NCBI GenBank assembly: GCA_045539335.1
Contig: JAZQFD010000025.1
Location: forward strand, 35,545-99,544
Direction of reading: 5' to 3'
DNA from: Eubacteriales bacterium
GTDB lineage: Bacteria > Bacillota > Clostridia > Oscillospirales > QAKW01
DNA length: 64,000 bases
Shown: positions 1 to 64,000 of the stretch, one piece after another
How positions within the stretch are numbered: the stretch's first letter is position 1
How the letters are laid out: the number at the start of each line of letters is the position of its first letter
Made by a program: the position numbers and the translations under genes
Notes under the pieces: generated by a model
The model's input: the letters and a program-made list of their open reading frames with translations, nothing else
The model's database searches: none
What the model was told of the DNA's origin: nothing

Positions 1-200
1 TTTCAATATACAAATTCATCCGCCCTACTTAAGATATAAAATGGCACAAATCGGAAGCAAATGCGCTTTTTTTCAAAGGAAGAGTGTGTCCGTTTTTTAA
101 AATAAGAGCAAGTTTAGATGCAGAGGTGCTTTTTTCACCCATCGGCTGTATGTGTGATACGCCGGTGGGTGAAAAAAGTGCAAAAAAAGAAGGTACGATA

Positions 201-480
201 TGTGGCACCCTCCGTAAGGAAGGTGCCACAGTTATATTCGCCTTACGGCGAGTGATATTGCTTCGCAGTGATATGATGCTTCGCATCGTGATATTGTCCT
301 TCGGACAGTTTAAGAGGCGAATATAATATCACTTTTGCGTGAGCAAAAATATCACTTGACCGAAAGGTCAAATATAACTGTGAGATCTGTCTCACAATAT
401 CACTTATTTTAGTTCTGTTTTGAGATAGGTATTGTTTAAAAGTATATAACCCACTATAACACTTTCAACTGATGAAAGTG
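201..480. repeat. Multi-hairpin heptamer element, copy A (terminal hairpin, 4x GTKATAT, 4x ATATMAC, conserved tail)
   Basis: Hairpin TGTGGCACC..GGTGCCACA 201-230; heptamers at 231, 252, 268, 288 and complements at 326, 349, 372, 397, each separated by a short hairpin; tail 435-468 is 31/34 identical to the reverse complement of 52058-52091. Confidence 0.85.
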
Positions 481-491
481 TTTTTATTTAT

Positions 492-547
492 AAAAAACGA
501 TGGAAGACAACTTCCTTACGAAGTGTCTTCCATCGTACCTTCTTTTT
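492..547 (-). terminator. Probable intrinsic terminator of the rpmH-jag operon
   Basis: ACGATGGAAGAC...GTCTTCCATCGT hairpin with an A-run on its left (U-run on the minus strand), just downstream of the jag stop. Confidence 0.6.
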
Positions 548-567
548 GTTCTGCGCTAAAATCGCTC

Positions 568-1377
568 TTATTTCTTGTAGCTGACTACAACCCGTCTCTT
601 CGGCTCCGAGCCAACAGAGAAGGTGGTGATATGATCCTTGCCGGTCAGAGCGGCATGGATAATGCGGCGCTCATAGGGGCTCATGGGCTCCATGGTGATG
701 TTTCTCTTATACTTGAGTGCCTTCTCGGCATTGCGCTCTGCCAGATTTTGCAGGGTGCGGACTCTCTTGGCACGATAATTTTCCGTATCCAGTGTTACCC
801 GGATCTTATCGCTGTTTTTGCCCTTATTGAGCACCAAGGAGCAAAGATACTGAGCGGCATCCAAGGTCTCGCCTCTGCGGCCGATGAGCACGCCCATCTT
901 GGCACCGCTGACCTCGACATAATAATGACCGTCTTCTCCCAGCTCCACCTTAATGGCGCTTTCTTCCTCGGCACCGATGTGCACCAAAAGACCCTTCAAA
1001 AAGTCGATGATCTTTTTGGAATTCTCATCGTCTACCGGCTTTTTCTCCACCTCGGGGAGAAGGGGAGCGGCAGGCTCCTTTTTCTCGGCTTTTTCAGCCT
1101 TTTCCTTTTTGGGAGCAGCCTTCTTTTCCTTCTTGGCAATCTTTTCAGGCTCCCAATAGGGGATATTCAGCTCCTTTTTGGGAGCGGGGGCTTCCTCGGC
1201 AACCTCCACCTCCACCTTAATTTTGGCAAGGGTGGCGCCGATTCCGAAGATTCCCTTGGAGGGGGTTTCTTCTACTGTGAAGGCGAGCAGATCTTTATCC
1301 TCGCCCAATTCCAAAGCGGCGGCTTCCACAGCGGCCTCAATGGTCTTTCCTTCAAAAAACAATTCTTTGATAGCCAT
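568..1377 (-). CDS. jag: RNA-binding protein Jag/EloR/KhpB (Jag_N, KH, R3H)
   Basis: EGKTIEAAVEAA N-terminus, LIGRRGETLDA KH motif, ERRIIH R3H motif; canonical position after yidC. Confidence 0.95.
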   Translation of the reverse strand: MAIKELFFEGKTIEAAVEAAALELGEDKDLLAFTVEETPSKGIFGIGATLAKIKVEVEVAEEAPAPKKELNIPYWEPEKIAKKEKKAAPKKEKAEKAEKKEPAAPLLPEVEKKPVDDENSKKIIDFLKGLLVHIGAEEESAIKVELGEDGHYYVEVSGAKMGVLIGRRGETLDAAQYLCSLVLNKGKNSDKIRVTLDTENYRAKRVRTLQNLAERNAEKALKYKRNITMEPMSPYERRIIHAALTGKDHITTFSVGSEPKRRVVVSYKK

Positions 1378-1391
1378 AGTTGATTCCTTTT

Positions 1392-2354
1392 TTATTTCTT
1401 TTTCTTTCCTGCGGCCAAAGCGGCGGCCTTTTTGGCAGCGGCTGCGCTGCGCTTATCCTTCTTTTGCTGCTTTTCCTGCTGGATTTTAGCCTCTACCTCC
1501 GCCAGCACCTTTTTGGGATCATACATCTTATGCAGAATAAAGGTCTGAGCGATACCCAGAATGTTGCCGATGATCCAGTAGAAACCCAAGCCGCAGTTAA
1601 AGGTATAGCAGATATAGGTGGAGATCAGGGGCATCACATAGAGCATCATCTTATTGGTGCTCTGGGCGGAAGGATCCTGCTGCATGGGATTGAGCTTCTG
1701 AGAGATCCAGCCCTGCAGCATGCTGGTGATCAACACAAAGACGGGAATCAGAATGGTCCAAGCCAAAAAGCCCTCCTGCTGGGGAGTGCCGCTCAGATCA
1801 ATGAAATTGAAGAGCTGGCTGCCGGCGATGGGGAACTTATCGGAAGCCACTTCCAGAATCTGCAGTTCATAATCGCTGATGGCGGTTACATCTGCGCCCC
1901 CTTGAATCTTTGCGACCACCTTGCTGAGGGTCTCCGGCAGATCGGTCATCCCTGCCACAACGTCATAGATCTTCTGCGCCGTCTCCTTGGTGGAGAGAGC
2001 GATAAAGTGACCATAGGTGATGGGATGGCGAACGATGGAATAAATAATGAAGATCAAAGGCAGCTGGATCAGCATGGGGCCGCAGCTACCCATGGGGTTG
2101 TAGCCCTCTCGCTGATAAAGCTTTTGCAGCTCGATCTGATATTTTTCCCGATTATTGCCGTATTTTTTAGATAAAGCCTCCTGATAGGGGCGAAGCCGCA
2201 CCATATTCAGGGAGTTTTTTTGCTGCTTCATGGCCAAGGGGAAGGACACCAGCTTGGACACCAGGGCATACAGCATCAATGCCAAAGCGTAGTTTTTGAA
2301 GAGCAACATAAATTGCTGCATCAGCCACGCAAAGGGTGTGATCAAAAAATCCAT
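1392..2354 (-). CDS. yidC: Membrane protein insertase YidC/SpoIIIJ
   Basis: LYQREGYNPMGSCGPMLIQLP and GLGFYWI motifs, several TM helices, synteny. Confidence 0.93.
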   Translation of the reverse strand: MDFLITPFAWLMQQFMLLFKNYALALMLYALVSKLVSFPLAMKQQKNSLNMVRLRPYQEALSKKYGNNREKYQIELQKLYQREGYNPMGSCGPMLIQLPLIFIIYSIVRHPITYGHFIALSTKETAQKIYDVVAGMTDLPETLSKVVAKIQGGADVTAISDYELQILEVASDKFPIAGSQLFNFIDLSGTPQQEGFLAWTILIPVFVLITSMLQGWISQKLNPMQQDPSAQSTNKMMLYVMPLISTYICYTFNCGLGFYWIIGNILGIAQTFILHKMYDPKKVLAEVEAKIQQEKQQKKDKRSAAAAKKAAALAAGKKKK

Positions 2355-2356
2355 TA

Positions 2357-2617
2357 TTATTTTCTCCTTCTTTTGAATATCCGAACCTCATCGGGGACCG
2401 GATCAATTCCACCCATCGACCAAGGATGGCAGCGCAGAAGCCGCCAGATTGCAAGGCCGGTGCCAATGAAAATACCATGCTTTTCAATGGCTGTTACCGC
2501 ATAAGCGGAGCAGGTGGGATAAAATTTGCATCGGGCAGGAAAAAGCGGGGAAATCCATTTCTGATATGCACGTATGGGCAAGATCCATACCGCCCGTAAC
2601 CTTTTGCGGATGCTCAC
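2357..2617 (-). CDS. yidD: Membrane protein insertion efficiency factor YidD
   Basis: [33 protein letters not shown] start chosen at 2617, overlapping the rnpA stop (GTGA). Confidence 0.93.
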
Positions 2618-2931
2618 GCCGAAAAGGTCTCCCGAAAAATTCGTTCTATCTCGGTACTTTTGCATTGCAACGACCGACTGCGGGCCACTACCACAATATC
2701 ATATCCCTTGGGAAACACCTCAAAGGCGGCGGCCGCCCCCGCCCGAATGATCCGGCGAATGCGGTTACGCTCCGGAGAGTTGCCGATCTTTTTGCTGACG
2801 GTGATACCCAAGCGAGTCACTCCTCGCTGATTTTTCCGCCAGTAAACAACCATCATCCCCGTTACTCGAGATTTGCCTTGATGGTAGGCTCGTCTGAAAT
2901 TTACATTTTCCTTAACGCTTTCGATTTTCAT
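2614..2931 (-). CDS. rnpA: Ribonuclease P protein component
   Basis: [21 protein letters not shown] (RNR motif); synteny with rpmH. Confidence 0.95.
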
Positions 2932-2961
2932 CTTACTACCCGATTTCGATTATTCAAAATA

Positions 2962-2995
2962 AAGGGGGTCACATCTATTAGATTGTGACCCCTCG
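2962..2995 (-). terminator. Hairpin/attenuator between rpmH and rnpA
   Basis: GGGGTCACA...TGTGACCCC inverted repeat followed by a T-rich tract on the minus strand. Confidence 0.5.
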
Positions 2996-2998
2996 TTA

Positions 2999-3133
2999 TT
3001 AGTGAGATAATCTTTTTCTGCCTTTTGCTCTTCTTCTGGCCAAAACTTTGCGGCCGTTAGCGGTCAGCATTCTCTTTCTGAAGCCATGCACTTTGCTTCT
3101 CTGTCTTTTCTTGGGCTGATAAGTGCGAACCAT
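2999..3133 (-). CDS. rpmH: 50S ribosomal protein L34 (not in the ORF track)
   Basis: Manual translation [52 protein letters not shown] upstream. Confidence 0.97.
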
Positions 3134-3251
3134 GTTCCGATCCTCCTTCTAGATGATAAATCCTTTTTTTCAAAGGAATTTTTTCATTCCTATAATTTTT
3201 GAGCAAATAACATTATATTAAAGTAAACATAATTTGTCAACAAAAACTTTT

Positions 3252-4634
3252 TTAAAAATCCAGGCTTTGACGAATAAAGTCGTTGAGTTCCTCGATCTTC
3301 ACCCGTTTTTGATCCATGGTATCCCGGAAACGGATGGTAACGCAACCGTCCTCTTCACTTTCAAAATCGTAGCAAATCGAGAAGGGAGTACCGATCTCAT
3401 CCTGACGGCGATAACGCTTACCGATGGAGCCGGCATCATCAAATTCCACATTGAATTCCTTGCAAAGAGGTGCATAAACCTTTTCCATGGCAGCCTGAGA
3501 AAGCTTTTTGGAAAGGGGCAGAATGGCGGCCTTTACCGGAGCCAAAGCGGGATGGAGGCGCAAAACGGTGCGCACATCATTCTTCTCTGCATCCAAAACT
3601 TCCTCGTCGTAAGCATCGCAAAGGAAGGCCAAAAGCACACGGTCGGCACCCAAAGAGGGCTCCACCACATAAGGAATATAATGCTCGTTGGTCTCGGGAT
3701 CAAAATACTCCAGACTTTTGCCGCTGGCTTCCTGATGGCGACCCAGATCATAATTGGTACGATCGGCAATGCCCCAAAGCTCGCCCCAGCCGAAGGGGAA
3801 AAGGAATTCGATATCGGTGGTTGCCTTGGAATAGAAGGAAAGCTCTTCCTTCTCATGATCCCGCAGGCGCATGTTTTCTTCCTTCATGCCCAAGGAGATC
3901 AGCCAATTCTTGCAATAGTCTTTCCAATAATAGAACCAATCCAGATCGGTATCGGGCTTGCAGAAGAATTCACATTCCATCTGCTCAAACTCACGGGTAC
4001 GGAACACAAAGTTCCCCGGCGTGATCTCATTGCGGAAGGACTTGCCGATCTGGCAAACACCGAAGGGCAGTTTCTTACGGGTGGTTCTTTGAATGTTGGC
4101 GTAGTTTACAAAGATGCCCTGAGCCGTCTCGGGACGCAGATACACTTCATTTTTGGCATCCTCAGTCACGCCGATAAAAGTTTTGAACATCAGGTTAAAC
4201 TTGCGGATATCGGTAAAATTCTTACTGCCGCAATCGGGGCAGGCAATGTCATTTTCCTTGATATAATCCTGCATTTGCTCGAAGGTCATCCCCTCCGCAT
4301 GACCGCCCACATCCTCAATGAGCTTATCGGCTCTGTGGCGTGCGTGGCAATCCTTACAATCCATCAAAGGATCGGAAAAGCCCCCAACATGTCCGCTGGT
4401 GACCCAGGTTTCGGGGTTCATAATAATAGCGGAATCCAAACCTACATTATAAGGAGATTCCTGCACGAATTTTCTCCACCATGCTTTTTTCACATTGTTT
4501 TTCAATTCCACACCCAAAGGACCGTAATCCCAAGAGTTGGATAAACCGCCGTAAATCTCACTGCCGGCATACACAAAGCCACGATTCTTGCAAAGATTTA
4601 CAACCTGTTCCATGGTTTTATCTGTATTTTTCAT
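3252..4634 (-). CDS. glyS: Glycine--tRNA ligase (alpha2, archaeal/eukaryotic type)
   Basis: [46 protein letters not shown] motifs. Confidence 0.96.
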
Positions 4635-4820
4635 CTTCCGACCTCCGTTTTTTACTAAAAATTAATTATATATAGAAAAAACAGAATTGTCAACTGTCAA
4701 AAACTCTAAAAGACTTATATTTAAGTAGATACTTATAATATAAAATATATATTGCATTTATCAACAGGTTATGATAAAATGTTAAATGTATAAATATTTG
4801 CATTTTACGAAAGGGGATGA

Positions 4821-6194
4821 ATGAAAAAAATGCAATCATTTAAGGATGTTTGGGATAAAGCGCTGATGATCTTGAAAAACGATCTCAATAATACCTCTTA
4901 TGAGAGCTGGATCAAGCTGTTGATTCCCATGAAGATGGAAAACGATGTTGCTTATTTTTGCGTGTCCACGCTGTTTCAAAAGAGCATCATCGATAAAAAA
5001 TATAAGCAAAATATCGAGCAGGCCATTTCGGATACCATGGGATTTGATATCACCGTTCAGGTGATGACGGAGGATGAGGTTCCCCCTCGTTTTCAGGAAA
5101 TTGCCCAGAAAAAGACCGAAGAGGTCAGCTCCATGACTCCTCTTTTTGAAGAAGATGAGGTTCGCTCCTTTAATGCCAAGGGAAATCTCACCTTTGAGAA
5201 TTTCGTGGTGGGCAAGGAAAATGAATTTGCTCATGCGGCCGCTTTGGCCATTGCCAATAATCCCGCCGATGCCTATAACCCCTTCTTTTTGTATGGACAC
5301 AGCGGATTGGGCAAAACCCATCTGATCAACGCCATTGCCAATAAAATCAAAGAAAACCATCCCGACATGCTGATCATGTATGTAAAGGGTGATGAATTTA
5401 CCTCCGAGCTGATCGATGCCATCCAGCATCAAACCCAGCGTCAATTTAAAAATAAGTATCGCAAGGCCGATATTCTTTTGATGGACGATGTGCAGTTCAT
5501 CAGCGGTAAGCCTTCGGTACAGGAGGAAATGTTCCATACCTTTGATGCCCTTCATGAGAATAATAAGCAAATTATCCTCACCTCTGATCGTCCTCCCAAG
5601 GAAATGATCAATCTGGAAGAGCGTTTGCAATCCCGCTTCTCCATGGGTCTCATTGCCGATGTGCAGCCGCCTGAGTATGAAACCCGTGTGGCCATCATCA
5701 AGCGCAAGGCTGCCCTTTATAATCTGCGGATTCCCGAAGAGGTGGTAGAATTGATCGCCACCAAGATCAAATCCAATGTGCGGGAGTTGGAAGGCACCAT
5801 CAAAAAATTAAAAGCCTTCCATTCCCTTTGGGGACAAGCCCCTACCTTAGCCCTTGCCAAGGATGCCATGGAGGCGGTCATCAAGGAAAATACCATCTCC
5901 GCCATTACCCCTGCCTCCATCATCGATCATGTGGCTCGGTACTTTAATATTTCGGTGGATCAGTTGCTTTCCAATAAAAAGACCAGCGAAATCGTCTTCC
6001 CCCGCCAGATGGCCATGTATATCATTCGGGAAACCACCAATCTTTCCCTGCCGGAGATTGGCAAGGAGATCGGCGGCAAGAACCATACCACCGTTCTTTA
6101 TTCCATTCGTAAATTGGAAGAGTCCATGCGGCAGGATCCCAATATTGCTAAAATTGCGGCAGAGCTTATTGATAATATCAAAAAAGCTTATTAA
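4821..6194 (+). CDS. dnaA: Chromosomal replication initiator DnaA
   Basis: YNPFFLYGHSGLGKTHL Walker A, LLMDDVQF, NVRELEG, domain IV HTTV. Confidence 0.98.
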   Translation: MKKMQSFKDVWDKALMILKNDLNNTSYESWIKLLIPMKMENDVAYFCVSTLFQKSIIDKKYKQNIEQAISDTMGFDITVQVMTEDEVPPRFQEIAQKKTEEVSSMTPLFEEDEVRSFNAKGNLTFENFVVGKENEFAHAAALAIANNPADAYNPFFLYGHSGLGKTHLINAIANKIKENHPDMLIMYVKGDEFTSELIDAIQHQTQRQFKNKYRKADILLMDDVQFISGKPSVQEEMFHTFDALHENNKQIILTSDRPPKEMINLEERLQSRFSMGLIADVQPPEYETRVAIIKRKAALYNLRIPEEVVELIATKIKSNVRELEGTIKKLKAFHSLWGQAPTLALAKDAMEAVIKENTISAITPASIIDHVARYFNISVDQLLSNKKTSEIVFPRQMAMYIIRETTNLSLPEIGKEIGGKNHTTVLYSIRKLEESMRQDPNIAKIAAELIDNIKKAY

Positions 6195-6453
6195 CATTTT
6201 TTTGAAAATTCAACAGCCTTTTTTAAACAGATTCAACAGGTTTACCTGAGGTTTACATAACTCTGTTTATAAAATGTTTAAGATTTTTTCGTTTCCAACA
6301 AGCTTGAACACAGCCTCAATCCCGCACCAAATCAAGCAAAAATCCACTTTTGCACCGATTCAACAGACCAACAACAACTACTACAATAAGTTTAGAAAAG
6401 ATGAAACAAACACCCACACGCTTTTTTAAACCTGCAAGAAAGGAAACAACATT
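6195..6453. promoter_or_regulatory. oriC (dnaA-dnaN intergenic) with variant DnaA boxes and a trio-like unwinding element
   Basis: Repeated ATTCAACAG; tandem boxes TTTTGCACC/GATTCAACA at 6348-6365, then GACC and AACAACAACTACTACAATA; a TTATCAACA box also lies upstream of dnaA at ~4758. Confidence 0.75.
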
Positions 6454-7575
6454 ATGAAATTTTCCTGCGATCGGACATTATTAAATGAAAGCATCAACAT
6501 CGTTCAAAAGGCGGCCAGCCAGAAATCCACCATTCCCGCTTTGGAAGGGATTATGATCGAAGCCGGAGAAAACGGTAAGATCGTATTATCCGCCTATGAT
6601 CTGAGCATCTCCATTTCTTATGATCTGGAAGCAGAGGATGTGGAGAAGGGCACGGTGATTTTATCCTCCCGCCTGTTTGGTGAGATCGTGCGTAAGCTGC
6701 CCGGCGGAATGGTGACGGTGGAGGTGGATAATAAAACCTTCCTCACGACCATCGATTGCGGCAACGCTCATTTTACCATCACCGGTATGGATCCTGAGAA
6801 TTTCCCCGCTTTGCCGGATGTGCTGGAGCCCAATGGGGTCATTTTGACCTATTCCGATTTCAAAAATATGATCCGTCAGACCATCTTTGCCGTTTCGGTA
6901 ACCGATCTGAAGCCTATTTTGACCGGTGTATTATTTGAATTAAACAGAGAAGAAGGCACCGTCAGTGCCGTGGCGGTGGATAATTTCCGCTTGGCCATCC
7001 GCAAGGTTCCCTTTGTGCAGGTAAATGGTGCTTTTAATAAAGTAGTAATCCCCTCCAGAGCCCTTAATGAATTACTCAAGATTTTGCCCGACAGTGAGGA
7101 GGAGACCATCGAGATCTGCAACAGTAAAAATTTCGTTGCTTTCCGATTTGGAAATGTGCAGATGGTATCCCGTCTTTTAGAGGGTGAATTTTTGGATTAT
7201 AAGGCCGCTATCCCCAAGGAATATAATTTCCGGGTCAAGGTGGATGTTCGGGAGTTTACAAAAATCATCGAGCGTGCCTCTCTGATGGCCAATGCCACCA
7301 TGATCAGCCCCATTCGCTGCAACTTTGATTTTGATCGTATTGATATTACCACCGCATCCAATTTGGGTAGCTTTAATGATTCCATCGCCGTGGATACCTT
7401 CTCCAATAATATGGTTATCGGTTTCAACTATAAATATATGTTGGCCGCTCTCAATGCCTGCGATGAGGATGAGGTTTATATTGAATTGCAATCCAATCTG
7501 GCACCCATTATCTTGAAACCCATTGAAAAGGATGATTTTCTTTTCTTGGTGCTGCCTTTGCGGATGAAGGAATAA
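6454..7575 (+). CDS. dnaN: DNA polymerase III beta sliding clamp
   Basis: PILTGVL, AVDNFRLA, SRLLEGEFLDY, LVLPLR C-terminus. Confidence 0.97.
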   Translation: MKFSCDRTLLNESINIVQKAASQKSTIPALEGIMIEAGENGKIVLSAYDLSISISYDLEAEDVEKGTVILSSRLFGEIVRKLPGGMVTVEVDNKTFLTTIDCGNAHFTITGMDPENFPALPDVLEPNGVILTYSDFKNMIRQTIFAVSVTDLKPILTGVLFELNREEGTVSAVAVDNFRLAIRKVPFVQVNGAFNKVVIPSRALNELLKILPDSEEETIEICNSKNFVAFRFGNVQMVSRLLEGEFLDYKAAIPKEYNFRVKVDVREFTKIIERASLMANATMISPIRCNFDFDRIDITTASNLGSFNDSIAVDTFSNNMVIGFNYKYMLAALNACDEDEVYIELQSNLAPIILKPIEKDDFLFLVLPLRMKE

Positions 7576-7580
7576 TTTAT

Positions 7581-7790
7581 ATGAACAAATTAGTAATTTA
7601 CGATGAATATATCCGTCTTTGCGATGCCCTGAAATTTGCCGGCATCGCCGAAACCGGCGGAATTGCAAAGCTGATGATCCTGGACGGGGAAGTGCTGGTC
7701 AACGGCCAGCCCTGCCTCCTGAAGGGAAAAAAGCTTTATCCCGATGACGTCTTTTCCGTTGACGGAGAAGATTTTAAAATCAGCAAATGA
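7581..7790 (+). CDS. yaaA: S4-domain RNA-binding protein YaaA
   Basis: YIRLCDALKFAGIAETGGIAK..GEVLVNG; canonical dnaN-yaaA-recF order. Confidence 0.9.
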   Translation: MNKLVIYDEYIRLCDALKFAGIAETGGIAKLMILDGEVLVNGQPCLLKGKKLYPDDVFSVDGEDFKISK

Positions 7791-8929
7791 TCATTCGCCG
7801 TCTGCACCTGAAAAATTTCAGAAATTTTGAGGATGAGACCTTTTTATTTGATGAGCGGATCAATATTTTGGCGGGGAATAATGCCCAAGGAAAAACCAAT
7901 TGTATTGAAGCCATCTATTTTTGCTCCTGCCTAAAAAGCTATCGGGTGTTAAAAGAGGAGCAGCTGATCCGCTTCGGGGAAGAAACGGCCGCCATTATCT
8001 TGGATTTTTCGGTAGATGGAAAAGAGGAGCAATTAAAAATCCTCTTTTCCAAGGGAAAACCCAAAGAATTTCGGTATAATGGCTTGGCCGTCAGCAGACT
8101 TCGGGATCTTTTAGGTTGCTTTCAATCCGTGATCTTTACCCCCGACCATCTGAATCTGATCAAGGAAGGGCCTCATAAGCGAAGAGCCTTTTTGGATATG
8201 GCCCTTTGCTCTTTGAATCTTCAATATACCGATCAACTGCTGAATTATCAAAAGATTCTCAAAAACCGCAATGCTCTGCTGCGTCAATGCAAGGAGCATC
8301 CGGAGCAGGCCCAAATGCTGTTTGTCTGGGATGAAAAACTGGCGGAGGCCGGCTCCTATATCGCTAAGGCAAGGCAGGAATATATTGCATCCCTTTCTTC
8401 CTTTGCCAAAGGCTTTTATCAAGAAATTTCCCAAAAGGAAGAAAAACTCAAGCTGATCTACCTCAATGCCTTTACCAAGGATGCGGTCAGCCGAGAGGAG
8501 TATCAAGCCCTCTTTTATCAGCGGCTTCAGCGGATGAGAGAAACGGATATTGCCATGGGTCAGACCATGAGCGGTGTGCATAAAGATGATCTTTTGATTC
8601 TGCTCTCCGGCAAGAGCATGAAATTCTTTGCCTCCCAAGGGCAGATCCGCTCGGCGGTGTTGGCCATGAAGCTGGCAGAGGCCGAGTGTATCAAAGAGCG
8701 TTCCGGTACCGAGCCGGTTTTACTCTTGGATGATATTCTCTCGGAACTGGACGCTAAACGCCAAAAATTCATTTTTGAGCGGATGATGGGGCGGCAGACG
8801 ATTCTTTCTACCTGCGAGCTGGGAAAAATTCGTCAGAAGGGAAATTTGATCTTTACCATAAAAGAGGGAAAGGTGGGAAAAGTCCGTGTACCTACACTTA
8901 GGGCAGGAAGTGCTGATCAAAAAAGATGA
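7787..8929 (+). CDS. recF: DNA replication/repair protein RecF
   Basis: GNNAQGKTN Walker A, ASQGQIRS, LLLDDILSELD. Confidence 0.96.
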   Translation: MIIRRLHLKNFRNFEDETFLFDERINILAGNNAQGKTNCIEAIYFCSCLKSYRVLKEEQLIRFGEETAAIILDFSVDGKEEQLKILFSKGKPKEFRYNGLAVSRLRDLLGCFQSVIFTPDHLNLIKEGPHKRRAFLDMALCSLNLQYTDQLLNYQKILKNRNALLRQCKEHPEQAQMLFVWDEKLAEAGSYIAKARQEYIASLSSFAKGFYQEISQKEEKLKLIYLNAFTKDAVSREEYQALFYQRLQRMRETDIAMGQTMSGVHKDDLLILLSGKSMKFFASQGQIRSAVLAMKLAEAECIKERSGTEPVLLLDDILSELDAKRQKFIFERMMGRQTILSTCELGKIRQKGNLIFTIKEGKVGKVRVPTLRAGSADQKR

Positions 8930-9155
8930 TATCATCGGCATTTTTGATATGGATAAAGCCACCGTATCGGCCAGAACCCGCCGATTTTTAGCCCAAAAAG
9001 AAAAAGAACATAAGGTGGTGTATGTCACCGCCGACCTTCCCAAGTCCTTTATTTTATGCGGGCGTGGGAAAGAAATGACCGTTTATGTTTCGCAGATTTC
9101 AGCTCAGACCCTGCTGAAACGCTGCAATTTCATTCAAAAATTATCCTACATTTAA
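8886..9155 (+). CDS. remB: DUF370 / RemB-like protein
   Basis: MYLHLG..DIIGIFD..PKSFIL..SQIS..TL; position between recF and gyrB. Confidence 0.88.
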   Translation: MYLHLGQEVLIKKDDIIGIFDMDKATVSARTRRFLAQKEKEHKVVYVTADLPKSFILCGRGKEMTVYVSQISAQTLLKRCNFIQKLSYI

Positions 9156-9173
9156 GACAAGGAGATAAAACAA

Positions 9174-11102
9174 ATGGATCAGACAAAAGTCACCAACCAA
9201 TACGACGAGTCCTCGATTCAGGTATTGGAAGGACTGGAGGCCGTTCGCAAGAGACCCGGTATGTATATCGGTTCTACTTCCATCCGTGGACTGCATCATC
9301 TGGTATATGAAATCGTGGATAACTCCATCGATGAGGCGCTGGCCGGTTATTGCGATACCATCAAGGTTACCATTCTGCCCGGCAATATTATTGAGGTGCA
9401 GGATAATGGCCGTGGCATCCCCGTGGGCATCCATCCCAAAATGGGCATTCCCACCGTGGAGGTGGTCTTTACCATCCTGCATGCCGGCGGTAAATTCGGC
9501 GGCGGCGGATATAAGGTTTCCGGCGGTCTGCACGGTGTGGGTGCTTCGGTTGTAAACGCCCTGTCCGAATGGCTGGAGGTGGAGGTCAGAGATGGTCAGC
9601 ATATCTATACCCAGCGGTATCAGAGAGGCCATTCCGACAGCCCCTTAAAAATGATCGGTGATACCACCGAAAAGGGCACCACCGTGCGCTTTTTGGCCGA
9701 CGATCAGATCTTTGAAACTCTGGAATATGAATATAGCGTTCTGCTGCAGCGGCTCAGAGAGCAGGCCTTCCTCAATGCCGGTCTGAGAATTGAATTTGAA
9801 GATAAGCGCCCCGAAAAGGAGCAGAAAAAGACCTTCCATTATGAGGGGGGTATTCGGGAGTTTGTTTCCTATCTCAATCGCAACAGCGATCCCATCCATG
9901 AGGATATTATCTACATCAGCGGCATGAAGGGCTCCTCTATGGCAGAGATTGCCATGCAGTATACCACCCGCTATGATGAAACCCTGATCTCCTTTGCCAA
10001 TGATATCAATACCACCGAAGGCGGTACCCATGAGACCGGCTTTAAGAGTGCGTTGACTCGCATCATTAATGACTATGCTTTGGAAAAGGGTCTTTTAAAG
10101 GAAAAGGACGGAAAGCTCTCCAGCGAAGATGTCCGTGAGGGTCTGACGGTGATCATCAGCGTCAAGGTGGAAGAGGCGCAGTTTGAGGGTCAGACCAAGA
10201 CCAAATTGGGCAATAGTGAGGTTTCCGGTCTGGTCAGCTCCATTATGAGAGAAAAACTCAAGGAGTATTTTGAGGAAAATCCCAAGGTTGCCAAAACCAT
10301 TATCAGCAAGGCCATCACCGCCTCTCAGGCAAGAGAAGCCGCCCGCAAGGCCAGAGAGACCGCCCGCAAGAGCGCTCTTTCCACTTCCATGAGCCTGCCC
10401 GGCAAGCTGGCCGATTGCCAGAGCAAGGATAATAAATATACCGAAATCTATATCGTAGAGGGTGATTCTGCAGGCGGCTCTGCCAAGAGCGGCAGAGACC
10501 GGAAATTCCAAGCCATCCTCTCTCTTTGGGGCAAGACCCTTAATGTGGAGAAGGCTCGCCTGGATCGTGTGTACAACAACGATAAGCTGCAGCCCATCAT
10601 CGCCTCTTTGGGCACCAATATCGGCGCCGATTTTGATATTACCAAGCTGCGCTATGGGAAAGTCATTATCATGGCGGATGCCGATGTGGACGGTGCTCAT
10701 ATCCGTACCCTGCTGCTGACCTTCTTCTTCCGCTTTATGCGTCCCTTGGTGGAGGGTGGTTATGTCTATACCGCCGTACCGCCTCTTTATAAGCTGGTCA
10801 AGGGCAAGGAGACCCGCTATGCTTATTCCGATGCGGAGCGGGATCAGATCTCTGCCGAAATGCGGGGAGAGGATGGCAAGGGTAAGGTGGAAATCAGCCG
10901 CCATAAGGGTCTTGGTGAGATGAACCCCGAAGAGCTTTGGGCCACCACCATGAATCCCGAATGCCGTACCTTGAAGCAATTTACCTTAGGCGACGCCATC
11001 GCCGCCGATGAGACCTTCTCTTTGCTGATGGGCGAGAAGGTAGAGCCCAGAAAGGCGTTTATTGAAGAAAACGCCAAGTATGTGAATAATTTGGATGTAT
11101 AA
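9174..11102 (+). CDS. gyrB: DNA gyrase subunit B
   Basis: [33 protein letters not shown]. Confidence 0.98.
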
Positions 11103-11118
11103 GGAGGTGGGATGAACA

Positions 11119-13608
11119 ATGGCAAAAGAAAATCATTTTGACACGGCGAATTATGAAAATCAGTATATCGTTCCCGTGGATCTGGAAAAGGAAATGAAAA
11201 GCTCTTATATCGACTATGCCATGTCCGTTATTGTGGGACGTGCCCTTCCCGATGTAAGAGACGGCTTAAAGCCGGTTCATCGCCGCATTCTTTATGCGAT
11301 GTATGAAGATAATCTTACCAGCGATAAGCCCTTCCGTAAGGCCGCCACCTGCGTGGGTGACGTGCTGGGTCGGTATCATCCTCATGGAGATGCTTCGGTT
11401 TATGATGCGCTGGTGCGTTTAGCCCAGGATTTCTCCTTGCGCTATCCCTTGGTAGAGGGTCACGGTAACTTCGGTTCCATCGACGGCGACCCTGCCGCTG
11501 CCTATCGTTATACCGAGGCCAGAATGTCTAAAATCTCCAATGAGATGCTGCGGGATATTGAAAAAGAGACCATCGACTGGGATCCCAACTTTGATGAGAC
11601 CCGCAAGGAGCCCCATGTGCTCCCCGCCCGCTATCCCAACCTGCTGGTGAATGGCAGCTCGGGTATCGCCGTTGGTATGGCCACCGATATTCCGCCCCAC
11701 AATCTCCGTGAGGTCGTAGAGGGTGCCATCGCCGTCTTGGACAATCCCGATATTGAGATCGATGAACTTTGCGAGATCATCAAGGGTCCCGATTTCCCCA
11801 CCGGCGCCATCATTATGGGTCGTACCGGCATTCGCAATGCTTATCGCACCGGCCGTGGCAAGATCTATGTGCGGGCTCGGGCAGAAATTGAGGAATGGAA
11901 GGATGATCGCTATCGCATTGTGGTCACCGAAATTCCTTATATGGTCCGCAAGGCCGCTTTGATCGAAAAGATCGCCGATGAGGTGAAATCCGATCGTATT
12001 TCCGGCATCTCCGATATTCGGGATGAATCGGCCAAGGATATCCGCTTTGTTATCGAGCTGAAAAAGGATGCCAATCCTCAGGTCATCCTCAACCAGTTGT
12101 ATAAGTATACCGATATGCAGGCCACCTGCTCGGTGATTATGCTGGCGCTGGTCAACGGCGAGCCTAAGGTGCTCACCTTGAAGGATATGCTGGTGCATTA
12201 TCTGGATCATCAAAAAGAAGTGATCCGCCGCCGCACCGCCTATGAAATCAAAAAGGCAGAGGCCAGAGCTCATATTTTAGCCGGTCTTTTAAAGGCCATC
12301 GACCATATTGATGAGGTCATTGAAATCATCCGTGGCAGTAAGCATATTGCCGATGCCAAAGAGCGGTTGATGGAACGCTTTGATCTGGATGAGATTCAGG
12401 CGCAGGCCATTGTGGAGATGCGTTTGGGTCAGCTTTCGGGTCTGGAGCGAGAGAAGATCGAAAATGAATATAAAGATTTGGTTGCCAAGATCGATGATTT
12501 GAAGGATATTCTTGCCCATGATTATCGGGTGGCCGAGATCGTGAAGAATGATATGTCCGAGATCGCCCGTAAGTATGGGGACGATCGCCGCACCGAGATC
12601 GGCCATGGGGAGGTCGGTCTGGAGGATGAAGATCTGATCCCCGTGGAGGATTGCATCTTCACCATGACCGAGGCCGGCTATATCAAGCGCCAGCTGACCG
12701 ATACCTATAAGGCGCAGCACCGTGGCGGCCGTGGTATCACCGGCATGAAGACCAAAGAGGCCGATGTGGTGAAGAATCTCTTTGCCGCCTCCACCCATGA
12801 TACCATCTTGTTCTTTACCACCTTGGGTCGTGTGTATAAGCTCAAGGGCTATGAGGTGCCGGAAAGCTCCCGCACCGCTAAGGGCACCAATGTGGTGAAC
12901 CTGCTGCCGTTGCTGCCCAATGAAAAGGTCAACGCCATGATTCGGGTGGAAGACTTTGATATGGATGGCTATCTGCTGATGGCCACCCGCAACGGTACCA
13001 TTAAAAAGACCCATCTGAAGGATTATGCCAATATTCGCAAGACCGGCGTCATCGCCATTATCTTGGAGGAGGGGGACGATCTCATCGAAGTGGTGCTGAC
13101 CGACGGTGAAGATAATATCCTGCTGGCCTCCCATGAAGGAAAAGCCATTCGCTTTGCCGAAAGCGATGTGCGCCCCATGGGCCGTGTGACCCGTGGTGTG
13201 CGGGGTATCAAGCTGGCCGAGGGCGATTATTTGGTGGGTATGTGTATTCAAAGAGAAGGTGCTCAGTTCCTCACCATCACCGAAAATGGCTATGGAAAGC
13301 GCACCCAAGTGGAGGAATACCGTCTGCAAACCCGTGGCGGCAAGGGAATCTCCAATTATAACATCACCGAAAAGACCGGCAAGATCGCCGCAGTCCGCAT
13401 GGCAGAGGAAGGAGAAGATATCCTTCTGGTCACCAGCGGTGGTATCATTATGCGCACCAAGGTGGAAGAAATTTCCTCCCTCTCCCGCAGCACGCAGGGT
13501 GTGCGGGTGGTTCGCTTGGGTGAGGGTGTCACCGTCATCGACATGGCAGGCGCCGCCCGAGAGGAAGAATCTTCCGAGAATGAAACTGAGGAAAGTGCGG
13601 AAGAATAA
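11119..13608 (+). CDS. gyrA: DNA gyrase subunit A
   Basis: [21 protein letters not shown], GyrA-box QHRGGRG. Confidence 0.98.
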
Positions 13609-13634
13609 TACCATTTAAGGATAAGGAGAAAAGC

Positions 13635-14735
13635 ATGAAACGAGTTCTTGCGCTGCTTTGCGTGGCGGTGCTGCTGCTGAGCGGTTGCGCCGATCCTTCC
13701 GTAGATACGCCTCAAAAGCCGCAAACCGTCTATGGAGAAACCCCCGTCAAAACGGACTTTACCGTTTCGGTGGCGGGAAAGACCCTATCGGGATTGTATG
13801 AGCAAAATGGGGTGCTTTATCTGGAAGAGGGCATGTTTATGACCCTGCTGGGGGGAACCACCAAAGCCCAATTAGGGGATGCGGTTCATACCATCACCAT
13901 CACGCTGGATGGCTATACCCGCACCTTTACCACTGCCGATCAAGAAGACCCCGCCATTTTCGATGGTCAGCGCTGGTTCTTGCCCTGCAAGGGCATTTTG
14001 GAAACCTTAGGCTATCACCTTTTTGAAGATGTCGAGAATAAGCATCATTATTATACCTATTATCCGGAAGGAGAGGACCTCACCTTTGAAAAAGAGGTGC
14101 CCGTTCTGATGTATCATGCAGTGGGCGATGATCTTTGGGGCATTGAAAGCCTCTTTGTGTCTCCCTCCTCTCTGCGTCAGCAGTTCCAATACCTGAAGGA
14201 CAATGGCTATACCCCCATCTTCTTTGAGGATCTGGCCAAGGCCGATCAGATCGAAAAGCCGGTGATCCTCACCTTTGACGATGGGTATCGGGATATCTAT
14301 TCCGGCCTGATGCCTCTGGTGGTGGAATTTAATTACAAGGTCACTGTGTTCAGCATTACCGGCGCCATCGGCACCGATCATTATCTTTCCGAAAAGAATA
14401 TGCTGAAGATGCAGGAAACCGGCTTGGTTTCCTTCCAGAGCCATACCGTCACCCATCCGGAGCTGAATACCTGCACCGAGGAAGAACTGGAAAAAGAGTT
14501 GTATGAATCCAAATTATATCTCACCCGCCTCACCGGCAAGGAGCCCTTTGTTCTTTGCTATCCGGTGGGAAAATATAATGATCGTTCTTTAAAGAAAACG
14601 GCGGAGTATTATGAATTTGGTCTCCATATGTCCGGCAATACCTATGTGGCAGGCAAGACCAACCCCTATCGCATCTATCGCAAATATGTGTCGAGAAGCA
14701 CCACCATCGGTGAGTTTGCCGATATGATTGATTAA
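13635..14735 (+). CDS. Polysaccharide deacetylase family lipoprotein
   Basis: Lipobox LLSGC; PVLMYH, LTFDDGY, SHTVTH, YPVG NodB motifs. Confidence 0.88.
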   Translation: MKRVLALLCVAVLLLSGCADPSVDTPQKPQTVYGETPVKTDFTVSVAGKTLSGLYEQNGVLYLEEGMFMTLLGGTTKAQLGDAVHTITITLDGYTRTFTTADQEDPAIFDGQRWFLPCKGILETLGYHLFEDVENKHHYYTYYPEGEDLTFEKEVPVLMYHAVGDDLWGIESLFVSPSSLRQQFQYLKDNGYTPIFFEDLAKADQIEKPVILTFDDGYRDIYSGLMPLVVEFNYKVTVFSITGAIGTDHYLSEKNMLKMQETGLVSFQSHTVTHPELNTCTEEELEKELYESKLYLTRLTGKEPFVLCYPVGKYNDRSLKKTAEYYEFGLHMSGNTYVAGKTNPYRIYRKYVSRSTTIGEFADMID

Positions 14736-14763
14736 AAAAAAGAGCCTACGGGCTCTTTTTTTG
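14734..14763. terminator. Bidirectional terminator
   Basis: A-run GAGCC-TACG-GGCTC T-run between convergent genes. Confidence 0.7.
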
Positions 14764-16092
14764 ATGAAAATAATCCTTTGCTCCTGCAAAGACTTCTTTG
14801 GAAAGCCCCAAAAGCCCCCATAAATTGGGAAAGACCATCAAGGCGCAAAGAAGATCTGCCAGCGCCCAAACGGCATCGGAAGAAAGAGAGGCCCCCACCC
14901 ATAAGAAGAATAAAAAGAAAAGGCGAAAGACCTTTTGAATTTTTGGGGTGTGGGGAAAGAGATAAGAAAGGCTTTGCTCCCCATAGTAGCTCCAGCCGAT
15001 GATGGAGGAGAAGCCAAAAAATAAAAGGCAGAGCATATATAAAAAGGAAAGAAGTCCCGATGGAAGGGGCAGCTGCTTTAGGGCAAAAAGGGTGATGCCT
15101 GCCCCGGAGAGGGCAGGGTTGCACCAAGCATCGGTGAGGATCACGGCATAGCCCGTGAGGGTGCACATCACCACCGTATCCAAAAGGGGCCCCAGCATGG
15201 AGATCAGCCCTTGGCGGGCAGGATGATCGGTGCGGGCGGCGGCCGCCGCAATGGGATCGGAGCCCATCCCTGCCTCATTGGAAAAGATTCCTCGCCCCAA
15301 TCCAAAGCGAACGGCTTTCTGCAGCGTATAGCCGGCGCCCGCTCCCAAAACCGCCTCCGGCTGAAAGGCGGAGCGGAAAATCAAGGCGGTGGCGGCGGGA
15401 ATTTTCCCAACATTTTGTAATATCACCCATAAAATCAACAGTGTGTATATTCCCCCCATAAAAGGAACCATCCAAGTAGAGACCCCGGCGATCCGCCCAA
15501 TGCCTCCTGCCAGCACCAAGCCCACCAAGGCAAGGATGATCAGCGCCCCAATCTGTCCGGCAGAGCTGCTTTGAAAAAAATCCTCCATGGCATCTACCAT
15601 GCCGTTGATCTGGGAGGTGGTGCCCATGCTGATCAGGCAGCAAAGGGCACAGGATGCGGCAAAAAGTTTTGCCAAAAAAGGCTTTTTTAAGCCCTCCTCC
15701 AGATAAAGAAAAGGTCCGCCCAAAAAGCCCTTGCCATGGGGGCGGCGGTACCGTACTGCCAAGTAGCCTTCGGCAAATTTGGTGGCCATCCCGAAAAAGG
15801 AAGAAAAGACCATCCAAAAAAGAGCTCCCGGCCCTCCTGCCCGAAGGGCGGTGGCCACGCCGATGATATTCCCCGTTCCCAAGGTGGCGGCAAGGGAGGT
15901 GCAAAGAGCCCCCAGCCCGCTGATCTCACCTTGGGCGTCGCTCTTTGTGAGCACCGCCGAAAAAGCCGCCTTCAAGCGGGTCAGAGAAAGAAAACGGGTG
16001 CCGACGGTCAGATAGATCCCCGTTCCCAAAATAAAAAGTAAGGTGCCCGGCCCCCAAAGAAAGGAGGCAAGGGCTTCTAAAATCATGGTCAT
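14746..16092 (-). CDS. Sodium:alanine/glycine symporter (AGCS family)
   Basis: GTGNIIGVA, GGPGALFWM, RGIFSNEAGMGS; start uncertain (16092 or 16086). Confidence 0.9.
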   Translation of the reverse strand: MTMILEALASFLWGPGTLLFILGTGIYLTVGTRFLSLTRLKAAFSAVLTKSDAQGEISGLGALCTSLAATLGTGNIIGVATALRAGGPGALFWMVFSSFFGMATKFAEGYLAVRYRRPHGKGFLGGPFLYLEEGLKKPFLAKLFAASCALCCLISMGTTSQINGMVDAMEDFFQSSSAGQIGALIILALVGLVLAGGIGRIAGVSTWMVPFMGGIYTLLILWVILQNVGKIPAATALIFRSAFQPEAVLGAGAGYTLQKAVRFGLGRGIFSNEAGMGSDPIAAAAARTDHPARQGLISMLGPLLDTVVMCTLTGYAVILTDAWCNPALSGAGITLFALKQLPLPSGLLSFLYMLCLLFFGFSSIIGWSYYGEQSLSYLFPHTPKIQKVFRLFFLFFLWVGASLSSDAVWALADLLCALMVFPNLWGLLGLSKEVFAGAKDYFHQKKSP

Positions 16093-16137
16093 AAAAAAAG
16101 GAAGTTCAAAAAGCAAAAATTTTGAACTTCCTATTCT

Positions 16138-16851
16138 TTACATATACATTCCGCCGTTGGGCGCCAGCACCTGACCGGTGATCTGCTCCTGCTGGGCCAA
16201 AAAGAGGATGGCCTCTGCCACATCCAGCCCCGAGGTCAGCTTGCCTGTGGGGATCATTTCCTTGAGATCCTCCCGATCCAGATCCCCCAGCATTTTGCTT
16301 TCCACCACACCGGGGGAAACGCAATTCACGGTGATCCCCGAAGGAGCCAGCTCCTTGGCCAGTGCCTTGGTAAAGCCGATGAGTCCTGCCTTGGCGGCAG
16401 AATAGGCCACCTCGCAGGATGCGCCGGTCTGCCCCCAAACGGAGGAGATATTGATAACAGCGCCGCTTTTTTGAGAAAGCATGGCGGGGAGGGCCAAGCG
16501 GGTCAGCGCCATATGGGAGATCAGATTGGTCTCCATCATTTGGGCAAGAGAGTCGGCGGTTTCATCGGTAAATAGCCCGTATTTGGCCACGCCGAAATTG
16601 TTCACCAACACATCCACGCCCCCAAAGGCCTTGGCTTCCTCTATGAGGCGGATGCGATCCTCTTCTTTGGTCAGATCCCCCTGCACCAAAAGAACCGAAC
16701 CCTGCATGGCCTCCAGATCCTTTTTTAAGGCTTCGGCCCCTTCTTTATTTTGATGGTAAGCCAGCACCACTTTATAGCCCTTGCGCACCGCAAGGTAGGC
16801 AGTCATACTGCCGATGGCGCCGCTTGCTCCGGTTATCACCATGGTTTTCAT
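16138..16851 (-). CDS. SDR oxidoreductase (FabG/YmfI-like)
   Basis: TGASGAIG, NISSVWG..GASCEVAYSAAKAG (YxxxK). Confidence 0.88.
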   Translation of the reverse strand: MKTMVITGASGAIGSMTAYLAVRKGYKVVLAYHQNKEGAEALKKDLEAMQGSVLLVQGDLTKEEDRIRLIEEAKAFGGVDVLVNNFGVAKYGLFTDETADSLAQMMETNLISHMALTRLALPAMLSQKSGAVINISSVWGQTGASCEVAYSAAKAGLIGFTKALAKELAPSGITVNCVSPGVVESKMLGDLDREDLKEMIPTGKLTSGLDVAEAILFLAQQEQITGQVLAPNGGMYM

Positions 16852-16972
16852 AGAATTTCACTTCCTTCTATTTTATTCTAATGGATTTTGCATTAGAATA
16901 CAAGAATGAATTGCAAAATAAGAAATTTTCGTGTATAGTAAAACTAAGAATAATAGAAAAGGGGGGAGCCAA

Positions 16973-19000
16973 ATGATTCCCATTCAAAATTTATCCGGCG
17001 TGGGTAAGCAACGGGCTGCCCTTTTAAATAAAATGGGTCTTTTTTCCTTTGAGGATCTATTGTTGCTTTATCCCCATCGGTATGAGGATCGCTCCATGGT
17101 GATCCCCATTGATGAGGTGACCATCCATCGGGGAGAGGCGGTCAGCATCATCGCCACCGTATTGGAGCCTGCCGAGGAGCGCCGTATTTACGGGGGGCGC
17201 ACCCTCACTCGGGTAACGGTGGGGGACGATACCGGCGTGATGACCCTGACCTATTTTAATAATCCCTATATCAAGCAAAAATTAAAAGAGGGCAAGACCT
17301 ATAATTTCTACGGGCGAATGGATCAAAAGGCCCTTTTGAATATGGTCTCTCCTCAGGCCGAGGAATTAAAGCCCGGTCAAAAGCCCGCCATTCTGCCGGT
17401 TTATCCTCTAACGGCGGGTCTCAATCAAAATCAAATGCGCCGCTGGGTCAAAGAGGCCTTTTTGCGGCTCCGATCCACTCTTTTGGATCCCTTACCCCAA
17501 AAACTGCAGGAAAAATATCAGCTCATCTCCTTGGAAGACGCCTTGGAGGCGGTGCATTTTCCCAAAGACCAGTTTTCGATTTTGAAGGGGCGCCGGCGGC
17601 TGATTTTTGAAGAATTATTGTATTTTCAGTTGGGTCTTGGGCTATACTCCCGTCGGGAAAAGGATGTAAACCGATTTCCGGTGGGCAAAGGATCTTCTGC
17701 CTTTGAGGCGTTGCAGCCCTTTACCCCCACCGCCACCCAAAAGCAGGCGGTGGCCGAGATCCTTTCGGATATGAATGGGCCTTTCGCCATGAACCGCTTG
17801 CTGCAGGGGGATGTGGGCAGTGGTAAAACCTATGTGGCGGGAGAGGCCGCCTTTGCCGCCCTTTCGGCAGGCTATCAGGTGGCGATCATGGCGCCCACCG
17901 AGATTCTCGCCCGCCAGCATTATGCCTATTTTCAGCCCTTATTTGAAAAATTGGGCTATTCCACCGGCCTTTTGGTGGGGTCTATGACCCAAAAGGAGAA
18001 AAAAGAAACCTATGCCGCTTTGGAATCGGGCACTCTTTCCTTGGCGGTGGGCACCCATGCTTTATTGCAAGAGAAGGTGCAATTTCAGAATTTGGGGCTG
18101 GTCATTGCCGATGAGCAGCATCGCTTTGGCGTCCGCCAGCGGGCAACCCTTGCCCAAAAAGGCAAAAAGCCCCATATTCTCGTGATGTCCGCCACCCCCA
18201 TTCCCCGTACCATGGCGTTGATGGTCTGGGGCGATCTGGATCTTTCGGTGCTGGAGGGCAGACCCGCCGGCCGAAAGGAGATTCAAACCTTCTTGGTGGA
18301 CAGCAGCTATTCCGAGCGCCTGCAAACCTTTATGGAAAAGCAGATCGCTGAGGGCGGGCAGGTTTATATGGTCTGCCCCTTGGTGGAGGAAAATGAAGGG
18401 CTGGATCTTAAAAGCGCTGAGTCCATCTTTGAAGCCTTGCGGGAGCAATACGGCTCTGCCGCCGACAGGATCCATGGCAAGATGAAGCCGGCCTTAAAGG
18501 ATGCCGCCATGGCTCGGTTTGTGGCAGGGGAGACCAAGATTTTAGTTTCCACCACCGTCATCGAGGTGGGCATCAATGTTCCTGCCGCCACCTTGATGAT
18601 TTTGCAAAATGCCGAGCGGTTCGGGCTTTCCCAGCTTCATCAGTTGCGAGGGCGTGTGGGGCGTGGAGAGCGTCAATCCTATTGTATCCTCATCAGCGAC
18701 CATAAATCCCCCGCCACCCAAGAGCGGCTGCGCTTTTTCTGCTCCACCACCGATGGCTTTGCCATCTCCAATAAGGATTTAGAACTGCGTGGCCCCGGTG
18801 ATTTCTTCGGCTACATGCAGCATGGCTTGCCCAAAATGCAGATCGCCGATTGCGCCACCGATTTGGAACTTTTGACCCTTTCCAATCAATGCGCCAAGCG
18901 AATGCTGCAATTTGATCCCACCCTTTCTGCGGATTATAATCAAAAAATCCGCCAAAAAGTGGAGGATCTTTTCCAAAAAGAGGGCACGATTTTTAATTAA
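16973..19000 (+). CDS. recG: ATP-dependent DNA helicase RecG
   Basis: LLQGDVGSGKT, DEQHRFGV, SATPIPR, QLHQLRGRVGRG. Confidence 0.97.
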   Translation: MIPIQNLSGVGKQRAALLNKMGLFSFEDLLLLYPHRYEDRSMVIPIDEVTIHRGEAVSIIATVLEPAEERRIYGGRTLTRVTVGDDTGVMTLTYFNNPYIKQKLKEGKTYNFYGRMDQKALLNMVSPQAEELKPGQKPAILPVYPLTAGLNQNQMRRWVKEAFLRLRSTLLDPLPQKLQEKYQLISLEDALEAVHFPKDQFSILKGRRRLIFEELLYFQLGLGLYSRREKDVNRFPVGKGSSAFEALQPFTPTATQKQAVAEILSDMNGPFAMNRLLQGDVGSGKTYVAGEAAFAALSAGYQVAIMAPTEILARQHYAYFQPLFEKLGYSTGLLVGSMTQKEKKETYAALESGTLSLAVGTHALLQEKVQFQNLGLVIADEQHRFGVRQRATLAQKGKKPHILVMSATPIPRTMALMVWGDLDLSVLEGRPAGRKEIQTFLVDSSYSERLQTFMEKQIAEGGQVYMVCPLVEENEGLDLKSAESIFEALREQYGSAADRIHGKMKPALKDAAMARFVAGETKILVSTTVIEVGINVPAATLMILQNAERFGLSQLHQLRGRVGRGERQSYCILISDHKSPATQERLRFFCSTTDGFAISNKDLELRGPGDFFGYMQHGLPKMQIADCATDLELLTLSNQCAKRMLQFDPTLSADYNQKIRQKVEDLFQKEGTIFN

Positions 19001-19074
19001 CAAAAATTGTCAGAATTTTTTGTTTCGTTTCGCCAAAAATAGGATTGTAAACCTTGAAAGGGAGGTGAAACGAA

Positions 19075-19257
19075 ATGAGTAATTCTTCCAAGAGCAATGC
19101 TAAGGCAGGTCTTGAAAAGATGAAGTTTGAAGTGGCCCGTGAGATCGGTGTTGATCTGAAGCAGGGCTACAACGGTGATTTGACTTCCGCTCAGGCAGGT
19201 CACATCGGCGGCCAGATGACCAAGAAGTTGGTCGAGAAGGCTGAGCAGTCTCTGTAA
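19075..19257 (+). CDS. Alpha/beta-type small acid-soluble spore protein
   Basis: KMKFEVAREIGV..GDLTSAQAGHIGGQMTKKLV; strong GGGAGGTG RBS. Confidence 0.93.
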   Translation: MSNSSKSNAKAGLEKMKFEVAREIGVDLKQGYNGDLTSAQAGHIGGQMTKKLVEKAEQSL

Positions 19258-19271
19258 GTCCATTTTGGATA

Positions 19272-19300
19272 TAAAAAAGGAGCCCAATGGGCTCCTTTTT
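19272..19300. terminator. Bidirectional terminator
   Basis: AAAAAGGAGCCC-AAT-GGGCTCCTTTTT. Confidence 0.75.
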
Positions 19301-19304
19301 GCTG

Positions 19305-20159
19305 TTATTTAAGAGTAACATCTGCATAAATGGGGAGGTGATCCGAAACGTTTTCCACACCGCCGTCGATGATCACGCTAAAGGTATTGGATTGTACCTT
19401 ATCATTCACAAAGATATGGTCGATTGCCGCTTTTGTGTTGGGGTTCACCTCACCGCCCCAGCCACCATTAAAATAGGTGCCGCAGGAATGGATCAATTCC
19501 TTAGCGGAATATTTGGCGTCTGTAACATTCAGTGTGGACATCAGGTTGCTGTAGAGAGGGGAAGTCTCCGAGGCATTGTAATCCCCGGTCATAATAACGG
19601 GAAGATCGGGATACTCTTTTAACTTGGTGCTTACAAGATCCAAGATAATCTTGTGGTGGTTTTCAACCTTCTCCGCTTTGTTGCTGGGGTGGGTGTTGAA
19701 CACAACAAACTTCTCTTTGCTGCTGCGATGTTGAAACAGGGCAAAATTCACAACTCGAGTTTCATTCCCCGGGTCGATATCGAGGATCTCCGATTCCAAA
19801 AGTTCAAGCGTTTCACCGTTATAGAGCAGGGTGGTAAGAAAGAAGGTATCCTCTCCGTTGCAGGCTTGCAGATAAGTGCCGTTTTCTACCAAATCTTGAT
19901 AAAAAGCAATGTGCCAATCGGTAAGTGCTTCCTGAACACCGATCACATCGGGGCAATACTCATTGATGATGGAAAGAAATGCGTCGGACCGCTCCTTAAC
20001 GGGTTGGGGGATCCCTGTTTCATTATAACCGCCGCCCGGATGCATCACATTATAAGACATTACACGAAGATTGGTTTCCTTCTTGGCGCAGGAGGTGCCG
20101 AATAAAAGAAGAAAACAAAAAAGAAGAGATAGAAAGGATAAAGATTTTTTTGAAAACAT
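19305..20159 (-). CDS. Endonuclease/exonuclease/phosphatase (EEP) family lipoprotein
   Basis: Signal peptide ending GTSC; MSYNV, GVQE, NTH, TGDYN, IDHIF, SDHLP. Confidence 0.88.
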   Translation of the reverse strand: MFSKKSLSFLSLLFCFLLLFGTSCAKKETNLRVMSYNVMHPGGGYNETGIPQPVKERSDAFLSIINEYCPDVIGVQEALTDWHIAFYQDLVENGTYLQACNGEDTFFLTTLLYNGETLELLESEILDIDPGNETRVVNFALFQHRSSKEKFVVFNTHPSNKAEKVENHHKIILDLVSTKLKEYPDLPVIMTGDYNASETSPLYSNLMSTLNVTDAKYSAKELIHSCGTYFNGGWGGEVNPNTKAAIDHIFVNDKVQSNTFSVIIDGGVENVSDHLPIYADVTLK

Positions 20160-20181
20160 AAGAAGGTTCCTTTTTCAATAA

Positions 20182-20775
20182 TTATTTTCTGTAGTCCAGA
20201 TACTTCCAGTTTTTCACTAAGTATTCCACACCGGAGATGACGGTGAGAGCGGTGGCAACCAGCATCAGCGCTGAGCCGATAACGGCGGTGGATTCGGGGG
20301 TGGCACCGCAGAGATAGGGGATGCCCCAAGGCTGCTCGATTTTGCCTAAGAGCGCAGGTTCTACCATCAAAAAGAGGGTGGCGATCATTTGAGTCACGGT
20401 CTTGGCCTTGCCCCAAGTGCCGGCGGCGATGACCTTGCCGCTGGATGCGGCCACCAGCCGAATGGAGGTCACCATCAGCTCACGGGCAATGATAATCACC
20501 GTGATCACCGGATGGATCAGCTCTACATGCTGCAGCAGCACCAAGGCGGTGATCACCAGCATTTTATCGGCCAAGGGATCCAAAAACTTGCCAAAATCCG
20601 TCACTTGATTATTTTTGCGTGCCAGATGACCGTCAATCGCATCGGTGGCAGAGGCAATGCCATAGATGGCCGCCCCCACAAAGGCGCCCCAAGGGGCAGG
20701 GATGGCCAAAAAGGCAATCATAAATAAGGGGATCATCAAAACTCTCAAAAGGGTTAATTTGTTGGGTGTGTTCAT
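20182..20775 (-). CDS. pgsA: CDP-diacylglycerol--glycerol-3-phosphate 3-phosphatidyltransferase
   Basis: PNKLTLLR, TDAIDGHLARK..GKFLDPLADK. Confidence 0.95.
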   Translation of the reverse strand: MNTPNKLTLLRVLMIPLFMIAFLAIPAPWGAFVGAAIYGIASATDAIDGHLARKNNQVTDFGKFLDPLADKMLVITALVLLQHVELIHPVITVIIIARELMVTSIRLVAASSGKVIAAGTWGKAKTVTQMIATLFLMVEPALLGKIEQPWGIPYLCGATPESTAVIGSALMLVATALTVISGVEYLVKNWKYLDYRK

Positions 20776-22094
20776 GTTGCAACTCCTATCAAATCATAAT
20801 CCATGGTTTCTTCGATGGTCACGTCGATAAATTCGCCCACCGCAATGTGGGTACCGCCGGTAAAGAAGATCTTCCCGTCAATATCCGGCGCCTCCCGCAC
20901 ACTTCTGCCATACCAGCATTCGCCGAACCGATCAAAGCCCTCCACCAAAACGGTCAGGGTCTTGCCCAGCAGGGCGTTTTGCTTTTCTTCCACCACATCG
21001 GTTTGCACCGTTTCCAGAATTTCTTGGCGTTTTTGCTTGATTTCCTCCTGGATCTGATGGGGGAAATCATAGGCAGGGGTATCTTCTTCTCGGGAATAGC
21101 AAAAGACTCCCAATTTATCAAATTTTGCTTTCCGCACAAAGCGGCAAAGGGCGTCAAATTCCTCCTCGGTCTCCCCGGGGAAGCCCACGATCAAGGTGGT
21201 TCGCAGGGTCACATCCGGCACCTTTGCCCGCAATTTTTCCAAAAGACCCAAGAGTTGTTCCTCATCCCCGGGGCGGTTCATCCGCTTGAGCACACTGCCC
21301 ACTCCGTGCTGAATGGGCATCTCAATATAGGGAAGAAGTTTTTCCTCGGTGGCGAAAAGGTCAATCAGCTCGTCGCTGATCTTATCGGGGTACAGGTAGA
21401 GAAGCCGCAACCAAGAGAGCCCCTCAATTTTAACAATCTCCCGAATAAGGGCAGGGAGTTTTCGCTGGCCGTAAAGGTCGATGCCGTAGTTGGTGGTGTC
21501 CTGAGCGATAAGGATCAGCTCCTTGGCACCATCCGCCACCAGTTCCTTGGCCTCTTTGAGAATATTCTCCATGGGGCGGGAGCGGAAAGGCCCCCGAATA
21601 TCGGGAATACAGCAGTAGGCACAGCGATTGTTGCAGCCGTCTGCAATTTTTATGTAGGCCGTATGGCGGGGAGAGGTCAGCACCCGCTTGCCCTCCAGTT
21701 GAAGCTGTTCCTTGGGATCAAACCAAGCGATCCGCTCTCCCTTTAAAACAGCGTCGATGGCCTCTGCCACCCGTTGAAAGGAGCCGACGCCCAAAAAGCC
21801 GTCTACCTCCGGCAGTTCTTGGGCAATCTCCCCTTGGTATCGCTCCGAAAGACAGCCGGCAACCAGAATCTTGCCTACCTTGCCCTCTGCTTTCAGTTGC
21901 GCCACCTCAAAGATGGTCTCCAAGGCCTCCTGCTTGGCGCTTTCAATAAAGCCGCAGGTATTGATCACCACCAGATCGGTCTCCTCCAGATCGGTCACAA
22001 TGGTATGACCGGCCTGTTGGGCCGAGGCGATCATTTTTTCGGTGTTGACGGTGTTTTTCTCACACCCCAACCCGATGAATCCGATTTTACTCAT
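20772..22094 (-). CDS. rimO: Ribosomal protein S12 methylthiotransferase
   Basis: LGCEKN, NTCGFIESA, GCNNRCAYC radical SAM motif, APDIDG TRAM domain. Confidence 0.95.
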   Translation of the reverse strand: MSKIGFIGLGCEKNTVNTEKMIASAQQAGHTIVTDLEETDLVVINTCGFIESAKQEALETIFEVAQLKAEGKVGKILVAGCLSERYQGEIAQELPEVDGFLGVGSFQRVAEAIDAVLKGERIAWFDPKEQLQLEGKRVLTSPRHTAYIKIADGCNNRCAYCCIPDIRGPFRSRPMENILKEAKELVADGAKELILIAQDTTNYGIDLYGQRKLPALIREIVKIEGLSWLRLLYLYPDKISDELIDLFATEEKLLPYIEMPIQHGVGSVLKRMNRPGDEEQLLGLLEKLRAKVPDVTLRTTLIVGFPGETEEEFDALCRFVRKAKFDKLGVFCYSREEDTPAYDFPHQIQEEIKQKRQEILETVQTDVVEEKQNALLGKTLTVLVEGFDRFGECWYGRSVREAPDIDGKIFFTGGTHIAVGEFIDVTIEETMDYDLIGVAT

Positions 22095-22728
22095 CCAAAT
22101 CCTCCGTCATGCAGGCAAGGCCGCTGCGAATGGTTTCATAATCAAAGCCCAGGCGCATCAGCCCCTGAATGACCTTTTGCACTTGCTTGCGGTCGGAAAA
22201 ATCCTGACCGCCGTATTTTGCCGAAAGGTGGTATGCCACCGATTGCTCATAGTCGGCATCCAGCCCTTGGGTGGTCTCCTTGGCAAGGTCTAAGGAAAAG
22301 CCCTTTTGATAAAGCTCCTGCACAATGCGGCGAGGCCCCCATTTTTTCTCCCTTGCGTATCGCTCCGCCAAGCGGGCGGCAAGGCGCTCATCATCGATAA
22401 AGCCCTTTTGCTCCATCTGATCGCAGGTGGCCTCTGCCACATGAGGCTCAATGCCGAAGCGGGTCAGTTTTTCATAAAGCCGCTTGCGGGAAAGATCCCC
22501 ATAGGAAAGGTATTGATAGGCTTTTTCTTTGGCGGGAATCAATTGGGCGGCCAAAAGCAGCCCCGCTTCTTCCTCCTCCCCAAAGGGAGCGCCCACATAA
22601 AGATCCTGCCCGAAAACCAGTTCCATGGGCAGGGTGGCGTAAAAGGCGCCGTCGATATAGAGATCCCGCTGATCGGGGCTCTTTTCATTGACCGCCAAGG
22701 CGGTCACCGTGGGTTTATTCAAAGTCAT
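22087..22728 (-). CDS. recX: Regulatory protein RecX
   Basis: Immediately downstream of rec[30 protein letters not shown]. Confidence 0.88.
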
Positions 22729-23815
22729 CCGCCGACACATCCAAAGAAACTGCAGGTGCCGCTTCCTTGGGAGCCTCTGCCTTGGGGGCGGGGGCCTTCT
22801 TGGCGGGCTTTGCTTTATTTTCCATCTCTCTTAAAGTATCGAAATCTGCACGGATGGCGGCCTCCAGCTCGGCGGCAACATCGGGATTATCCCGCAAAAA
22901 GGCCTTGGCATTATCCCGACCCTGACCGATGCGATCCTCTTTATAGGAGAACCATGCACCGCTCTTTTTCACCAGCTTCAGCTTCTCGCCCAGATCCAGC
23001 AGTTCGCCTTCCTTGGAGATGCCTTCGCCATACATAATGTCAAATTCAGCGGTCTTAAAGGGAGGAGCCACCTTATTCTTCACGATCTTGCAACGAGTGG
23101 CGCTTCCGATCATCTCGCCGCCGGACTTTAAGGTCTCGGTCTTACGCACGTCGATACGAACCGATGCATAGAATTTCAGCGCATTACCGCCGGTGGTGGT
23201 TTCGGGATTGCCAAACATCACGCCGATCTTCATCCGCAACTGGTTAATGAAAATGGCAGTACAATTGGTTTTGGCCAACACGCCGGTCAGTTTTCTTAAG
23301 GCTTGGCTCATCAAGCGTGCCTGCAGACCCACATGAGAGTCGCCCATTTCCCCTTCAATTTCCTTGCTGGGGGTCAAGGCGGCCACCGAGTCCACAACGA
23401 TCAGGTCAATGGCGCCGGAGCGCACCAACTGCTCAGCGATTTCCAAAGCCTGCTCGCCGTTATCCGGCTGGGAGACCAGCAGTTCATCCACATTGACGCC
23501 CAATGCGGCGGCATAAACGGGATCCAGAGCGTGCTCTGCATCGATGAAGGCAACAATGCCTCCTGCCTTTTGAGCCTCGGCAGCGCAATGGAGGGCAACG
23601 GTGGTTTTACCGGAGGATTCGGGACCATAAATTTCCACCACACGACCCTTGGGAATACCGCCTACTCCCAGCGCCATATCCAAAGATAAGGAGCCGGTGG
23701 AGATGGCGCCCACATTCATATGGGCATTATCTCCCAGCTTCATCACAGCCCCTGCGCCAAACTGCTTTTCAATCTGCTCTAAGGCCTTGGCCAGAGCATC
23801 TCTTTTATCTGCCAT
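22715..23815 (-). CDS. recA: Recombinase RecA
   Basis: [27 protein letters not shown]. Confidence 0.98.
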
Positions 23816-23926
23816 ATTCAAACATCCTCCCAAACGAAGTTATTTATATATTTATACAGTATAATTATATAATATACTAAAATAGAAATCAAGAAAAAAA
23901 GGAGCCGTCTTGCTCCTTTTCTTTCT

Positions 23927-25249
23927 TTAAAGTTGTACTTCGGCGCCGGTGTCGGTATAGGTGATCCGATCGCCCTTGGCGGCCAAGGTATCAATATAAT
24001 CAAAATAAGCCTTTTGGCTGGGGAAGGCGGGGGTAAAGCCGGCGATGATCTCTTTGGCTCGGGCGGCCTCCTTTTCCAAAAGCAGAGAGACCATGCCCAA
24101 CTGCCAGCGAGCACTTTCCACGCAGGCAAGGTCGGGATTATCGATATAATAGTCGGAACCGTGGCTGACGCCGATGGCGCCGGGGGCATAAGGGTGAATG
24201 GCAGGCATCACCGCAGAAATATCGCCCATGTCGGTACTGCCGGTGCTGGTTTTATCCCGAGCCTCAAAGGGCAGGCCCAAGCCTTGGGCGGCATCCTTGG
24301 CAAGGTCGATCATGCCGGGGGCGTTGGTCAGCGGGGCATAACCGGGAGCATCTTGAATATCCACATTACAGCCCAAAGAAAGGGCGGCGCCCACAAGGGC
24401 TTGGTTTACCTTTTTATTGGCAGCCACAATGGCAGGGTAGCTGACACCCCGCACATAGCTTTCCACCACCACCTGATCGGGAATAGCGTTTACTGCACCG
24501 CCACCCTTGGTGATAATGGGATGGAAGCGGATATAGTCGGCTTCTTTGAAGGTCTCCCGCAGAGCGTTGGCGGCAGTAAGACCTTGGGTGGCGGCATAAA
24601 GAGCGTTGTGCCCCTGCCAAGGAGCGCCTCCTGCATGGGCCGAGGTGCCCTTAAAGATCATCTTTTTGGAAACAATGCCCACGGCGGCCCGATTGCAAGC
24701 AAAGGTCTCACCGTTGGTGGTGTGTACCATAAAAGCCAGATCGCAATCTTTAAAATAGCCCCGATACATAAATTCGGTTTTGCCGCCATAGTAGCGAACA
24801 ATTCCCTTTTCCATTAAAGAATCCCGATATTCCCGCTCGATCAGCTCCTCGGCGGGCACAGCGCAAAGGCGGATACTGCCACAGATCCCATCCAGAGCAC
24901 CGGGCTGTTTTAAAGCGGCGGCAATGCCCAAAAGGGCGGCGCATTGAGCGCTATGACCGCAGCAATGAACCCGATCGTTTACCGCATCGGGATGCTCGGC
25001 GCAGATCAGAGAATCCAGTTCTCCAAAGATCAAAAGGCGAGGGCCGGGGCGGCCGGTGTCCAGATCGGTATAAAAGCCGGGAATGTCGCCGGGAAGGGTC
25101 AGCTCATAGCCCAAAGCCCGAAAGGCGTCCTCCATATATTTCGAGGTCTCCCATTCTTGATATCCCGTTTCGGGATGCGCCCAGATATAATTTTGGGCGT
25201 TGATGATCAGATCTCGGAATTGATAAACAGACTCGGTTAATTTATTCAC
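23927..25249 (-). CDS. M20 family amidohydrolase
   Basis: HPETGYQE, ELD, HCCGH, PAEE, GSTDMGD. Confidence 0.88.
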   Translation of the reverse strand: MNKLTESVYQFRDLIINAQNYIWAHPETGYQEWETSKYMEDAFRALGYELTLPGDIPGFYTDLDTGRPGPRLLIFGELDSLICAEHPDAVNDRVHCCGHSAQCAALLGIAAALKQPGALDGICGSIRLCAVPAEELIEREYRDSLMEKGIVRYYGGKTEFMYRGYFKDCDLAFMVHTTNGETFACNRAAVGIVSKKMIFKGTSAHAGGAPWQGHNALYAATQGLTAANALRETFKEADYIRFHPIITKGGGAVNAIPDQVVVESYVRGVSYPAIVAANKKVNQALVGAALSLGCNVDIQDAPGYAPLTNAPGMIDLAKDAAQGLGLPFEARDKTSTGSTDMGDISAVMPAIHPYAPGAIGVSHGSDYYIDNPDLACVESARWQLGMVSLLLEKEAARAKEIIAGFTPAFPSQKAYFDYIDTLAAKGDRITYTDTGAEVQL

Positions 25250-25305
25250 AAAGAATCACGCTCCTTTTTTTAAAAGTATAGCATTTTATAAAGAGATATG
25301 CAATA

Positions 25306-25535
25306 GCCAAGAGTCCTAAAGGACACTTGGCAGCGATATAAATCCCTAACGGGATTTGCGATATACCTAATAGTGCGATATAAGGCGATGCCTTGCGATA
25401 TGCTCTCGACATCCTTGCCGCAGGCAAGGGATGTCGAACGCACAAAAAGGATTTATATCATATCTCGTTTACCGACAGGTAAACATATCGCATTTTACAA
25501 AGTAAAATATATCGTATTGCGAAGCAATATATCGC
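25306..25535. repeat. Multi-hairpin heptamer element, copy B (GCGATAT/ATATCGC variant)
   Basis: Terminal hairpin GCCAAG..CTTGGC, 4x GCGATAT and 4x ATATC-type heptamers mostly separated by hairpins; long stem 25335-25345 / 25449-25459. Confidence 0.8.
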
Positions 25536-25585
25536 AAAACACTATTTGAAAGGTTTAGCGGGTTGTCTTTAACTATGCAATCTGT

Positions 25586-25614
25586 TTGACATTTTTTTGG
25601 TGGAGTGCTACACT
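25586..25614 (+). promoter_or_regulatory. SigA-type promoter of the cobalamin riboswitch leader
   Basis: TTGACA-17 bp-TACACT with TG extension. Confidence 0.65.
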
Positions 25615-25619
25615 TGGGA

Positions 25620-25775
25620 AGGAAACACGCCCAAGAACAAGGAAGTGGGGTGAGAATCCCCCGTGATCCCGTCGCCGTGTTTGGCAAGGAACTGCTCAAA
25701 AAACCACTGCCCGAAAGGGTGGGAAGGGGAGCGGAACCGCTTGAGCCATCAGCCGAAAGACTTCTCTTGGGATGT
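25620..25775 (+). ncRNA. Cobalamin riboswitch
   Basis: AAGGAA..GGTGAGAATCC..CCCG, CCACTG..GGGAAG and B12-box-like AGCCGAAAGAC; precedes B12-uptake-type genes. Confidence 0.85.
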
Positions 25776-25895
25776 CGGATCTGCTGTTACGATGAATAAC
25801 CGTTTTTTAGGGCCTCCTTTGGCAGAGAGGTGGGCCTTAAAAGATGAAAGAAGCGTATCCGAAGGGTTTCTAAAAAAAGAATAAGGAGAAAAAAG

Positions 25896-26291
25896 ATGCA
25901 AAAGAAGCAAAAATGGTTGATTGGCATTGGTGCAGCCCTCTTGGTTGCGGCGGTGACAGTCGCTGTGCTCCTTTGGAACGGTTTTTCTGCCAAACCCCAA
26001 GAAGGAAGTAAAGCGATTGTATTTGAAGTGGTGGCGAAAGACGGCTCCTCCAAGGAGTATCAAATTGCCACCGATGCAGAGTATCTGGCCGATGCTCTGG
26101 TGGAAAAGGGCTTGGTGGAATACGCAGCCGACGGTCTTTATAATACCATCGATGGCATTACCGCCGATTGGAATGCGGATGAATCCTGGTGGAACATTTC
26201 CAAAGACGGCACCGCCCTCAATGTGGGGATGAACCAACAGCCCATTGCCGATGGTGAGCATTATGAAGCAACCTATACCATCGGTTTTTAA
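25896..26291 (+). CDS. DUF4430 (transcobalamin-C-like) domain protein, probable B12 binding
   Basis: N-terminal TM anchor; TIDGITAD..WWNISKDG..VG..IADGE pattern; riboswitch upstream. Confidence 0.75.
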   Translation: MQKKQKWLIGIGAALLVAAVTVAVLLWNGFSAKPQEGSKAIVFEVVAKDGSSKEYQIATDAEYLADALVEKGLVEYAADGLYNTIDGITADWNADESWWNISKDGTALNVGMNQQPIADGEHYEATYTIGF

Positions 26292-26772
26292 GATTCGGGA
26301 GTTGGCGGCACTGGCGGTATTTGCCGCCTTGATGATCGCTTTGCAGGTGGCTTTGGCCTCCTTGCCCAATATTGAGGTGGTGTCCCTGCTGATCATCCTT
26401 GCCACCGTTGTGATGGGTGCTAAAAGCCTCTATGCCGTGGCGGTATTTGTGATGGTGGAGGGGCTGATCTATGGATTTCATATCTGGTGGATCAATTACC
26501 TTTATGTCTGGCCCCTTTTGGTGGGGGTGGTGTTGCTCCTTCGGAAATGGAGCCATCCCCTTCTTTGGGCGTTGGTGGCAGGGCTTTTCGGCCTCTTTTT
26601 CGGCACCCTTTGCTCCATCCCCTATTTTCTGACCGGCGGATGGGGAGCAGGCTTTGGCTATATCATCGGGGGCATCCCCTTTGATCTGGTTCATTGCCTT
26701 GCCAATGTGGCGTTGGTGGCGCTCCTTTATCGCCCCTTGGAAAACATCCTAAAACGAGTCTTACCCCAATAA
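26263..26772 (+). CDS. cbrT: ECF transporter S component, CbrT-like (cobalamin)
   Basis: LASLPNIE..LII, GIPFDLVH; about six TM helices; B12 riboswitch operon. Confidence 0.75.
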   Translation: MKQPIPSVFKIRELAALAVFAALMIALQVALASLPNIEVVSLLIILATVVMGAKSLYAVAVFVMVEGLIYGFHIWWINYLYVWPLLVGVVLLLRKWSHPLLWALVAGLFGLFFGTLCSIPYFLTGGWGAGFGYIIGGIPFDLVHCLANVALVALLYRPLENILKRVLPQ

Positions 26773-26774
26773 GA

Positions 26775-26805
26775 AAAAGCCAAGTCTTTCGACTTGGCTT
26801 TTTTT
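26775..26805. terminator. Bidirectional terminator
   Basis: AAAAAGCCAAGTC-TTTC-GACTTGGCTTTTT. Confidence 0.75.
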
Positions 26806-27334
26806 AATAGTAATAAACCTTAAACAAATAATTTCCCAGCCCCAGTTGCTCCAAAAGCAGCATCAGCAAAAAGGGAAGCACCACCGTTGCCAAAAGGTGG
26901 ATCCACCAAGTAAATCGGATGGGTTGCACCTTTTCTTTATAGGCCAGCTGTTCCTCAACGGAAAGGTCATTATAGGCCTCGCCCCGCAAAAGCTTGATGG
27001 TGGGATTCATCCCCAGCATCCCCACTCGCTCATCCTCCAAAGACCGCTTGAGCTCATTGCGGATCACCGATTCAAAGATCAGGGAAATGCCGGCGGCAAC
27101 GGGGAAGGCCCAATTCCAAAAGGCCACCAAAAAGACCACCGTATTCAAAAGCAGCGGCCAGACCGTTCCGTCGATAATGGCAAACACCCCTCGGCGAATA
27201 GAGGAATTAAAGCGCTTCATCAGCCCTGCCGTTATTGCCCAAAGCACCAAGAGGATCAACACCACCGGCACCGCATAGCCGGCGGACATCACATCCCACC
27301 ATGGCAGCATGGTGTATTCGATTTTTTTATCCAT
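26804..27334 (-). CDS. Hypothetical membrane protein
   Basis: 176-aa ORF with about four hydrophobic segments, last gene of a minus-strand operon. Confidence 0.7.
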   Translation of the reverse strand: MDKKIEYTMLPWWDVMSAGYAVPVVLILLVLWAITAGLMKRFNSSIRRGVFAIIDGTVWPLLLNTVVFLVAFWNWAFPVAAGISLIFESVIRNELKRSLEDERVGMLGMNPTIKLLRGEAYNDLSVEEQLAYKEKVQPIRFTWWIHLLATVVLPFLLMLLLEQLGLGNYLFKVYYY

Positions 27335-27349
27335 AAGTCCAGGGTCCTT

Positions 27350-28378
27350 TCAAAGGGAATTGATGGCCGAGAGCAGGGCTTGTACCTCTCCCGCTTCGGT
27401 GCTCCAAGCGGTGCAGAAGCGCACCACCGCCCGCCCATCGGGCAGAGTCTCTTGGAATTCAAAGGTAAAATCTTTGGCCAGCGTTGCTTGCTGCTCCTCG
27501 GTGAGGATCACAAACTGCTGATTGGTGGGACTGTCGATAAAGAGGGGGATGTCCTTGGCTAAAAAGGCGGCCTTGATCAATTGGGCATAGTCCACCGCCC
27601 GACGGGTGCAATCAAAATAAACTCCATCCTTCAGCAAGGCAAAGAATTGCAGTCCCAACAGCCAGCCTTTGGCCAGCATGGCGCCGTTTTGCTTGATGCA
27701 GCTGCGAAAATCCTCTTGAAGCGCCGGATGGGTCAGCACCAGCGCCTCTCCAAAGAGGGCGCCGCATTTGGTACCGCCCAGATAGAAGGCATCGGCAAGG
27801 CGGGCAAGATCCGCAAGGGTCATATCGGAAGCCGCCAGACCATAGCCCAGGCGAGCACCGTCAATAAATAAGTACAGGCCGTATTTTTTGCATACGGCGG
27901 AGATCTCCTCCAATTCCTTTTTGGAATAGAGGGTTCCCCATTCGGTGGGGAAGGAAAGATAAACCATTTTGGGCTGGGTGATATGCTCCTGCACGCCGCT
28001 TTGGCGATAAAGCTCCGCCTCCGCCTGAATTTGAGCGGCTGAAATTTTGCCGTTTTCATGGGGCAGGGCATGGATCTTATGGCCGGTATGCTCCACCGCA
28101 CCGGTCTCATGCACATGAATATGGCCGGAATCGGCAGAAATCACGCTCTGAAAGGGGCGCAGAGCCGCAGCGATCACCGTGAAATTCACCTGCGTGCCGC
28201 CCACCAGAAAATGCACCTGCGCTTGGGGGTTTTGCAGGTGTTTTTGCAGTTCTTCGGCGGCTTTTTGGCACCATTCGTCTTTCCCATATCCCCCGTAGCT
28301 TTGGGAATTGGTCTCGGTCAGCGCTTTCAACACCGCAGGATGAGCGCCTCGGTTATAATCGTTATTAAATCGGATCAT
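27350..28378 (-). CDS. ltaE: Low-specificity L-threonine aldolase
   Basis: FNNDY..GAHP, GGTQVN, HETGA, DGARL, GGTKCGAL (PLP lysine). Confidence 0.9.
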   Translation of the reverse strand: MIRFNNDYNRGAHPAVLKALTETNSQSYGGYGKDEWCQKAAEELQKHLQNPQAQVHFLVGGTQVNFTVIAAALRPFQSVISADSGHIHVHETGAVEHTGHKIHALPHENGKISAAQIQAEAELYRQSGVQEHITQPKMVYLSFPTEWGTLYSKKELEEISAVCKKYGLYLFIDGARLGYGLAASDMTLADLARLADAFYLGGTKCGALFGEALVLTHPALQEDFRSCIKQNGAMLAKGWLLGLQFFALLKDGVYFDCTRRAVDYAQLIKAAFLAKDIPLFIDSPTNQQFVILTEEQQATLAKDFTFEFQETLPDGRAVVRFCTAWSTEAGEVQALLSAINSL

Positions 28379-29196
28379 TGCAGTTTGTCCAGCCTTTCAA
28401 AAATGGGAGTTGCGCCTGCTTGGCGGGAGATGTTTTCCCCGTCGGCCGATTTCACCGTCCAGAAAAAGAGGGGCGGGCGATACACGCCCCGACAAAGGCG
28501 AAAAGAGAGATTTTTTCGATCCTTATAGTTATAGGCCACAAAATCCGGTCGGGAGATCACGTGTACCAGCAGATTTTTCAAAAGAAAATTAATGAGGGAG
28601 GAAACCTTGGCGCCGTCCTTTTTCACATTGCCTGCCAGCTGACCCCGAATAATGGCGGGGTCGGCCTTTCCCAGCCAATAAAGGGCTCGAGGCTCAAAGC
28701 TTTCCACGCAATAAGGGCCGTTATAGCCCTTTAAGGCGGCGGCCACCGCCTCAGCAAGGGGCTTCATGTTGCCGCCCACGGCCTTCATTTCGATCAGCAG
28801 GGGCACTTTGCCGTCCACCAAGCGGAAAACCTCCTCCAAAAGAGGCAGGGTTTCTTCCGTTCCTTCTAATTTCAGGTCTTTGAGCTCCTCCCAAGTGCAA
28901 TCCTCAATGCGGCGAGGATCGCCGGTGGTGCGGGTGAGGGTATCGTCATGCTCCACCACCAGCTTCCCATCTTTGGAAAGGTGCACATCCAGCTCAATGC
29001 CGAAGCCCTCCTCCACCGCAAGGGAAAAGGCCTTCATGGAATTTTCCGGCACGCCCAAGCGGATGTTATGGAGTCCCCGATGGGCAAAGGGAGCCTTTTG
29101 CAAGGGCGCTAGTCCCTTGGGGGTGTGGAAGCGGGGGGCGATCATAAAAAGCCAAAGGGCAAAAAGGATGCTCAAAAGGATCAGGATCACGATCAT
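28375..29196 (-). CDS. Glycerophosphodiester phosphodiesterase
   Basis: AHRGL, PENS, GIELDV, HD, IEMK. Confidence 0.9.
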   Translation of the reverse strand: MIVILILLSILFALWLFMIAPRFHTPKGLAPLQKAPFAHRGLHNIRLGVPENSMKAFSLAVEEGFGIELDVHLSKDGKLVVEHDDTLTRTTGDPRRIEDCTWEELKDLKLEGTEETLPLLEEVFRLVDGKVPLLIEMKAVGGNMKPLAEAVAAALKGYNGPYCVESFEPRALYWLGKADPAIIRGQLAGNVKKDGAKVSSLINFLLKNLLVHVISRPDFVAYNYKDRKNLSFRLCRGVYRPPLFFWTVKSADGENISRQAGATPIFERLDKLQ

Positions 29197-29199
29197 GGT

Positions 29200-30459
29200 T
29201 TAGTCCTCAACATCAAAGATTTCCAAGCCCTTGGCTTCGGGGCGATTGTCCCCGTGCTTCACAAAGAGCATGGTAATAAAGGCCAGCACAGAGAACACAA
29301 GGGCATAGGGGAACATGGCCTCATAGCCAAAGGATTTAAAGAGATAGCCCGATAAAATGGGGGTGAGGATCTGGGCCGACATGGAGAAGGTATAGTAAAG
29401 GCCGGTATATTTGCCCACATCGCTTCCCTTGCTCATCTCCACCACCATGGGATAGGAGTTCACATTGATGGCCGCCCAGCCGATGCCGATAATGGCCATG
29501 ATCAGATAGGCATGGAGTCCATATTGGGGGAAGGCAAAGCCCAAGGCGAAGGCGATGGCCAAAAGGGTCACGCCCCCTAAGATCACCTTTTTACGCCCCA
29601 GCTTAGAGGAAAGCTGACCCACCGGCAAAAAGGCAGCGGTGGCCACCAGCATGGCAATGATCATCATAAAAGCGCCGGCGCTTTGGTTTTTGTCCCACAC
29701 ACTGTCCACATAGCGGGAATAAGCGGTGCTGACGGCGTTATAAGCCATAAACCATAAAGAAACCGACAGCAGCAAAAAGATCAGGCTCTTTTTCACATCC
29801 TTGGGCATGGCTTTCTTTTCGCCGGTTTCGGTCACCTCTTCCGGCTCGGGGGGCATTTGCGCCACCAGCTTTTTCTCATGGATGGTCAGCCCCAAAATAA
29901 TGGCGCAGGCCACCATAAAGGCAGAGATAATGGCAAATACATAAGGGTAATTGGTCAAGGACTTATCTTTGATCAAAATAAAGACGATCAGATAAGTCAT
30001 AATGCCACCCAAGGAGCCCATCAGGTTGATCACCGCATTGCCCTTACTGCGCAGGGGCTTGGGGGTCACATCCGGCATCAGCGCCACGGCGGGGGAGCGA
30101 TAGGTGCCCATCACCACCAGCAAAACCCCTAAAACGATGATAAAGAACACCAGATTCTTGCTGTTGTTGGCCACCGGCACCAAAAGCATAATGGCGGCGG
30201 CCAGGCAGGAACCGATGATAATAAAGGGCTTGCGCTTGCCGAAGGGGGTACTGATCCTATCGGAAAGAGCGCCGAAGATGGGCAGCAGGAACACCGCCAG
30301 CACGTTATCGGCGGCCATAATATAGCCGCTGATATCGGCCCCCACCCCGAAGGTTTTTTCCAGCATCAGGGGCACCGCATTATCATAGAGCTGCCAAAAG
30401 GCGGAGATGGCCATAAAGGCCAGCCCGATTAAGAACGTTCTCTTATAATTCAGTTTCAT
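29200..30459 (-). CDS. MFS transporter (maltose/sugar type)
   Basis: GALSDR..GKRKPF, ALMPDVTP, about 12 TM helices. Confidence 0.88.
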   Translation of the reverse strand: MKLNYKRTFLIGLAFMAISAFWQLYDNAVPLMLEKTFGVGADISGYIMAADNVLAVFLLPIFGALSDRISTPFGKRKPFIIIGSCLAAAIMLLVPVANNSKNLVFFIIVLGVLLVVMGTYRSPAVALMPDVTPKPLRSKGNAVINLMGSLGGIMTYLIVFILIKDKSLTNYPYVFAIISAFMVACAIILGLTIHEKKLVAQMPPEPEEVTETGEKKAMPKDVKKSLIFLLLSVSLWFMAYNAVSTAYSRYVDSVWDKNQSAGAFMMIIAMLVATAAFLPVGQLSSKLGRKKVILGGVTLLAIAFALGFAFPQYGLHAYLIMAIIGIGWAAINVNSYPMVVEMSKGSDVGKYTGLYYTFSMSAQILTPILSGYLFKSFGYEAMFPYALVFSVLAFITMLFVKHGDNRPEAKGLEIFDVED

Positions 30460-30512
30460 ACGTCCACCTCATTGTTAGTATAAATTCATTTTAAAGGTTT
30501 TAACCTTATAAG

Positions 30513-32876
30513 TCAATGATTTTGGAAAACTTTACAATCGGGCAGAAGATGCTCTGCCGTCAGGGGCATGGGGGGAAGGGTTCCCTCTGCCAGCATACGG
30601 GCAAGGCGGCCTCCCACCTGATGTTCGATCAGGCGGCGAATGGAGCGGGCGCCATAGCGTTTATCGGCCCCTTGGGCAGCGACGGCCGCCGCCACATCGG
30701 GAAGAAACTCCACCGCCACACCCTTTTCCGCCAGTCGCTCCCGAAGAGCCTGCAACTGTAAAATGGCCACCTGCTCCAAGGTCTCCTGCTCCAAGGGGTG
30801 AAAGACGATGATTTCATCCAATCGATTGATAAATTCCGGCAAGAAGGCCTTCTCCACCGCCCGTCGAGCGCTTTTTTCCAGATCGCCCCCCTGCTCCTCT
30901 CCAAAGCCCACCGCCTTTTCGAAAAGGGCGGCGCTCCCCAGATTGGAGGTCATAATAATGAGGGTGTTGCGAAAATTGGCCACTCGCCCTTGACCGTCGG
31001 TCAGCCGCCCCTCATCCAAAATATTCAAAAGCACATGAAGCACATCCTTATGGGCTTTTTCGATCTCATCAAACACCACAATGGAATAAGGGTGATTCCG
31101 CACCTGCCGCACCAGCCCCCCTCCTTGCTCATGACCCACATATCCCGGAGGCGAGCCGATGAGACGGGAGACGGAATGGGGCTCCATATACTCTCCCATA
31201 TCATATTTGATGAGGGCATCCTCCTTGCCGAAAAGTTCCTTGGCCAAAAGGCGGGCCAGCTGAGTTTTGCCCACCCCCGTCGGCCCGCAAAAAAGCAGGG
31301 AGCAGGCGGGACGCCGAGGATCTGCCACTCCGGTGCGGCTTCGCAAAAGAGCGGAGCAGAGGCTATCAATAGCGGCATCCTGCCCCAAAAGAGAGGCCTT
31401 CAGGCGTTGGCTCAGCCCCAGATAAGGAGCCTCCTCTCCCTCCGAAAGAGGAATGCCGGTTTTTTCCGCCACCAAGGCGGTGATGTCCGAGGGCGAAAGG
31501 GTGCATTGGGGCTCTTTTTCATCCTGCTCTAAAATCTGCAGTTGTTCCAGTTCCTCCTTCAGCTCCAAGGCGGCGGCAAATTGGCGGGTTCGGATCATCC
31601 GATCCAGCTCCAGCTGCTTTTGCAAAATTTTGCTTCGCTGATGGGTGGTCTGCCCGGTAAAGGAGCGTAGCTGCGCCTTGGCGCCGGCCTCATCCAAAAG
31701 ATCAATGGCTTTATCGGGCAAAAAGCGATCCCCGATATAGCGATTGGAAAGGCGAATGGCGGCCAAAAGGGTCTCTTTGGGATAGCAAACTCCATGGTGC
31801 TGCTCCAAGTCCTCCCGAATTCCCTCTAAGATTTTTAAGGTTTCCTCCTCGGAGGGTTCCTCTACATGAATGGGAGCAAAGCGTCGCTCCAAGGCACCGT
31901 CCTTTTCAATATGGCGGCGGTATTCCTCCAAGGTGGTGGCGCCGATGACCTTCATTTTTCCTCGGGCAAGGGCAGGCTTTAAAATATTGGCGGCATCAAT
32001 AGCCCCCTCAGCGGCGCCTGCCCCCACCAAAATGTGCATTTCATCAATAAAAAGCACCATATTGGGGTCTTTTTCCGCCTCATCCAAAAGAGCCTTTAAG
32101 CGTTCTTCAAATTCGCCCCGATATTTGGTGCCGGCGATCATGGCTGTCAGATCCAGCATATGGATCTGCAGTTCCCGCAGAGCGGCAGGCACCTCTCCCA
32201 AAAGGATTTTGCGGGCAAGCCCCTCCACAATCACCGTTTTCCCCACCCCCGGTTCGCCGATCAGGCAGGGGTTATTTTTATTGCGGCGCATCAGCACTCC
32301 CATCAACTGTTCCAGTTCTTTTTCTCGGCCGATGAGGGGGGTGATATGACCCAAAGCCCCCTCTTTGGTCAGGTTGATGGCATATTTCATGGTGTTTTTG
32401 CCGGAGCGGGAGGGTTTCCCCTTCTCCGATTGCAGGGGCAGATCGCAAAGTCCCATCCGCTCCTGCAGAGCGGCAGAGAGCTTGCGGGGCTCGCAGTTGA
32501 GCTCGGCCAGCAGTTTATAGGCCGCCGCCTCCGGCGCTTCGCAAAGAGCCATCAAAAGATGATCGGTACCCACCACCGAAAAGCCGTAGCGATGAGCGAT
32601 GGAGCCTGCTTTGGTGATCACCCCCTCCAAGCGAGGGGTCATATCATTAATGGAGAGGAGGGTGGGACTGCCGGTGCCGGTATTGCGGCGGATGGCGCTT
32701 TTCACCTTATCGGCGGTAATGGCCTTGGAGATCAACATGCGGGAGGCCACGCCCTCCGTTTCCTTGAGCAGGCCTAAAAGCAGGTGTTCGGTGCCAAGAT
32801 AAGTGTGGCCCAGCTCCTCGGCCAAGGTCAGGCTTCGCTCCAGTGCGTGGGCGGCAAGTTTCGAAAATCGTTCCAT
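30513..32876 (-). CDS. clpC: ATP-dependent Clp protease ATP-binding subunit (ClpC-like)
   Basis: Clp N repeats (GTEHLLLG), GEPGVGKT, GPTGVGKT, PEFINRLD, GARSIRR. Confidence 0.88.
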   Translation of the reverse strand: MERFSKLAAHALERSLTLAEELGHTYLGTEHLLLGLLKETEGVASRMLISKAITADKVKSAIRRNTGTGSPTLLSINDMTPRLEGVITKAGSIAHRYGFSVVGTDHLLMALCEAPEAAAYKLLAELNCEPRKLSAALQERMGLCDLPLQSEKGKPSRSGKNTMKYAINLTKEGALGHITPLIGREKELEQLMGVLMRRNKNNPCLIGEPGVGKTVIVEGLARKILLGEVPAALRELQIHMLDLTAMIAGTKYRGEFEERLKALLDEAEKDPNMVLFIDEMHILVGAGAAEGAIDAANILKPALARGKMKVIGATTLEEYRRHIEKDGALERRFAPIHVEEPSEEETLKILEGIREDLEQHHGVCYPKETLLAAIRLSNRYIGDRFLPDKAIDLLDEAGAKAQLRSFTGQTTHQRSKILQKQLELDRMIRTRQFAAALELKEELEQLQILEQDEKEPQCTLSPSDITALVAEKTGIPLSEGEEAPYLGLSQRLKASLLGQDAAIDSLCSALLRSRTGVADPRRPACSLLFCGPTGVGKTQLARLLAKELFGKEDALIKYDMGEYMEPHSVSRLIGSPPGYVGHEQGGGLVRQVRNHPYSIVVFDEIEKAHKDVLHVLLNILDEGRLTDGQGRVANFRNTLIIMTSNLGSAALFEKAVGFGEEQGGDLEKSARRAVEKAFLPEFINRLDEIIVFHPLEQETLEQVAILQLQALRERLAEKGVAVEFLPDVAAAVAAQGADKRYGARSIRRLIEHQVGGRLARMLAEGTLPPMPLTAEHLLPDCKVFQNH

Positions 32877-32976
32877 GTGGGTACCCCTTCCATCGGTTTT
32901 GCTTCTATTATTGACGCTTTCTTTTCAATATATGATTGAATTTCAGCGGCTATTATGGTAAGATGGGGGGCGGAGC

Positions 32977-33486
32977 GTGATAAAAATGATCCATATTGTG
33001 TTAGTCGAGCCGGAAATTCCGCAAAATACCGGCAATATCTCCCGTACCTGCGCCGCTACCGGCTGTGCCCTGCATTTGGTGGAGCCTTTGGGCTTCTCCA
33101 TTGATGAAAAGGCTGTTCGTCGGGCGGGGCTGGATTATTGGCAGTTTCTGAACCTGACGGTGCATAAAAGCTATGAGGAATTCCAGCAAGCCACCGAAGG
33201 AAAGGGCAAAAAGTATTTTTGCACCACCAAGGCCAAGCATACTTATAGCGAGGTTTCTTATGCCACCGAGGAGGATGTGTATTTCATTTTCGGGCGGGAA
33301 ACCCGAGGGCTCCCCGAGCGGATTTTAAAGCAGCATCCCGATACCTGCATCCGCATCCCCATGATCGAGGAGGCCCGAAGCCTCAATCTTTCCAATGCCG
33401 TTGCCATCATCACCTATGAAGCCCTGCGCCAGCAAAATTTTGAAGCCTTAAAATTGGAAGGCGAGCTGACCGGCAGAATAGATTAA
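32977..33486 (+). CDS. trmL: tRNA (cytidine/uridine-2'-O)-methyltransferase TrmL
   Basis: EPEIPQNTGNI, RRAGLDYW, FGRETRGLP, RSLNLSN. Confidence 0.95.
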   Translation: MIKMIHIVLVEPEIPQNTGNISRTCAATGCALHLVEPLGFSIDEKAVRRAGLDYWQFLNLTVHKSYEEFQQATEGKGKKYFCTTKAKHTYSEVSYATEEDVYFIFGRETRGLPERILKQHPDTCIRIPMIEEARSLNLSNAVAIITYEALRQQNFEALKLEGELTGRID

Positions 33487-33517
33487 TTAAATCAAGCCAC
33501 ACTCTATTAAAAGGAGT

Positions 33518-34627
33518 GTGGCTTTTATTATGTTTGTAAAATTTCTCATCGCCCAAGGGTGCTCTCTCACCGGCGGCTATGTGCAGACCTTGGCCCTTTC
33601 TTGGGTGGCGGCGGACTTTGGCGGGGGGCTTTTGAGCCTTGCTTGCTATATGATCGCCTGCTATCTGCCGGTGGCGGCGCTTTCTTATCCCTTTGGGCGG
33701 TGGCTGGATCGCCGCCCGCAAAAGGGCTGGCTGCTGCTGAGCGAGGGAGTGCTGGCAGGGCTTTCGGTGTTTTTATGGTGGGCGTCGGTAAAGGAATGGC
33801 TGACCTTTCCCTTTTTGCTGATCTTTGGCGGGGTGTGGGGGGTGGTGCGAGCCTTTCAGACCCCCATTTATCAAAGCCTCCCTCGGCGGCTTTCTTCAGA
33901 CCTTTCCAAGGGCACCGCTCTTTTGACGGTGATCACCCATTCTGCCCGAGGGCTGGGGCCGGTGATCGGCGGGCTTCTTTATGCCAAATGGGGCGCCTCC
34001 GCCGCCTTTTTGGCCAATGCTCTTTCCTTTGCCCCCTCCTTGCTGTTTTTAAGTCTGTTGAAGCTTCCCGCTCCCCAAAAATCTGCCAAAACCAACCTGC
34101 GGCAGTGGATAAAGCCCTTATTGGAGATTTTTCTCACCTGCTTTTTGGGGGTCAACTATAATGTGACCTTTGTGGCACTGGTGAAGCAGGCAGAGCTGGG
34201 CACCGCTTCCTATGGTATTGCCATGGGGCTTTTGGGATTGGGGGCCCTTTTGGGCTTTTGGCTCAAAGGGAAGGTGAAAAAAAGCCCCGCTCCGGGGGTG
34301 TTTCTTCCTTGGATGGGCGGGCTGAATCTGGCTCTTTCCTTTTTCAGTAGCATCTGGGCGCAGGGGGTGTGTATTTTCCTTTATGGCATTTTGGATTTTT
34401 GGTATTTTGCCACCGCCTCTTATGGCCTTTCCAAGAAAGCCAAAGAGGAGGAGATCACCGCCGTGATGGGGCTTTATACCGTGGTCACCATCGGTGCTCT
34501 GCCTGCCGGCGCCCTCTTTTGGAGCGCCATTGCCAAAGCATGGGGGCTGAGAATAGCCCTTATCTTGATCGGCATGGGGCTTCTCATTTATGGTTGGCTT
34601 CCCTCAAAAAACAACAGCCGCACTTAG
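33518..34627 (+). CDS. MFS transporter
   Basis: Multiple TM helices, GRWLDRRP motif, GPVIGGLL; start uncertain. Confidence 0.75.
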   Translation: MAFIMFVKFLIAQGCSLTGGYVQTLALSWVAADFGGGLLSLACYMIACYLPVAALSYPFGRWLDRRPQKGWLLLSEGVLAGLSVFLWWASVKEWLTFPFLLIFGGVWGVVRAFQTPIYQSLPRRLSSDLSKGTALLTVITHSARGLGPVIGGLLYAKWGASAAFLANALSFAPSLLFLSLLKLPAPQKSAKTNLRQWIKPLLEIFLTCFLGVNYNVTFVALVKQAELGTASYGIAMGLLGLGALLGFWLKGKVKKSPAPGVFLPWMGGLNLALSFFSSIWAQGVCIFLYGILDFWYFATASYGLSKKAKEEEITAVMGLYTVVTIGALPAGALFWSAIAKAWGLRIALILIGMGLLIYGWLPSKNNSRT

Positions 34628-34643
34628 GTGCGGCTGTTTGCTA

Positions 34644-35285
34644 TTAAAGGTTAAAGGCGTCATTGTAGGTATCGATATAATGCTTGCCGGTCTTTTTCAC
34701 TTCTTCCCAGATTTCGGGCTTCTGATTGTCGTAGACGGCAACGGTATCATAACCGGCCTTGGTGGAGTTGGTAATGGCAATGAGGTTATCTTCAAAATAG
34801 GTGATTTCCTCCGGCTTTACCCCCAGCACATTGGCCACATGATAGAAAAGATCCGGAGAGGATTTGCTCATTTTGAAATCCTCCACCGACCATACATGGG
34901 AGAAAAGGTCAAAAACGCCGTTGTTTTTCAAGCAGGGATCGGTGGCAGGATGGGGAGAGGCGGTCAACACAAAGAGGGAAACCCCCTCCTCTTTTAAATG
35001 AAGAAGAAACTCTTTTACTTGGGGCTTCAGCATGACCTCGGTGGCATAGAGGGGAAAAAGATTATTTTCTATCTCATGCACCAGCTCCTCCACCGACTCG
35101 GTCAGCCCATAATGCTCCCGATAATACTCGGCGCTCTTGGTATAGCCCAAGGGAGTGAGAATTTCAATCAGCTCAGGGCCGTAGGAAATGCCCCGATCGT
35201 CCAGCAGTTTTAAGATGCCCTTGGAATAGGTGGGCATGGAGTTTACCAAGGTGCCGTCTAAATCAAATCCGTATACTTTATTCAT
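34644..35285 (-). CDS. HAD family phosphatase
   Basis: FDLDGTLVNS, LTAS, K, FEDN motifs. Confidence 0.9.
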   Translation of the reverse strand: MNKVYGFDLDGTLVNSMPTYSKGILKLLDDRGISYGPELIEILTPLGYTKSAEYYREHYGLTESVEELVHEIENNLFPLYATEVMLKPQVKEFLLHLKEEGVSLFVLTASPHPATDPCLKNNGVFDLFSHVWSVEDFKMSKSSPDLFYHVANVLGVKPEEITYFEDNLIAITNSTKAGYDTVAVYDNQKPEIWEEVKKTGKHYIDTYNDAFNL

Positions 35286-35300
35286 CTTTTATCTCCTATT

Positions 35301-35597
35301 TTATATTTCGTAGTCAAAGGAGGCCCGAGCGGCGACATTGGGGCGCACGGTATTGTTGGCAATCTCCTGATGAAGGGGATGGCTTTGGTAAGCCTCCAGC
35401 GCTTCTTTACTCTCCAAGGTGGAATCCATCATCAAGTCTCCTGCGGAGCAGGGGAACCCCTCGGTGAGAATGTGCATCTCCAAAAGACCGTCGATTTTCC
35501 CCACCAAGCCCTCCAGTTGGGTCTTGATTTGGGCTTTGATGGCCTCTTTATCGGCAAGGTCTTCCTTTAAAGACCAGATAATCATGTGTTTAACCAT
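35301..35597 (-). CDS. Dabb (stress-responsive alpha/beta barrel) protein
   Basis: MVKHMIIW..L..YQSHPLH..R..FDYE. Confidence 0.85.
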   Translation of the reverse strand: MVKHMIIWSLKEDLADKEAIKAQIKTQLEGLVGKIDGLLEMHILTEGFPCSAGDLMMDSTLESKEALEAYQSHPLHQEIANNTVRPNVAARASFDYEI

Positions 35598-36201
35598 TTT
35601 TTCTCCAAATTAATAATTTTTGCAGATCCTTTTCATTATGAGCGGGCAGTAGCCCCAGCTTGGCAAAGGGGGGGATGGTCAGGGCGAAAAAGGCCGCCAT
35701 GATCGCCACCTCAATGGGCAAAAGCACCGTATTTTTAATCAAGCTGCTTCCCAAGTAGAAAAGATATCCCTTACTGTAGAGCAGGGCGCTCCATAGGGCA
35801 TTGAGCCCCACATGGCAGAGATAATTGGTGCAGACCTTGGCCAAAAACAACCGCCCCAAGGTAATTTTTTGCCGATAGAAAAACAGTCCGTAGATCAAAG
35901 AGACCAGCACCTCGGTGATCATATAGCCGGGGAAATAGGCATAGCCGGTGTTGGCAATAAAAAAGCAAAGGGTATCCACCACCGCCGCCAGCAGCATCCC
36001 CGTTACCGGCCCGTAAACGGCACAGCCGAAGGAGATAATAAAAAAGGTCAGTTTAATCTCCAGCCCCATAAAGAGGGGGATGCGGGCAATGCCGTCCAGC
36101 GCAACGGTGATGGCGCAGATCAAGGCGGCAAACACCAGATGACGAATGTTTTTCAGTTCCTTGGCGGAAGAGCGCCAATAGTCTTTGGTAAAGATGTTCA
36201 T
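35590..36201 (-). CDS. folT: Folate ECF transporter S component
   Basis: YGPVTG..D..YFPGY..LNALW; GGAGGT RBS; THF riboswitch directly upstream. Confidence 0.88.
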   Translation of the reverse strand: MNIFTKDYWRSSAKELKNIRHLVFAALICAITVALDGIARIPLFMGLEIKLTFFIISFGCAVYGPVTGMLLAAVVDTLCFFIANTGYAYFPGYMITEVLVSLIYGLFFYRQKITLGRLFLAKVCTNYLCHVGLNALWSALLYSKGYLFYLGSSLIKNTVLLPIEVAIMAAFFALTIPPFAKLGLLPAHNEKDLQKLLIWRKNG

Positions 36202-36208
36202 AAATACC

Positions 36209-36306
36209 TCCAGCGGGATGCGAGATCTGCACGGCGAAGACTTCTTCTTCGTTCCAAAGACAACTCCCCGTTCTTCGGACACGTGACCCACAAATCTCTA
36301 CTCTGT
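36209..36306 (-). ncRNA. THF (tetrahydrofolate) riboswitch
   Basis: Minus strand reads CAGAGTAG..GTG..AACGGGGAGTTG..ACGAA..GCATCCCGCTG; its 3' end overlaps the folT RBS, suggesting translational control. Confidence 0.85.
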
Positions 36307-36323
36307 GTACGCAGCATATCATA

Positions 36324-37022
36324 TCATAATCTGTATGATTTTGCAAGAATAAATGCTCGTAAAATATCAATGCTTTGGGTGGCGGCTTTGGCGGCGAAGG
36401 TGGGATAGTCCATGGAAGCGTCGCTGCCGGCCCCGTCGGAAAGGGTGCGCAGGATGGCAAAGGGGGTCTCGTTTACATAGCAAACCTGCCCGATGGCCGC
36501 CCCCTCCATCTCGCAGCAATCGGCCGAAAAGGTTTGGCGAATGGCCTCTTTTTTGCCCTCGTCGGCAATAAACTGATCTCCCGAGGCAATGCGCCCTTGC
36601 CGCACGGTAAGTCCCAAGCCCAAGGCGGCTTGGCAAAGAGCGTCGGTCAGCTTCTGGTCCGCCGACAGTTCAATTTTATTAATGCCGGAGATCAATCCCT
36701 TAGGGTCACCGATGGGCGAAGTGTCCATATCATGCTGCACCACATCCTTGGCCAGCACCACATCCAAAAGGCCATAAGAGGGATGGAGCCCGCCTGCTAC
36801 GCCGCAGTTGATGATGCAATCGGGGGCATAGGTCAGGATCATGGTCTGGGCGCAAAGAGCGGCAAACACCTTGCCGATGCCGCAGGTGGCCACCACCACC
36901 TCCTGCTCCTGCCAAAAGCCCTTGATAAAGCGAATGCCGCTGATCCGCTCCTCGCAAGGGGAGGTCAGCTCTTTTTTAATAGCGGCGGTTTCCGCCTCCA
37001 TTGCTCCGATAATACCGATCAT
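36324..37022 (-). CDS. mtnN: 5'-methylthioadenosine/S-adenosylhomocysteine nucleosidase
   Basis: MIGIIGAMEAE, CGIGKV, SGDQF, EMEGAA, RTLSD; start at 37022 overlaps the bioY stop. Confidence 0.94.
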   Translation of the reverse strand: MIGIIGAMEAETAAIKKELTSPCEERISGIRFIKGFWQEQEVVVATCGIGKVFAALCAQTMILTYAPDCIINCGVAGGLHPSYGLLDVVLAKDVVQHDMDTSPIGDPKGLISGINKIELSADQKLTDALCQAALGLGLTVRQGRIASGDQFIADEGKKEAIRQTFSADCCEMEGAAIGQVCYVNETPFAILRTLSDGAGSDASMDYPTFAAKAATQSIDILRAFILAKSYRL

Positions 37023-37510
37023 AGAAAATCTCCGTTTCTTTTGATTTTTTTGGAAAGCTTGATTGCCCCGAAGGCAAGAAAGAAATCTTTGGGCAGATAG
37101 AGAAGGGAGCCGTAAAGCAAGCAAACCCAAAAGGAATTTCCGGAAAGAAGCATCCATTGAAGCACCCCCGCCAAATGGCAAAGGAGCACTCCCAAAAAGG
37201 GAAACACCACGCTGTCTTTGCGGCAAAAGCCTGCCAGCAGTAAAAATCCCCATAAAAAGCCGCCCGTATAGCCCATCAGATGGTGCAATCCCCCTTGCAA
37301 AGAGGAAAAGACCGGTGCGCCCATCGCCCCCAGCAAAAGCCAAATGCCGATGGCGACCATTGCTTTTTTGCGTCCCAAAAGACAGCCGCAAAGAACGACA
37401 CCGAAAACCTGAAAGGAAAGGGGGATTCCTTGAATAGGAAGGGTAAATTGAGAAAGCACCGCCATCAGCGCTGCCGAGAGGGAAATGGCAGTCAGGTGAT
37501 GGACTTTCAT
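37019..37510 (-). CDS. bioY: Biotin transporter BioY
   Basis: IPLSFQ, GAMGAPVF, TGGFLWGF; adjacent to biotin ligase. Confidence 0.88.
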   Translation of the reverse strand: MKVHHLTAISLSAALMAVLSQFTLPIQGIPLSFQVFGVVLCGCLLGRKKAMVAIGIWLLLGAMGAPVFSSLQGGLHHLMGYTGGFLWGFLLLAGFCRKDSVVFPFLGVLLCHLAGVLQWMLLSGNSFWVCLLYGSLLYLPKDFFLAFGAIKLSKKIKRNGDFL

Positions 37511-38280
37511 CGATAATCCTCCAGGGCGATCTCCCCGGAGCCGAAGGCTTGGAGCCCCCGAGCGGTCTCGACCAAGAGAGCACCGAGATCATCCACCCCG
37601 GCCACCTGCCCTTGAAAGCGGGTCTCTCCCTGCACCACCGTCACTCCTTTTCCCAAAAGGAACAGGCGGGAGCGATAGAGAGGAAGGCAAGCGGAAAAAT
37701 CTTTTTGATAAAGGGCAAAAAACCGATCTAAAATGGTGGCGCCCAAGGTGGCAAGCACCGTTTCTTGAGGCGCTTCCTCCAATAAAGCATCGGCAATGGC
37801 GGAAAGAGCGCCGAAGCCTTGGGTCGGCTGATAGACATTCAGCCCGATGCCCAAAATGCAATAGGCAAGGCGGCCGCTCTCGTCGGTGGCGCCTTGGGCA
37901 AGGATGCCCGCCACCTTTTTGCCGTTGAAATAAAGGTCATTGACCCATTTTACCGAAAGGGAAAGCCCCAAAACCTGCTCCACCGCCTCTGCCACCGCCA
38001 CGGCGGCGGTAATGGTCACCTTGGCAGGGTCAAATTCCTCTTGGGGGCGCAGCAGCAGGGAAAAATAGAGCCCGCTCCCTTCGGGGGAGAAAAAGGGGCG
38101 GCCGAAGCGCCCGTAGCCGGCGGTCTGCTTTTTGGCAAAGACCACCGTTCCCTGAGGGGCTTGTTCCTCTGCCATGGTGCGCAGTGCCCGATTGGTGGAA
38201 TCCACCTCCGGCAGATAATGGGCATGAGAGTACCCTCGGTCATATAGTATTTTTAAAAATTCATCTTTCATAGTTTTCAT
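37507..38280 (-). CDS. birA: Biotin--[acetyl-CoA carboxylase] ligase (no HTH domain)
   Basis: DSTN, QTAGYGRFGR, KWVNDL, KKVAGIL. Confidence 0.92.
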   Translation of the reverse strand: MKTMKDEFLKILYDRGYSHAHYLPEVDSTNRALRTMAEEQAPQGTVVFAKKQTAGYGRFGRPFFSPEGSGLYFSLLLRPQEEFDPAKVTITAAVAVAEAVEQVLGLSLSVKWVNDLYFNGKKVAGILAQGATDESGRLAYCILGIGLNVYQPTQGFGALSAIADALLEEAPQETVLATLGATILDRFFALYQKDFSACLPLYRSRLFLLGKGVTVVQGETRFQGQVAGVDDLGALLVETARGLQAFGSGEIALEDYR

Positions 38281-38313
38281 TATATAAGAAAGAAAAAAGA
38301 TGTCAACCGAAAT

Positions 38314-39618
38314 TTAAAGGGTTGACATCCAAAGTCCCAAAAGCGCCAGCGCCAGAGCGGGAAGGGCGCAGGCGGCGCCATAAAGGGTAAACCGCCCGAA
38401 GGAAAGCTTCAAATTTTGGGTTTTTAAAAGCTGCATCCACATCATGCCGGCCAACGCTCCGATGGGGGTAAAGAATGCCCCTAAATTGGACCCGACCACG
38501 GCGGCATAGAGAGCCGCTATTTGTTGCCCGCCGCTGATGGCGGCAGTAATGCCGGAATAGAGCACGCTCATGGGAATATTATTCATGAAATTGGCCGCCA
38601 AAAACGAGGAGATTCCATAGGCGGGAATGGGGGGCAGAGGCCGCAAGAGTTCTGCAATGGCGGCGGTAACGCCATATTTTTCCAGACCCAGCACCAAAAC
38701 AAACATGGAGAGCACAAAGGGTGCCATCTCAAAGGGGGCTCGCCTGAGCACTTCGAGAAGCATCGAAAGGGAACGATGCTTTATCAAAAGATAGAGGGTG
38801 GCGGTAAAAAAGAGGCTGAGAACGGCAACCAAGGAGATCAGCCACATAGGCAGATCCCAAAAAGAGGAAAAGACCATCAGCAAAATGCAAAGTCCCAAAT
38901 GAACGACCCCCAAAAGCACCAAGGGGCGATCCAACCGCACCGAAGGGGTGAAGCTTTGGGTAAGAGGTTGGCGCAGTTTTTTGCCAAACAGCAGCCAAAG
39001 AGCCAAAAAGGAGCCCGCTCCTGCCAAAAGGGTGGGCAAGGCCATAACTTTTAAATAGGGGAAGAAGCCGATGCTTGCTCCGCTGGCCAGATAGATGTTG
39101 GTGGGATTGCCGATCACAAAGATCATGCTCCAGGTATTGGCCGCAATAAATTCACAAAAGAGATAGGGAAAGGGATCCACCTTGGCGTGGCGGGTGAAAT
39201 AGCAGATAAAGGGGGTAAAGGTCAGAACGATAATGTCGTTGGAGGTAAAGACGGTCAAAACGGAAACGGTCAGATAGAGGATAATAAAGAGGGTTTTCTG
39301 ACTGCTTTTTGCCCGAGTCAGCATGGCTTCTGCCAGATAGCGGAAAAAGCCGGCCCAATCCAAAAAGACCGATAAAAGGGTCATGGAAAAAAAGAGGATC
39401 AGAATCTGCAGGGGATTCATGGCGCCGGGGGCGGTTAAATTCTGCCAGACTTCCCGCAACGAGAGAGAACCGCCCAAAATCAGCAGGAGCGCTCCCAAAA
39501 AGGGCGGGATCCAATAAATACTGATCTGTTCTTCCCGCAGGGTGATGGTGGGCTTTATGAACACCAGCAAAATCAATCCCAAGCAGGTGATGATCCCTAC
39601 CGAAACCGCAAAAACCAT
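38314..39618 (-). CDS. ArsB/NhaD (ion transporter superfamily) permease
   Basis: TSNDIIVL, IGNPTNI, NNIPMS, GSNLGA..PIGALA. Confidence 0.82.
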   Translation of the reverse strand: MVFAVSVGIITCLGLILLVFIKPTITLREEQISIYWIPPFLGALLLILGGSLSLREVWQNLTAPGAMNPLQILILFFSMTLLSVFLDWAGFFRYLAEAMLTRAKSSQKTLFIILYLTVSVLTVFTSNDIIVLTFTPFICYFTRHAKVDPFPYLFCEFIAANTWSMIFVIGNPTNIYLASGASIGFFPYLKVMALPTLLAGAGSFLALWLLFGKKLRQPLTQSFTPSVRLDRPLVLLGVVHLGLCILLMVFSSFWDLPMWLISLVAVLSLFFTATLYLLIKHRSLSMLLEVLRRAPFEMAPFVLSMFVLVLGLEKYGVTAAIAELLRPLPPIPAYGISSFLAANFMNNIPMSVLYSGITAAISGGQQIAALYAAVVGSNLGAFFTPIGALAGMMWMQLLKTQNLKLSFGRFTLYGAACALPALALALLGLWMSTL

Positions 39619-39694
39619 GGCAAATTCCTCCTTTCCGCCGGATATTTTAGCATAGTTGCTTGCCATATTCAAGAAGGAGTGCTAAAATATTTCT

Positions 39695-40189
39695 ATGAAA
39701 ATTATAAAAAGCAATCGAAAAACCTTAAGCCTTTGCATCAATCGCCAAGGAGAGCCGGAGGTGCGTGCCCCTTTTTGGTGCTCCCAAAAAGAAATTGAGC
39801 GGTTTGTGGCCGACCATGAGGATTGGCTGAAAAAGCGTCTGGCCGCCTATCGCCCGCCCAAGGTCTATTCCCAAGAGGAGCTTTCCATCTTGCGGGCAGA
39901 GGCAAACGCATATTTTCCCCCAAAGGTGGCGGAATTTGCCGCTTTGATGGGGGTGTCGCCCAGTGGGGTGAAGATCACATCCGCCAAAACCCGCCATGGC
40001 AGTTGCTCTCCCAAGGGCGGTCTTTGCTTTTCTTTGTATCTGATGGAGAACAGTGAGCGGGCAAGGGAGGCGGTGGTGGTCCATGAGCTGGCCCACCTGC
40101 TGCGGCGGGACCATTCCAAGGAATTTTATCGGATCGTGGAGACCTTTCTCCCCGATTATCAACAGCGAGTGAGGGAACTGAAACGATGA
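39695..40189 (+). CDS. YgjP/DUF45 family zinc metalloprotease-like protein
   Basis: RKTLSL, GSCS, VVHELAHL..HS..FY. Confidence 0.85.
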   Translation: MKIIKSNRKTLSLCINRQGEPEVRAPFWCSQKEIERFVADHEDWLKKRLAAYRPPKVYSQEELSILRAEANAYFPPKVAEFAALMGVSPSGVKITSAKTRHGSCSPKGGLCFSLYLMENSERAREAVVVHELAHLLRRDHSKEFYRIVETFLPDYQQRVRELKR

Positions 40190-41910
40190 TCAAAAAGTTT
40201 ATCCGTTATTATAAGCCCCATCAAAAGCTCTTTTGGTGGGATATGGTGTTTGCGGTGCTGGGCGCCGCCGTCACCTTGGTATTGCCGCTGATGGTGCGAA
40301 GGATCACCGGCGATTTTGTTAACCGTCCGGCCGATGAAGCCCTTCGGATGATCCTTCTTTACGCCGCCGGCATGGTGGCGCTCATCGGCTTTGAGGCCTT
40401 TTGCACCTATTTTACCGCCTATTACGGTCATATCATGGGCGCCCGCATGGAATACGATATGCGGGACGAGCTGTTTCATCATTACCAGCGTCTTTCTTTC
40501 AGTTTTTATGATAATCAAAAGGTGGGCGCTTTGATGAGCCGCATCGGCAATGACCTTTTTGATATTGCCGAGCTGGCCCACCATGGCCCCGAGGATCTTT
40601 TCATCTCTGCCATTAAGCTGATCGGCTCGCTGATCATTATGATGAGCGTCAGTTGGAAGCTGGGGCTGGTGGCCTTATTGATCCTACCGCTGATGATCCT
40701 TTATGCCGGCGCCTGCAATCGGAAGATGAAAACCGCCTTTAAGCAAAATCGTATCCGCACCGCCGAATTCAATGCAGGGGTGGAGGATAACCTTTCGGGC
40801 ATTCGGGTGGTCAAATCCTTTGCCAATGAAGAGGTGGAGGGCAAAAAGTTCAAAGGGGTCAATGATGCCCTCTTGGCCAGTAAGAAAAATGCCTATCAGG
40901 CCATGGGCACCTTCCATTCGGGGCTGGGTGCTTTTACCACCTTTATCACCGTGGCGGTGCTGGTGGCGGGGGCTATCCTCATCTCCCGCAAGATGCTGGA
41001 GGTTACCGACCTGATCACCTTTATGCTGTATATCAATAATTTCACCGAGCCGGTGCGAAAGCTGATTAATTTTACCGAGCAATTCCAAAATGGTGCCACG
41101 GCCTTTGCCCGTTTTCGGGAGATGGTGGAGGTGGAGGTGGAGATCCGAGATCTGCCCCATGCCGCTCCCGCTCCCCGCTTTGAGGGTGCCGTAGAATTTG
41201 AGGAGGTTTCCTTCCATTATCCCGAGCATGAAAAAACGGTGCTCTCCCGGGTAAGTCTGCAGGTGCAGGCAGGGGAGTATGTGGCCTTGGTAGGAGAATC
41301 CGGCGCCGGAAAATCCACCCTTTGCAGTCTGATTCCCCGCTTCTATGAGGTGACCGACGGTGCCATTCTCATTGATGGGCAGGACATCCGCTCCTACACC
41401 CTCAAAAGCCTGCGGGATCAGATCGGCGTGGTACAGCAGGATGTGTACCTCTTTGCCGGAACGGTCATGGAGAATATCCGCTACGGCCGCCCCGATGCCA
41501 CCGATGAGGAGGTGGTGGAGGCCGCCAAAAAGGCCAATGCCCATGAATTTATCCTCTCCTTGCCCAATGGGTATGAAAGCGATATCGGTCAGCGGGGCGT
41601 CAAGCTCTCCGGCGGGCAGAAGCAGCGGCTTTCCATTGCCCGTGTCTTTTTGAAAAATCCCCCCATTCTGATCTTTGATGAAGCCACCAGCGCTTTGGAT
41701 AATGAATCGGAGCGGGTGGTGCAGGAAAGTTTGGAAAAGCTGGCCAAGGATCGCACCACCTTTGTGATCGCTCATCGGCTGTCCACCATCCGCAATGCCG
41801 GAAGGATCTTGGTGCTCACCGAGGAGGGCATCGCCGAAGAAGGCTCTCATCAAGAACTGCTGGCTAAAGACGGCATCTATGCGGAACTTTATAACATGCA
41901 GTTTAATTAA
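40186..41910 (+). CDS. ABC exporter, fused permease/ATP-binding
   Basis: TM domain plus GESGAGKST, LSGGQKQR, DEATSALD. Confidence 0.95.
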   Translation: MIKKFIRYYKPHQKLFWWDMVFAVLGAAVTLVLPLMVRRITGDFVNRPADEALRMILLYAAGMVALIGFEAFCTYFTAYYGHIMGARMEYDMRDELFHHYQRLSFSFYDNQKVGALMSRIGNDLFDIAELAHHGPEDLFISAIKLIGSLIIMMSVSWKLGLVALLILPLMILYAGACNRKMKTAFKQNRIRTAEFNAGVEDNLSGIRVVKSFANEEVEGKKFKGVNDALLASKKNAYQAMGTFHSGLGAFTTFITVAVLVAGAILISRKMLEVTDLITFMLYINNFTEPVRKLINFTEQFQNGATAFARFREMVEVEVEIRDLPHAAPAPRFEGAVEFEEVSFHYPEHEKTVLSRVSLQVQAGEYVALVGESGAGKSTLCSLIPRFYEVTDGAILIDGQDIRSYTLKSLRDQIGVVQQDVYLFAGTVMENIRYGRPDATDEEVVEAAKKANAHEFILSLPNGYESDIGQRGVKLSGGQKQRLSIARVFLKNPPILIFDEATSALDNESERVVQESLEKLAKDRTTFVIAHRLSTIRNAGRILVLTEEGIAEEGSHQELLAKDGIYAELYNMQFN

Positions 41911-41914
41911 AAAA

Positions 41915-41945
41915 GAAAAACCGCCCAAAGGGCGGTTTTTCTTTT
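41915..41945. terminator. Bidirectional terminator
   Basis: AAAACCGCCC-AAA-GGGCGGTTTT. Confidence 0.75.
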
Positions 41946-41949
41946 CAGT

Positions 41950-42816
41950 CTAAGCCTCATGGTCCGGCTCGTTTCTCTTTTTCTTCATGATCTTGCGATA
42001 GTCGCTGGGGGAGCTGCCCACCCGCTGATGAAAGCATCGGGTAAAATAAAGGGGATTTTCAAAGCCCACCGAGGCGGCCACCGATTTGACCGTAAGCTTT
42101 TGGTTGTTGTGCTCCAAAAGCTGGCGGGCCTTTTCAATCTTCAGGGCGAGGAGATATTCTTGAGGGGAAACGCCGTATTCCTTTTTAAATAAGGTATACA
42201 TATAGTTTTGGGAAAGGAAAAACCGATCGGCCACCTCTTTGATCTTTAAGGGCTTATGATAGTTGCGCTCTAAAAATTCCGCAATCAGCCGAGCCTCCTT
42301 AGGGTGGGGGTTTGAGAGGCTGACCTGCTCCTCCATATGGATGGCCAACACCTCAAAAAGGCAGGCCTGCAGGCGGCAGGCTTCTGCTTCTTCATTGGCG
42401 CTTTCCTCTTGGTAAAGGTAGCGATGGATTACTGCCGCACAATCCGCCGAGCGGGAAAAGGAAAAAACGCCGTTTTTCACCGGCAGTCCGCACTTGGCAA
42501 AAAGCTCCGGTGCAAGGCTCCCCCGAAAGGTGATCCAATAGCTTTCATAAGGGGCTTCTTTATCGGAGCAAATGGTCTCCAGATGGTTGGGTACCACCGT
42601 ATAGCCATCCCCTTTTTCAAAGGGCTGATTCATAAAGACCCCTCGCCCGTCTACTACATAATGAAGGATATAGCGGTTGCGCTTCATCACCCGATGCGCA
42701 TCGGGGGGCATTTTATTATGACCGATCTCCAGCACCGCAATCTCATTGGAAAAGGGGGTTGTGGTGGTGCGGTAGCACTTGGGATGGTTCTCATCATAGG
42801 GCACTCGGTAAAGCAT
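41950..42816 (-). CDS. AraC family transcriptional regulator
   Basis: Cupin-like N-domain; FKKEYGVSP, VGFENPLYFTRCF..SPSDYR. Confidence 0.92.
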   Translation of the reverse strand: MLYRVPYDENHPKCYRTTTTPFSNEIAVLEIGHNKMPPDAHRVMKRNRYILHYVVDGRGVFMNQPFEKGDGYTVVPNHLETICSDKEAPYESYWITFRGSLAPELFAKCGLPVKNGVFSFSRSADCAAVIHRYLYQEESANEEAEACRLQACLFEVLAIHMEEQVSLSNPHPKEARLIAEFLERNYHKPLKIKEVADRFFLSQNYMYTLFKKEYGVSPQEYLLALKIEKARQLLEHNNQKLTVKSVAASVGFENPLYFTRCFHQRVGSSPSDYRKIMKKKRNEPDHEA

Positions 42817-42915
42817 AGGCTCTCCTTAAAAAGTGAATTTGTGTATATTTTACCACGATAAGTGCATTGTGTCAACGGAGCCGTTCTTATATTATAAAAG
42901 AGAGGTGAGATCCCG

Positions 42916-44079
42916 TTGATCTGGTCGAAAGATGAATTTTTACATATAAAACCAAATCTTGAGCCTTTGGAGCGGCGACTTTTAGAGCGTGCCTTTGACA
43001 CCCTCCAAGGCAATGTTTATGAGCCGGAAGGGTATCCTTGGAGTCCCTATCGTCTGGTAAGCCCCGGGCGGCCCCGCTTTCCCGGCGTGTGGAATTGGGA
43101 TACCGCCTTTCATTCCTATGGCATCTCCCGCTGGGATCCCACTCTTGCCAAAGAGGGGATCTTGGGCTTTTTGCAGTTTCAGGGAGCGGATGGCATCCTG
43201 CCCGATGTGATTTTTGAAAACGGGCAGGTGGTGGATCTTTATTCCAAGCCGCCGGTCTTTGCATGGGCGGCCCAAAGGGTCTATGAGCGGGCGCCGGATG
43301 AGACTTTTTTGAAGGCGGTTTATCCCAAGCTTGTTAAAAACGCCGCCTTTTGGGAGCAAAAGCGGTGCTATGAAGGGCTTTTCTATTATGATTCCGCCGA
43401 CCGAGGCGATCCCCTTTATGAAAGGCATATCCGCTATGAATCGGGCTGGGACAATTCGGTCCGCTGGGATGATTTTATTGGGGATCAATGGCCTATTGAT
43501 CTCAACTGCTTTATGGTAATGACCTATGAGGCCCTTGGCTTTATGGCCAAGGAGCTGGGAGAGTCGGATGCTTCGTGGCTTGCCAAAAAAGAGGCGCTCT
43601 GTGCCCGCATTCATGAAAAGCTATGGAACGGGGCTTATTTTGCCGATGCCAATCGCTGTACCGGCGAGAGCTCCACGGCGCTGACCCCCGCCTCCTTTAT
43701 GCCGCTTTTTGCAAAAATCGCAACTCCGGAGCAGGCGCAAAAGATGGCAGAGCTTGCCGCTGATCCCCAAAAGTTTAATGGCCATATGCCAACGGTAGCC
43801 TATGATCATCCCGCCTATGAGCTGGAGTACTGGCGGGGGCCGGTTTGGCTGAATGTGGCCTGGTTTGCGGCCAAGGGGCTGAAAAAGTATGGCTTTGCCG
43901 TTGCCGAAACCATCCGCCGCAACATTCTTGCCATGGTGGATGCAGAAAAGCGAGGCATTTTTGAAAATTATGATTCCCGCACCGGTCGGGGGTTGGATAA
44001 AAAAGATCGGATCCGTTGCAACAATTTCAGTTGGTCCGGCGTGTTCATTATAGAATTGATATTAGGATGGAGTGATTGA
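42916..44079 (+). CDS. (alpha/alpha)6 glycoside hydrolase, MGH1/trehalase-like (GH63/GH37-like)
   Basis: WNWDTAF, KPPV, ESGWDNSVRWD, YWRGPVW, FENYD, FSWS; divergent from AraC. Confidence 0.85.
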   Translation: MIWSKDEFLHIKPNLEPLERRLLERAFDTLQGNVYEPEGYPWSPYRLVSPGRPRFPGVWNWDTAFHSYGISRWDPTLAKEGILGFLQFQGADGILPDVIFENGQVVDLYSKPPVFAWAAQRVYERAPDETFLKAVYPKLVKNAAFWEQKRCYEGLFYYDSADRGDPLYERHIRYESGWDNSVRWDDFIGDQWPIDLNCFMVMTYEALGFMAKELGESDASWLAKKEALCARIHEKLWNGAYFADANRCTGESSTALTPASFMPLFAKIATPEQAQKMAELAADPQKFNGHMPTVAYDHPAYELEYWRGPVWLNVAWFAAKGLKKYGFAVAETIRRNILAMVDAEKRGIFENYDSRTGRGLDKKDRIRCNNFSWSGVFIIELILGWSD

Positions 44080-44083
44080 GGAA

Positions 44084-45466
44084 ATGAAAAAGCGGCAATG
44101 GATTTGTCTTTTGGTACTTACAGTGTTGTGTATCACCATGCTGGGCGGCTGTGCCGGCACCCAAGAAGAGGAACGGGGCGTGACTGATTCCTTTGTGAGC
44201 GAAGAAAAAGAGGAATCTAAAGAAGATACTTCTAAGGAAGAATCTCCCCAAGAGGATACGCTCAAAGAGGATGAACCCAAAGAGGAGGATCTCAAAGAGG
44301 ACACTCCCAAGGAAGAGACTCCCAAAGAGGAAGATCCTAAAGAGGAGGACCCCAAAGAGGAAGATCCGAAAGAAGAGGATCCCAAAGAGGAAACTCCCAC
44401 CGATCCCGATGAGGGAGAGGAAGACCTTCCTCCCATCACCAAGGAGGAAAGCGGCACCGCCATTACCTTCTTGATGCAGAATCTGAGAACGGCCGGCAAT
44501 CAGACCGGCTTGGATCCCAAAGAGCGGAGTAACGGAGATCTGAATCTCTATCGCCGTAAGTTCCGTTTTAAGAAGCTGGTGCAGGCTCAGGATCCCGATG
44601 TGATCTTGGCCCAAGAAGCCACCCCCGGCTGGCTGGACTTTTTTAAGACCGATCCCTATTTTTCCAAAACCTATACCATGGTCTGGACCTACCGTAAGCC
44701 CGGATCTGGTGTGGAGATGGCAACGCCGGTGCTCTATAAGACCGCCAAATATTCGGCGCTGGAATCGGGACATTTCTGGTGGAGCGACACTCCAAAATTC
44801 TCCTCGCCCACCTATGGATATACCGAGGCAGACGGGGAAGGCCATTACCGCCCCTGCTCTTGGGTGAAGCTGAAGGATAAAGAGACCGGCGGGATATTTT
44901 ACGCTTATTCCATCCATATTGATGCAGGCAACGATGTGGTGGCCTATAAATCCCTGCAGCAGCTCAACGGCATCTTCGACCGTCTGGGCAAAGACGCCTA
45001 TGCCTTTGCCGGCGGCGACTTTAACTTTGGTTTTCGGGATGACTATTATAAGATGGCGGTGGATTGGGCCTATGAGACTGACCTGCAAGAGATGGCCCAC
45101 AATATGAATGCCGACGGTCTTTGTGAGCTGGGCGGCACCAACGGTTCTCTTCATACGAAATATAATGCAGATGATAATCCCGCTACTGCCGATGTGGATG
45201 AGGGCTATTTCCAAGGGGTGTTCCCCGATCCTGACCCCGGCCGTAAGCGGCAGCTGGACCATATCTTTGCCAAGAATCACGCTAATTTAGCAGTCGATTA
45301 CTGGGGCTTTGATTATACCGATTATGAAGATTCCGCCAATCAGGTGGAAAAGGGCTATATTTCCGACCATTACGGTTTGGTCTGTAAAGTGCGGATCGAT
45401 ACCGAGGTGGATTATTCCCGCTATCAAGTAGAATATGACGGTAAGCCCGGCGCCGCAGAAAGCTGA
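44084..45466 (+). CDS. EEP family lipoprotein 1 with acidic KEEDP-repeat stalk
   Basis: Lipobox LGGC; QN, QE, H, GDFN, LDH, SDH motifs. Confidence 0.85.
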   Translation: MKKRQWICLLVLTVLCITMLGGCAGTQEEERGVTDSFVSEEKEESKEDTSKEESPQEDTLKEDEPKEEDLKEDTPKEETPKEEDPKEEDPKEEDPKEEDPKEETPTDPDEGEEDLPPITKEESGTAITFLMQNLRTAGNQTGLDPKERSNGDLNLYRRKFRFKKLVQAQDPDVILAQEATPGWLDFFKTDPYFSKTYTMVWTYRKPGSGVEMATPVLYKTAKYSALESGHFWWSDTPKFSSPTYGYTEADGEGHYRPCSWVKLKDKETGGIFYAYSIHIDAGNDVVAYKSLQQLNGIFDRLGKDAYAFAGGDFNFGFRDDYYKMAVDWAYETDLQEMAHNMNADGLCELGGTNGSLHTKYNADDNPATADVDEGYFQGVFPDPDPGRKRQLDHIFAKNHANLAVDYWGFDYTDYEDSANQVEKGYISDHYGLVCKVRIDTEVDYSRYQVEYDGKPGAAES

Positions 45467-45471
45467 TTTTT

Positions 45472-45814
45472 ATGAAAACGGAACGGACCCTTCTCTCTCA
45501 AAAAAGAGAAAATCACCCTTTTGGATAGCGGCCACTTCTGGCTGTGCAATACCCCCCATCAGGCGGCGGTTTCCTATGAGGCCAAAGGCCCTTATGGGCG
45601 GATCGTCACCTGGGCCGCCCTGCAGCATCAAAAAACCAAGCCGGTCTTTGCCTGCTATAACGCCCATGTGGATGCAGAAAAGCGAGGCGTTTTTGAAAAT
45701 TATGATTCCCGCACCGGTCGGGGGTTGGATAAAAAAGATCGGATCCGTTGCAACAATTTCAGTTGGTCCGGCGTATTCACGATAGAATTTATCTTAGGTT
45801 GGGAGGAAGAATAA
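45472..45814 (+). pseudogene. Chimeric remnant: deleted copy of the cytoplasmic EEP gene fused to a duplicated glycoside hydrolase 3' end
   Basis: 45472-45675 matches parts of 47165-47631 with an internal deletion; 45668-45800 matches 43936-44070. Confidence 0.85.
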
Positions 45815-45815
45815 C

Positions 45816-47159
45816 GTGAAATTCAATCGACTGCTTTGTTTGTTTTTAGTTTTGGTGCTGTGTCTTACAAGTCTCAGCGGCTGCAAGGGCGCTGAGGAGG
45901 AAGATTTCGGCGTTGCCGACTCCATTGTGGAGGGCGATGAGAGCACCGAGCCGAAGGAGGATAAAGATCCCGAGAACGAAAAGGACAATCCCAAGGACGA
46001 CACACCCAAGGAGGATCCCAAAGAGGAGGATCCCAAGGAGGACGAACCCAAAGAGGAGAATCCCAAAGACGAGGATCCCAAAGACGAGGATCCAAAGGAA
46101 GAGGATCCCAAAGAGGAAACACCTGCCGATCCCGATGAGGGAGAGGAAGATCTTCCTCCCATCACCAAGGAGGAAAGCGGCACTGCCATTACCTTTTTGA
46201 TGCAAAACTTGCAAACCAGCGGCACCCAAAAGGGACTGAAGGAGGAGCGTGGCGGCGGCCGCCAAAACCTGTATCACCGCAAGTATCGCTTTAAGAAAAT
46301 GGTGCTGACCCATGATCCCGATGTAATACTGGCTCAGGAAGGCACTCTCGGTTGGCATAATTTTTTTGCGACCGATCCTTATTTTTCCCAAACCTACGAT
46401 TCGGTTTATATTCTCCGCAAGCCCGGTGATATTGTGGAAGAAGGACCGCCGGTAATGTATAAAAAAAGTAGGTTTACCTTATTGAATAAGGGGCACTTTT
46501 GGTTTAGCCCCACTCCAAAAAGCTCTACGCCTACCTATGGGTATACTGCCGAGGACGAGGGTAGCCATTACCGTGTGTGCACGTGGACTCAGTTGCGGGA
46601 TAAAAAGACCGGATCGACCTTTTATGCTTATACCATTCATATGGATGCCGGCAATGACGTTGTGGCGTATAAATCCATGAATCAGTTACTGGATATTTTT
46701 GAGGATTTGGGCAAAGATGCCTATGCCTTCATCGGCGGCGATTTTAACTTCGGCTATCGGGATGTGTATTACGACGGCGCCGTAGATTTTACCAAACAAA
46801 TTGATCTGCAGGATATGGCTTTTAATATGCAGAAGGACGGACTTGCCACGGTCGGCTCGTCCAACGGGTCTCTTCGTGGCAAGGCAGATTATGAAAAGTT
46901 GGACACGGAGTTTATAGCGGATCCCAATCCCGGCAGACAGCGGCAATTGGACCATATTTTTGCGAAGCTCAATCCCCATATGGCGGTGGATCATTGGAGC
47001 CATGATTACACCATCTATGAAGACCCGGACAACGATGTGGGAAAAGGCTATATTTCCGACCATTACGGTTTGGTCTGTAAAGTGCGGATCGATACCGAGG
47101 TGGATTATTCCCGCTATCAAGTAGAATATGACGGTAAGCCCGGCGCCGCCGAAAGATGA
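45816..47159 (+). CDS. EEP family lipoprotein 2 with acidic repeat stalk
   Basis: Lipobox LSGC; QN, QE, GDFN, LDH, SDH. Confidence 0.85.
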   Translation: MKFNRLLCLFLVLVLCLTSLSGCKGAEEEDFGVADSIVEGDESTEPKEDKDPENEKDNPKDDTPKEDPKEEDPKEDEPKEENPKDEDPKDEDPKEEDPKEETPADPDEGEEDLPPITKEESGTAITFLMQNLQTSGTQKGLKEERGGGRQNLYHRKYRFKKMVLTHDPDVILAQEGTLGWHNFFATDPYFSQTYDSVYILRKPGDIVEEGPPVMYKKSRFTLLNKGHFWFSPTPKSSTPTYGYTAEDEGSHYRVCTWTQLRDKKTGSTFYAYTIHMDAGNDVVAYKSMNQLLDIFEDLGKDAYAFIGGDFNFGYRDVYYDGAVDFTKQIDLQDMAFNMQKDGLATVGSSNGSLRGKADYEKLDTEFIADPNPGRQRQLDHIFAKLNPHMAVDHWSHDYTIYEDPDNDVGKGYISDHYGLVCKVRIDTEVDYSRYQVEYDGKPGAAER

Positions 47160-47164
47160 TTTTT

Positions 47165-48094
47165 ATGAAAACAGAACTGACGATCCTTACTCAAAATTTA
47201 AGAACCAGCGGCTCTCAGATCGGCCTGCGGGATGAACGCAAAAATTCCATCAGCAATTTGTATCGTCGCTCCCGTCGCTTCAAGGCGATGGTGCAGCGGT
47301 GGGACCCCGACGTGATCCTCAGCCAAGAGGCACAACTGGGTTGGATCGGTTTTTTTGAAGAAGATCCTTATTTTACCCGGCAGTATGAGATGCTTTGGAA
47401 ATGGCGGGGCCCCGAAGGGGTGATCGGCGGCAATCAATGTTGCCCCCTCTTTTTCAAAAAAGAAAAGTTTGTTCTTTTGGAAAGCGGCCATTTCTGGCTT
47501 TGCGATACCCCCCATCAGGCGGCGGTCTCCTATGAGGCAAGAGGGCCTTATGGGCGGATCGTTACCTGGGCCACCCTGCAGGATCGAAAAACCAAGCAGG
47601 TCTTTACCTGCTATAATGCCCATGTAGATGCCGGCGGGCTGACTCATGTGAAATCCATGAAGCAGTTTGCCCAGTTATTTGCCGCTTCTCCTGAAGGGAC
47701 CTATGCCATTGTGGGCGGAGACATTAATATTCTTTACAAAGATCAGCGGTACCATGAGTGTATCTGCTGGGACGAGATGATGGATCTGCAGGATATTGCC
47801 TGCAATATGGCTGAGGCAGGACTTTGCACCTTAGGAGGCTTGAACGGCACCTCCAATCGGGCATGGCAAACCTTGGAGATCGATGAAAATGCCGGTCACG
47901 GCCAGCAAAGAGACCACTTTTTTGCTCGCCATAACCCCCGCTTAGGGGTCACCTATTACGGCGTGGATTACAATCGCTATGAAGCCCCCGAGGCGGGGGT
48001 GGAATTGGGGCATATCTCCGATCACTATGGCGTGGTTGCTAAGGTGGTTTTAGAGGGAGATGATTATTCTGCCTATCAATTTCAGCGAAAATAA
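47165..48094 (+). CDS. EEP family protein 3 (no signal peptide, probably cytoplasmic)
   Basis: LTQNL, SQE, NAH, GDIN, RDH, SDH. Confidence 0.85.
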   Translation: MKTELTILTQNLRTSGSQIGLRDERKNSISNLYRRSRRFKAMVQRWDPDVILSQEAQLGWIGFFEEDPYFTRQYEMLWKWRGPEGVIGGNQCCPLFFKKEKFVLLESGHFWLCDTPHQAAVSYEARGPYGRIVTWATLQDRKTKQVFTCYNAHVDAGGLTHVKSMKQFAQLFAASPEGTYAIVGGDINILYKDQRYHECICWDEMMDLQDIACNMAEAGLCTLGGLNGTSNRAWQTLEIDENAGHGQQRDHFFARHNPRLGVTYYGVDYNRYEAPEAGVELGHISDHYGVVAKVVLEGDDYSAYQFQRK

Positions 48095-48108
48095 AAAGGA
48101 GAAAAGCT

Positions 48109-49464
48109 ATGACGATGAAGCGTTGGCTATGCTTCTTGCTGATCGCCGTTCTTTCCTTAGGGATGCTCAGCGGCTGTAAGGGCGCCGAGGAGGAAGATTT
48201 CGGCGTTGCCGATTCCATTGTGGAGGGCGATGAGAGCACCGATCCGAAAGACGATAAAGATCCTGAGGACGAAAAGGACGATCCTAAGGACGAGGATCCC
48301 AAAGAGGAGGATCCCAAGGACGAGGATCCGAAGGAGGACGAACCCAAAGAGGAGAATCCCAAAGACGAGGATCCCAAAGACGAGGATCCAAAGGAAGAGG
48401 ATCCCAAAGAGGAAACGCCTGCCGATCCCAATGAGGGAGAGGAAGACCTTCCTCCCATCACCAAGGAAAATAGCGGCGTTGCCATAACCATCCTGACCCA
48501 GAACCTGCGCACCTCCGGCACTCAGCGAGGGGAAAAGGCGGAGCGGGGGAGCGGCGACCATAACCTGTGGCATCGGTTCCGCCGCTTAAAGAGTCAGGTG
48601 CGGGAGTGGGAGCCCGATGTGATCATGACCCAAGAGGGCATGAGCGGGCATGTGAATCTCTTGACCACCGATCCTTATTTTGATCAGGTCTATGATATTG
48701 TGTGGAAAAATCGAGGCCCCAATAATGACGACAGCATTGTGGACGATCAGTCGGTGCCGGTGCTGTATAAGACCTCAAGATTTACTTTGGTAGACAGCGG
48801 CCATTTCTGGCTCAGCGAGACTCCCCATATTCCCTCCATCGGCTATGGTGCCACTGAGGAATATGCCCGTATCACCACTTGGGTGCGGTTAAAGGACAAG
48901 GCCACCGGCGTGGAGCTTTATGCCTATTCTGCCCATTTTGCCGTTACCGAGACCTTCCATATTCGGGCGATGGAGCAGTTTATGAACGCCTTTGATAAAT
49001 TGAAGAAGGGCACCTATGCCTTTGTGGCAGGCGATTTCAACATCCGCTATAAGAGCTTTGAATATGATTCTATGCTGGAATGGGATCGCATTATCGACCT
49101 GAAGGATATGGCCCTTAATATGCAGGCCGATGGTCTGGCTCAAGTAGAGGGCGATACCGGAACCGTTCATTCCCGCTACGATAAAAACGGCAAAGTGCAG
49201 GATGAGTGGGCCGAGGGCGAGCCCGATGTGGAGCCCTTTGGGGATCTTCGCCAGATCGACCATATTTTTGCCAAGCCCGATCCCCATATGGCGGTGGATT
49301 ATTGGAGTGTTATTTATAAGCAATATGGCTATGATGAGGGCGAAGAGTTTGTGAAAAACGGCTACCTTTCCGACCACTACGGCGTGGTGTGTAAGGTGCG
49401 GGTGGATACGCAGGTGGATTACTCCCGCTACCAGCATCAAAACCCCGATTCTCCGGCGTTGTAA
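48109..49464 (+). CDS. EEP family lipoprotein 4 with acidic repeat stalk
   Basis: Lipobox LSGC; QN, QE, GDFN, IDH, SDH. Confidence 0.85.
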   Translation: MTMKRWLCFLLIAVLSLGMLSGCKGAEEEDFGVADSIVEGDESTDPKDDKDPEDEKDDPKDEDPKEEDPKDEDPKEDEPKEENPKDEDPKDEDPKEEDPKEETPADPNEGEEDLPPITKENSGVAITILTQNLRTSGTQRGEKAERGSGDHNLWHRFRRLKSQVREWEPDVIMTQEGMSGHVNLLTTDPYFDQVYDIVWKNRGPNNDDSIVDDQSVPVLYKTSRFTLVDSGHFWLSETPHIPSIGYGATEEYARITTWVRLKDKATGVELYAYSAHFAVTETFHIRAMEQFMNAFDKLKKGTYAFVAGDFNIRYKSFEYDSMLEWDRIIDLKDMALNMQADGLAQVEGDTGTVHSRYDKNGKVQDEWAEGEPDVEPFGDLRQIDHIFAKPDPHMAVDYWSVIYKQYGYDEGEEFVKNGYLSDHYGVVCKVRVDTQVDYSRYQHQNPDSPAL

Positions 49465-49543
49465 AGACTCTTCGCTTGGACTCTTAAGCGGATGATTCCC
49501 GCTATTAGCATCAATATCGTGATTAAAAAACAGCGTGAGGATA

Positions 49544-49747
49544 GGCGTTGTACCCGTAAGGATACAACGCCAGTTTTATTCGCCTTGCGGCGAGTTATAT
49601 TGCTTCGCAGTTATATTCGGCTAAAAGCCGAGTGTTATTCGCTTTGCGAGTTTTATAGGCGAATAAAATATCACTAAAACCATTAGGTTTTAATATTACT
49701 TTTGATTTATCAAAAATATCACTGTGAGACTTGTCTCACAATAGCAC
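49544..49747. repeat. Multi-hairpin heptamer element, copy C
   Basis: Same order of parts as copy A; long stem TTTTATTCGCCT 49574-49585 / AGGCGAATAAAA 49657-49668; TGTGAGAC..GTCTCACA 49723-49740. Confidence 0.85.
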
Positions 49748-49777
49748 TATTAAAAAGTATTTTATTTTGAGGACAGT

Positions 49778-49813
49778 AAAAAAGCTGTGTAGAAATTTTC
49801 TACACAGCTTTTA
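49778..49813. terminator. Bidirectional terminator hairpin
   Basis: AAAAAGCTGTGTAGAA..TTCTACACAGCTTTT. Confidence 0.7.
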
Positions 49814-49910
49814 ATTATGTCTCATACCGTAACAAGCAGGGAAAATGTACGGCACATTTCCCAATCTTTAGGAGAACCTAAAACCCTTTTCTAAACAAAT
49901 ATCATCTATT

Positions 49911-49927
49911 CGATAAATTGGAATTTG
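49911..49927. repeat. 17-bp site CGATAAATTGGAATTTG (inverted partner of 50348-50364)
   Basis: Its reverse complement is 15/17 identical to 50348-50364; lies 5 bp beyond the GNAT stop. Confidence 0.7.
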
Positions 49928-49932
49928 CTGAT

Positions 49933-50335
49933 TTATGTCCATAGCGATGTTGTAAACATTGGCGAAGCATCTTTGCTTTTTTCAAAGCCACACGCTTCGT
50001 AAAACTGTAACTCATCATCATAAGCGACAACTACAATACGCATATAATCTTTATACTTTTCTTTTACCATACTTACAAGAGTTCTTCCGATCGTTTTGCC
50101 GTGATAATCAGGATCAACAAGAAGATAATGAACATGCATTCATTATTCCATCATCCATAACACATACCATTCCAACAAGTTTACTCCTATCCCAAGCAGA
50201 GTAAACCGTATTAAAATTTTTCATTGCAACCACAAGCTTATCGGGAAAATGTCCCGACGACCATTCAACAGATAAAAACAGTCTTTCTAAATCTTCTTGC
50301 TCAAAATTATGAATGTCTTTATATTCAATGTTCAT
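49933..50335 (-). pseudogene. GNAT family N-acetyltransferase, frameshifted
   Basis: ORFs 50114-50335 and 49933-50139 join as ..DDGIMNA(Y)VHYLLVDPDYHGKTIG..FYEACGF if 2 nt are restored near 50135; AT-rich. Confidence 0.8.
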
Positions 50336-50347
50336 ATTTTACCTCGT

Positions 50348-50364
50348 CAAATTCTTATTTATCG
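50348..50364. repeat. 17-bp site CAAATTCTTATTTATCG (inverted partner of 49911-49927)
   Basis: Lies between an extended -10 (TGCTATAAT, minus strand) and the GAGGT RBS of the GNAT gene. Confidence 0.7.
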
Positions 50365-50588
50365 GTTCGTTATATTATAGCACGACTTGACTAACAAAGA
50401 AAGGAAATATTAAAAACACCCATAGTTTTTTAAAAAACTATGGGTGTTTTCGTATTTTGTTGTACTGTCCCTTACTGTACGACTCTTACCCCTTGCGCTG
50501 TTTTTTTACCCTCCTCAACATATTTAACATACACATTATCGCCTCCATGCAAACAAAGGGCATTACCTAATCCAAAGCGCTGGTCGCC

Positions 50589-50735
50589 AATACAAATGAA
50601 TTGTATCGATCAAAACAAAATTCCGCTCTTTAATACAAATGAATTGTATCGATCAAAGCAAAGCTTTGTTCTTAATACAAATGAATTGTGTCGATCAAAA
50701 CAAAACTCTGCTCTTTAATACAAATGATTTGTGTC
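50589..50735. repeat. Tandem array of 4 palindromic ATACAA-N5-TTGTRT sites, 42-43 bp period
   Basis: AATACAAATGAWTTGTRTC at 50589, 50632, 50674, 50717 with related spacers. Confidence 0.9.
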
Positions 50736-50741
50736 GGAGGA

Positions 50742-50770
50742 TTGCGTTTTTGGGGGCGGCGGTGTATAAT
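50742..50770 (+). promoter_or_regulatory. SigA-type promoter of the XRE-lipoprotein operon
   Basis: TTGCGT-17 bp-TATAAT with TG extension; GGAGGT RBS at 50781. Confidence 0.6.
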
Positions 50771-50792
50771 GAAGAAAAAAGGAGGTGCTGAT

Positions 50793-51098
50793 ATGGCGGC
50801 AAAGATCTTCAGCAAACGGTTAAAACAATTGCGGCTTGAAAAAGGCGTCACTCAAAAACAAATGAGCCAAGACCTGCGGATGGCAGACAGCTATATTTAT
50901 AATATTGAAGCAGAATACGCCTATCCCTCCATGACTCAGTTTTTTGCCATTTGCGAGTATCTGGACATCTTGCCCTCCGATTTTTTGCAATTTGAGCCGG
51001 AGACTTCGGCTAAAGAGGATGAATTATTGGATGCCGTGAAGGGTTTTAGCAATGAGAAGATGGATCGGCTGATCTGCATAGCAAAGGAGTTGCAATAA
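50793..51098 (+). CDS. XRE family helix-turn-helix regulator
   Basis: RLKQLRLEKGVTQKQMS..YIYNIE..PS..ICEYL. Confidence 0.88.
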   Translation: MAAKIFSKRLKQLRLEKGVTQKQMSQDLRMADSYIYNIEAEYAYPSMTQFFAICEYLDILPSDFLQFEPETSAKEDELLDAVKGFSNEKMDRLICIAKELQ

Positions 51099-51986
51099 AT
51101 GAGAAAACTCTTCTGGGCACTGATCACGGTGCTTTTATTAACATCGGTGGGCGGGTGTGCGCCCAAGGGAAAGGAAGAAATTGCCCAAGCCGATTCGGTG
51201 GCAGAAGGGGAAGCCCTTTATGAAAAATTAAAATCGGAGCTGGAGTCCTCTCATTCCTTAACCGCTTTTTCAGAGGAGGCCACTCACCTGATCCCCACCC
51301 CCGAGTTGGACTTTCATAGCTGGGGGCAAGGAGGTTGGACCGACGGGGAATTCTATTATCAAGCCTTTGTGTGGCGGCATGATGAAAGCAACCAAGAAGA
51401 AAACAAGGTAACCATCGTTAAATTCGACCTTGCCAAGGATGAGGTGGTAAAGCAATCGGAGATCCTCCCTTTAAACCATTGCAATGATATTACCTACGAT
51501 TCCAAGCACAACCGCTTGATTTTGGTTCATAATAAGCCCAACTGGCGCAAGCTGACCTTTATGGATCCCGATACTTTAGAGGTGCTGGGCACCCATACCA
51601 TCGACGATCAGATCTTCGGCATGGACTATGATGCCGCCAATGATCGCTATTGCATCGGTATCAGCTCCGGCTATCCCACCTTTCGGGAACTGGACAGCGA
51701 CTTTTTTGCCACCGGTCAGATCCATAAAACCCTTTCGGAAAGCAATGAATTTGTGCGGCAGACGGTGGCTTGTACTAAGGATTTTATCTTCCATCTTTAC
51801 CACCTGCCCAGTTATATTTATGTTTACGATTGGGAGGGCAATTTTGTTACCAAAATCGATTTTATGGGCAAGGGCTATGAGCCGGAAAACCTCAGCGTGG
51901 TGGGAGATACCATCTATGTGTCGGTGAATGATGCCAAAAAGGCTGGCTGTCATATTATCGAATTGAAGGATTTTGTTCCCTTCTAA
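51099..51986 (+). CDS. Lipoprotein, possibly beta-propeller fold
   Basis: Lipobox VGGC; beta-rich repeats (QGGWTDG, HCNDITYD, EPENL); abuts the XRE stop. Confidence 0.7.
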   Translation: MRKLFWALITVLLLTSVGGCAPKGKEEIAQADSVAEGEALYEKLKSELESSHSLTAFSEEATHLIPTPELDFHSWGQGGWTDGEFYYQAFVWRHDESNQEENKVTIVKFDLAKDEVVKQSEILPLNHCNDITYDSKHNRLILVHNKPNWRKLTFMDPDTLEVLGTHTIDDQIFGMDYDAANDRYCIGISSGYPTFRELDSDFFATGQIHKTLSESNEFVRQTVACTKDFIFHLYHLPSYIYVYDWEGNFVTKIDFMGKGYEPENLSVVGDTIYVSVNDAKKAGCHIIELKDFVPF

Positions 51987-52045
51987 AAGAAAGGGGGACA
52001 CTCTGTAAAGAAGTGCTCTCCCTTCTTTCTTTTTACATAAAAATT

Positions 52046-52322
52046 GACACTTTCAAATTGAAAGTGTCATAGTGGGTTCCATACTTTTAAATTATACATC
52101 CAAAATGAATCGGGCGATATTGTGAGACGGGTCTCACAGCGATATTTTCTTTTGAAAAAGAAAGCGATATAAAAGCCTTTGGCTTTTGCGATATTATATT
52201 CGTGCTCTTTCGCACGGCGCAAGCCGTATATCGTGCGGTTTACCGCATATCGCAACGAATGTTATATCGTTCGGGCGAAGCACGAATATAGTTGTGGCAC
52301 CTTCCTTAAGGAAGGTGCCACA
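52046..52322. repeat. Multi-hairpin heptamer element, copy D (inverted relative to A)
   Basis: 4x GCGATAT from 52114, ATATCGY repeats, long stem 52195-52206 / 52279-52290, terminal TGTGGCACCTTCC..GGAAGGTGCCACA, tail shared with copy A. Confidence 0.85.
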
Positions 52323-52334
52323 AAGGGCGTCATT

Positions 52335-52667
52335 TTATTTTACTTTAAAGACCCGCAGGGGCTTGCCCTGCTTTTTGCAGTTTTCAATCACAAAGCGGGT
52401 GCCTCGGGACTCCCCGTCCCAAAAGGCCAGCACCTGATCGGCATAGTCGATAATGGTTAGGTTTCGCCTAAGAGGCGCTCCTCTGCCGAATTGCTCATAA
52501 TCGGGCAAAAATTCCGTCAGCTTCAGTCCGTGGGCTTGGGCGTAGCGGCGGGCGCATTGGTCGATGCCCCGGGCGCCGCCGGAGACGATCTCGGTAACCT
52601 CTTTGGGCAGATAGGGAGAAAAATCCTCTACCGAAAGACCCCGAGAGCCGATGATGGCCACTTTCAT
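52335..52667 (-). CDS. SLOG superfamily (YspA/DUF2493-like) protein
   Basis: IIGSR, IVSGGARGID, GAPLRRN, AFWDGESRGT. Confidence 0.8.
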   Translation of the reverse strand: MKVAIIGSRGLSVEDFSPYLPKEVTEIVSGGARGIDQCARRYAQAHGLKLTEFLPDYEQFGRGAPLRRNLTIIDYADQVLAFWDGESRGTRFVIENCKKQGKPLRVFKVK

Positions 52668-53782
52668 TTTTGGTCGCCTACCTTTAAGGTATAGTCGCCT
52701 AAAATGGTACCGTCGGCTTCATTGATCACCGCATGGATTTCGTTTTCCGAGATGGTATAGGCGGTTCCCGCCAGCGCCAAAGAGGCTTTTTTCAAGGGCT
52801 TACCGCCCACAATGATGGGGCAGAACTGACCCAATTGATCCAGCTCGCCGCCCTTTTCAAACAGACCCACCTTATGGGTGTGCCCCGCAATAAAGAGCTC
52901 CGGCTGAATATGCTCCCCGATCAGTTGGCACCACTCGGTATAGAGCTCCTGCTCAATGTCAAAGGGCGGGGGAGAAACATGGCTGAAGGGGGCGTGGCAG
53001 ACCACAAATTTATGCTGTACGCCGGGGGCGTTGTATTCCTCGTCGGCTCGGGCGATCACCTCTTTGATAAATTCCGTTTGCGCCAAGCGGAAGGGATGGT
53101 AGCAGGAGGTATGGCCGTAGGCTTCATAAGAATCGTCCTTATCCTCGCCGCAATCCAGGCAGATGCCCCAAATGTCGCCCAAGCGGAAGGTATAATAGGT
53201 GCGACCCTCCCGATGGGGGCAGTATTCCCCGAAATGCTCCCCGTAGAAGCCTCGGGTATCGTGGTTTCCTCGGGTGAAGATGGAGGGCATCTCGCCCTTG
53301 CCCAAGGTGCCGGAAAGGCGCAGCATCTCTAAAAGATATTCCCGCTCGCCGCTATGATTGGGAATGTCGCCGTTTAAAATAAGGCCGTCGTATTGAGGCA
53401 TATGTCCTGCCGCCTCAATGGCCAGATCGATGCAATCATGCACATCGGAAAGATGATAAAACCGAGCGGTGCCCGAAGGGATGGGGCGGAAGGTGTAGGG
53501 AATCTCCACCGTATCCTCCGAAGGAGGATCATAGGGCGGCCGCTCCGGCATATGGCGGTAGCAAACGGTATAACCGCCGGCGGCATCCAGCTTTTCTTGG
53601 GGCACGTACACCCGATGCACCTTGCAATCGGTTTTCATTACGCCGGCAAATTGATCATAATAGGTCTCCTCACCCACCTTTACCCAAAAGAGGGTGGGCA
53701 CATCAAAGGGAACCATGATCTGATATTCCCGATCGAAAATATAAACAGTAGGGGGATAGAGCATATGATTCGGTGTGTTCAT
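52664..53782 (-). CDS. Calcineurin-like metallophosphoesterase
   Basis: SDVH, NGD, RGNHD, H, GHTH motifs. Confidence 0.88.
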   Translation of the reverse strand: MNTPNHMLYPPTVYIFDREYQIMVPFDVPTLFWVKVGEETYYDQFAGVMKTDCKVHRVYVPQEKLDAAGGYTVCYRHMPERPPYDPPSEDTVEIPYTFRPIPSGTARFYHLSDVHDCIDLAIEAAGHMPQYDGLILNGDIPNHSGEREYLLEMLRLSGTLGKGEMPSIFTRGNHDTRGFYGEHFGEYCPHREGRTYYTFRLGDIWGICLDCGEDKDDSYEAYGHTSCYHPFRLAQTEFIKEVIARADEEYNAPGVQHKFVVCHAPFSHVSPPPFDIEQELYTEWCQLIGEHIQPELFIAGHTHKVGLFEKGGELDQLGQFCPIIVGGKPLKKASLALAGTAYTISENEIHAVINEADGTILGDYTLKVGDQK

Positions 53783-53848
53783 AAAAAACTCCTTCTGCTT
53801 TAATGCGTGGCAGGCTCGACTCTCCACGCATTAAACAGTATACCACAC

Positions 53849-54820
53849 TCAGCCGAAAAAAGGAAGAAGCAAAAAGAGTTTTGTAAAGAAAAAGGCCAAA
53901 AGCCCGCAGGCGGGAAAGGTCAGCAGCCATGCAAGCGCCATGGAGCGGGCGATGGCGCCGTCCACTTTTCCTTGAGGGTGCCCCAAGGCGGCGCCCATCA
54001 TGGCGCAGGTCTTGGCATGAGTGGTACTGACGGGAAGCCCCTGCAGGGTGGAGAGCAAAAGGCTGGCCGCTCCCGCCAGATCGGCGGCAAAGCCCTCTTT
54101 GGGGGAAAGCTGCACCAGCTCATTGCCCACCTTTCGAATGATCCGCCCACCGCCGCAGAGAGTACCCATCCCCATAACGGCACTGCAAAGAACCATGGTG
54201 GCAGAAGGGATGGCCTCGCCGCTCACCACCAAAAGGGCGGCAAATTTGGGGGTGTCCTGAAGACCGTGGGCAAAGGCCATAAAGGCGGCGGCCACCCGTT
54301 GCCCCTTTTTCCAAAAGGCAGGGGAGGGGGTGCGCTTTTGAAAGTAGGCGGAGATGGCCCAGCCTCCCAAAAAGCCAAAGACCACCGAAAAAACCAGTCC
54401 CACCAAAACCTTTAAAAGGGCCACCGTGGAGATTCCGCCTGCATTCAGCGCCAAGGCGCCGCCCATCAGCGCCGCCATCAGCCCATGGCTTTCGCTGGTG
54501 GGGATGCCAAAGACCCATGCCGCCACCGCCCAAACCACCACCGCCAAAAGGCAGGCGGAAACGGCCACCGTCCCTCGGGTGTCGGCAGGAAAATTGCCCA
54601 AAGCCCCCATGGTTCTGGCCACCTGCTGACCCATGCTTAGGGCGGCAATGCCCCCTAAAAGGTTCATAAGGGTGGCCAGCCATACCCCTTTTTTCATGGA
54701 AAAGGCGCCGCTTCCGATGGCGGAGGCAATGGCGTTGGGAGCATCGGTCCAGCCGTTTACGAATAAAACCCCCAGCACCGCCCAGGTTTGGATCACGTTC
54801 CATAAATTCAATGAGATCAC
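53849..54820 (-). CDS. pit: Inorganic phosphate transporter (PiT family)
   Basis: NGWTDAPNAIA, PTSESH, AHGLQD, PVSTTH. Confidence 0.9.
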   Translation of the reverse strand: MISLNLWNVIQTWAVLGVLFVNGWTDAPNAIASAIGSGAFSMKKGVWLATLMNLLGGIAALSMGQQVARTMGALGNFPADTRGTVAVSACLLAVVVWAVAAWVFGIPTSESHGLMAALMGGALALNAGGISTVALLKVLVGLVFSVVFGFLGGWAISAYFQKRTPSPAFWKKGQRVAAAFMAFAHGLQDTPKFAALLVVSGEAIPSATMVLCSAVMGMGTLCGGGRIIRKVGNELVQLSPKEGFAADLAGAASLLLSTLQGLPVSTTHAKTCAMMGAALGHPQGKVDGAIARSMALAWLLTFPACGLLAFFFTKLFLLLPFFG

Positions 54821-54880
54821 CTCAAAAAAGTTTATGAACGGGCGGCGATGTTAAGACCCTCTTTCCTCAACGCTGACGTC

Positions 54881-55070
54881 AATGCAATTCATTTGTATTT
54901 AAATGCGCAACAGAGCGGCGGTAATACAATTCATTTGTATTGGTGGCCGCAAACGGAGGTTTTCGATACAAATGAATTGTATCGAAGACATGAAAGGGAG
55001 GGGGGCAATACAAATGAATTGTATTGACGGATTACAATTGTGGGAGGGGTTGATACAAATAAATTGTATT
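54881..55070. repeat. Array of five 19-bp palindromic repeats with unique 23-26 nt spacers
   Basis: Repeats at 54881, 54923 (reverse orientation) and 54965, 55007, 55052 (forward); same core as the 50589 array. Confidence 0.9.
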
Positions 55071-55102
55071 GCGGGCAAAAAAAGAGAACCGCTAAGCGGT
55101 TC

Positions 55103-55273
55103 TCATAGGATTTCATAGGTAAAGTTTTCATAATGCAGGCGGGTGCCGATATCACAGCCCTCGGGGAGCAAGGCCATGGCAATAAAGAGATCTTCGGAGC
55201 ATTGCCCGCTCTCATCCCGCAAATACGCATAATCCCCTTCAATTTTGATTAAAATATAGTTTTTTTCAAACAT
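55103..55273 (-). CDS. Small hypothetical protein (DUF3006-like pattern)
   Basis: IEGDYAYL..IAMALLPEG..G..L; GGGAGG RBS; terminator hairpin ~55077-55104. Confidence 0.7.
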   Translation of the reverse strand: MFEKNYILIKIEGDYAYLRDESGQCSEDLFIAMALLPEGCDIGTRLHYENFTYEIL

Positions 55274-55347
55274 TGCAAAACTCCTCCCTTCCTTCATATG
55301 TCCACCAATAAAATGTGCCTGAAAACCGAGGATATTCTACAATAACA

Positions 55348-55836
55348 TTAGGTTTGGTCAATTCTTATATCAATAGACTTAAATTCATGTACTTTTGCGT
55401 ACGCATAACCATCTGATTTTTTTATATAATCAAAAAAATTTTCGTCAGAATCATCGCTCCACAAAGTATCTTGTAAAAAACGATTTTCTTCATCAGGAGA
55501 GAACATTATACTTACTCGTAGCTGAAAATATTCATCTTCCCCATCAGGATATTGTCTTACTAAGTCATAGTAAAACAAATCTTTCCCCGTAAAATCATAA
55601 ACACCATACTCGCTTAATAAAAGGTCTTCTTCAATAGGGGTTTTACACATTTCTTCGAATACATTTATGATTTCGTCCAACGATTTATTAATTGAAATAT
55701 TACTCTTCAAATACTCTAATAATTCCATATTATTTACCTCGTGATTTACATTTAAACTTGTATTTTCATTTAGGTTACAAGCGGAAAGTCCAAAAATCAG
55801 TATTAAACACAAGAGAAAAACTGCAATTTTCTTCAT
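55348..55836 (-). CDS. Hypothetical lipoprotein, AT-rich
   Basis: MKK..LSAC lipobox; visibly lower GC than neighbours. Confidence 0.72.
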   Translation of the reverse strand: MKKIAVFLLCLILIFGLSACNLNENTSLNVNHEVNNMELLEYLKSNISINKSLDEIINVFEEMCKTPIEEDLLLSEYGVYDFTGKDLFYYDLVRQYPDGEDEYFQLRVSIMFSPDEENRFLQDTLWSDDSDENFFDYIKKSDGYAYAKVHEFKSIDIRIDQT

Positions 55837-55883
55837 ATCATAACCGACCGTTAATGTATTCTAACATAAAAGCGGCGATAAAT

Positions 55884-56047
55884 CAATGCGAAGCATTGTA
55901 TATCATCAATTCCGCAAGGAATTGCATATCATCATTGCGAAAGAGTTTTTGATACACACCTTTGGTGTGATGAAATACAAAGGCGGTGTGCCGCCTTTGA
56001 TGATATCCAGCCTAACGGCTGATGATATGCCATTGCTTTCGCAATGG
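55884..56047. repeat. Multi-hairpin element variant F (ATATCAT/ATGATAT linkers)
   Basis: Six short hairpins linked by TATATCAT/CATATCAT then ATGAAAT/ATGATAT. Confidence 0.7.
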
Positions 56048-56049
56048 AT

Positions 56050-56084
56050 AAAAAAAGAACGAAGCATTCGCTTCGTTCTTTTTT
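56050..56084 (-). terminator. tRNA terminator
   Basis: AAAAAAGAACGAAGC-ATTC-GCTTCGTTCTTTTTT. Confidence 0.8.
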
Positions 56085-56160
56085 GGTGGAGACAACTGGA
56101 ATTGAACCAGTGACCCCTTGCATGTCAAGCAAGTACTCTAACCAGCTGAGCTATGCCTCC
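56084..56160 (-). tRNA. tRNA-Val(GAC)
   Basis: GGAGGCATAGCTCAGCTGGTTAGAGTA-CTTGC-TTGACAT-GCAAG..GGTTCAATTCC..CTCCACCA; TTGACA-17-TAGAAT promoter upstream. Confidence 0.97.
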
Positions 56161-56198
56161 ACAACGCTTAACCATTCTACTATAAGCGGTGTTTTTTG

Positions 56199-57158
56199 TC
56201 AAGCATTTTTTTGAAAGCAGATGCTCTCTCTGCGATCTAAGGCAAAGGCCATGGGTTCGGCAGAATCCAAGTCCACTTGAGAAAAGGAAACGGCGGAGAG
56301 ATTGCGGTTTTGATAGGTGGCATAGCAATAGAGCCCCTTTTGGGAATCGCAGCAGCAGGAGTAGCGGGTGATGATGGGAGAGCCCTCTTTGGAGAGGGCC
56401 ACCCCTTGGGGCACCGCCACTCCATCCAAAAGGTGAAAATAATCGGCAAGAGAAGGGGCGGCGGGGGCATGGCTTTTCATAAAGGCCGCCCGCACAAAGC
56501 GGGAGGCAGAGGACCAATCCCCCGGCAGGCCTATGGCGCCCATCCCTCGGCTATAAGGGGCAAGAAGCTCTTGGCAGGTAAAGCGATCGGCGGGGTAGGC
56601 AGAGGTTAGATTCAGATAATCGGTCAGATGGGTCATCTGATAATCAAAGGGCGGATTGTTGGTTAGAATCCCAAGGGGGTTTTCATAGATTCTAAGCCCC
56701 TCGGCAGTGGGCTCCAGGGTCAGTGCGCCCGAGGAGTCGGCAACGATCCAATGAAGGGGAGAGAGGGGATATTCTGAGGAAAAGGGCTGATCTAAAAGGT
56801 TGACCCGCAAAAGCAGCGCCTTGGCCGCCTTCAGATCGGGGCATTGCCCCAAAATCCAAGGAATCAGCTCATAAGGGGCAAGGTTATAGCGCTCCTTTTT
56901 ATGGGGCAGATACACGGCATTGCCGGCAAAAAGCAAGCCTGCCATAAAAAGCCCCCGCTCATTCATGCCATCATAAAAGAGGGGCACCCCCTTGACCATG
57001 GTGGCCATGCCCATGATGGCCAGATGGGGCTCCATGGGCGGCATGGCCTTAAAGGGGAACCGCCCCAAGCGAGGGAGAATCGCCACCTGCTCCCCATAGC
57101 CCTCATGGTGATCCAGCGTTCGACCGAATAAATTGTTGAAACAAATTGCAGTACACAT
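56199..57158 (-). CDS. Choloylglycine hydrolase / penicillin V acylase family (Ntn hydrolase)
   Basis: MCTAI (nucleophile Cys2), GRTLD, DGMNERGL, LTNNPPF, LPGDWSSASRFVRA. Confidence 0.9.
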   Translation of the reverse strand: MCTAICFNNLFGRTLDHHEGYGEQVAILPRLGRFPFKAMPPMEPHLAIMGMATMVKGVPLFYDGMNERGLFMAGLLFAGNAVYLPHKKERYNLAPYELIPWILGQCPDLKAAKALLLRVNLLDQPFSSEYPLSPLHWIVADSSGALTLEPTAEGLRIYENPLGILTNNPPFDYQMTHLTDYLNLTSAYPADRFTCQELLAPYSRGMGAIGLPGDWSSASRFVRAAFMKSHAPAAPSLADYFHLLDGVAVPQGVALSKEGSPIITRYSCCCDSQKGLYCYATYQNRNLSAVSFSQVDLDSAEPMAFALDRRESICFQKNA

Positions 57159-57201
57159 ATTCATAGTATGAAAAAACGGCGGGATTTTATCCCGCCGTTT
57201 T

Positions 57202-60171
57202 TTAGTTATGTGTTTTTTCAAAGGTGTCGAAGAGTTCTTGGGCCAAGCCCTGCATGGCATCGGGGGTGACCTTCAGCACTTGGCGATCATAGGTATAAAG
57301 ACCGTTGGTCTCATCCTCCACATCGCTGACCTGGGTATACACGGCGGCAGAGAGTCCGTCCTCAATGGCAGGAAGAATCTCCCGCCGATAGAGGGCGCAA
57401 AAAGCCGTTTCCAATTCCTTTGGCTCTTCGGTGAAGAAATGGTAGCCGGTATTCTCATCCAGATTAAAGGAATGATTCTGTACCTTGCAGGAATAGCCGC
57501 CAAATTCCGAAAGAACCATGGGTTTTTCCGGCACGGCTTTGAGCTTTATGGGCTTGAAATAGATATGGTCGCTTTCCACATCGGAGCGAGTCTCTTTAAA
57601 CCAGCCGGAGGTGGTATCGTAGATGCGGGTGGGATCCTGCTCTTTAAAATAGGTATAGCATTCATCGGCTTCAAACTGCCCCCAGCCCTCATTGAAGATG
57701 GTATAGTATACCACCGAGGGGTGATTATAAAGGGACTCTTGAATCCCCTTGCTTTGAAGCAGGAATTGCTCCTTGCGGGCAGGGGTTGCCCGATGGGTGA
57801 TGCCCCGCCGCAGCCAAACGGTGGGGATAGCGGTATCGATGAAAAAGTCATACCGCCCCGAATTAATGAAATCCTGAAAGACGATCATGCCGTATTTGTC
57901 GCAATAATAATAGAACAGCTCCGGCTCTAATTTAATATGCTTGCGGAGCATATTAAAGCCACACTCTTTCATTTTGAGAATATCGTTTCGGAAGCCCTCG
58001 GGGGTGGCGGGGAGGAAAATGCCATCGGGGAAGTAGCCTTGATCCAAAAGACCGTGGAAGAAATAGGGGCGGTCATTCAGAGTCAGCAGTGCCTTGCCCT
58101 TTACTTGGGTCACCCCAACGGTGCGCAGACCGAAATAGGAATCCACTCGATCTTCGCCGTGTACCACCGAGAATTCATAAAGATAAGGATCCTCCGGCGT
58201 CCAAAGATGGGGCTCCTCCACCGGAACGGTTATACAATCAGTAAAAGGAATCTCCTTTTCGCCAAAGAGTAAAATATTTTCTCCGGCGGCTTCAACGGTG
58301 AAATCCGTCAGCGTGGTGGTGACCTTCAGGGAGGCGAGATAATCGGCGGGAACGCTCTCCAGCCACACCGTTTGCCAAATACCGCTGATTTTGGTATACC
58401 ACATGCCGCCCCGCTTGGTGCGTTGCTTACCGTAGGGCAGTTCTAAATTCAAGGGGTCGGTGACCTCTACCTGCAGAAGATTTTCCCCCTCCTGCAACGC
58501 TTCGGTAATATCAAAGGTAAAGGGCAGATAGCCGCCGCTATGGAAGCCAATCTGCTTACCGTTTAAGAATACATTGGCCTCTTGATCCACCGCTCCGAAA
58601 TGGAGCAGTACCCGCTCTTTTTGAAAGCCTGCGGGCAGAGAAAAGGTGCGGGAATAGAGCAAAAGGTCGCCTTTTTCGGTGATCCGCTCCACGCCGGAAA
58701 GGCGGCTCTCCGGCGGGAAGGGAACGGTGATCCCCTCAAATTCTTCTGCTTCTTGAGGAGTCTGCACCGCAAAGGTCCAGCGACCGTTGAGGCAAAGGTA
58801 AGAATCCCGCTTCATTTGCGGGCGGGGATAATCGGAGAAGGGGATTTCTTCCATCTTTTCTTCAAAGGGGGTGGTCAGCTTCACGGTACGGGTGGGAATG
58901 GTCTTGCGAATCCACCAAAAGAAGGGAAGGATCACCAAAATGGCAATAAGAGCGCCTAAAAAGATGTTTTCATTGGGGATAAAGGAGGTGGTGCCGTCGC
59001 TTCCCACCACCGTTTGGGCATTGGCAAGGATCTGCTTGCCGATAAAGGGACCTACAATTCCCGGCACAAACACCTGAGCAAAGATCCGCACCCCTTGCAG
59101 CATGCCCGATTTGCCGGCGGGGGTATGATCCCGCACCGCCGCACCAAAGACCGCCATCCCCGAAAGGTAGCCGGCCATCATCAAAAGAGAGCCCAAAAAG
59201 ACCAAGGGGGTGGAACGGAAAAAGAATAAGAGCAGATAGCCGGCCATCAGTAAGCCTACCGACCAAAGCCCTGAGAAGCGAAATCCCTTTTGATCATAGG
59301 CCTTGCCCCAAAAGGCGGTAAAGACTGCCGCCAGAATAATGGCCGGCGCCATGATCAGCACATAATTGGCCATCTTCAGCCCTTCGGTATAATAGAGGAT
59401 CAGATAGGGCATGAAGATCTGAATGGAAATGTTGAACACAATAAAGGCCAAAAGGGTCACATAAAGGGTGGGATTGGCTTTCACGGTGGAGGGGCGGAAG
59501 CCATAAAAGACCGTTTTAAAATAAGGCTCTTTTACCGGCTGAATGTGGGGTTCTTTAATCAAAAAGAGACCCAAAATACCAAAAAGCAGAGTCAGTCCGC
59601 CGATGACCGAGAAGATCACCGTCCAGCTTTCGATCTTTTTAAGATCAAAGAACATAAATCCGCCAAAGACCACCAAAATGGCCACTAAGGGCATCATGGA
59701 ATTAATGCCCTCGGCGGCGCCACGGTTGGTACTGTCGGTAGAATCGGTAAGCCAAGCGTTAAAGGCGGCATCATTGGCAGAGGAGCCAAAGAAGGTCATC
59801 ACGCAATCGAGAATAATCACCAAGGTCACCCCCACCGCCGCCGCAGAGGCTGCCATGGGGAAGAGGGCAGAGATGAGATCAATGCGCAAAAGGGTAAAGC
59901 TCAAAATGGAAAGACCCCAAAGAATATACCCTGCCGAAATAAAAATTTTGCGCTTGCCCAATCGATCGGAAAGGGCCCCCACCAAAACGGTGGTCAGAGT
60001 GGCGGCGACCGAGGAGGCGGCCACCATATGGGAAATGTCGGCGGCAGAGGCGTTGAAAATATTGTAGATAAACACATTGAAATACATATTCTCTACCACC
60101 CATGCCACCTGACCCATCAGGCTGAAGATGGCAAGGGCCGCCCAAAACCGACCGGAGAGTTTGGTTTTCAT
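57202..60171 (-). CDS. MFS transporter fused to a glycoside hydrolase family 2 domain
   Basis: About 420 aa of TM helices (GALSDRLGKRK), then YPRPQ..LNGRW, LHFGAVD, SGIWQTVWLE, GFNMLRKHIK, FNEGWG, SEFGG in one frame. Confidence 0.88.
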   Translation of the reverse strand: MKTKLSGRFWAALAIFSLMGQVAWVVENMYFNVFIYNIFNASAADISHMVAASSVAATLTTVLVGALSDRLGKRKIFISAGYILWGLSILSFTLLRIDLISALFPMAASAAAVGVTLVIILDCVMTFFGSSANDAAFNAWLTDSTDSTNRGAAEGINSMMPLVAILVVFGGFMFFDLKKIESWTVIFSVIGGLTLLFGILGLFLIKEPHIQPVKEPYFKTVFYGFRPSTVKANPTLYVTLLAFIVFNISIQIFMPYLILYYTEGLKMANYVLIMAPAIILAAVFTAFWGKAYDQKGFRFSGLWSVGLLMAGYLLLFFFRSTPLVFLGSLLMMAGYLSGMAVFGAAVRDHTPAGKSGMLQGVRIFAQVFVPGIVGPFIGKQILANAQTVVGSDGTTSFIPNENIFLGALIAILVILPFFWWIRKTIPTRTVKLTTPFEEKMEEIPFSDYPRPQMKRDSYLCLNGRWTFAVQTPQEAEEFEGITVPFPPESRLSGVERITEKGDLLLYSRTFSLPAGFQKERVLLHFGAVDQEANVFLNGKQIGFHSGGYLPFTFDITEALQEGENLLQVEVTDPLNLELPYGKQRTKRGGMWYTKISGIWQTVWLESVPADYLASLKVTTTLTDFTVEAAGENILLFGEKEIPFTDCITVPVEEPHLWTPEDPYLYEFSVVHGEDRVDSYFGLRTVGVTQVKGKALLTLNDRPYFFHGLLDQGYFPDGIFLPATPEGFRNDILKMKECGFNMLRKHIKLEPELFYYYCDKYGMIVFQDFINSGRYDFFIDTAIPTVWLRRGITHRATPARKEQFLLQSKGIQESLYNHPSVVYYTIFNEGWGQFEADECYTYFKEQDPTRIYDTTSGWFKETRSDVESDHIYFKPIKLKAVPEKPMVLSEFGGYSCKVQNHSFNLDENTGYHFFTEEPKELETAFCALYRREILPAIEDGLSAAVYTQVSDVEDETNGLYTYDRQVLKVTPDAMQGLAQELFDTFEKTHN

Positions 60172-60183
60172 AAAAAATCCTCC

Positions 60184-60396
60184 TTATTTTAAGGGCTTCG
60201 GCTCGTCGATGAGCCCTAAAATGTAATCAGCAGAAACATTGAAATGCCTTGCTAAGAGAATCAGCTTTTCACCGCTGATATCTGATTTTTCGCTTTCGAT
60301 GTTACTGTATTGTTGTTGCGTAGTCCGAAGAATCTTTGCCATGTCCTTTTGAAACAGGTCGTGATCTTCTCGAAGATCTTTAATTCGGTAATTCAT
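60184..60396 (-). CDS. XRE family helix-turn-helix regulator
   Basis: RIKDLRED..QKDMA..TTQQQYSNIE..FNVSADYILG. Confidence 0.9.
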   Translation of the reverse strand: MNYRIKDLREDHDLFQKDMAKILRTTQQQYSNIESEKSDISGEKLILLARHFNVSADYILGLIDEPKPLK

Positions 60397-60431
60397 AGGA
60401 GCACTCCTTTCTTCTATAAGAAAAGAATATC

Positions 60432-60505
60432 ATACAAATCTAACTTGTATTGACATATACAAATAAAATTTGTATAATAGAGTAAAATACAAATTTGATT
60501 TGTTT
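60432..60505. promoter_or_regulatory. Consensus SigA promoter overlapped by three ATACAA-N7-TTGT operators
   Basis: TTGACA 60450-60455, 17 bp, TATAAT 60473-60478; palindromes at ~60432, 60457, 60487. Confidence 0.8.
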
Positions 60506-60521
60506 AAAAGGGGTGTTATGC

Positions 60522-60782
60522 ATGGAAAATTTAAGAGAAGTATTAAAAGAGGCGTTGTATGAGCGGGCGGCCCGATTATCGGTACAGGCGCAGAAAAAGG
60601 ATCTGGAATGGACGGTGTGTGAGCAAGCGTATGGAGAGTTCTTAGAGGCGTTGCAAAAGGTGGGATTGGTGGATCAAGCCGAAACGGTTTTCGGAAGCCT
60701 TCGGGTGCAGGAAACGGAGTATTTCTATTGGCAGGGTCTGCTGGACGGCACAGCGCTGTTGAGACTTTTATCGGAAAAATAA
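60522..60782 (+). CDS. Hypothetical protein divergent from XRE
   Basis: 86-aa helical ORF with AAGGGGTG RBS behind a consensus promoter. Confidence 0.65.
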   Translation: MENLREVLKEALYERAARLSVQAQKKDLEWTVCEQAYGEFLEALQKVGLVDQAETVFGSLRVQETEYFYWQGLLDGTALLRLLSEK

Positions 60783-60831
60783 AATCCAAAAAATACACAA
60801 AAGCCGTTGATATTTTTCCGATACGAGAAAT

Positions 60832-60941
60832 AACACACCCCGAAGCGGTTGCTTCGGGGTGTGTTGCGATATATTTGCCTTGCAAATTCGATATATCTTC
60901 GCAAATGCTCAGATGCGATATGCCCCACCGAAGGCGGGGCG
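60832..60941. repeat. Half copy E of the multi-hairpin heptamer element
   Basis: Long terminal hairpin AACACACCCCGAAGC..GCTTCGGGGTGTGTT, then 3x (G/T)CGATAT alternating with hairpins. Confidence 0.7.
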
Positions 60942-60969
60942 CTGCAAATGAGGCAAAGCCTCTTTTGCA

Positions 60970-61419
60970 TTAAAGATCGTCTACGGTGACGGTTCCGTCT
61001 TCCTCCACGGTGACGGTCATGCCATCCTGCACATAGTTTAAGAATTCATCGCCCAAGCAGTCGATGACCGGCATGGACACATCATCCAGCCACACATCGG
61101 CCAAAATGGAGCCGGCGGCGGCCAGAGAATCGATATGGTTGGCAAAGAGCATGCAAGCCGGCTGACGCTTCATGGCGCAGGCGCAATAAAGCACCATGCC
61201 GCCGGTGGTGGAGCCGATGGTCTGAGGCAGGCAAAGGGCCTTTCCTCTCATCTGCTTGCCATAGAGATCGGGGTTATTCTGATCGCCGCAGGTGGCCTCT
61301 TTATCGCCAAATTGCAGGGCCTTCTGGAAGGAGGCTAAGGTATTGAGACCCCCATGGGTCACCAGCGCTTCGGCGGTTACCTTGCCGGGGGCAACCACCC
61401 GTCCTTTAAAAGTCTTCAT
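60970..61419 (-). CDS. Aconitase X swivel-domain subunit (DUF126)
   Basis: GRVVAPG..AEALV, LYGKQMRGKAL..GST. Confidence 0.8.
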   Translation of the reverse strand: MKTFKGRVVAPGKVTAEALVTHGGLNTLASFQKALQFGDKEATCGDQNNPDLYGKQMRGKALCLPQTIGSTTGGMVLYCACAMKRQPACMLFANHIDSLAAAGSILADVWLDDVSMPVIDCLGDEFLNYVQDGMTVTVEEDGTVTVDDL

Positions 61420-61422
61420 GGC

Positions 61423-62697
61423 TTATTTGCCTCCTTTCGTGATCTGAACGAGGATCTCCTCGTCGGTATAATAGCGGGCGGTGGTATAGGTGCGGAGCTT
61501 ATTGGAGGAGGTGATCACCGGCATCTTGCCTGCCAAGGGGTTGTTCATATACATCAAGGGGCAGATATAGGAAACGATAACGCCGGTGGCCTTCAGCCGA
61601 GGGGCATAGGGCGTCTTATTAAACTCCTCAATAACGCCGGGTGCGGCGGTAAAGACGGTGGGGATCAGCACCTTTTTATTGCCGGCCTCTTTCAGTCCGG
61701 CCTCCACCTTATCGGTCCAGTCCTTGAGCTGCTGCAGGCTCATATGGGGGCAACCCATAAAGCAGAGCTTGGGCTTGGCATCCTTGTTTTTCCACATAAT
61801 GGGATATTCATCATACACCCGCTGCAGCTCTTCATCGGTGATGACATATTCCTTAGCACCCTCGGCAATGAGGCTCTCGCCCAATTCCACCGCCTCGGGG
61901 GTCAGGTTGGCAATGTGATACAGCCCCACAGCACCGTTGGAAGCGGTGGCGGCACCGAAATCCTTTAAGTAGGAGCAGGCCTCCTCGGTCAGCTCATTGC
62001 CCAGCCATTTATCCAGCCCGATGACATAAGGAACATCCTCCATCACCTTCATGCCGATGGCAGAGCCCAAAAGCTGCGCTTCAGGCTTTTTGGTGGTCTC
62101 CACTCGAATGACCCAGGTGGCTTTTCGACCCTCATCGGTCAAAAGACCGAAATAAGGCACATAGCCTGCCACCGAGCCCATAATATCCATAATGCCGGAG
62201 TTGCGGTTACAGCGAGCGCCCAATACCGAGTTGACATAGGCCACCGCCGAGGATTCCGCCCAGCTTAAGATATCGCCCTTTTTGGGCAGGTTGCCCACCT
62301 GCTCCAAGTAAGAAGCGCAGGTAAAGGCATCCTCATTCATCAGACCCAGCTTTTTGAGCTGTTCTTCATAAAAGTCTTGTTTGGAATACATAAACTTGTT
62401 GAAGATCAGGTTCATAATGGGGTTGGCGGGCACATTTTTATCCAAGGGACGGGGGTCCATGGAAAATTTCTGCTGCGATACCGCACCGGCCTCGATCAAC
62501 TGATCCATCAGGTCATAAACCGGCCCGATCATCTTCAGACCGAAGGAGGTCACCAAATGGTTGTACTGGCCGGTGACCGGCACCAGCTTTTCAGCGCCGA
62601 AGGCATCGCCATACATCACCAAGGTTTTCATTACCTTGGCCATGGTTTCTCCTTGGGAGCCGTTTAATAGGGCTTGTTGTTCGTCGGTTAAATACAT
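61423..62697 (-). CDS. Aconitase X catalytic subunit (DUF521)
   Basis: MYLTDEQQALLNG..G, TC, WAESSAV..NSVLGARCNR, GCPH. Confidence 0.85.
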   Translation of the reverse strand: MYLTDEQQALLNGSQGETMAKVMKTLVMYGDAFGAEKLVPVTGQYNHLVTSFGLKMIGPVYDLMDQLIEAGAVSQQKFSMDPRPLDKNVPANPIMNLIFNKFMYSKQDFYEEQLKKLGLMNEDAFTCASYLEQVGNLPKKGDILSWAESSAVAYVNSVLGARCNRNSGIMDIMGSVAGYVPYFGLLTDEGRKATWVIRVETTKKPEAQLLGSAIGMKVMEDVPYVIGLDKWLGNELTEEACSYLKDFGAATASNGAVGLYHIANLTPEAVELGESLIAEGAKEYVITDEELQRVYDEYPIMWKNKDAKPKLCFMGCPHMSLQQLKDWTDKVEAGLKEAGNKKVLIPTVFTAAPGVIEEFNKTPYAPRLKATGVIVSYICPLMYMNNPLAGKMPVITSSNKLRTYTTARYYTDEEILVQITKGGK

Positions 62698-62709
62698 CGA
62701 TTTTTCTCC

Positions 62710-64000
62710 TTACAGTTTCATTGCAATATCCCATGCCTGCCAGATCACCGTGCGCAGGTTGCCCACCTTATAGGCATCGCCCAAAACATGAACGCCCTTT
62801 TTGGTGAGCGGCGCAGGGGTGTAGCCTACCGAGAGGATCACATCGTCCCCTTCAATAGAGAAGGAGTTGCCCTCTTTGTCGGCAACGGTGACAAAGCCAT
62901 CCTCAATGGCCTGCAGGCGGGTCTCCAGATGCACCGGCACCTGATTGGTCTTAAAGAAATCTCTTAAGTAGCTGGTATTGGCAAGGCAGACGCCCTTGGT
63001 GGTAATCAGATCGTCCTGCATCTCCACAATGGTGGGCTTTTTGCCCTGCAGATACAGTTCATAAGCAATCTCACAGCCGGTAAGCCCGCCGCCGATGATG
63101 GTCACCCGATCTCCCACCTCTTTTTTGCCCAAGAGGAAGTCGATGGCCTCGGTGGCCTTTTCAGCGCCGGCAACGGGGATGCGATTGGGCACCGCACCGG
63201 TGGCAACGATGATTTCATCAGCCTCCAAAGAGGCGGTGTCTTTAATTTCGGTGTTCAGCTTCACCTCAATGGGATACTTGGTCAGCTCCCGCTTGTACCA
63301 AGTGATCAGATCCCGATCCTTTTCCTTAAAGGAGGGAGCCGCCGCCGCAATAAACACGCCGCCCAGCTCGCCGGTCTTTTCATAGAGGGTGACCGAATGT
63401 CCCCGCTTGGCGCAGACCAAAGCGGCCTCCATGCCGCCGATGCCGCCGCCGATAATAGCGATCTTCTTTTGCTTTTTGGCGGGGGTAATATGATATTTTT
63501 TAGATTGCATGGTCTCGGGGTTCAGGGCACAGCGGGCAAGACCCATGGTATCGGTAAGATCCTGAGTATTGGCATGACCCTTGGAGGAGGAGAAATTAAA
63601 GCAGCCTGCATGGCAACAAATGCAGGGGCGGATATCCTCCAGCCGCTCCTCGATCATCTTGGTGATCCACTCAGGATCCGCCAAGAATTGGCGGGCAACG
63701 CCCAGACCGTCGATCTTGCCTTCGGCAATGGCTTGAGCCCCTACCTCCGGCTCCATGCGGCCGGCGCAAACCACCGGAATGTCCACAAATTTTTTAATAT
63801 GAGCCACGCTCTCCAGATTGCAGTTTTGGGGCATATACATGGGGGGATGAGCCCAGTACCAAGAGTCATAGGTGCCATTGTCGGCATTGAGCATATCATA
63901 GCCGGCATCCTGCAGGTACTTGGCGGCCTTCTCCGATTCCTCCATGCTGCGGCCCATTTCGGTATAATCCTCTCCGGGCAGAGCGCCATAGCGGAAATCC
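62710..64000 (-). CDS. NADH:flavin oxidoreductase (OYE + FAD domain; enoate/dienoyl-CoA reductase-like), 5' end outside the window
   Basis: ARQFLADP, CICCHAGC Fe-S motif, IIGGGIGG and IIGGGLTGCE Rossmann motifs. Confidence 0.88.
   Translation of the reverse strand, partial: DFRYGALPGEDYTEMGRSMEESEKAAKYLQDAGYDMLNADNGTYDSWYWAHPPMYMPQNCNLESVAHIKKFVDIPVVCAGRMEPEVGAQAIAEGKIDGLGVARQFLADPEWITKMIEERLEDIRPCICCHAGCFNFSSSKGHANTQDLTDTMGLARCALNPETMQSKKYHITPAKKQKKIAIIGGGIGGMEAALVCAKRGHSVTLYEKTGELGGVFIAAAAPSFKEKDRDLITWYKRELTKYPIEVKLNTEIKDTASLEADEIIVATGAVPNRIPVAGAEKATEAIDFLLGKKEVGDRVTIIGGGLTGCEIAYELYLQGKKPTIVEMQDDLITTKGVCLANTSYLRDFFKTNQVPVHLETRLQAIEDGFVTVADKEGNSFSIEGDDVILSVGYTPAPLTKKGVHVLGDAYKVGNLRTVIWQAWDIAMKL

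Follow-up and report, generated by a model that had tools for sequence, protein, structure and literature searches.

We found that the heptamer-hairpin array near the start of the window (the whole stretch of 64,000 nucleotides that was analysed) belongs to a longer unit, copy A, which is very probably a mobile element. Copy A is a gene-less element of 330 bp (202-531) made of an att-like end, the array, a predicted MOBV-like origin of transfer (oriT) and a second att-like end. In our preferred reading, to which we assign a probability of roughly 0.6, this element sits in a terminator loop, depends on a recombinase acting in trans and on a borrowed relaxase, and carries an array that is bound as folded single-stranded DNA (ssDNA) by a PF05635 protein. 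We are highly confident that the element is mobile, given its boundaries, its 2-bp repeat, its target, an empty site, the ends shared with other elements, the covariation, the loops on opposite strands and the co-location with genes. Taken jointly with this, recombinase-mediated excision and insertion at terminator loops is about as certain.

Element boundaries and insertion in terminator loops

Copy A splits the loop of the jag terminator and has the dinucleotide AT at each side. The left arm of this host terminator and part of its loop, the target site (183-199), form an inverted repeat with 534-547, and the rebuilt site folds as a single hairpin. The left copy of the core dinucleotide is at 200-201; the right copy (532-533) and the right arm of the terminator together span 532-547. 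Both ends are att-like half-sites. The left one (202-229, plus strand) has a TAAGG core at 215-219, 13 bp inside, and the right one (498-531, minus strand) has its core at 514-518, in a hairpin that is terminator-like on the minus strand. The preliminary description had taken the left half-site for the terminal hairpin of the array. The hairpin is there, as a recombination end, and the unit extends beyond the array, to 531 in copy A, 50486 in copy C and 51993 in copy D.

Three other array loci lie in the window. Copy D (51993-52321, minus strand) is a 329-bp element of the copy A type, with TT on both sides and degraded terminator arms; neither it nor copy A has an ORF. Copy C (49544-50486, plus strand) is a 943-bp element with an array, a second cis module, frameshifted cargo ORFs and a right end. 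Counting its right core at 12 bp inside gives TA on both sides; at the offset of 13 the copy was scored as a miss. Copy B (25304-25535, plus strand) has a GCGATAT-type array and a hairpin resembling the left end; neither a matching right end nor terminator arms were found at this locus, which is decayed or atypical. The two short, overlapping ORFs of copy C (50335-49933, minus strand) resemble, by eye, one frameshifted acetyltransferase-like gene. A cobalamin riboswitch (25598-25783) lies directly behind copy B, and the window also contains a THF riboswitch (36209-36307) and a tRNA (56087-56160).

An inverted repeat that differs from locus to locus and includes an A-tract and a T-tract surrounds most copies. 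A TAAGG-like core lies 13 bp inside both ends, and the two bases just outside are identical on both sides. We examined 24 candidates in this genome: 16 with clear arms, four without a core by the rule of the script and four with weak arms. At the 13-bp offset the dinucleotides are identical in 13 of the 16 elements, versus 0 to 3 of 16 at ten other offsets and 58 of 240 across loci. All 16 have the dinucleotide inside the rebuilt terminator loop or at its edge; by eye, copy D and the copies at C31 and C37:12.2 kb show TT on either side. The 2-bp rule also holds in 21 of 22 complete elements from other genomes; the loci of this sample were retrieved through their end patterns, which biases it. 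Array-less palindromic mini-elements of about 280 bp follow the same end rule and also occupy terminator loops (G000:C29:300577-300860 and G000:C30:5613-5890, where G000 is this genome, and L164:1869-2147).

One contig provides direct evidence of presence-absence polymorphism, at a copy on contig C37 of this genome. There, a 7.3-kb strain contig of run X2, with 94-97% identity, lacks precisely 352 bp (350 + 2) and restores a terminator hairpin, while a gene-linked copy nearby is retained. Contigs of four runs aligned to 47500-54500 gave no joints across copies C or D, breaking at the repeats. No circle joint was present in the run contigs examined, and a metagenome scan gave no jag locus of the same species (26 loci, the best 79% over the full length). 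In the closest relatives, jag is followed by a plain terminator of different sequence. The orthologues in genome G005 of two element sites of G017 are at a contig end or rearranged. An opposite-strand joint in runs X2 and X6 (L168:9707 and 11805; G000:C37 at about 18.7-20.8 kb) suggests an inversion near the third C37 copy.

The jag terminator site is an insertion hotspot. In the relatives L052, L054, L040 and L048, a different repeat is wrapped around this terminator and forms tandem arrays; a remnant is found at about 548-566 of the window. Short tandem repeats lie behind jag in L044-L046.

The preliminary description had raised the idea of a REP/REPIN-like element, with HUH/Y1 transposases among the genes that might co-occur. 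A MITE or REPIN-like element whose DDE or HUH transposase makes a 2-bp target duplication would fit the inverted end motifs, the varied 2-bp repeats and the dispersed, multi-copy distribution. However, the terminal bases are unconserved (conservation is 0.57-0.6 at positions 1-4 and 0.90-0.96 at core positions 14-16), no transposase is found among the ORFs scanned inside the ends, and the Y1/HUH family gives 0 PF01797 matches in this genome, which is 94% complete. Moreover, the ends adjoin serine recombinase genes and belong to serine-recombinase elements. We consider this explanation very improbable.

A large serine recombinase is the likely mover

In gut Clostridia, varied cargo of 0.3-3.4 kb is found between these same ends, with the array present or absent. 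The end pattern is found in 47 of 301 genomes, versus 1 for the control, and its carriers include Acutalibacteraceae, Oscillospiraceae and Eubacteriales. In genome G046, a large serine recombinase with DUF4368 stops 88 nt before an end that is near-identical to the left hairpin of copy A. We examined 30 recombinase loci for adjoining ends. Those with at least 69% identity, the query included, have the copy A end type 86-94 nt past the stop in five cases out of five, with one more elsewhere. The five loci at 58-64% identity have an end score of 12 or less, and variant ends scoring 13-16 are found at 4 of 20 loci of 42-46% identity, one of which, a 45% homologue, bears the end type of the family of copy C. 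Neighbours at these loci include Mob_Pre, NikA and Relaxase, or TnpW, which is a Tn4451-like layout. Tn4451 is reported to recombine at identical 2-bp sequences (PMC5704250). DUF4368 is described as a mark of multi-targeting recombinases, present in 63% of one such clade, and the target motif of one member of the multi-targeting clade is A-rich, core, T-rich (PMC10083194).

No cognate recombinase was found in this genome (best identity 29%), and a match at E≤1e-100 is present in just 3 of the 17 genus members tested. We saw no recombinase-coding element with an array inside both ends. The copies look stranded here, or their helper unassembled. Overall, excision and insertion of the element likely depend on a TnpX-like large serine recombinase acting in trans, and the earlier suggestion of a non-autonomous mobile element is supported. 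Other recombinases were considered and rejected: three in tandem in this genome (G000:C10:468-5500) are large serine recombinases just 27-30% identical to the end-linked ones and unrelated to the ends, and those adjoining arrays in L205, L232 and L243 have tRNA-like att ends and are located outside the element ends.

Among the cargo carried between these ends are a methylase with an MjaI-type nuclease, an HNH protein and a MATE transporter (L280:2191-5348, L224, L283 and L331:985-2849). Arrays also occur outside these elements, after tRNA terminators and rlmD, and are therefore not required for mobility.

A predicted origin of transfer

A MOBV-type oriT is predicted at 441-481 on the minus strand. 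It consists of an inverted repeat (459-467/473-481) and, after it, a motif that agrees by eye with the minimal oriT reported for pMV158 (PMC3105389); the predicted nick lies between 450 and 449. A promoter-like site (468-441), directed into the array, overlaps it. The oriT-like module also recurs in array-less elements, and other element subtypes have different modules, one of which resembles, by eye, the DNA upstream of a NikA-Relaxase pair. Judging from these sequence resemblances, mobilisation through the predicted oriT by a borrowed relaxase is plausible.

The array is two-fold symmetric and its hairpins covary

All four array loci described previously are present, with the layout given for them. 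The full array is two-fold symmetric, its right half being an inverted second copy of the left one. In copy A, the left half (229-299, plus strand) has forward words, i.e., heptamers, at 231, 252, 268 and 288, and the right half (326-403, minus strand) has reverse words at 326, 349, 372 and 397. A long-range stem of 11-12 bp (232-243 with 315-326) is an alternative to the first small hairpin. In this 1.87-Mb genome, a profile built from the four loci identified 22 full-length copies (all with E≤2e-17), and the Rfam model added one on contig C11, which makes about 23; these numbers place the array far beyond chance.

To assess covariation we used an alignment of 40 distinct copies from this and related genomes, picked from 54 matches by score, length and redundancy. 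The aligned copies are kin, so that counts overstate their independence and the comparisons with shuffles are not probabilities. The seven local hairpins are 96.9% paired, with compensatory changes in 26 of 30 pairs, and their covariation score is 0.534, versus at most 0.103 in slid controls. Of 1178 hairpin cells, just 4 show one-sided (wobble-type) changes. In the long-range stem, pairing reaches 98% and 7 of the 11 pairs are compensatory. The hairpin array is real, and selection on structure, as proposed in the preliminary description, is supported. The accompanying idea of a ladder of four-way junctions is not supported: nested heptamer-heptamer pairing reaches 87.7%, versus 85.8% in shuffles, and at some positions up to 30 of the 40 copies are unpaired. 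Since this pairing is close to the shuffle level and many cells are unpaired, the heptamers behave as degenerate words, not as pairing partners. The same degeneracy limits the claim that the heptamer is coherent within each copy, the left half of copy C having no exact GTGATAT.

Eight more heptamer-hairpin arrays of this genome use other words and are missed, or barely matched, by the Gut-1 model of Rfam (C3:58289, C4:18056, C7:381, C40:15569, C29:148226, C29:199332, C33:9892 and C16:18759).

Half of the array is the Gut-1 motif

The left half of the array of copy A is Gut-1 (RF01706): positions 229-299 match the complete 77-position model with 67.3 bits (cut-off 50) and have three covarying hairpins between conserved words. 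There is a weaker, inverted Gut-1 match in the right half (316-380, minus strand, 35.5 bits). Copies C (41.6) and B (30.6) score under the cut-off of 50, and copy D is unlisted. The array had been thought to belong to no named family, with a strong Rfam match as the result that would remove its novelty. Such a match exists for one half only. Gut-1 matches occur in 29 of 41 related genomes, with 0-43 in each. The motif was described as a probable non-coding RNA found in human gut samples only (Weinberg et al. 2010, PMC2864571). In the literature searched, whose coverage is incomplete, we found no description of the doubled array, of its link with PF05635 or of terminator-loop targeting.

A function as folded DNA seems likelier than one as RNA

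The two halves of the array place loops of the form cGNAg or cGNNAg on opposite strands. In the 40-copy alignment, 111 of 160 left-half loops have this form on the minus strand and 0 on the plus strand; for the right half, it is 60 of 120 on the plus strand and 0 on the minus strand. In copy A, too, the left half has these loops on the minus strand and the right half has its stable loops on the plus strand. A looser parse, which covered 46 of 69 copies, agrees with this polarity, as do 7 of the 8 other-word arrays, one being uninformative. The genome background for such loops is 632 of 5095 and strand-even. Mini-hairpins of this kind are reported to be far more stable in DNA than in RNA, nuclease-resistant and poor binders of SSB, and to be found at priming sites (PMC13037366). 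Against a DNA form, computed DNA energies hardly separate the strands (23/40 and 25/40). With RNA energies, each half does better by about 5 kcal/mol on the strand opposite to these loops (38/40 and 39/40), probably because of G-U pairs supplied by the fixed words.

We weighed these data against a structured non-coding RNA, Gut-1 or its doubled form, whose transcription could start, for example, at the promoter-like site (468-441) and to which the four-helix-bundle ring of PF05635 would bind. Such an RNA would accord with the Rfam class and the original prediction, with the RNA energies that favour the Gut-1 strand of each half, with a promoter-like site aimed into the array, and with the report that PF05635 genes are located in intervening sequences of 23S rRNA that are processed and have heptamer repeats (PMC4990558). 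Yet the halves prefer opposite strands in both the RNA and the DNA readings, which is impossible for one transcript and goes against the single structured RNA envisaged before. In addition, the alignment has 0 UNCG loops, the left half has mostly triloops, wobble pairs are nearly absent, and the promoter-like site, of which 1.5 are expected by chance, belongs to one subtype only. We regard this alternative as quite unlikely. Because of the opposite strand preferences under either reading, a two-sided DNA site suits the array better than one transcript, and folded DNA seems to be its likelier working form. Recognition as folded ssDNA, also raised in the preliminary description, is probable.

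Arrays are linked to genes for a four-helix-bundle protein

Each of the four PF05635 genes of this genome sits behind an array, and each has a word of its own. A crude detector applied across the genus found arrays at 26 of 31 PF05635 loci, versus 7 of 40 controls, in line with the earlier idea that genes for small helical proteins might co-occur with the array. In 22 of these 26 loci the array is upstream and in 4 it flanks the gene; of the remaining five, three are misses and two are too short. When 25 genomes were crossed by hand, 20 of the 21 with a PF05635 gene had at least one Gut-1 match, and the four without the gene had 0, 0, 0 and 1. The closest solved structure is 2RLD, with five chains. 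According to PMC4990558, the family forms a homopentameric ring whose function is unknown, and in one species tandem heptamers lie close by. Co-variation between PF05635 clade and array word was judged by eye only and is confounded by linkage. We infer that the ring protein binds the words of the array. Half-arrays can flank the PF05635 gene (L064, L068, L083, L067 and L088), the heptamers of L067 and L088 being in tandem, with no hairpins.

The link with this gene also suggests a different role for the array in the same mobile element, that of a passenger: an operator or binding array, acting in supercoiled or cruciform double-stranded DNA, left behind when the four-helix-bundle gene was deleted and conferring no benefit. 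At G000:C31 the array is accompanied by the gene and the right module; the gene is absent at C38 and C29, where the ends and the module are the same. At several loci the -35 box of the PF05635 gene is immediately adjacent to the last word, and many elements with these ends have no array, only 2 of 11 large ones from other genomes carrying it. What speaks against a mere remnant is that gene-less copies dominate (21 of 23 here) and yet keep near-perfect compensated hairpins, and that the array is present in 10 of 11 elements under 500 bp, in a biased sample from other genomes. We hold the passenger explanation to be unlikely, if less so than the RNA.

A model for transfer and its implications

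We favour an array that serves the element during transfer. The recombinase would circularise the element by joining its ends at the core dinucleotide, nicking near 450/449 would fall to a MOBV relaxase, and a helper would transfer one strand. The exposed strand, whichever it is, would present one half-array, with heptamer words spaced by nuclease-resistant mini-hairpins. The PF05635 ring would bind these words and either protect the strand or help prime the second one, so that minimal elements bearing the array would establish better. The end hairpins would substitute for the terminator broken by insertion. Within this scenario, the role of the array as a folded-ssDNA landing site for the ring protein, protecting or priming the transferred strand, is tentative, and we put it somewhat below even odds. 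To the same degree, Gut-1 might be half of a two-sided folded-DNA device, with a protein-landing or priming site for each strand, read by the four-helix-bundle ring; it would let 330-bp elements survive conjugative transfer and reach dozens of terminator loops per genome through a recombinase targeting any intrinsic terminator.

An orphan "RNA" motif that is 15 years old thereby gains a genomic home, twice its former size and a testable case for a function as DNA, and the Gut-1 array has a candidate partner (PF05635) and a candidate mover. For a recombinase inserting into terminator loops, near-neutral landing sites are plentiful. This could explain the spread of small cargo, i.e., restriction-modification genes, regulators and transporters, in gut Clostridia, and the enzyme might serve as an integration tool. 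If the two-sided DNA device is true, two orphans would share one function, and these elements would stand for a minimal class of conjugative hitchhikers.

Comparison with known systems

REP/REPIN-RAYT systems and MITEs are short, intergenic, multi-copy, hairpin-rich and non-autonomous, as are the elements studied here. Unlike REP/REPIN-RAYT, our elements have no Y1 transposase that we could find, their att-like ends are tied to serine recombinases, and they include an oriT-like module.

The Tn4451/Tn4453-type IMEs are reported to encode TnpX, TnpW and a MobV relaxase (PMC5704250). They and the DUF4368 recombinases (PMC5704250, PMC10083194) resemble our system in having identical 2-bp cores at both ends and many targets. 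Further likenesses to the Tn4451 type are the cognate recombinase of relatives, with Resolvase, Recombinase, Zn ribbon and DUF4368, the presence of TnpW and Mob_Pre in relatives, and the MOBV-like predicted oriT. In contrast to that type, copy A is gene-less, measures 0.3 kb and bears an array; there are at least 15 copies per genome, versus 2-6 in PMC5704250; and the targets are terminator loops, whereas the word terminator occurs 0 times in the main texts of PMC5704250 and PMC10083194. Copy A thus has the identical 2-bp core and the ends common to recombinase-coding elements, but neither it nor copy D has a recombinase and relaxase of its own. It is a non-autonomous derivative of a Tn4451-type IME, not a full member.

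The iOriT elements (bioRxiv 10.64898/2026.01.13.699239) are likewise integrated, have an oriT without a relaxase and hitch on helpers. As described there, they come from six Gram-negative species and mostly encode an integrase, with serine recombinases in fewer than 1%, whereas our elements also lack an integrase and are far smaller. With the 23S rRNA intervening sequences that contain S23p/PF05635 genes (PMC4990558), our arrays have in common the protein family and the tandem heptamers adjoining the gene; they differ in lying outside rRNA, in the covarying hairpins that space the heptamers and in that most copies are gene-less. Finally, catalogued Gut-1 and our arrays share the word-hairpin repeat and an origin in gut bacteria, but here Gut-1 is just one half of a two-fold symmetric array, whose copies are numerous, lie within mobile elements, adjoin PF05635 genes and have their stable DNA-type loops on the strand opposite to the Rfam model.

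Follow-up and report, generated by a model that had tools for sequence, protein, structure and literature searches.

A 943-bp non-autonomous mini-element was found at positions 49544-50486 of the window, the whole stretch of 64,000 nucleotides that was analysed. It is probable that this element, which splits a host terminator, carries a one-gene slot with a promoter outside it, with a borrowed serine recombinase inserting the element and a second, site-specific recombinase exchanging the genes of the slot. The element has a defined anatomy, its payloads are diverse, the same cassettes recur in different slots, and its outer ends are common to elements that carry a recombinase. It is likely to be a mobile, integron-like gene-delivery unit that does without IntI, attC and a canonical dif. 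The wider proposal, that gut Clostridia have built the equivalent of a mobile integron from two unrelated recombination systems and thus hold a third class of cassette system beside integrons and pdif modules, is given even chances. Bacillota have been thought to be without working integrons, yet gut Clostridia hold many small AT-rich accessory genes. The element offers an anatomy for the spread of such genes, with fixed cassette edges, a promoter, outer ends and a target.

The window belongs to a 1.87-Mb Clostridia genome that is 94% complete (G000); fetched loci are numbered with L and contigs with C. The features of the element and its surroundings are as follows, with the strand given where one was assigned.

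48109..49464, plus strand: host EEP-family (PF03372) lipoprotein-like gene, outside the element, its own terminator split
49525..49541: host terminator half 1 (A-tract and stem arm), 88% complementary to 50491-50506 and 60 bp past the stop of the host EEP-family gene
49542..49543: flanking dinucleotide TA, a putative 2-bp recombination core, with the same bases at 50487-50488
49544..50486, minus strand: whole non-autonomous mini-element, 943 bp (945 bp with one copy of the flanking dinucleotide), in the order outer end, promoter segment, cassette slot, 3' segment, outer end
49544..49571: 3'-side outer end, an imperfect inverted copy (~24 bp) of the other end and a putative attL/attR half-site
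49571..49760: hairpin cluster, present without a slot at 12 further places of G000, with a weak likeness to Rfam Gut-1
49780..49812, minus strand: 16-bp hairpin and then a T-run, found as an inverted-repeat pair, the predicted terminator of the cassette transcript
49911..49927: inner arm, 3' edge of the cassette
49933..50335, minus strand: cassette gene, a GNAT acetyltransferase by Pfam, frameshifted near 50135
50341..50345, minus strand: ribosome-binding site, which travels with the cassette and is common to the L060 copy
50348..50364: inner arm, 5' edge of the cassette, beside the predicted transcription start
50374..50382, minus strand: predicted extended -10 of the platform, facing into the slot and conserved across the fetched loci
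50413..50450: perfect 19-bp hairpin of the promoter-side segment, a predicted two-way terminator insulating the slot
50463..50486: promoter-side outer end, a putative attL/attR half-site, near-identical to the end in L220
50487..50488: flanking dinucleotide TA, copy 2
50489..50506: host terminator half 2 (stem arm and T-tract)

The original prediction had described an AT-rich GNAT gene precisely bracketed by two inverted 17-bp sites. An inverted-repeat search confirmed the arms as inverted copies (15/17), and their placement also held: one arm lies 5 bp beyond the stop codon (49933-49935), while the other sits between the ribosome-binding site and an extended -10 outside the slot. The gene between them is, nevertheless, frameshifted, and the conserved unit is larger than the bracketed gene, extending from 49544 to 50486. 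The original prediction included neither the frameshift nor the outer ends, which mark the whole platform as a mobile element. The limits of the element are the points where the alignment of three G000 copies breaks. Contigs from four gut metagenome runs start their cover in the 49504-49554 bin and end it in the 50473-50523 bin; as the host flanks are left uncovered, no empty terminator allele was seen in them.

The 3' segment has a folding z of -9.95, and its hairpin cluster scored 41.6 bits against Rfam Gut-1, which is under the gathering score of 50. At the 49780..49812 hairpin, the terminator scan reported the plus strand only. The platform promoter is missing from a consensus promoter scan because its -35 is weak, and the conservation of its -10 is to be read with the caveat that the -10 hexamer was itself part of the pattern used to fetch the loci.

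In the window assembly, the GNAT reading frame is broken into two pieces of 73 and 67 aa. It is short by two bases near 50135 when compared with an intact 134-aa copy in L060 (84% DNA identity), where the same cassette recurs as the first of three. The two extra bases are present in contigs of all four metagenome runs; the frameshift may be either a true lesion or an error of the assembly. The 11 GNAT homologs at a greater distance (53-76% identity), as read by eye, stand in ordinary operons, and arms are absent from all of them. The presence of arms thus follows the mobile lineage rather than the protein family.

It had also been proposed that the arms are the sites of a gene-cassette capture system, and that they should be sought at other ORF boundaries in the genome and its relatives. 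This reading was upheld, as the arms border single variable ORFs in G000 and in many relatives while the promoter stays outside with the platform. At two mismatches or fewer, six matches to the left arm and five to the right arm were found in G000, all but one of them at the edges of AT-rich ORFs. A matrix made from 12 sites gave 14 sites at or above 19 bits in G000, against 1, 0 and 1 in three shuffles, the comparison being partly circular as the 12 seed sites are among the 14. Two counts are free of such circularity. An arm follows the promoter segment at 25 of 25 distinct sites in loci fetched without the arm pattern, and at the 48 distinct sites located through the 3' segment, that segment is preceded by an arm every time.

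Arms border AT-rich ORFs on contigs C27, C32, C7, C3 and C40 of G000 as well. The loci on C27 and C32 have the same DNA beyond their arms as the window does, namely a promoter-side segment of ~140 bp and a 3' segment of ~370 bp, and the three platform copies of the genome (C25, C27, C32) carry unrelated payloads, with that on C32 being a cassette array with a 41-bp junction. The arm-bounded cassettes at C3:58478-58880 and C7:138867-139427 occupy other small platforms located behind tRNA genes.

The relatives share both platform segments and not the gene between them, with matches in 22 of 31 genomes. In a species-level genome collection, at least 120 matches to the promoter with the arm were obtained, and the 80 records listed are titled as Clostridia MAGs, many of them from ruminant gut. 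When these 80 loci were fetched with their flanks, the promoter segment was present in 74 and a second arm in 46 distinct ones, 30 of which reach the 3' segment; many of the sequences are MAG contigs that come from a small number of ruminant studies, and they are not independent. Many loci break off with their contig shortly after entering the slot, as is expected where a repeat meets variable DNA. The 46th two-arm slot (L113) holds a 180-bp insert. A cleanly empty slot was not seen among the loci; L082 looks emptied, but it has a different 3' flank. The cassettes appear to be promoterless and to be served by the predicted promoter outside, since their ORFs begin within ~50 bp of the arm and the extended -10 is conserved.

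Searches of mobile DNA collections returned no match for two arm or junction patterns in viral contigs, for the promoter segment in plasmids or for the 3' segment in phages. A strict pattern of the 41-bp junction matched one of 301 genomes of the class, a count that reflects a pattern so strict as to miss the junction of G000 itself.

The payloads are of many kinds. A script grouped 75 arm-bounded, cassette-like ORFs into 55 clusters, in a set that contains some duplicates as well as at least one gene, DctM in L092, that probably belongs to the host. Out of 58 reference payloads, 47 were scanned, with a Pfam match in 28 and none in 19. The families include GNATs, methyltransferases, GrpB, nucleotidyltransferases, kinase-like proteins, hydrolases and others, many of them unrelated small-enzyme or membrane families, and no recombinase was found among the 47.

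The same cassettes also turn up in different slots. A GNAT cassette that follows the platform arm in L040 and L051 is found in L184 after a fused 3'-type arm. Similarly, a membrane-protein cassette occurs on C40 of G000, in L003, L045 and L097, and as the second cassette of L063, with four different neighbours. In such comparisons, the cassette-specific sequence runs from within the inner five bases of one arm, that on the promoter side, to within the inner part of the other. Within arrays, two types of junction were observed: a 41-bp linker made of arm, 7 bp and arm (7 cases), and a single fused arm (L036, L060, L063, L081, L110), in which the left part of the 3' arm runs directly into the next ribosome-binding site. 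Both types fit a crossover in the five bases common to both arm types in direct register. The 7 bp between the two arms of the 41-bp junction had been considered as the crossover site, an idea that was dropped, as the comparison of junctions and cassettes places the crossover inside the arm.

On these grounds, a cassette would consist of a ribosome-binding site, an ORF and its stop codon with a few arm bases at each edge, and it would be exchanged or added at the arm dyad by a crossover in those five shared bases. Repeated additions would then yield arrays joined by one fused arm or by the 41-bp arm-7-arm linker.

Payloads could also be swapped by homologous recombination in the 140-bp and 370-bp segments, with no inner enzyme involved and with arms that are relics or protein-binding operators. 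The conserved segments are indeed long and multi-copy, the slot has no linked recombinase, and the promoter-side arm sits at an operator-like position. This explanation is, however, unlikely: the same cassettes are found in platforms that have the arm alone in common (C7 of G000, behind a tRNA gene, C40 of G000, L019 and L033), the array junctions at the arm are standard (7 of the 41-bp type and fused arms in five loci), and the variable DNA starts within a few bases of the arm.

The inverted orientation of the arms raises the further idea, part of the original prediction, that they form an inversion system, an on/off switch for the gene. The altered cores at some 3' sites lend it a little colour. 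The central core is canonical at 38 of 48 3' sites; at four of the 48 it matches the promoter-side core type when read in reverse complement, and in L086 the usual 3' core is flipped, which suggests that recombination between inverted arms may occasionally take place. Yet 45 of the 46 distinct two-arm slots hold sense-strand ORFs (in a scan that took sense-strand ORFs only), and contigs of the four metagenome runs, where inverted or empty alleles had been suggested to be sought, had no opposite-strand joint at the arms among those listed. A switch is thus highly improbable. The same contigs did contain nine joints that connect both arms with the GNAT gene missing and the intervening sequence not given; we read them as other payloads rather than empty slots.

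Which enzyme works on the inner arms of the exchangeable slot is a separate matter. Tyrosine recombinases typically act on short dyads with a small variable core. As the inner site is a short dyad around a variable core of 4-6 bp, such an enzyme acting in trans is favoured, with a likelihood put a little below one half. The expectation that the arms co-occur with a tyrosine recombinase did not hold, for in the 80 loci, searched with five query proteins of which three were tyrosine recombinases, no recombinase lies consistently beside the slot. The exceptions were an integrase fragment beyond the element (L112), a fragment ~10 kb away (L073) and an unrelated serine recombinase just upstream (L047). 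In this last locus (L047:8199-10400), 30 bp separate a phage-type large serine recombinase gene from the slot promoter that follows it, and the shell of the mini-element is lacking; the protein was rejected as the inner enzyme, being found at one of 80 loci and belonging to a different clade.

G000 itself has two Xer-like genes and one phage-type integrase in phage-like surroundings, and none of them is beside a slot. The arms may hence be imagined as dif-like sites of host XerC/XerD-like recombinases, as in the pdif modules of Acinetobacter plasmids. Sites that alternate in orientation around single-gene modules are described for pdif in the consulted part of PMC9771954, and the slot arms do likewise; the only other resident tyrosine recombinase is the one in phage-like surroundings; and the left arm resembles, as a likeness only, the left arm of difSL as given in the consulted part of PMC5357621. 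Against this, the inner bases of the arm differ from the dif sequence in PMC3025954, no arm lies beside either Xer-like gene, and in the cassette-side halves conservation falls far short of what a Xer arm would require. Host Xer proteins may be the ones at work, but this is regarded as unlikely. A search for the host dif in G000 gave many weak candidates only, among which C38:1871 is the best-looking chromosomal one.

Around the inner slot lies the outer shell. The conservation of the promoter segment stops sharply at a motif of ~24 bp, outside which come TA and then an A-tract with a short, locus-specific stem arm. At the far end, an inverted copy of the motif is followed by TA, the complementary stem arm and a T-tract. 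As read by eye, the same dinucleotide is present on both sides in all 24 elements with readable ends (23 with TA and one, L202, with TT) with no longer duplication, and this count includes 8 of 8 elements fetched without any end pattern. Complementary terminator halves form the flanks of 20 of the 24, both counts having been made by eye with no shuffled control; in the other four (L046, L170, L179, L185) the flanks are non-complementary. Of 251 genomes of the order, 32 contain the end motif, while the control gave two matches; in viral contigs it was found once, probably by chance.

The same ends also enclose cargo that has no inner arms (C7 of G000, L176, L202, L219, L230) or no cargo at all (L186, L227), and the slot is thus one of several loads. 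The C7 case (C7:7402-8698) is an HTH-membrane gene with its own promoter and without inner arms, a homolog of which is the last gene of the C32 array. In L230 (G456:C58), the ends surround a RAYT-like Y1 transposase ORF with REP-like palindromes of its own, along with HTH and secreted-protein genes, the families being assigned by reading. Membership of the element in the REP/RAYT group found no support, as there is no PF01797 match in G000 and the RAYT-like ORF of L230 is cargo among other genes.

The enzyme that acts on these ends is suggested by their neighbourhood. Ends related to the 3'-side end (49544..49571) were found behind DUF4368 serine recombinase genes. In L220, a gene with Resolvase, Recombinase, Zn-ribbon and DUF4368 domains is followed, 51 bp after its stop codon, by a near-identical copy of the promoter-side end; this closest recombinase match is interrupted at its N-terminus. 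A matching C-terminal piece of the recombinase is found in L215 at the same position relative to the end, as judged by eye. Moreover, complete elements are present in L281 (~17 kb) and L283 (~9.5 kb), each with a recombinase, inverted ends of an analogous kind, the same dinucleotide on both sides and a terminator that is split. The cargo of L283 (G473:C26) looks, by reading, like a type III restriction-modification pair. At several homologous recombinase loci, an analogous end comes 30-60 bp after the stop codon, and in a set of 30 such loci, only the query (L220/L248) and L249 have a similar-scoring end (31.2 and 9.1, with the rest at or below 1.4).

DUF4368 marks a clade of multi-targeting enzymes, TndX-like ones among them, whose cores are 2 bp long and whose targets have A/T-rich flanks (PMC10083194, consulted in part). 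A 2-bp core that is the same on both sides and either TA or TT is more in keeping with a serine recombinase than with a TA-duplicating transposase. In the mini-element itself, the GNAT ORF is the only one inside, and both a recombinase and a relaxase of its own are absent; lacking a recombinase, the element can only be a helper-dependent derivative. It is a well-supported inference from these sequences that a serine recombinase supplied in trans drives the outer mechanism.

The cognate enzyme was found neither in G000, where the best match has 32% identity, nor in the 29 other genomes of the genus (E <= 1e-170), and so the helper would have to be a visitor. Close homologs of the recombinase are present in 2 of 49 genomes of the host family and in 2 of 201 of the family of G510, while viral contigs gave no match to the serine recombinase.

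At first, the outer ends were taken for the terminal inverted repeats of a DDE transposon. The element would then be a MITE moved by a TA-duplicating transposase of the IS630-like kind, and inverted ends of ~24 bp, TA on both sides, the lack of an enzyme inside and the many cargo-less copies would all agree with it. This was dropped once the same end was found directly following a serine recombinase gene. The dinucleotide can, in addition, be TT (L202), and in the 28 metagenome and ~50 genome loci that were read by eye, no DDE transposase ORF was recognised between ends of this kind, making a MITE very unlikely.

With a serine recombinase as the preferred outer enzyme, a large TndX/TnpX-like protein with DUF4368 would recombine the outer ends, once joined, with the two bases that form the tip of a terminator hairpin. 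Such an insertion would leave half of the terminator and the same dinucleotide on each side, and the hairpins of the element itself would restore termination. By landing at terminators, the element could spread without disrupting host genes.

The slot-less hairpin clusters of G000, at least 12 in number, have other types of ends (C4:14794-15120, C37:12231-12538, C28:5504, C23:11634, C31:1968 and others). The end of the C28 and C23 clusters resembles an end behind the serine recombinase in L259. Judging from these ends, several recombinase subfamilies may each have mini-elements of their own.

Among known systems, integrons are similar in many respects. The sources on integrons and pdif modules were consulted in part. 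As in the slot, an outside promoter serves promoterless one-gene cassettes, conserved 5' and 3' segments, tandem arrays and a cargo of GNATs, nucleotidyltransferases and unknown ORFs are described, and in MITE-flanked class 1 integrons the platform likewise lies in an enzyme-less mobile shell (PMC4889954, PMC11389934, PMC9771954). However, the slot differs from integrons in that it has no intI beside it, each gene has short sequence-conserved dyads on both sides instead of long, variable attC hairpins, and most slots hold one gene. The junctions, judged from their sequence, are the 41-bp linker or a fused arm of fixed sequence and not attC sites. For Firmicutes/Bacillota, the part of PMC4889954 consulted reports no complete integron, along with CALIN and occasional integrons.

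The pdif modules are also close, with single genes between inversely oriented short sites and an enzyme in trans (PMC9771954, PMC5357621). The arm, in contrast, is unlike the canonical dif at its inner positions, and the slots have a fixed promoter platform and chromosomal loci.

The outer shell is, by its sequence features, a helper-dependent relative of Tn4451-type elements. The TnpX/TndX elements (Tn4451/Tn4453) have DUF4368 enzymes with low target specificity, a 2-bp core and A/T-rich flanks in the consulted parts of PMC5704250 and PMC10083194, and related ends are found here just behind a DUF4368 recombinase gene. Unlike them, the mini-element is below 1 kb, has no recombinase or relaxase and carries an inner cassette system; its targeting of terminator tips is a trait that those same parts of the two papers do not mention.

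IME_Rho_tet of gut Clostridia is another relative in layout. The part of PMC12904643 consulted describes 21-bp inverted ends ascribed to a serine recombinase, enzyme-less partial forms and a 3' boundary 81-90 bp behind the stop codon of the recombinase. That element differs in being ~10 kb long with a relaxase and tet genes, and no inner slot is described in this part of the paper. The word terminator is absent from the main text as consulted, and the likeness drawn here concerns layout alone and not the sequence of the ends.

A literature search, thin on subscription journals and supplements, found no published description of either tier. The novelty rests on the inner cassette system, as the outer shell alone would be a variant of known elements. 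For catalogues of mobile cargo in the gut microbiomes of animals, the arms provide a sequence tag. Two questions have also become testable, namely the nature of the inner-arm enzyme and the possible role of DUF4368 serine recombinases in moving enzyme-less passengers into terminators.

Some other features of the window were observed. Four tandem EEP-family genes occupy 44072-49464, three of which have a lipoprotein-like start and an acidic low-complexity linker with EEDPK-type repeats. A second AT-rich single gene, encoding 162 aa with no Pfam match, is present at 55348-55836; a repeat-like segment separates it from tRNA-Val (56084-56160), and no arm scored at this place. Outside the element, at 50589-50736, a 43-bp unit with an internal dyad is repeated 3.5 times in tandem (86% matches), between the element and a small HTH gene (50793-51098). 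The stretch near 54900-55240 seems similar to these repeats, as judged from the translations of spurious ORFs only.

Follow-up and report, generated by a model that had tools for sequence, protein, structure and literature searches.

The window, the whole 64,000-nucleotide stretch of DNA analyzed here, contains an array of five short palindromic copies placed between pit and a terminator-like hairpin (Table 1). The copies are 19 nt long and start 42, 42, 42 and 45 nt apart, separated by spacers of 23, 23, 23 and 26 nt; the first two are in reverse and the last three in forward orientation. Both the coordinates and the orientation flip agree with the first-pass annotation, which had been made from the letters alone. 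An exact 17-mer occurs in copies 2–4, and copies 1 and 5 differ from it by one mismatch each. Allowing up to three mismatches, the window contains 17 strand-matches to the 17-mer where 0.18 would be expected, and none of 100 shuffled sequences reaches 17, which excludes a chance origin of the copies. The five palindromes are real but imperfect: 7-bp arms flank a 5-nt centre, ATGAA, with an A/A mismatch. The spacers show no detectable kinship, as had been claimed (12 pairwise shuffle tests, p 0.026–0.89, none surviving correction). They were also described as GC-richer, which holds in comparison with the repeats but not with the contig (50–61% versus 50.6%).

Table 1. Features of the window that are discussed in the text.
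Feature	Position	Strand	Remarks
Gut-1 RNA	229–299		Rfam
dnaA	4821–6194	+	origin-region marker; 46 kb from the sister array and 50 kb from the focal array
Cobalamin riboswitch	25598–25783		Rfam
THF riboswitch	36209–36307		Rfam
Sister array	50589–50735	+	four sites, period 43/42/43; near-identical tandem spacers; directly 5' of the XRE promoter
Predicted XRE promoter, sigma-70 type	50742–50770	+	TTGCGT-17 nt-TATAAT; found by script, below the scanner threshold
XRE-family helix-turn-helix protein	50793–51098	+	101 aa; predicted site binder
pit	53849–54820	−	PHO4 phosphate transporter; neighbour of the focal array
Focal array, copy 1	54881–54899	−	one arm mismatch
Focal array, copy 2	54923–54941	−	exact 17-mer
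Focal array, copy 3	54965–54983	+	exact 17-mer
Focal array, copy 4	55007–55025	+	exact 17-mer
Focal array, copy 5	55052–55070	+	central base changed; 45 bp past copy 4
Intrinsic-terminator-like hairpin	55084–55104	−	closes the upstream gene
ORF	55348–55836	−	162 aa; lipoprotein-like N-terminus; no Pfam family; other neighbour of the focal array

The array is not the sole one of its kind; the first-pass annotation made no mention of the sister array in the same window. A genome-wide scan for the 17-mer, a check proposed in the first-pass annotation, found 12 strong sites in three clusters: the focal array, the sister array 5' of the XRE gene, and three copies on contig C10 between pckG (a name read from the translation) and a convergent gene. 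A matrix scan added no weaker sites to these: the 12 alone exceed 27 bits, and the next scores 18, within the shuffled range. The spacers of the sister array have a mean identity of 0.79. An invertible segment between the two arrays of the window was considered and rejected: the sole related-strain joint carries letters of a C10 spacer, which indicates a mis-mapped contig and gives no evidence of inversion. Word shares were below 0.25 in all 24 sequencing runs, and a contig from run X1 covers positions 52293–55298 with 105 substitutions and 32 gaps; the rows listed do not resolve the array. Two other repeats of the window are separate observations. An unrelated family of ~180–250 bp (49560–49780 and 52060–52310) has more than a dozen copies in the genome, shows very high contig depth in gut metagenomes and has no Rfam match. 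Beside tRNA-Val (56084–56160), a 30-nt inverted repeat (55890–56050) recurs in partial form on three further contigs of the genome, and many metagenome contigs match there.

Relatives retain an 11-bp core of the site, CAAWTGAWTTG, flanked by arms of 3–4 bp that differ from species to species. A pair pattern matched 8 of the 301 genomes of the order: seven in the genus and one outside it, the latter with a single pair. The 49 genomes of the family are cleanly divided by a 13-bp pattern. Site-rich are 21 of the 30 genomes of the genus, with 10–231 sites each; site-poor are nine genomes of the genus (0–2 sites) and 19 of other genera (0–6 sites). On the pit tree the site-poor genomes are scattered, so that at least three changes are needed. 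A scan of all species genomes for the exact arms, which is blind to other arm types, recovered six stretches, all in Clostridia MAGs. A phage origin was rejected: the pair pattern gave four viral stretches, each with a single pair and without a common context, and of 122 viral candidates none could be confirmed as a relative of the XRE protein. Distal clusters of the relatives are intergenic, of mixed orientation and without common neighbour genes, and many of them lie between convergent genes, like the C10 cluster. Most homologous arrays contain tandem-duplicated spacers, often 0.8–1.0 identical; the arrays likely expand by tandem duplication. In one stretch (L021, 1–1567), 63 exact cores of several arm types occupy 1.6 kb, with spacing alternating between 24 and 17–18 bp.

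The first-pass annotation had left two branches open: a phased protein-binding array, or an unrecognised repeat-spacer RNA array, that is, an orphan CRISPR-like locus cut into guide RNAs of ~42 nt. The unique focal spacers of nearly constant length fit the second branch, and the region folds far better than shuffled sequences (z about −9 to −10). However, this folding is due to the inversion of the copies and is similar on both strands. CRISPR repeats are about 23–55 nt long. The focal array shows none of the marks of such loci (one-orientation repeats of typical length, foreign unique spacers, cas1): its 19-nt copies face both ways, the orientation of arrays relative to the XRE gene also varies among loci, and homologous arrays mostly have the duplicated spacers described above. 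The search of the spacers against phages and plasmids, likewise proposed at first pass, gave no match better than E=7, and within their own genome they have no match under five mismatches. There are no matches to cas1, the cas gene searched, in this 94% complete genome, and no Rfam family matches the array. Guide RNAs are thus a very improbable explanation of the locus.

The protein-binding branch is supported by the structure of the sites and by their spacing. The core is a dyad about a single central base pair, and the site resembles the operator of phage 434. In a set of 550 distinct sites, A/A is the most frequent inner pair (286 sites); this mismatch would not pair in a hairpin, which favours a double-stranded dyad. 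G-U pairs are rare (2–9%) in the first three arm positions of these sites, and symmetry falls to background 4 bp outside the core. In 4 of 12 genomes the symmetry does not exceed that of shuffled sites, and the arms found repeatedly there are not complementary; in 6 of the 12 several arm types occur together, each site being symmetric beyond shuffling. The coexistence of symmetric arm types is not explained by one loosely specific dimer; it could reflect unseen paralogs, legacy specificities or hairpin-templated repair.

The sites are phased along the helix. Modal periods of 85 arrays peak at 23–24, 31, 41–44 and 52–53 bp, and the peaks near 31, 42 and 53 bp correspond to whole helical turns. 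For the 61 arrays with periods of 28–60 bp, the mean cosine at 10.5 bp is 0.49, which none of 20,000 uniform draws reaches; the genomes studied are kin, so this and all other p values given here overstate significance. In the focal array the sites and their spacing appear to have been kept while the spacers diverged. Together with the phasing, this points to selection on binding.

The linked XRE gene, 4 kb from the focal array, supplies a candidate protein. Its product matches Pfam HTH_3 and HTH_19 above cut-off; no NCBIfam family scores above cut-off, and a search of the protein Atlas returned generic helix-turn-helix clusters only. The structural model (pLDDT 86) consists of a five-helix XRE domain followed by two further helices, which most members of the subfamily share; the C-terminus is short and net-acidic. 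A 69-aa form without these two helices (L081, L082, L071, L197, L198) is accompanied by arrays and arm types of its own and occurs in up to three paralogs per genome. Taking E below 1e-20 as the limit of the subfamily, we found it in 19 of the 21 site-rich genomes of the family and in none of the 28 site-poor ones. Profile searches of nine site-poor genomes and of the two site-rich exceptions, which are 80% and 85% complete, gave the same outcome. The tree provides three independent pairs for a contrast, none of them opposing the association, a number too small for significance.

The search for the subfamily returned 41 matches, and 30 loci were fetched, 23 with close and 7 with distant relatives of the protein. 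Exact cores lie directly upstream of the gene in 21 of the 23 close loci; the remaining two are a one-mismatch variant array and a locus without upstream DNA. Three further close loci likewise carry arrays. No cores were found at distant XRE genes, either within the family (0 of 7) or outside it (0 of 15). Five metagenome relatives were examined. One is close and has an array; another is also close, 67% identical to the XRE of the window, and has no array in the 880 nt upstream; a third is distant and has a single core. The neighbours of the gene vary with the species and include recA, pckG, a MATE gene and a hydrolase, and the array travels along with the gene. In 13 of the 21 XRE promoters that were found, the last site lies 7–12 nt before the −35 box, and in the window the last core of the sister array ends 10 nt before the promoter.

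The arms of distal sites mostly follow those at the XRE promoter of the same genome. Across 16 genomes the mean match is 0.56 against 0.13 when permuted (0 of 20,000 permutations), and in this genome 13 of 14 half-sites match the promoter arms; in G199, G018 and G004 the distal arms are unlike the promoter arms. The matching could also stem from copying of a master array. In one post hoc contrast between the recognition helix and the arms (p 0.02), all 5 of 5 lineages with an acidic or amide residue at one helix position have A adjoining the core, and 2 of 9 with K or N. However, an identical helix triplet is paired with four different arms, so any protein-DNA code must be weak. A strict helix-to-arm code is not supported: two lineages with an 'AD' helix share ATA arms, but the backbone of the tree does not place them.

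The solved structures nearest to the XRE model are C.BclI, C.AhdI, SinR and C.Esp1396I, and controller-protein structures superpose on it with an rmsd of 1.1–1.5 Å over ~65 residues. The HTH_3 fold and the palindromic site beside the gene's own promoter are those of an XRE/Cro regulator. With the restriction-modification controllers C.Esp1396I, C.AhdI and C.BclI and their C-boxes the system shares the small XRE fold, the reading of bases from the start of the recognition helix and an operator directly 5' of the protein's own promoter, both described for C.Esp1396I (PMC3488213). R35, T36 and R46 are the base-reading residues given for that protein (PMC3488213); the variable helix positions of the XRE proteins, before an invariant tyrosine, align by eye with R35 and T36. 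Controllers have two adjacent operators, whereas the arrays here have three to dozens of sites 31–53 bp apart, many of them far from the XRE gene, and most members carry the two extra C-terminal helices. No restriction or methylase gene was recognised by eye among the neighbouring ORFs of the loci read.

The sites, their phasing, the genus-wide linkage to the XRE gene and the bias towards the origin described below are best explained by an autoregulated XRE protein with dispersed operator arrays and a possible role in organising the origin side, an account we regard as somewhat more probable than its rivals taken together. The focal feature is real and is not CRISPR; most likely it is an array of operators belonging to an XRE system specific to the genus. 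Its five sites, four helical turns apart, would likely be bound by dimers of the protein, which would likely control its own promoter through the identical sites of the sister array. That this protein binds the sites is, judged from sequence, quite probable. It is also quite probable that each dyad of 17–19 bp is the operator of one dimer, that the dimers line up on one face of the helix and that the site adjoining the −35 box sets expression.

The focal array could instead be the operator of pit, with the XRE protein an ordinary transcription factor of small regulon. The array ends 60–80 nt upstream of the pit start, past the terminator, and in three species a site with the arm type of that species precedes pit. 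However, of the 30 pit loci fetched, two lack upstream DNA and 25 of the other 28 have no core. A site at only 3 of 28 loci makes an operator role unlikely, which leaves the regulation of pit suggested at first pass weakly founded. A sigma-70 promoter for pit was looked for beside the array and not found, no common target genes appear among the clusters, and the placement of the C10 cluster and many others between convergent genes does not suit an operator. We consider this explanation improbable; pit is probably not a specific target. An element containing CATA, common to most pit orthologs, directly precedes the ribosome-binding site (54810–54830; L124–L149); we presume it to resemble the −10 box of a sporulation sigma factor.

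A somewhat less improbable alternative, though still an unlikely one, treats the sites as selfish or neutral palindromes of the REP/BIME kind, which would multiply through duplication, gene conversion or a trans-acting enzyme yet to be identified. The XRE gene would then depend on the promoter copy alone, and the symmetric arms would come from hairpin-templated repair. REP/BIME and STAR-type false CRISPRs are likewise clustered short intergenic palindromes with duplicated flanks, patchy among species and easily taken for CRISPR (PMC3733652, PMC5294841). The wide range of copy number, the intergenic distal clusters with unrelated neighbours and all orientations, and the mixed symmetric arm types in half of the 12 genomes agree with such an origin. 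So do a CGTC flank on two of the five focal copies and the exchange junctions that lie at arrays in G011 and G014: these genomes differ by a reciprocal rearrangement with junctions at arrays near recA, pit and the XRE gene (L159, L158, L161, L162). However, REP tags show no conservation: of 614 sites, 10 carry CGTC and 16 carry GTAG, and in this genome 2 of the 12 sites are tagged. This genome also has no Y1 transposase. In the genus, 10 of the 21 site-rich genomes and 2 of the 9 site-poor ones encode such an enzyme, and none of the ten Y1 loci fetched has a core. The lack of a Y1 transposase here, of a linked one in the genus and of the tags led us to reject a RAYT partner for the repeats. 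The weakness of single hairpins (−1.2 to −3.9 kcal/mol), the conserved centre with variable arms, the helical phasing, the linked regulator gene and the conservation of focal sites between diverged spacers are also unlike REP/BIME.

Within the autoregulated XRE system, the position of the distal arrays on the chromosome bears on what they do. The origin contig of this genome, 114 kb long, carries two of the three clusters (p 0.01), and the 318-kb terminus contig has no sites. In G324, 6 of 10 clusters (p 2e-5) and 29 of 56 sites are on the 107-kb dnaA contig, and there are zero sites in 320 kb spanning the GC-skew switch that marks the terminus. The dnaA contig carries clusters in 7 of 10 assessable genomes, the exceptions being G199, G007 and G018. 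Of 77 array loci of relatives, 70 could be mapped onto this genome, and the origin contig received 19 of these where its length predicts 4.3, a comparison in which the loci are not independent and gene conservation is not controlled for. Because repeats break assemblies, long contigs are site-poor partly by construction, and the absence from the terminus, seen in the two genomes tested (G324 and this one), may reflect this assembly bias. A further point against the account is that this genome already encodes two members of the ParB family, one of them probably noc; outside the window, ~28 kb from dnaA, the two genes lie together with a pair of perfect parS-like sites (G000 C25:11159–13796).

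The idea of a chromosome-organising array near oriC, raised at first pass, has some support in its position, with dnaA 50 kb off and an origin bias in most tested relatives, and less in its function. The distant arrays, including the focal one, may help to organise the origin side of the chromosome; we hold such a role to be possible, with the odds somewhat against it. The same tentative standing applies to distal arrays as high-capacity platforms that would titrate the XRE protein and, near the origin, bridge the DNA or mark it, instead of serving as operators of neighbouring genes. Slightly more doubtful is a new kind of module in which the autoregulated protein would coat phased arrays dispersed across the origin half and excluded from the terminus, and would bridge them into a domain resembling a centromere, the recognition helix and dozens of scattered sites being re-tuned jointly in each species.

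Known chromosome-domain systems offer partial likenesses. Noc with NBS and SlmA with SBS also have palindromic sites for one binder that are scarce around the terminus; Noc is described with ~70 and SlmA with 24–52 sites, not in phased tandem arrays (PMC4726725). Noc and SlmA belong to the ParB and TetR families, whereas the linked protein here is an XRE. RacA with ram and RicO with ricS share with the present system a helix-turn-helix protein and origin-proximal sites. They differ from it by a MerR- or MarR-like domain with a coiled coil, a membrane helix in RicO, and non-palindromic ricS (bioRxiv 10.64898/2026.03.06.710092), in contrast to the XRE fold, the two short acidic helices and the palindromic sites found here. 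By analogy, the system would work like a controller-protein switch and be distributed like the sites of Noc and SlmA or of RacA and RicO, while apparently belonging to none of these groups.

No XRE regulator is known to us whose sites form phased arrays of 3 to ~70 across the chromosome. No description of such arrays was found among the matches listed in a literature search that covered sources outside subscription journals and supplements, the latter a possible place for repeat catalogues. A false CRISPR call is replaced here by a testable protein-DNA system, whose arrays are found at one or more junctions of rearrangements between species. With its ~25 XRE variants and their differing arms, the genus is a natural panel for work on the evolution of helix-turn-helix specificity. 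Should the arrays organise DNA near the origin, a new protein family would join the known markers of chromosome domains.
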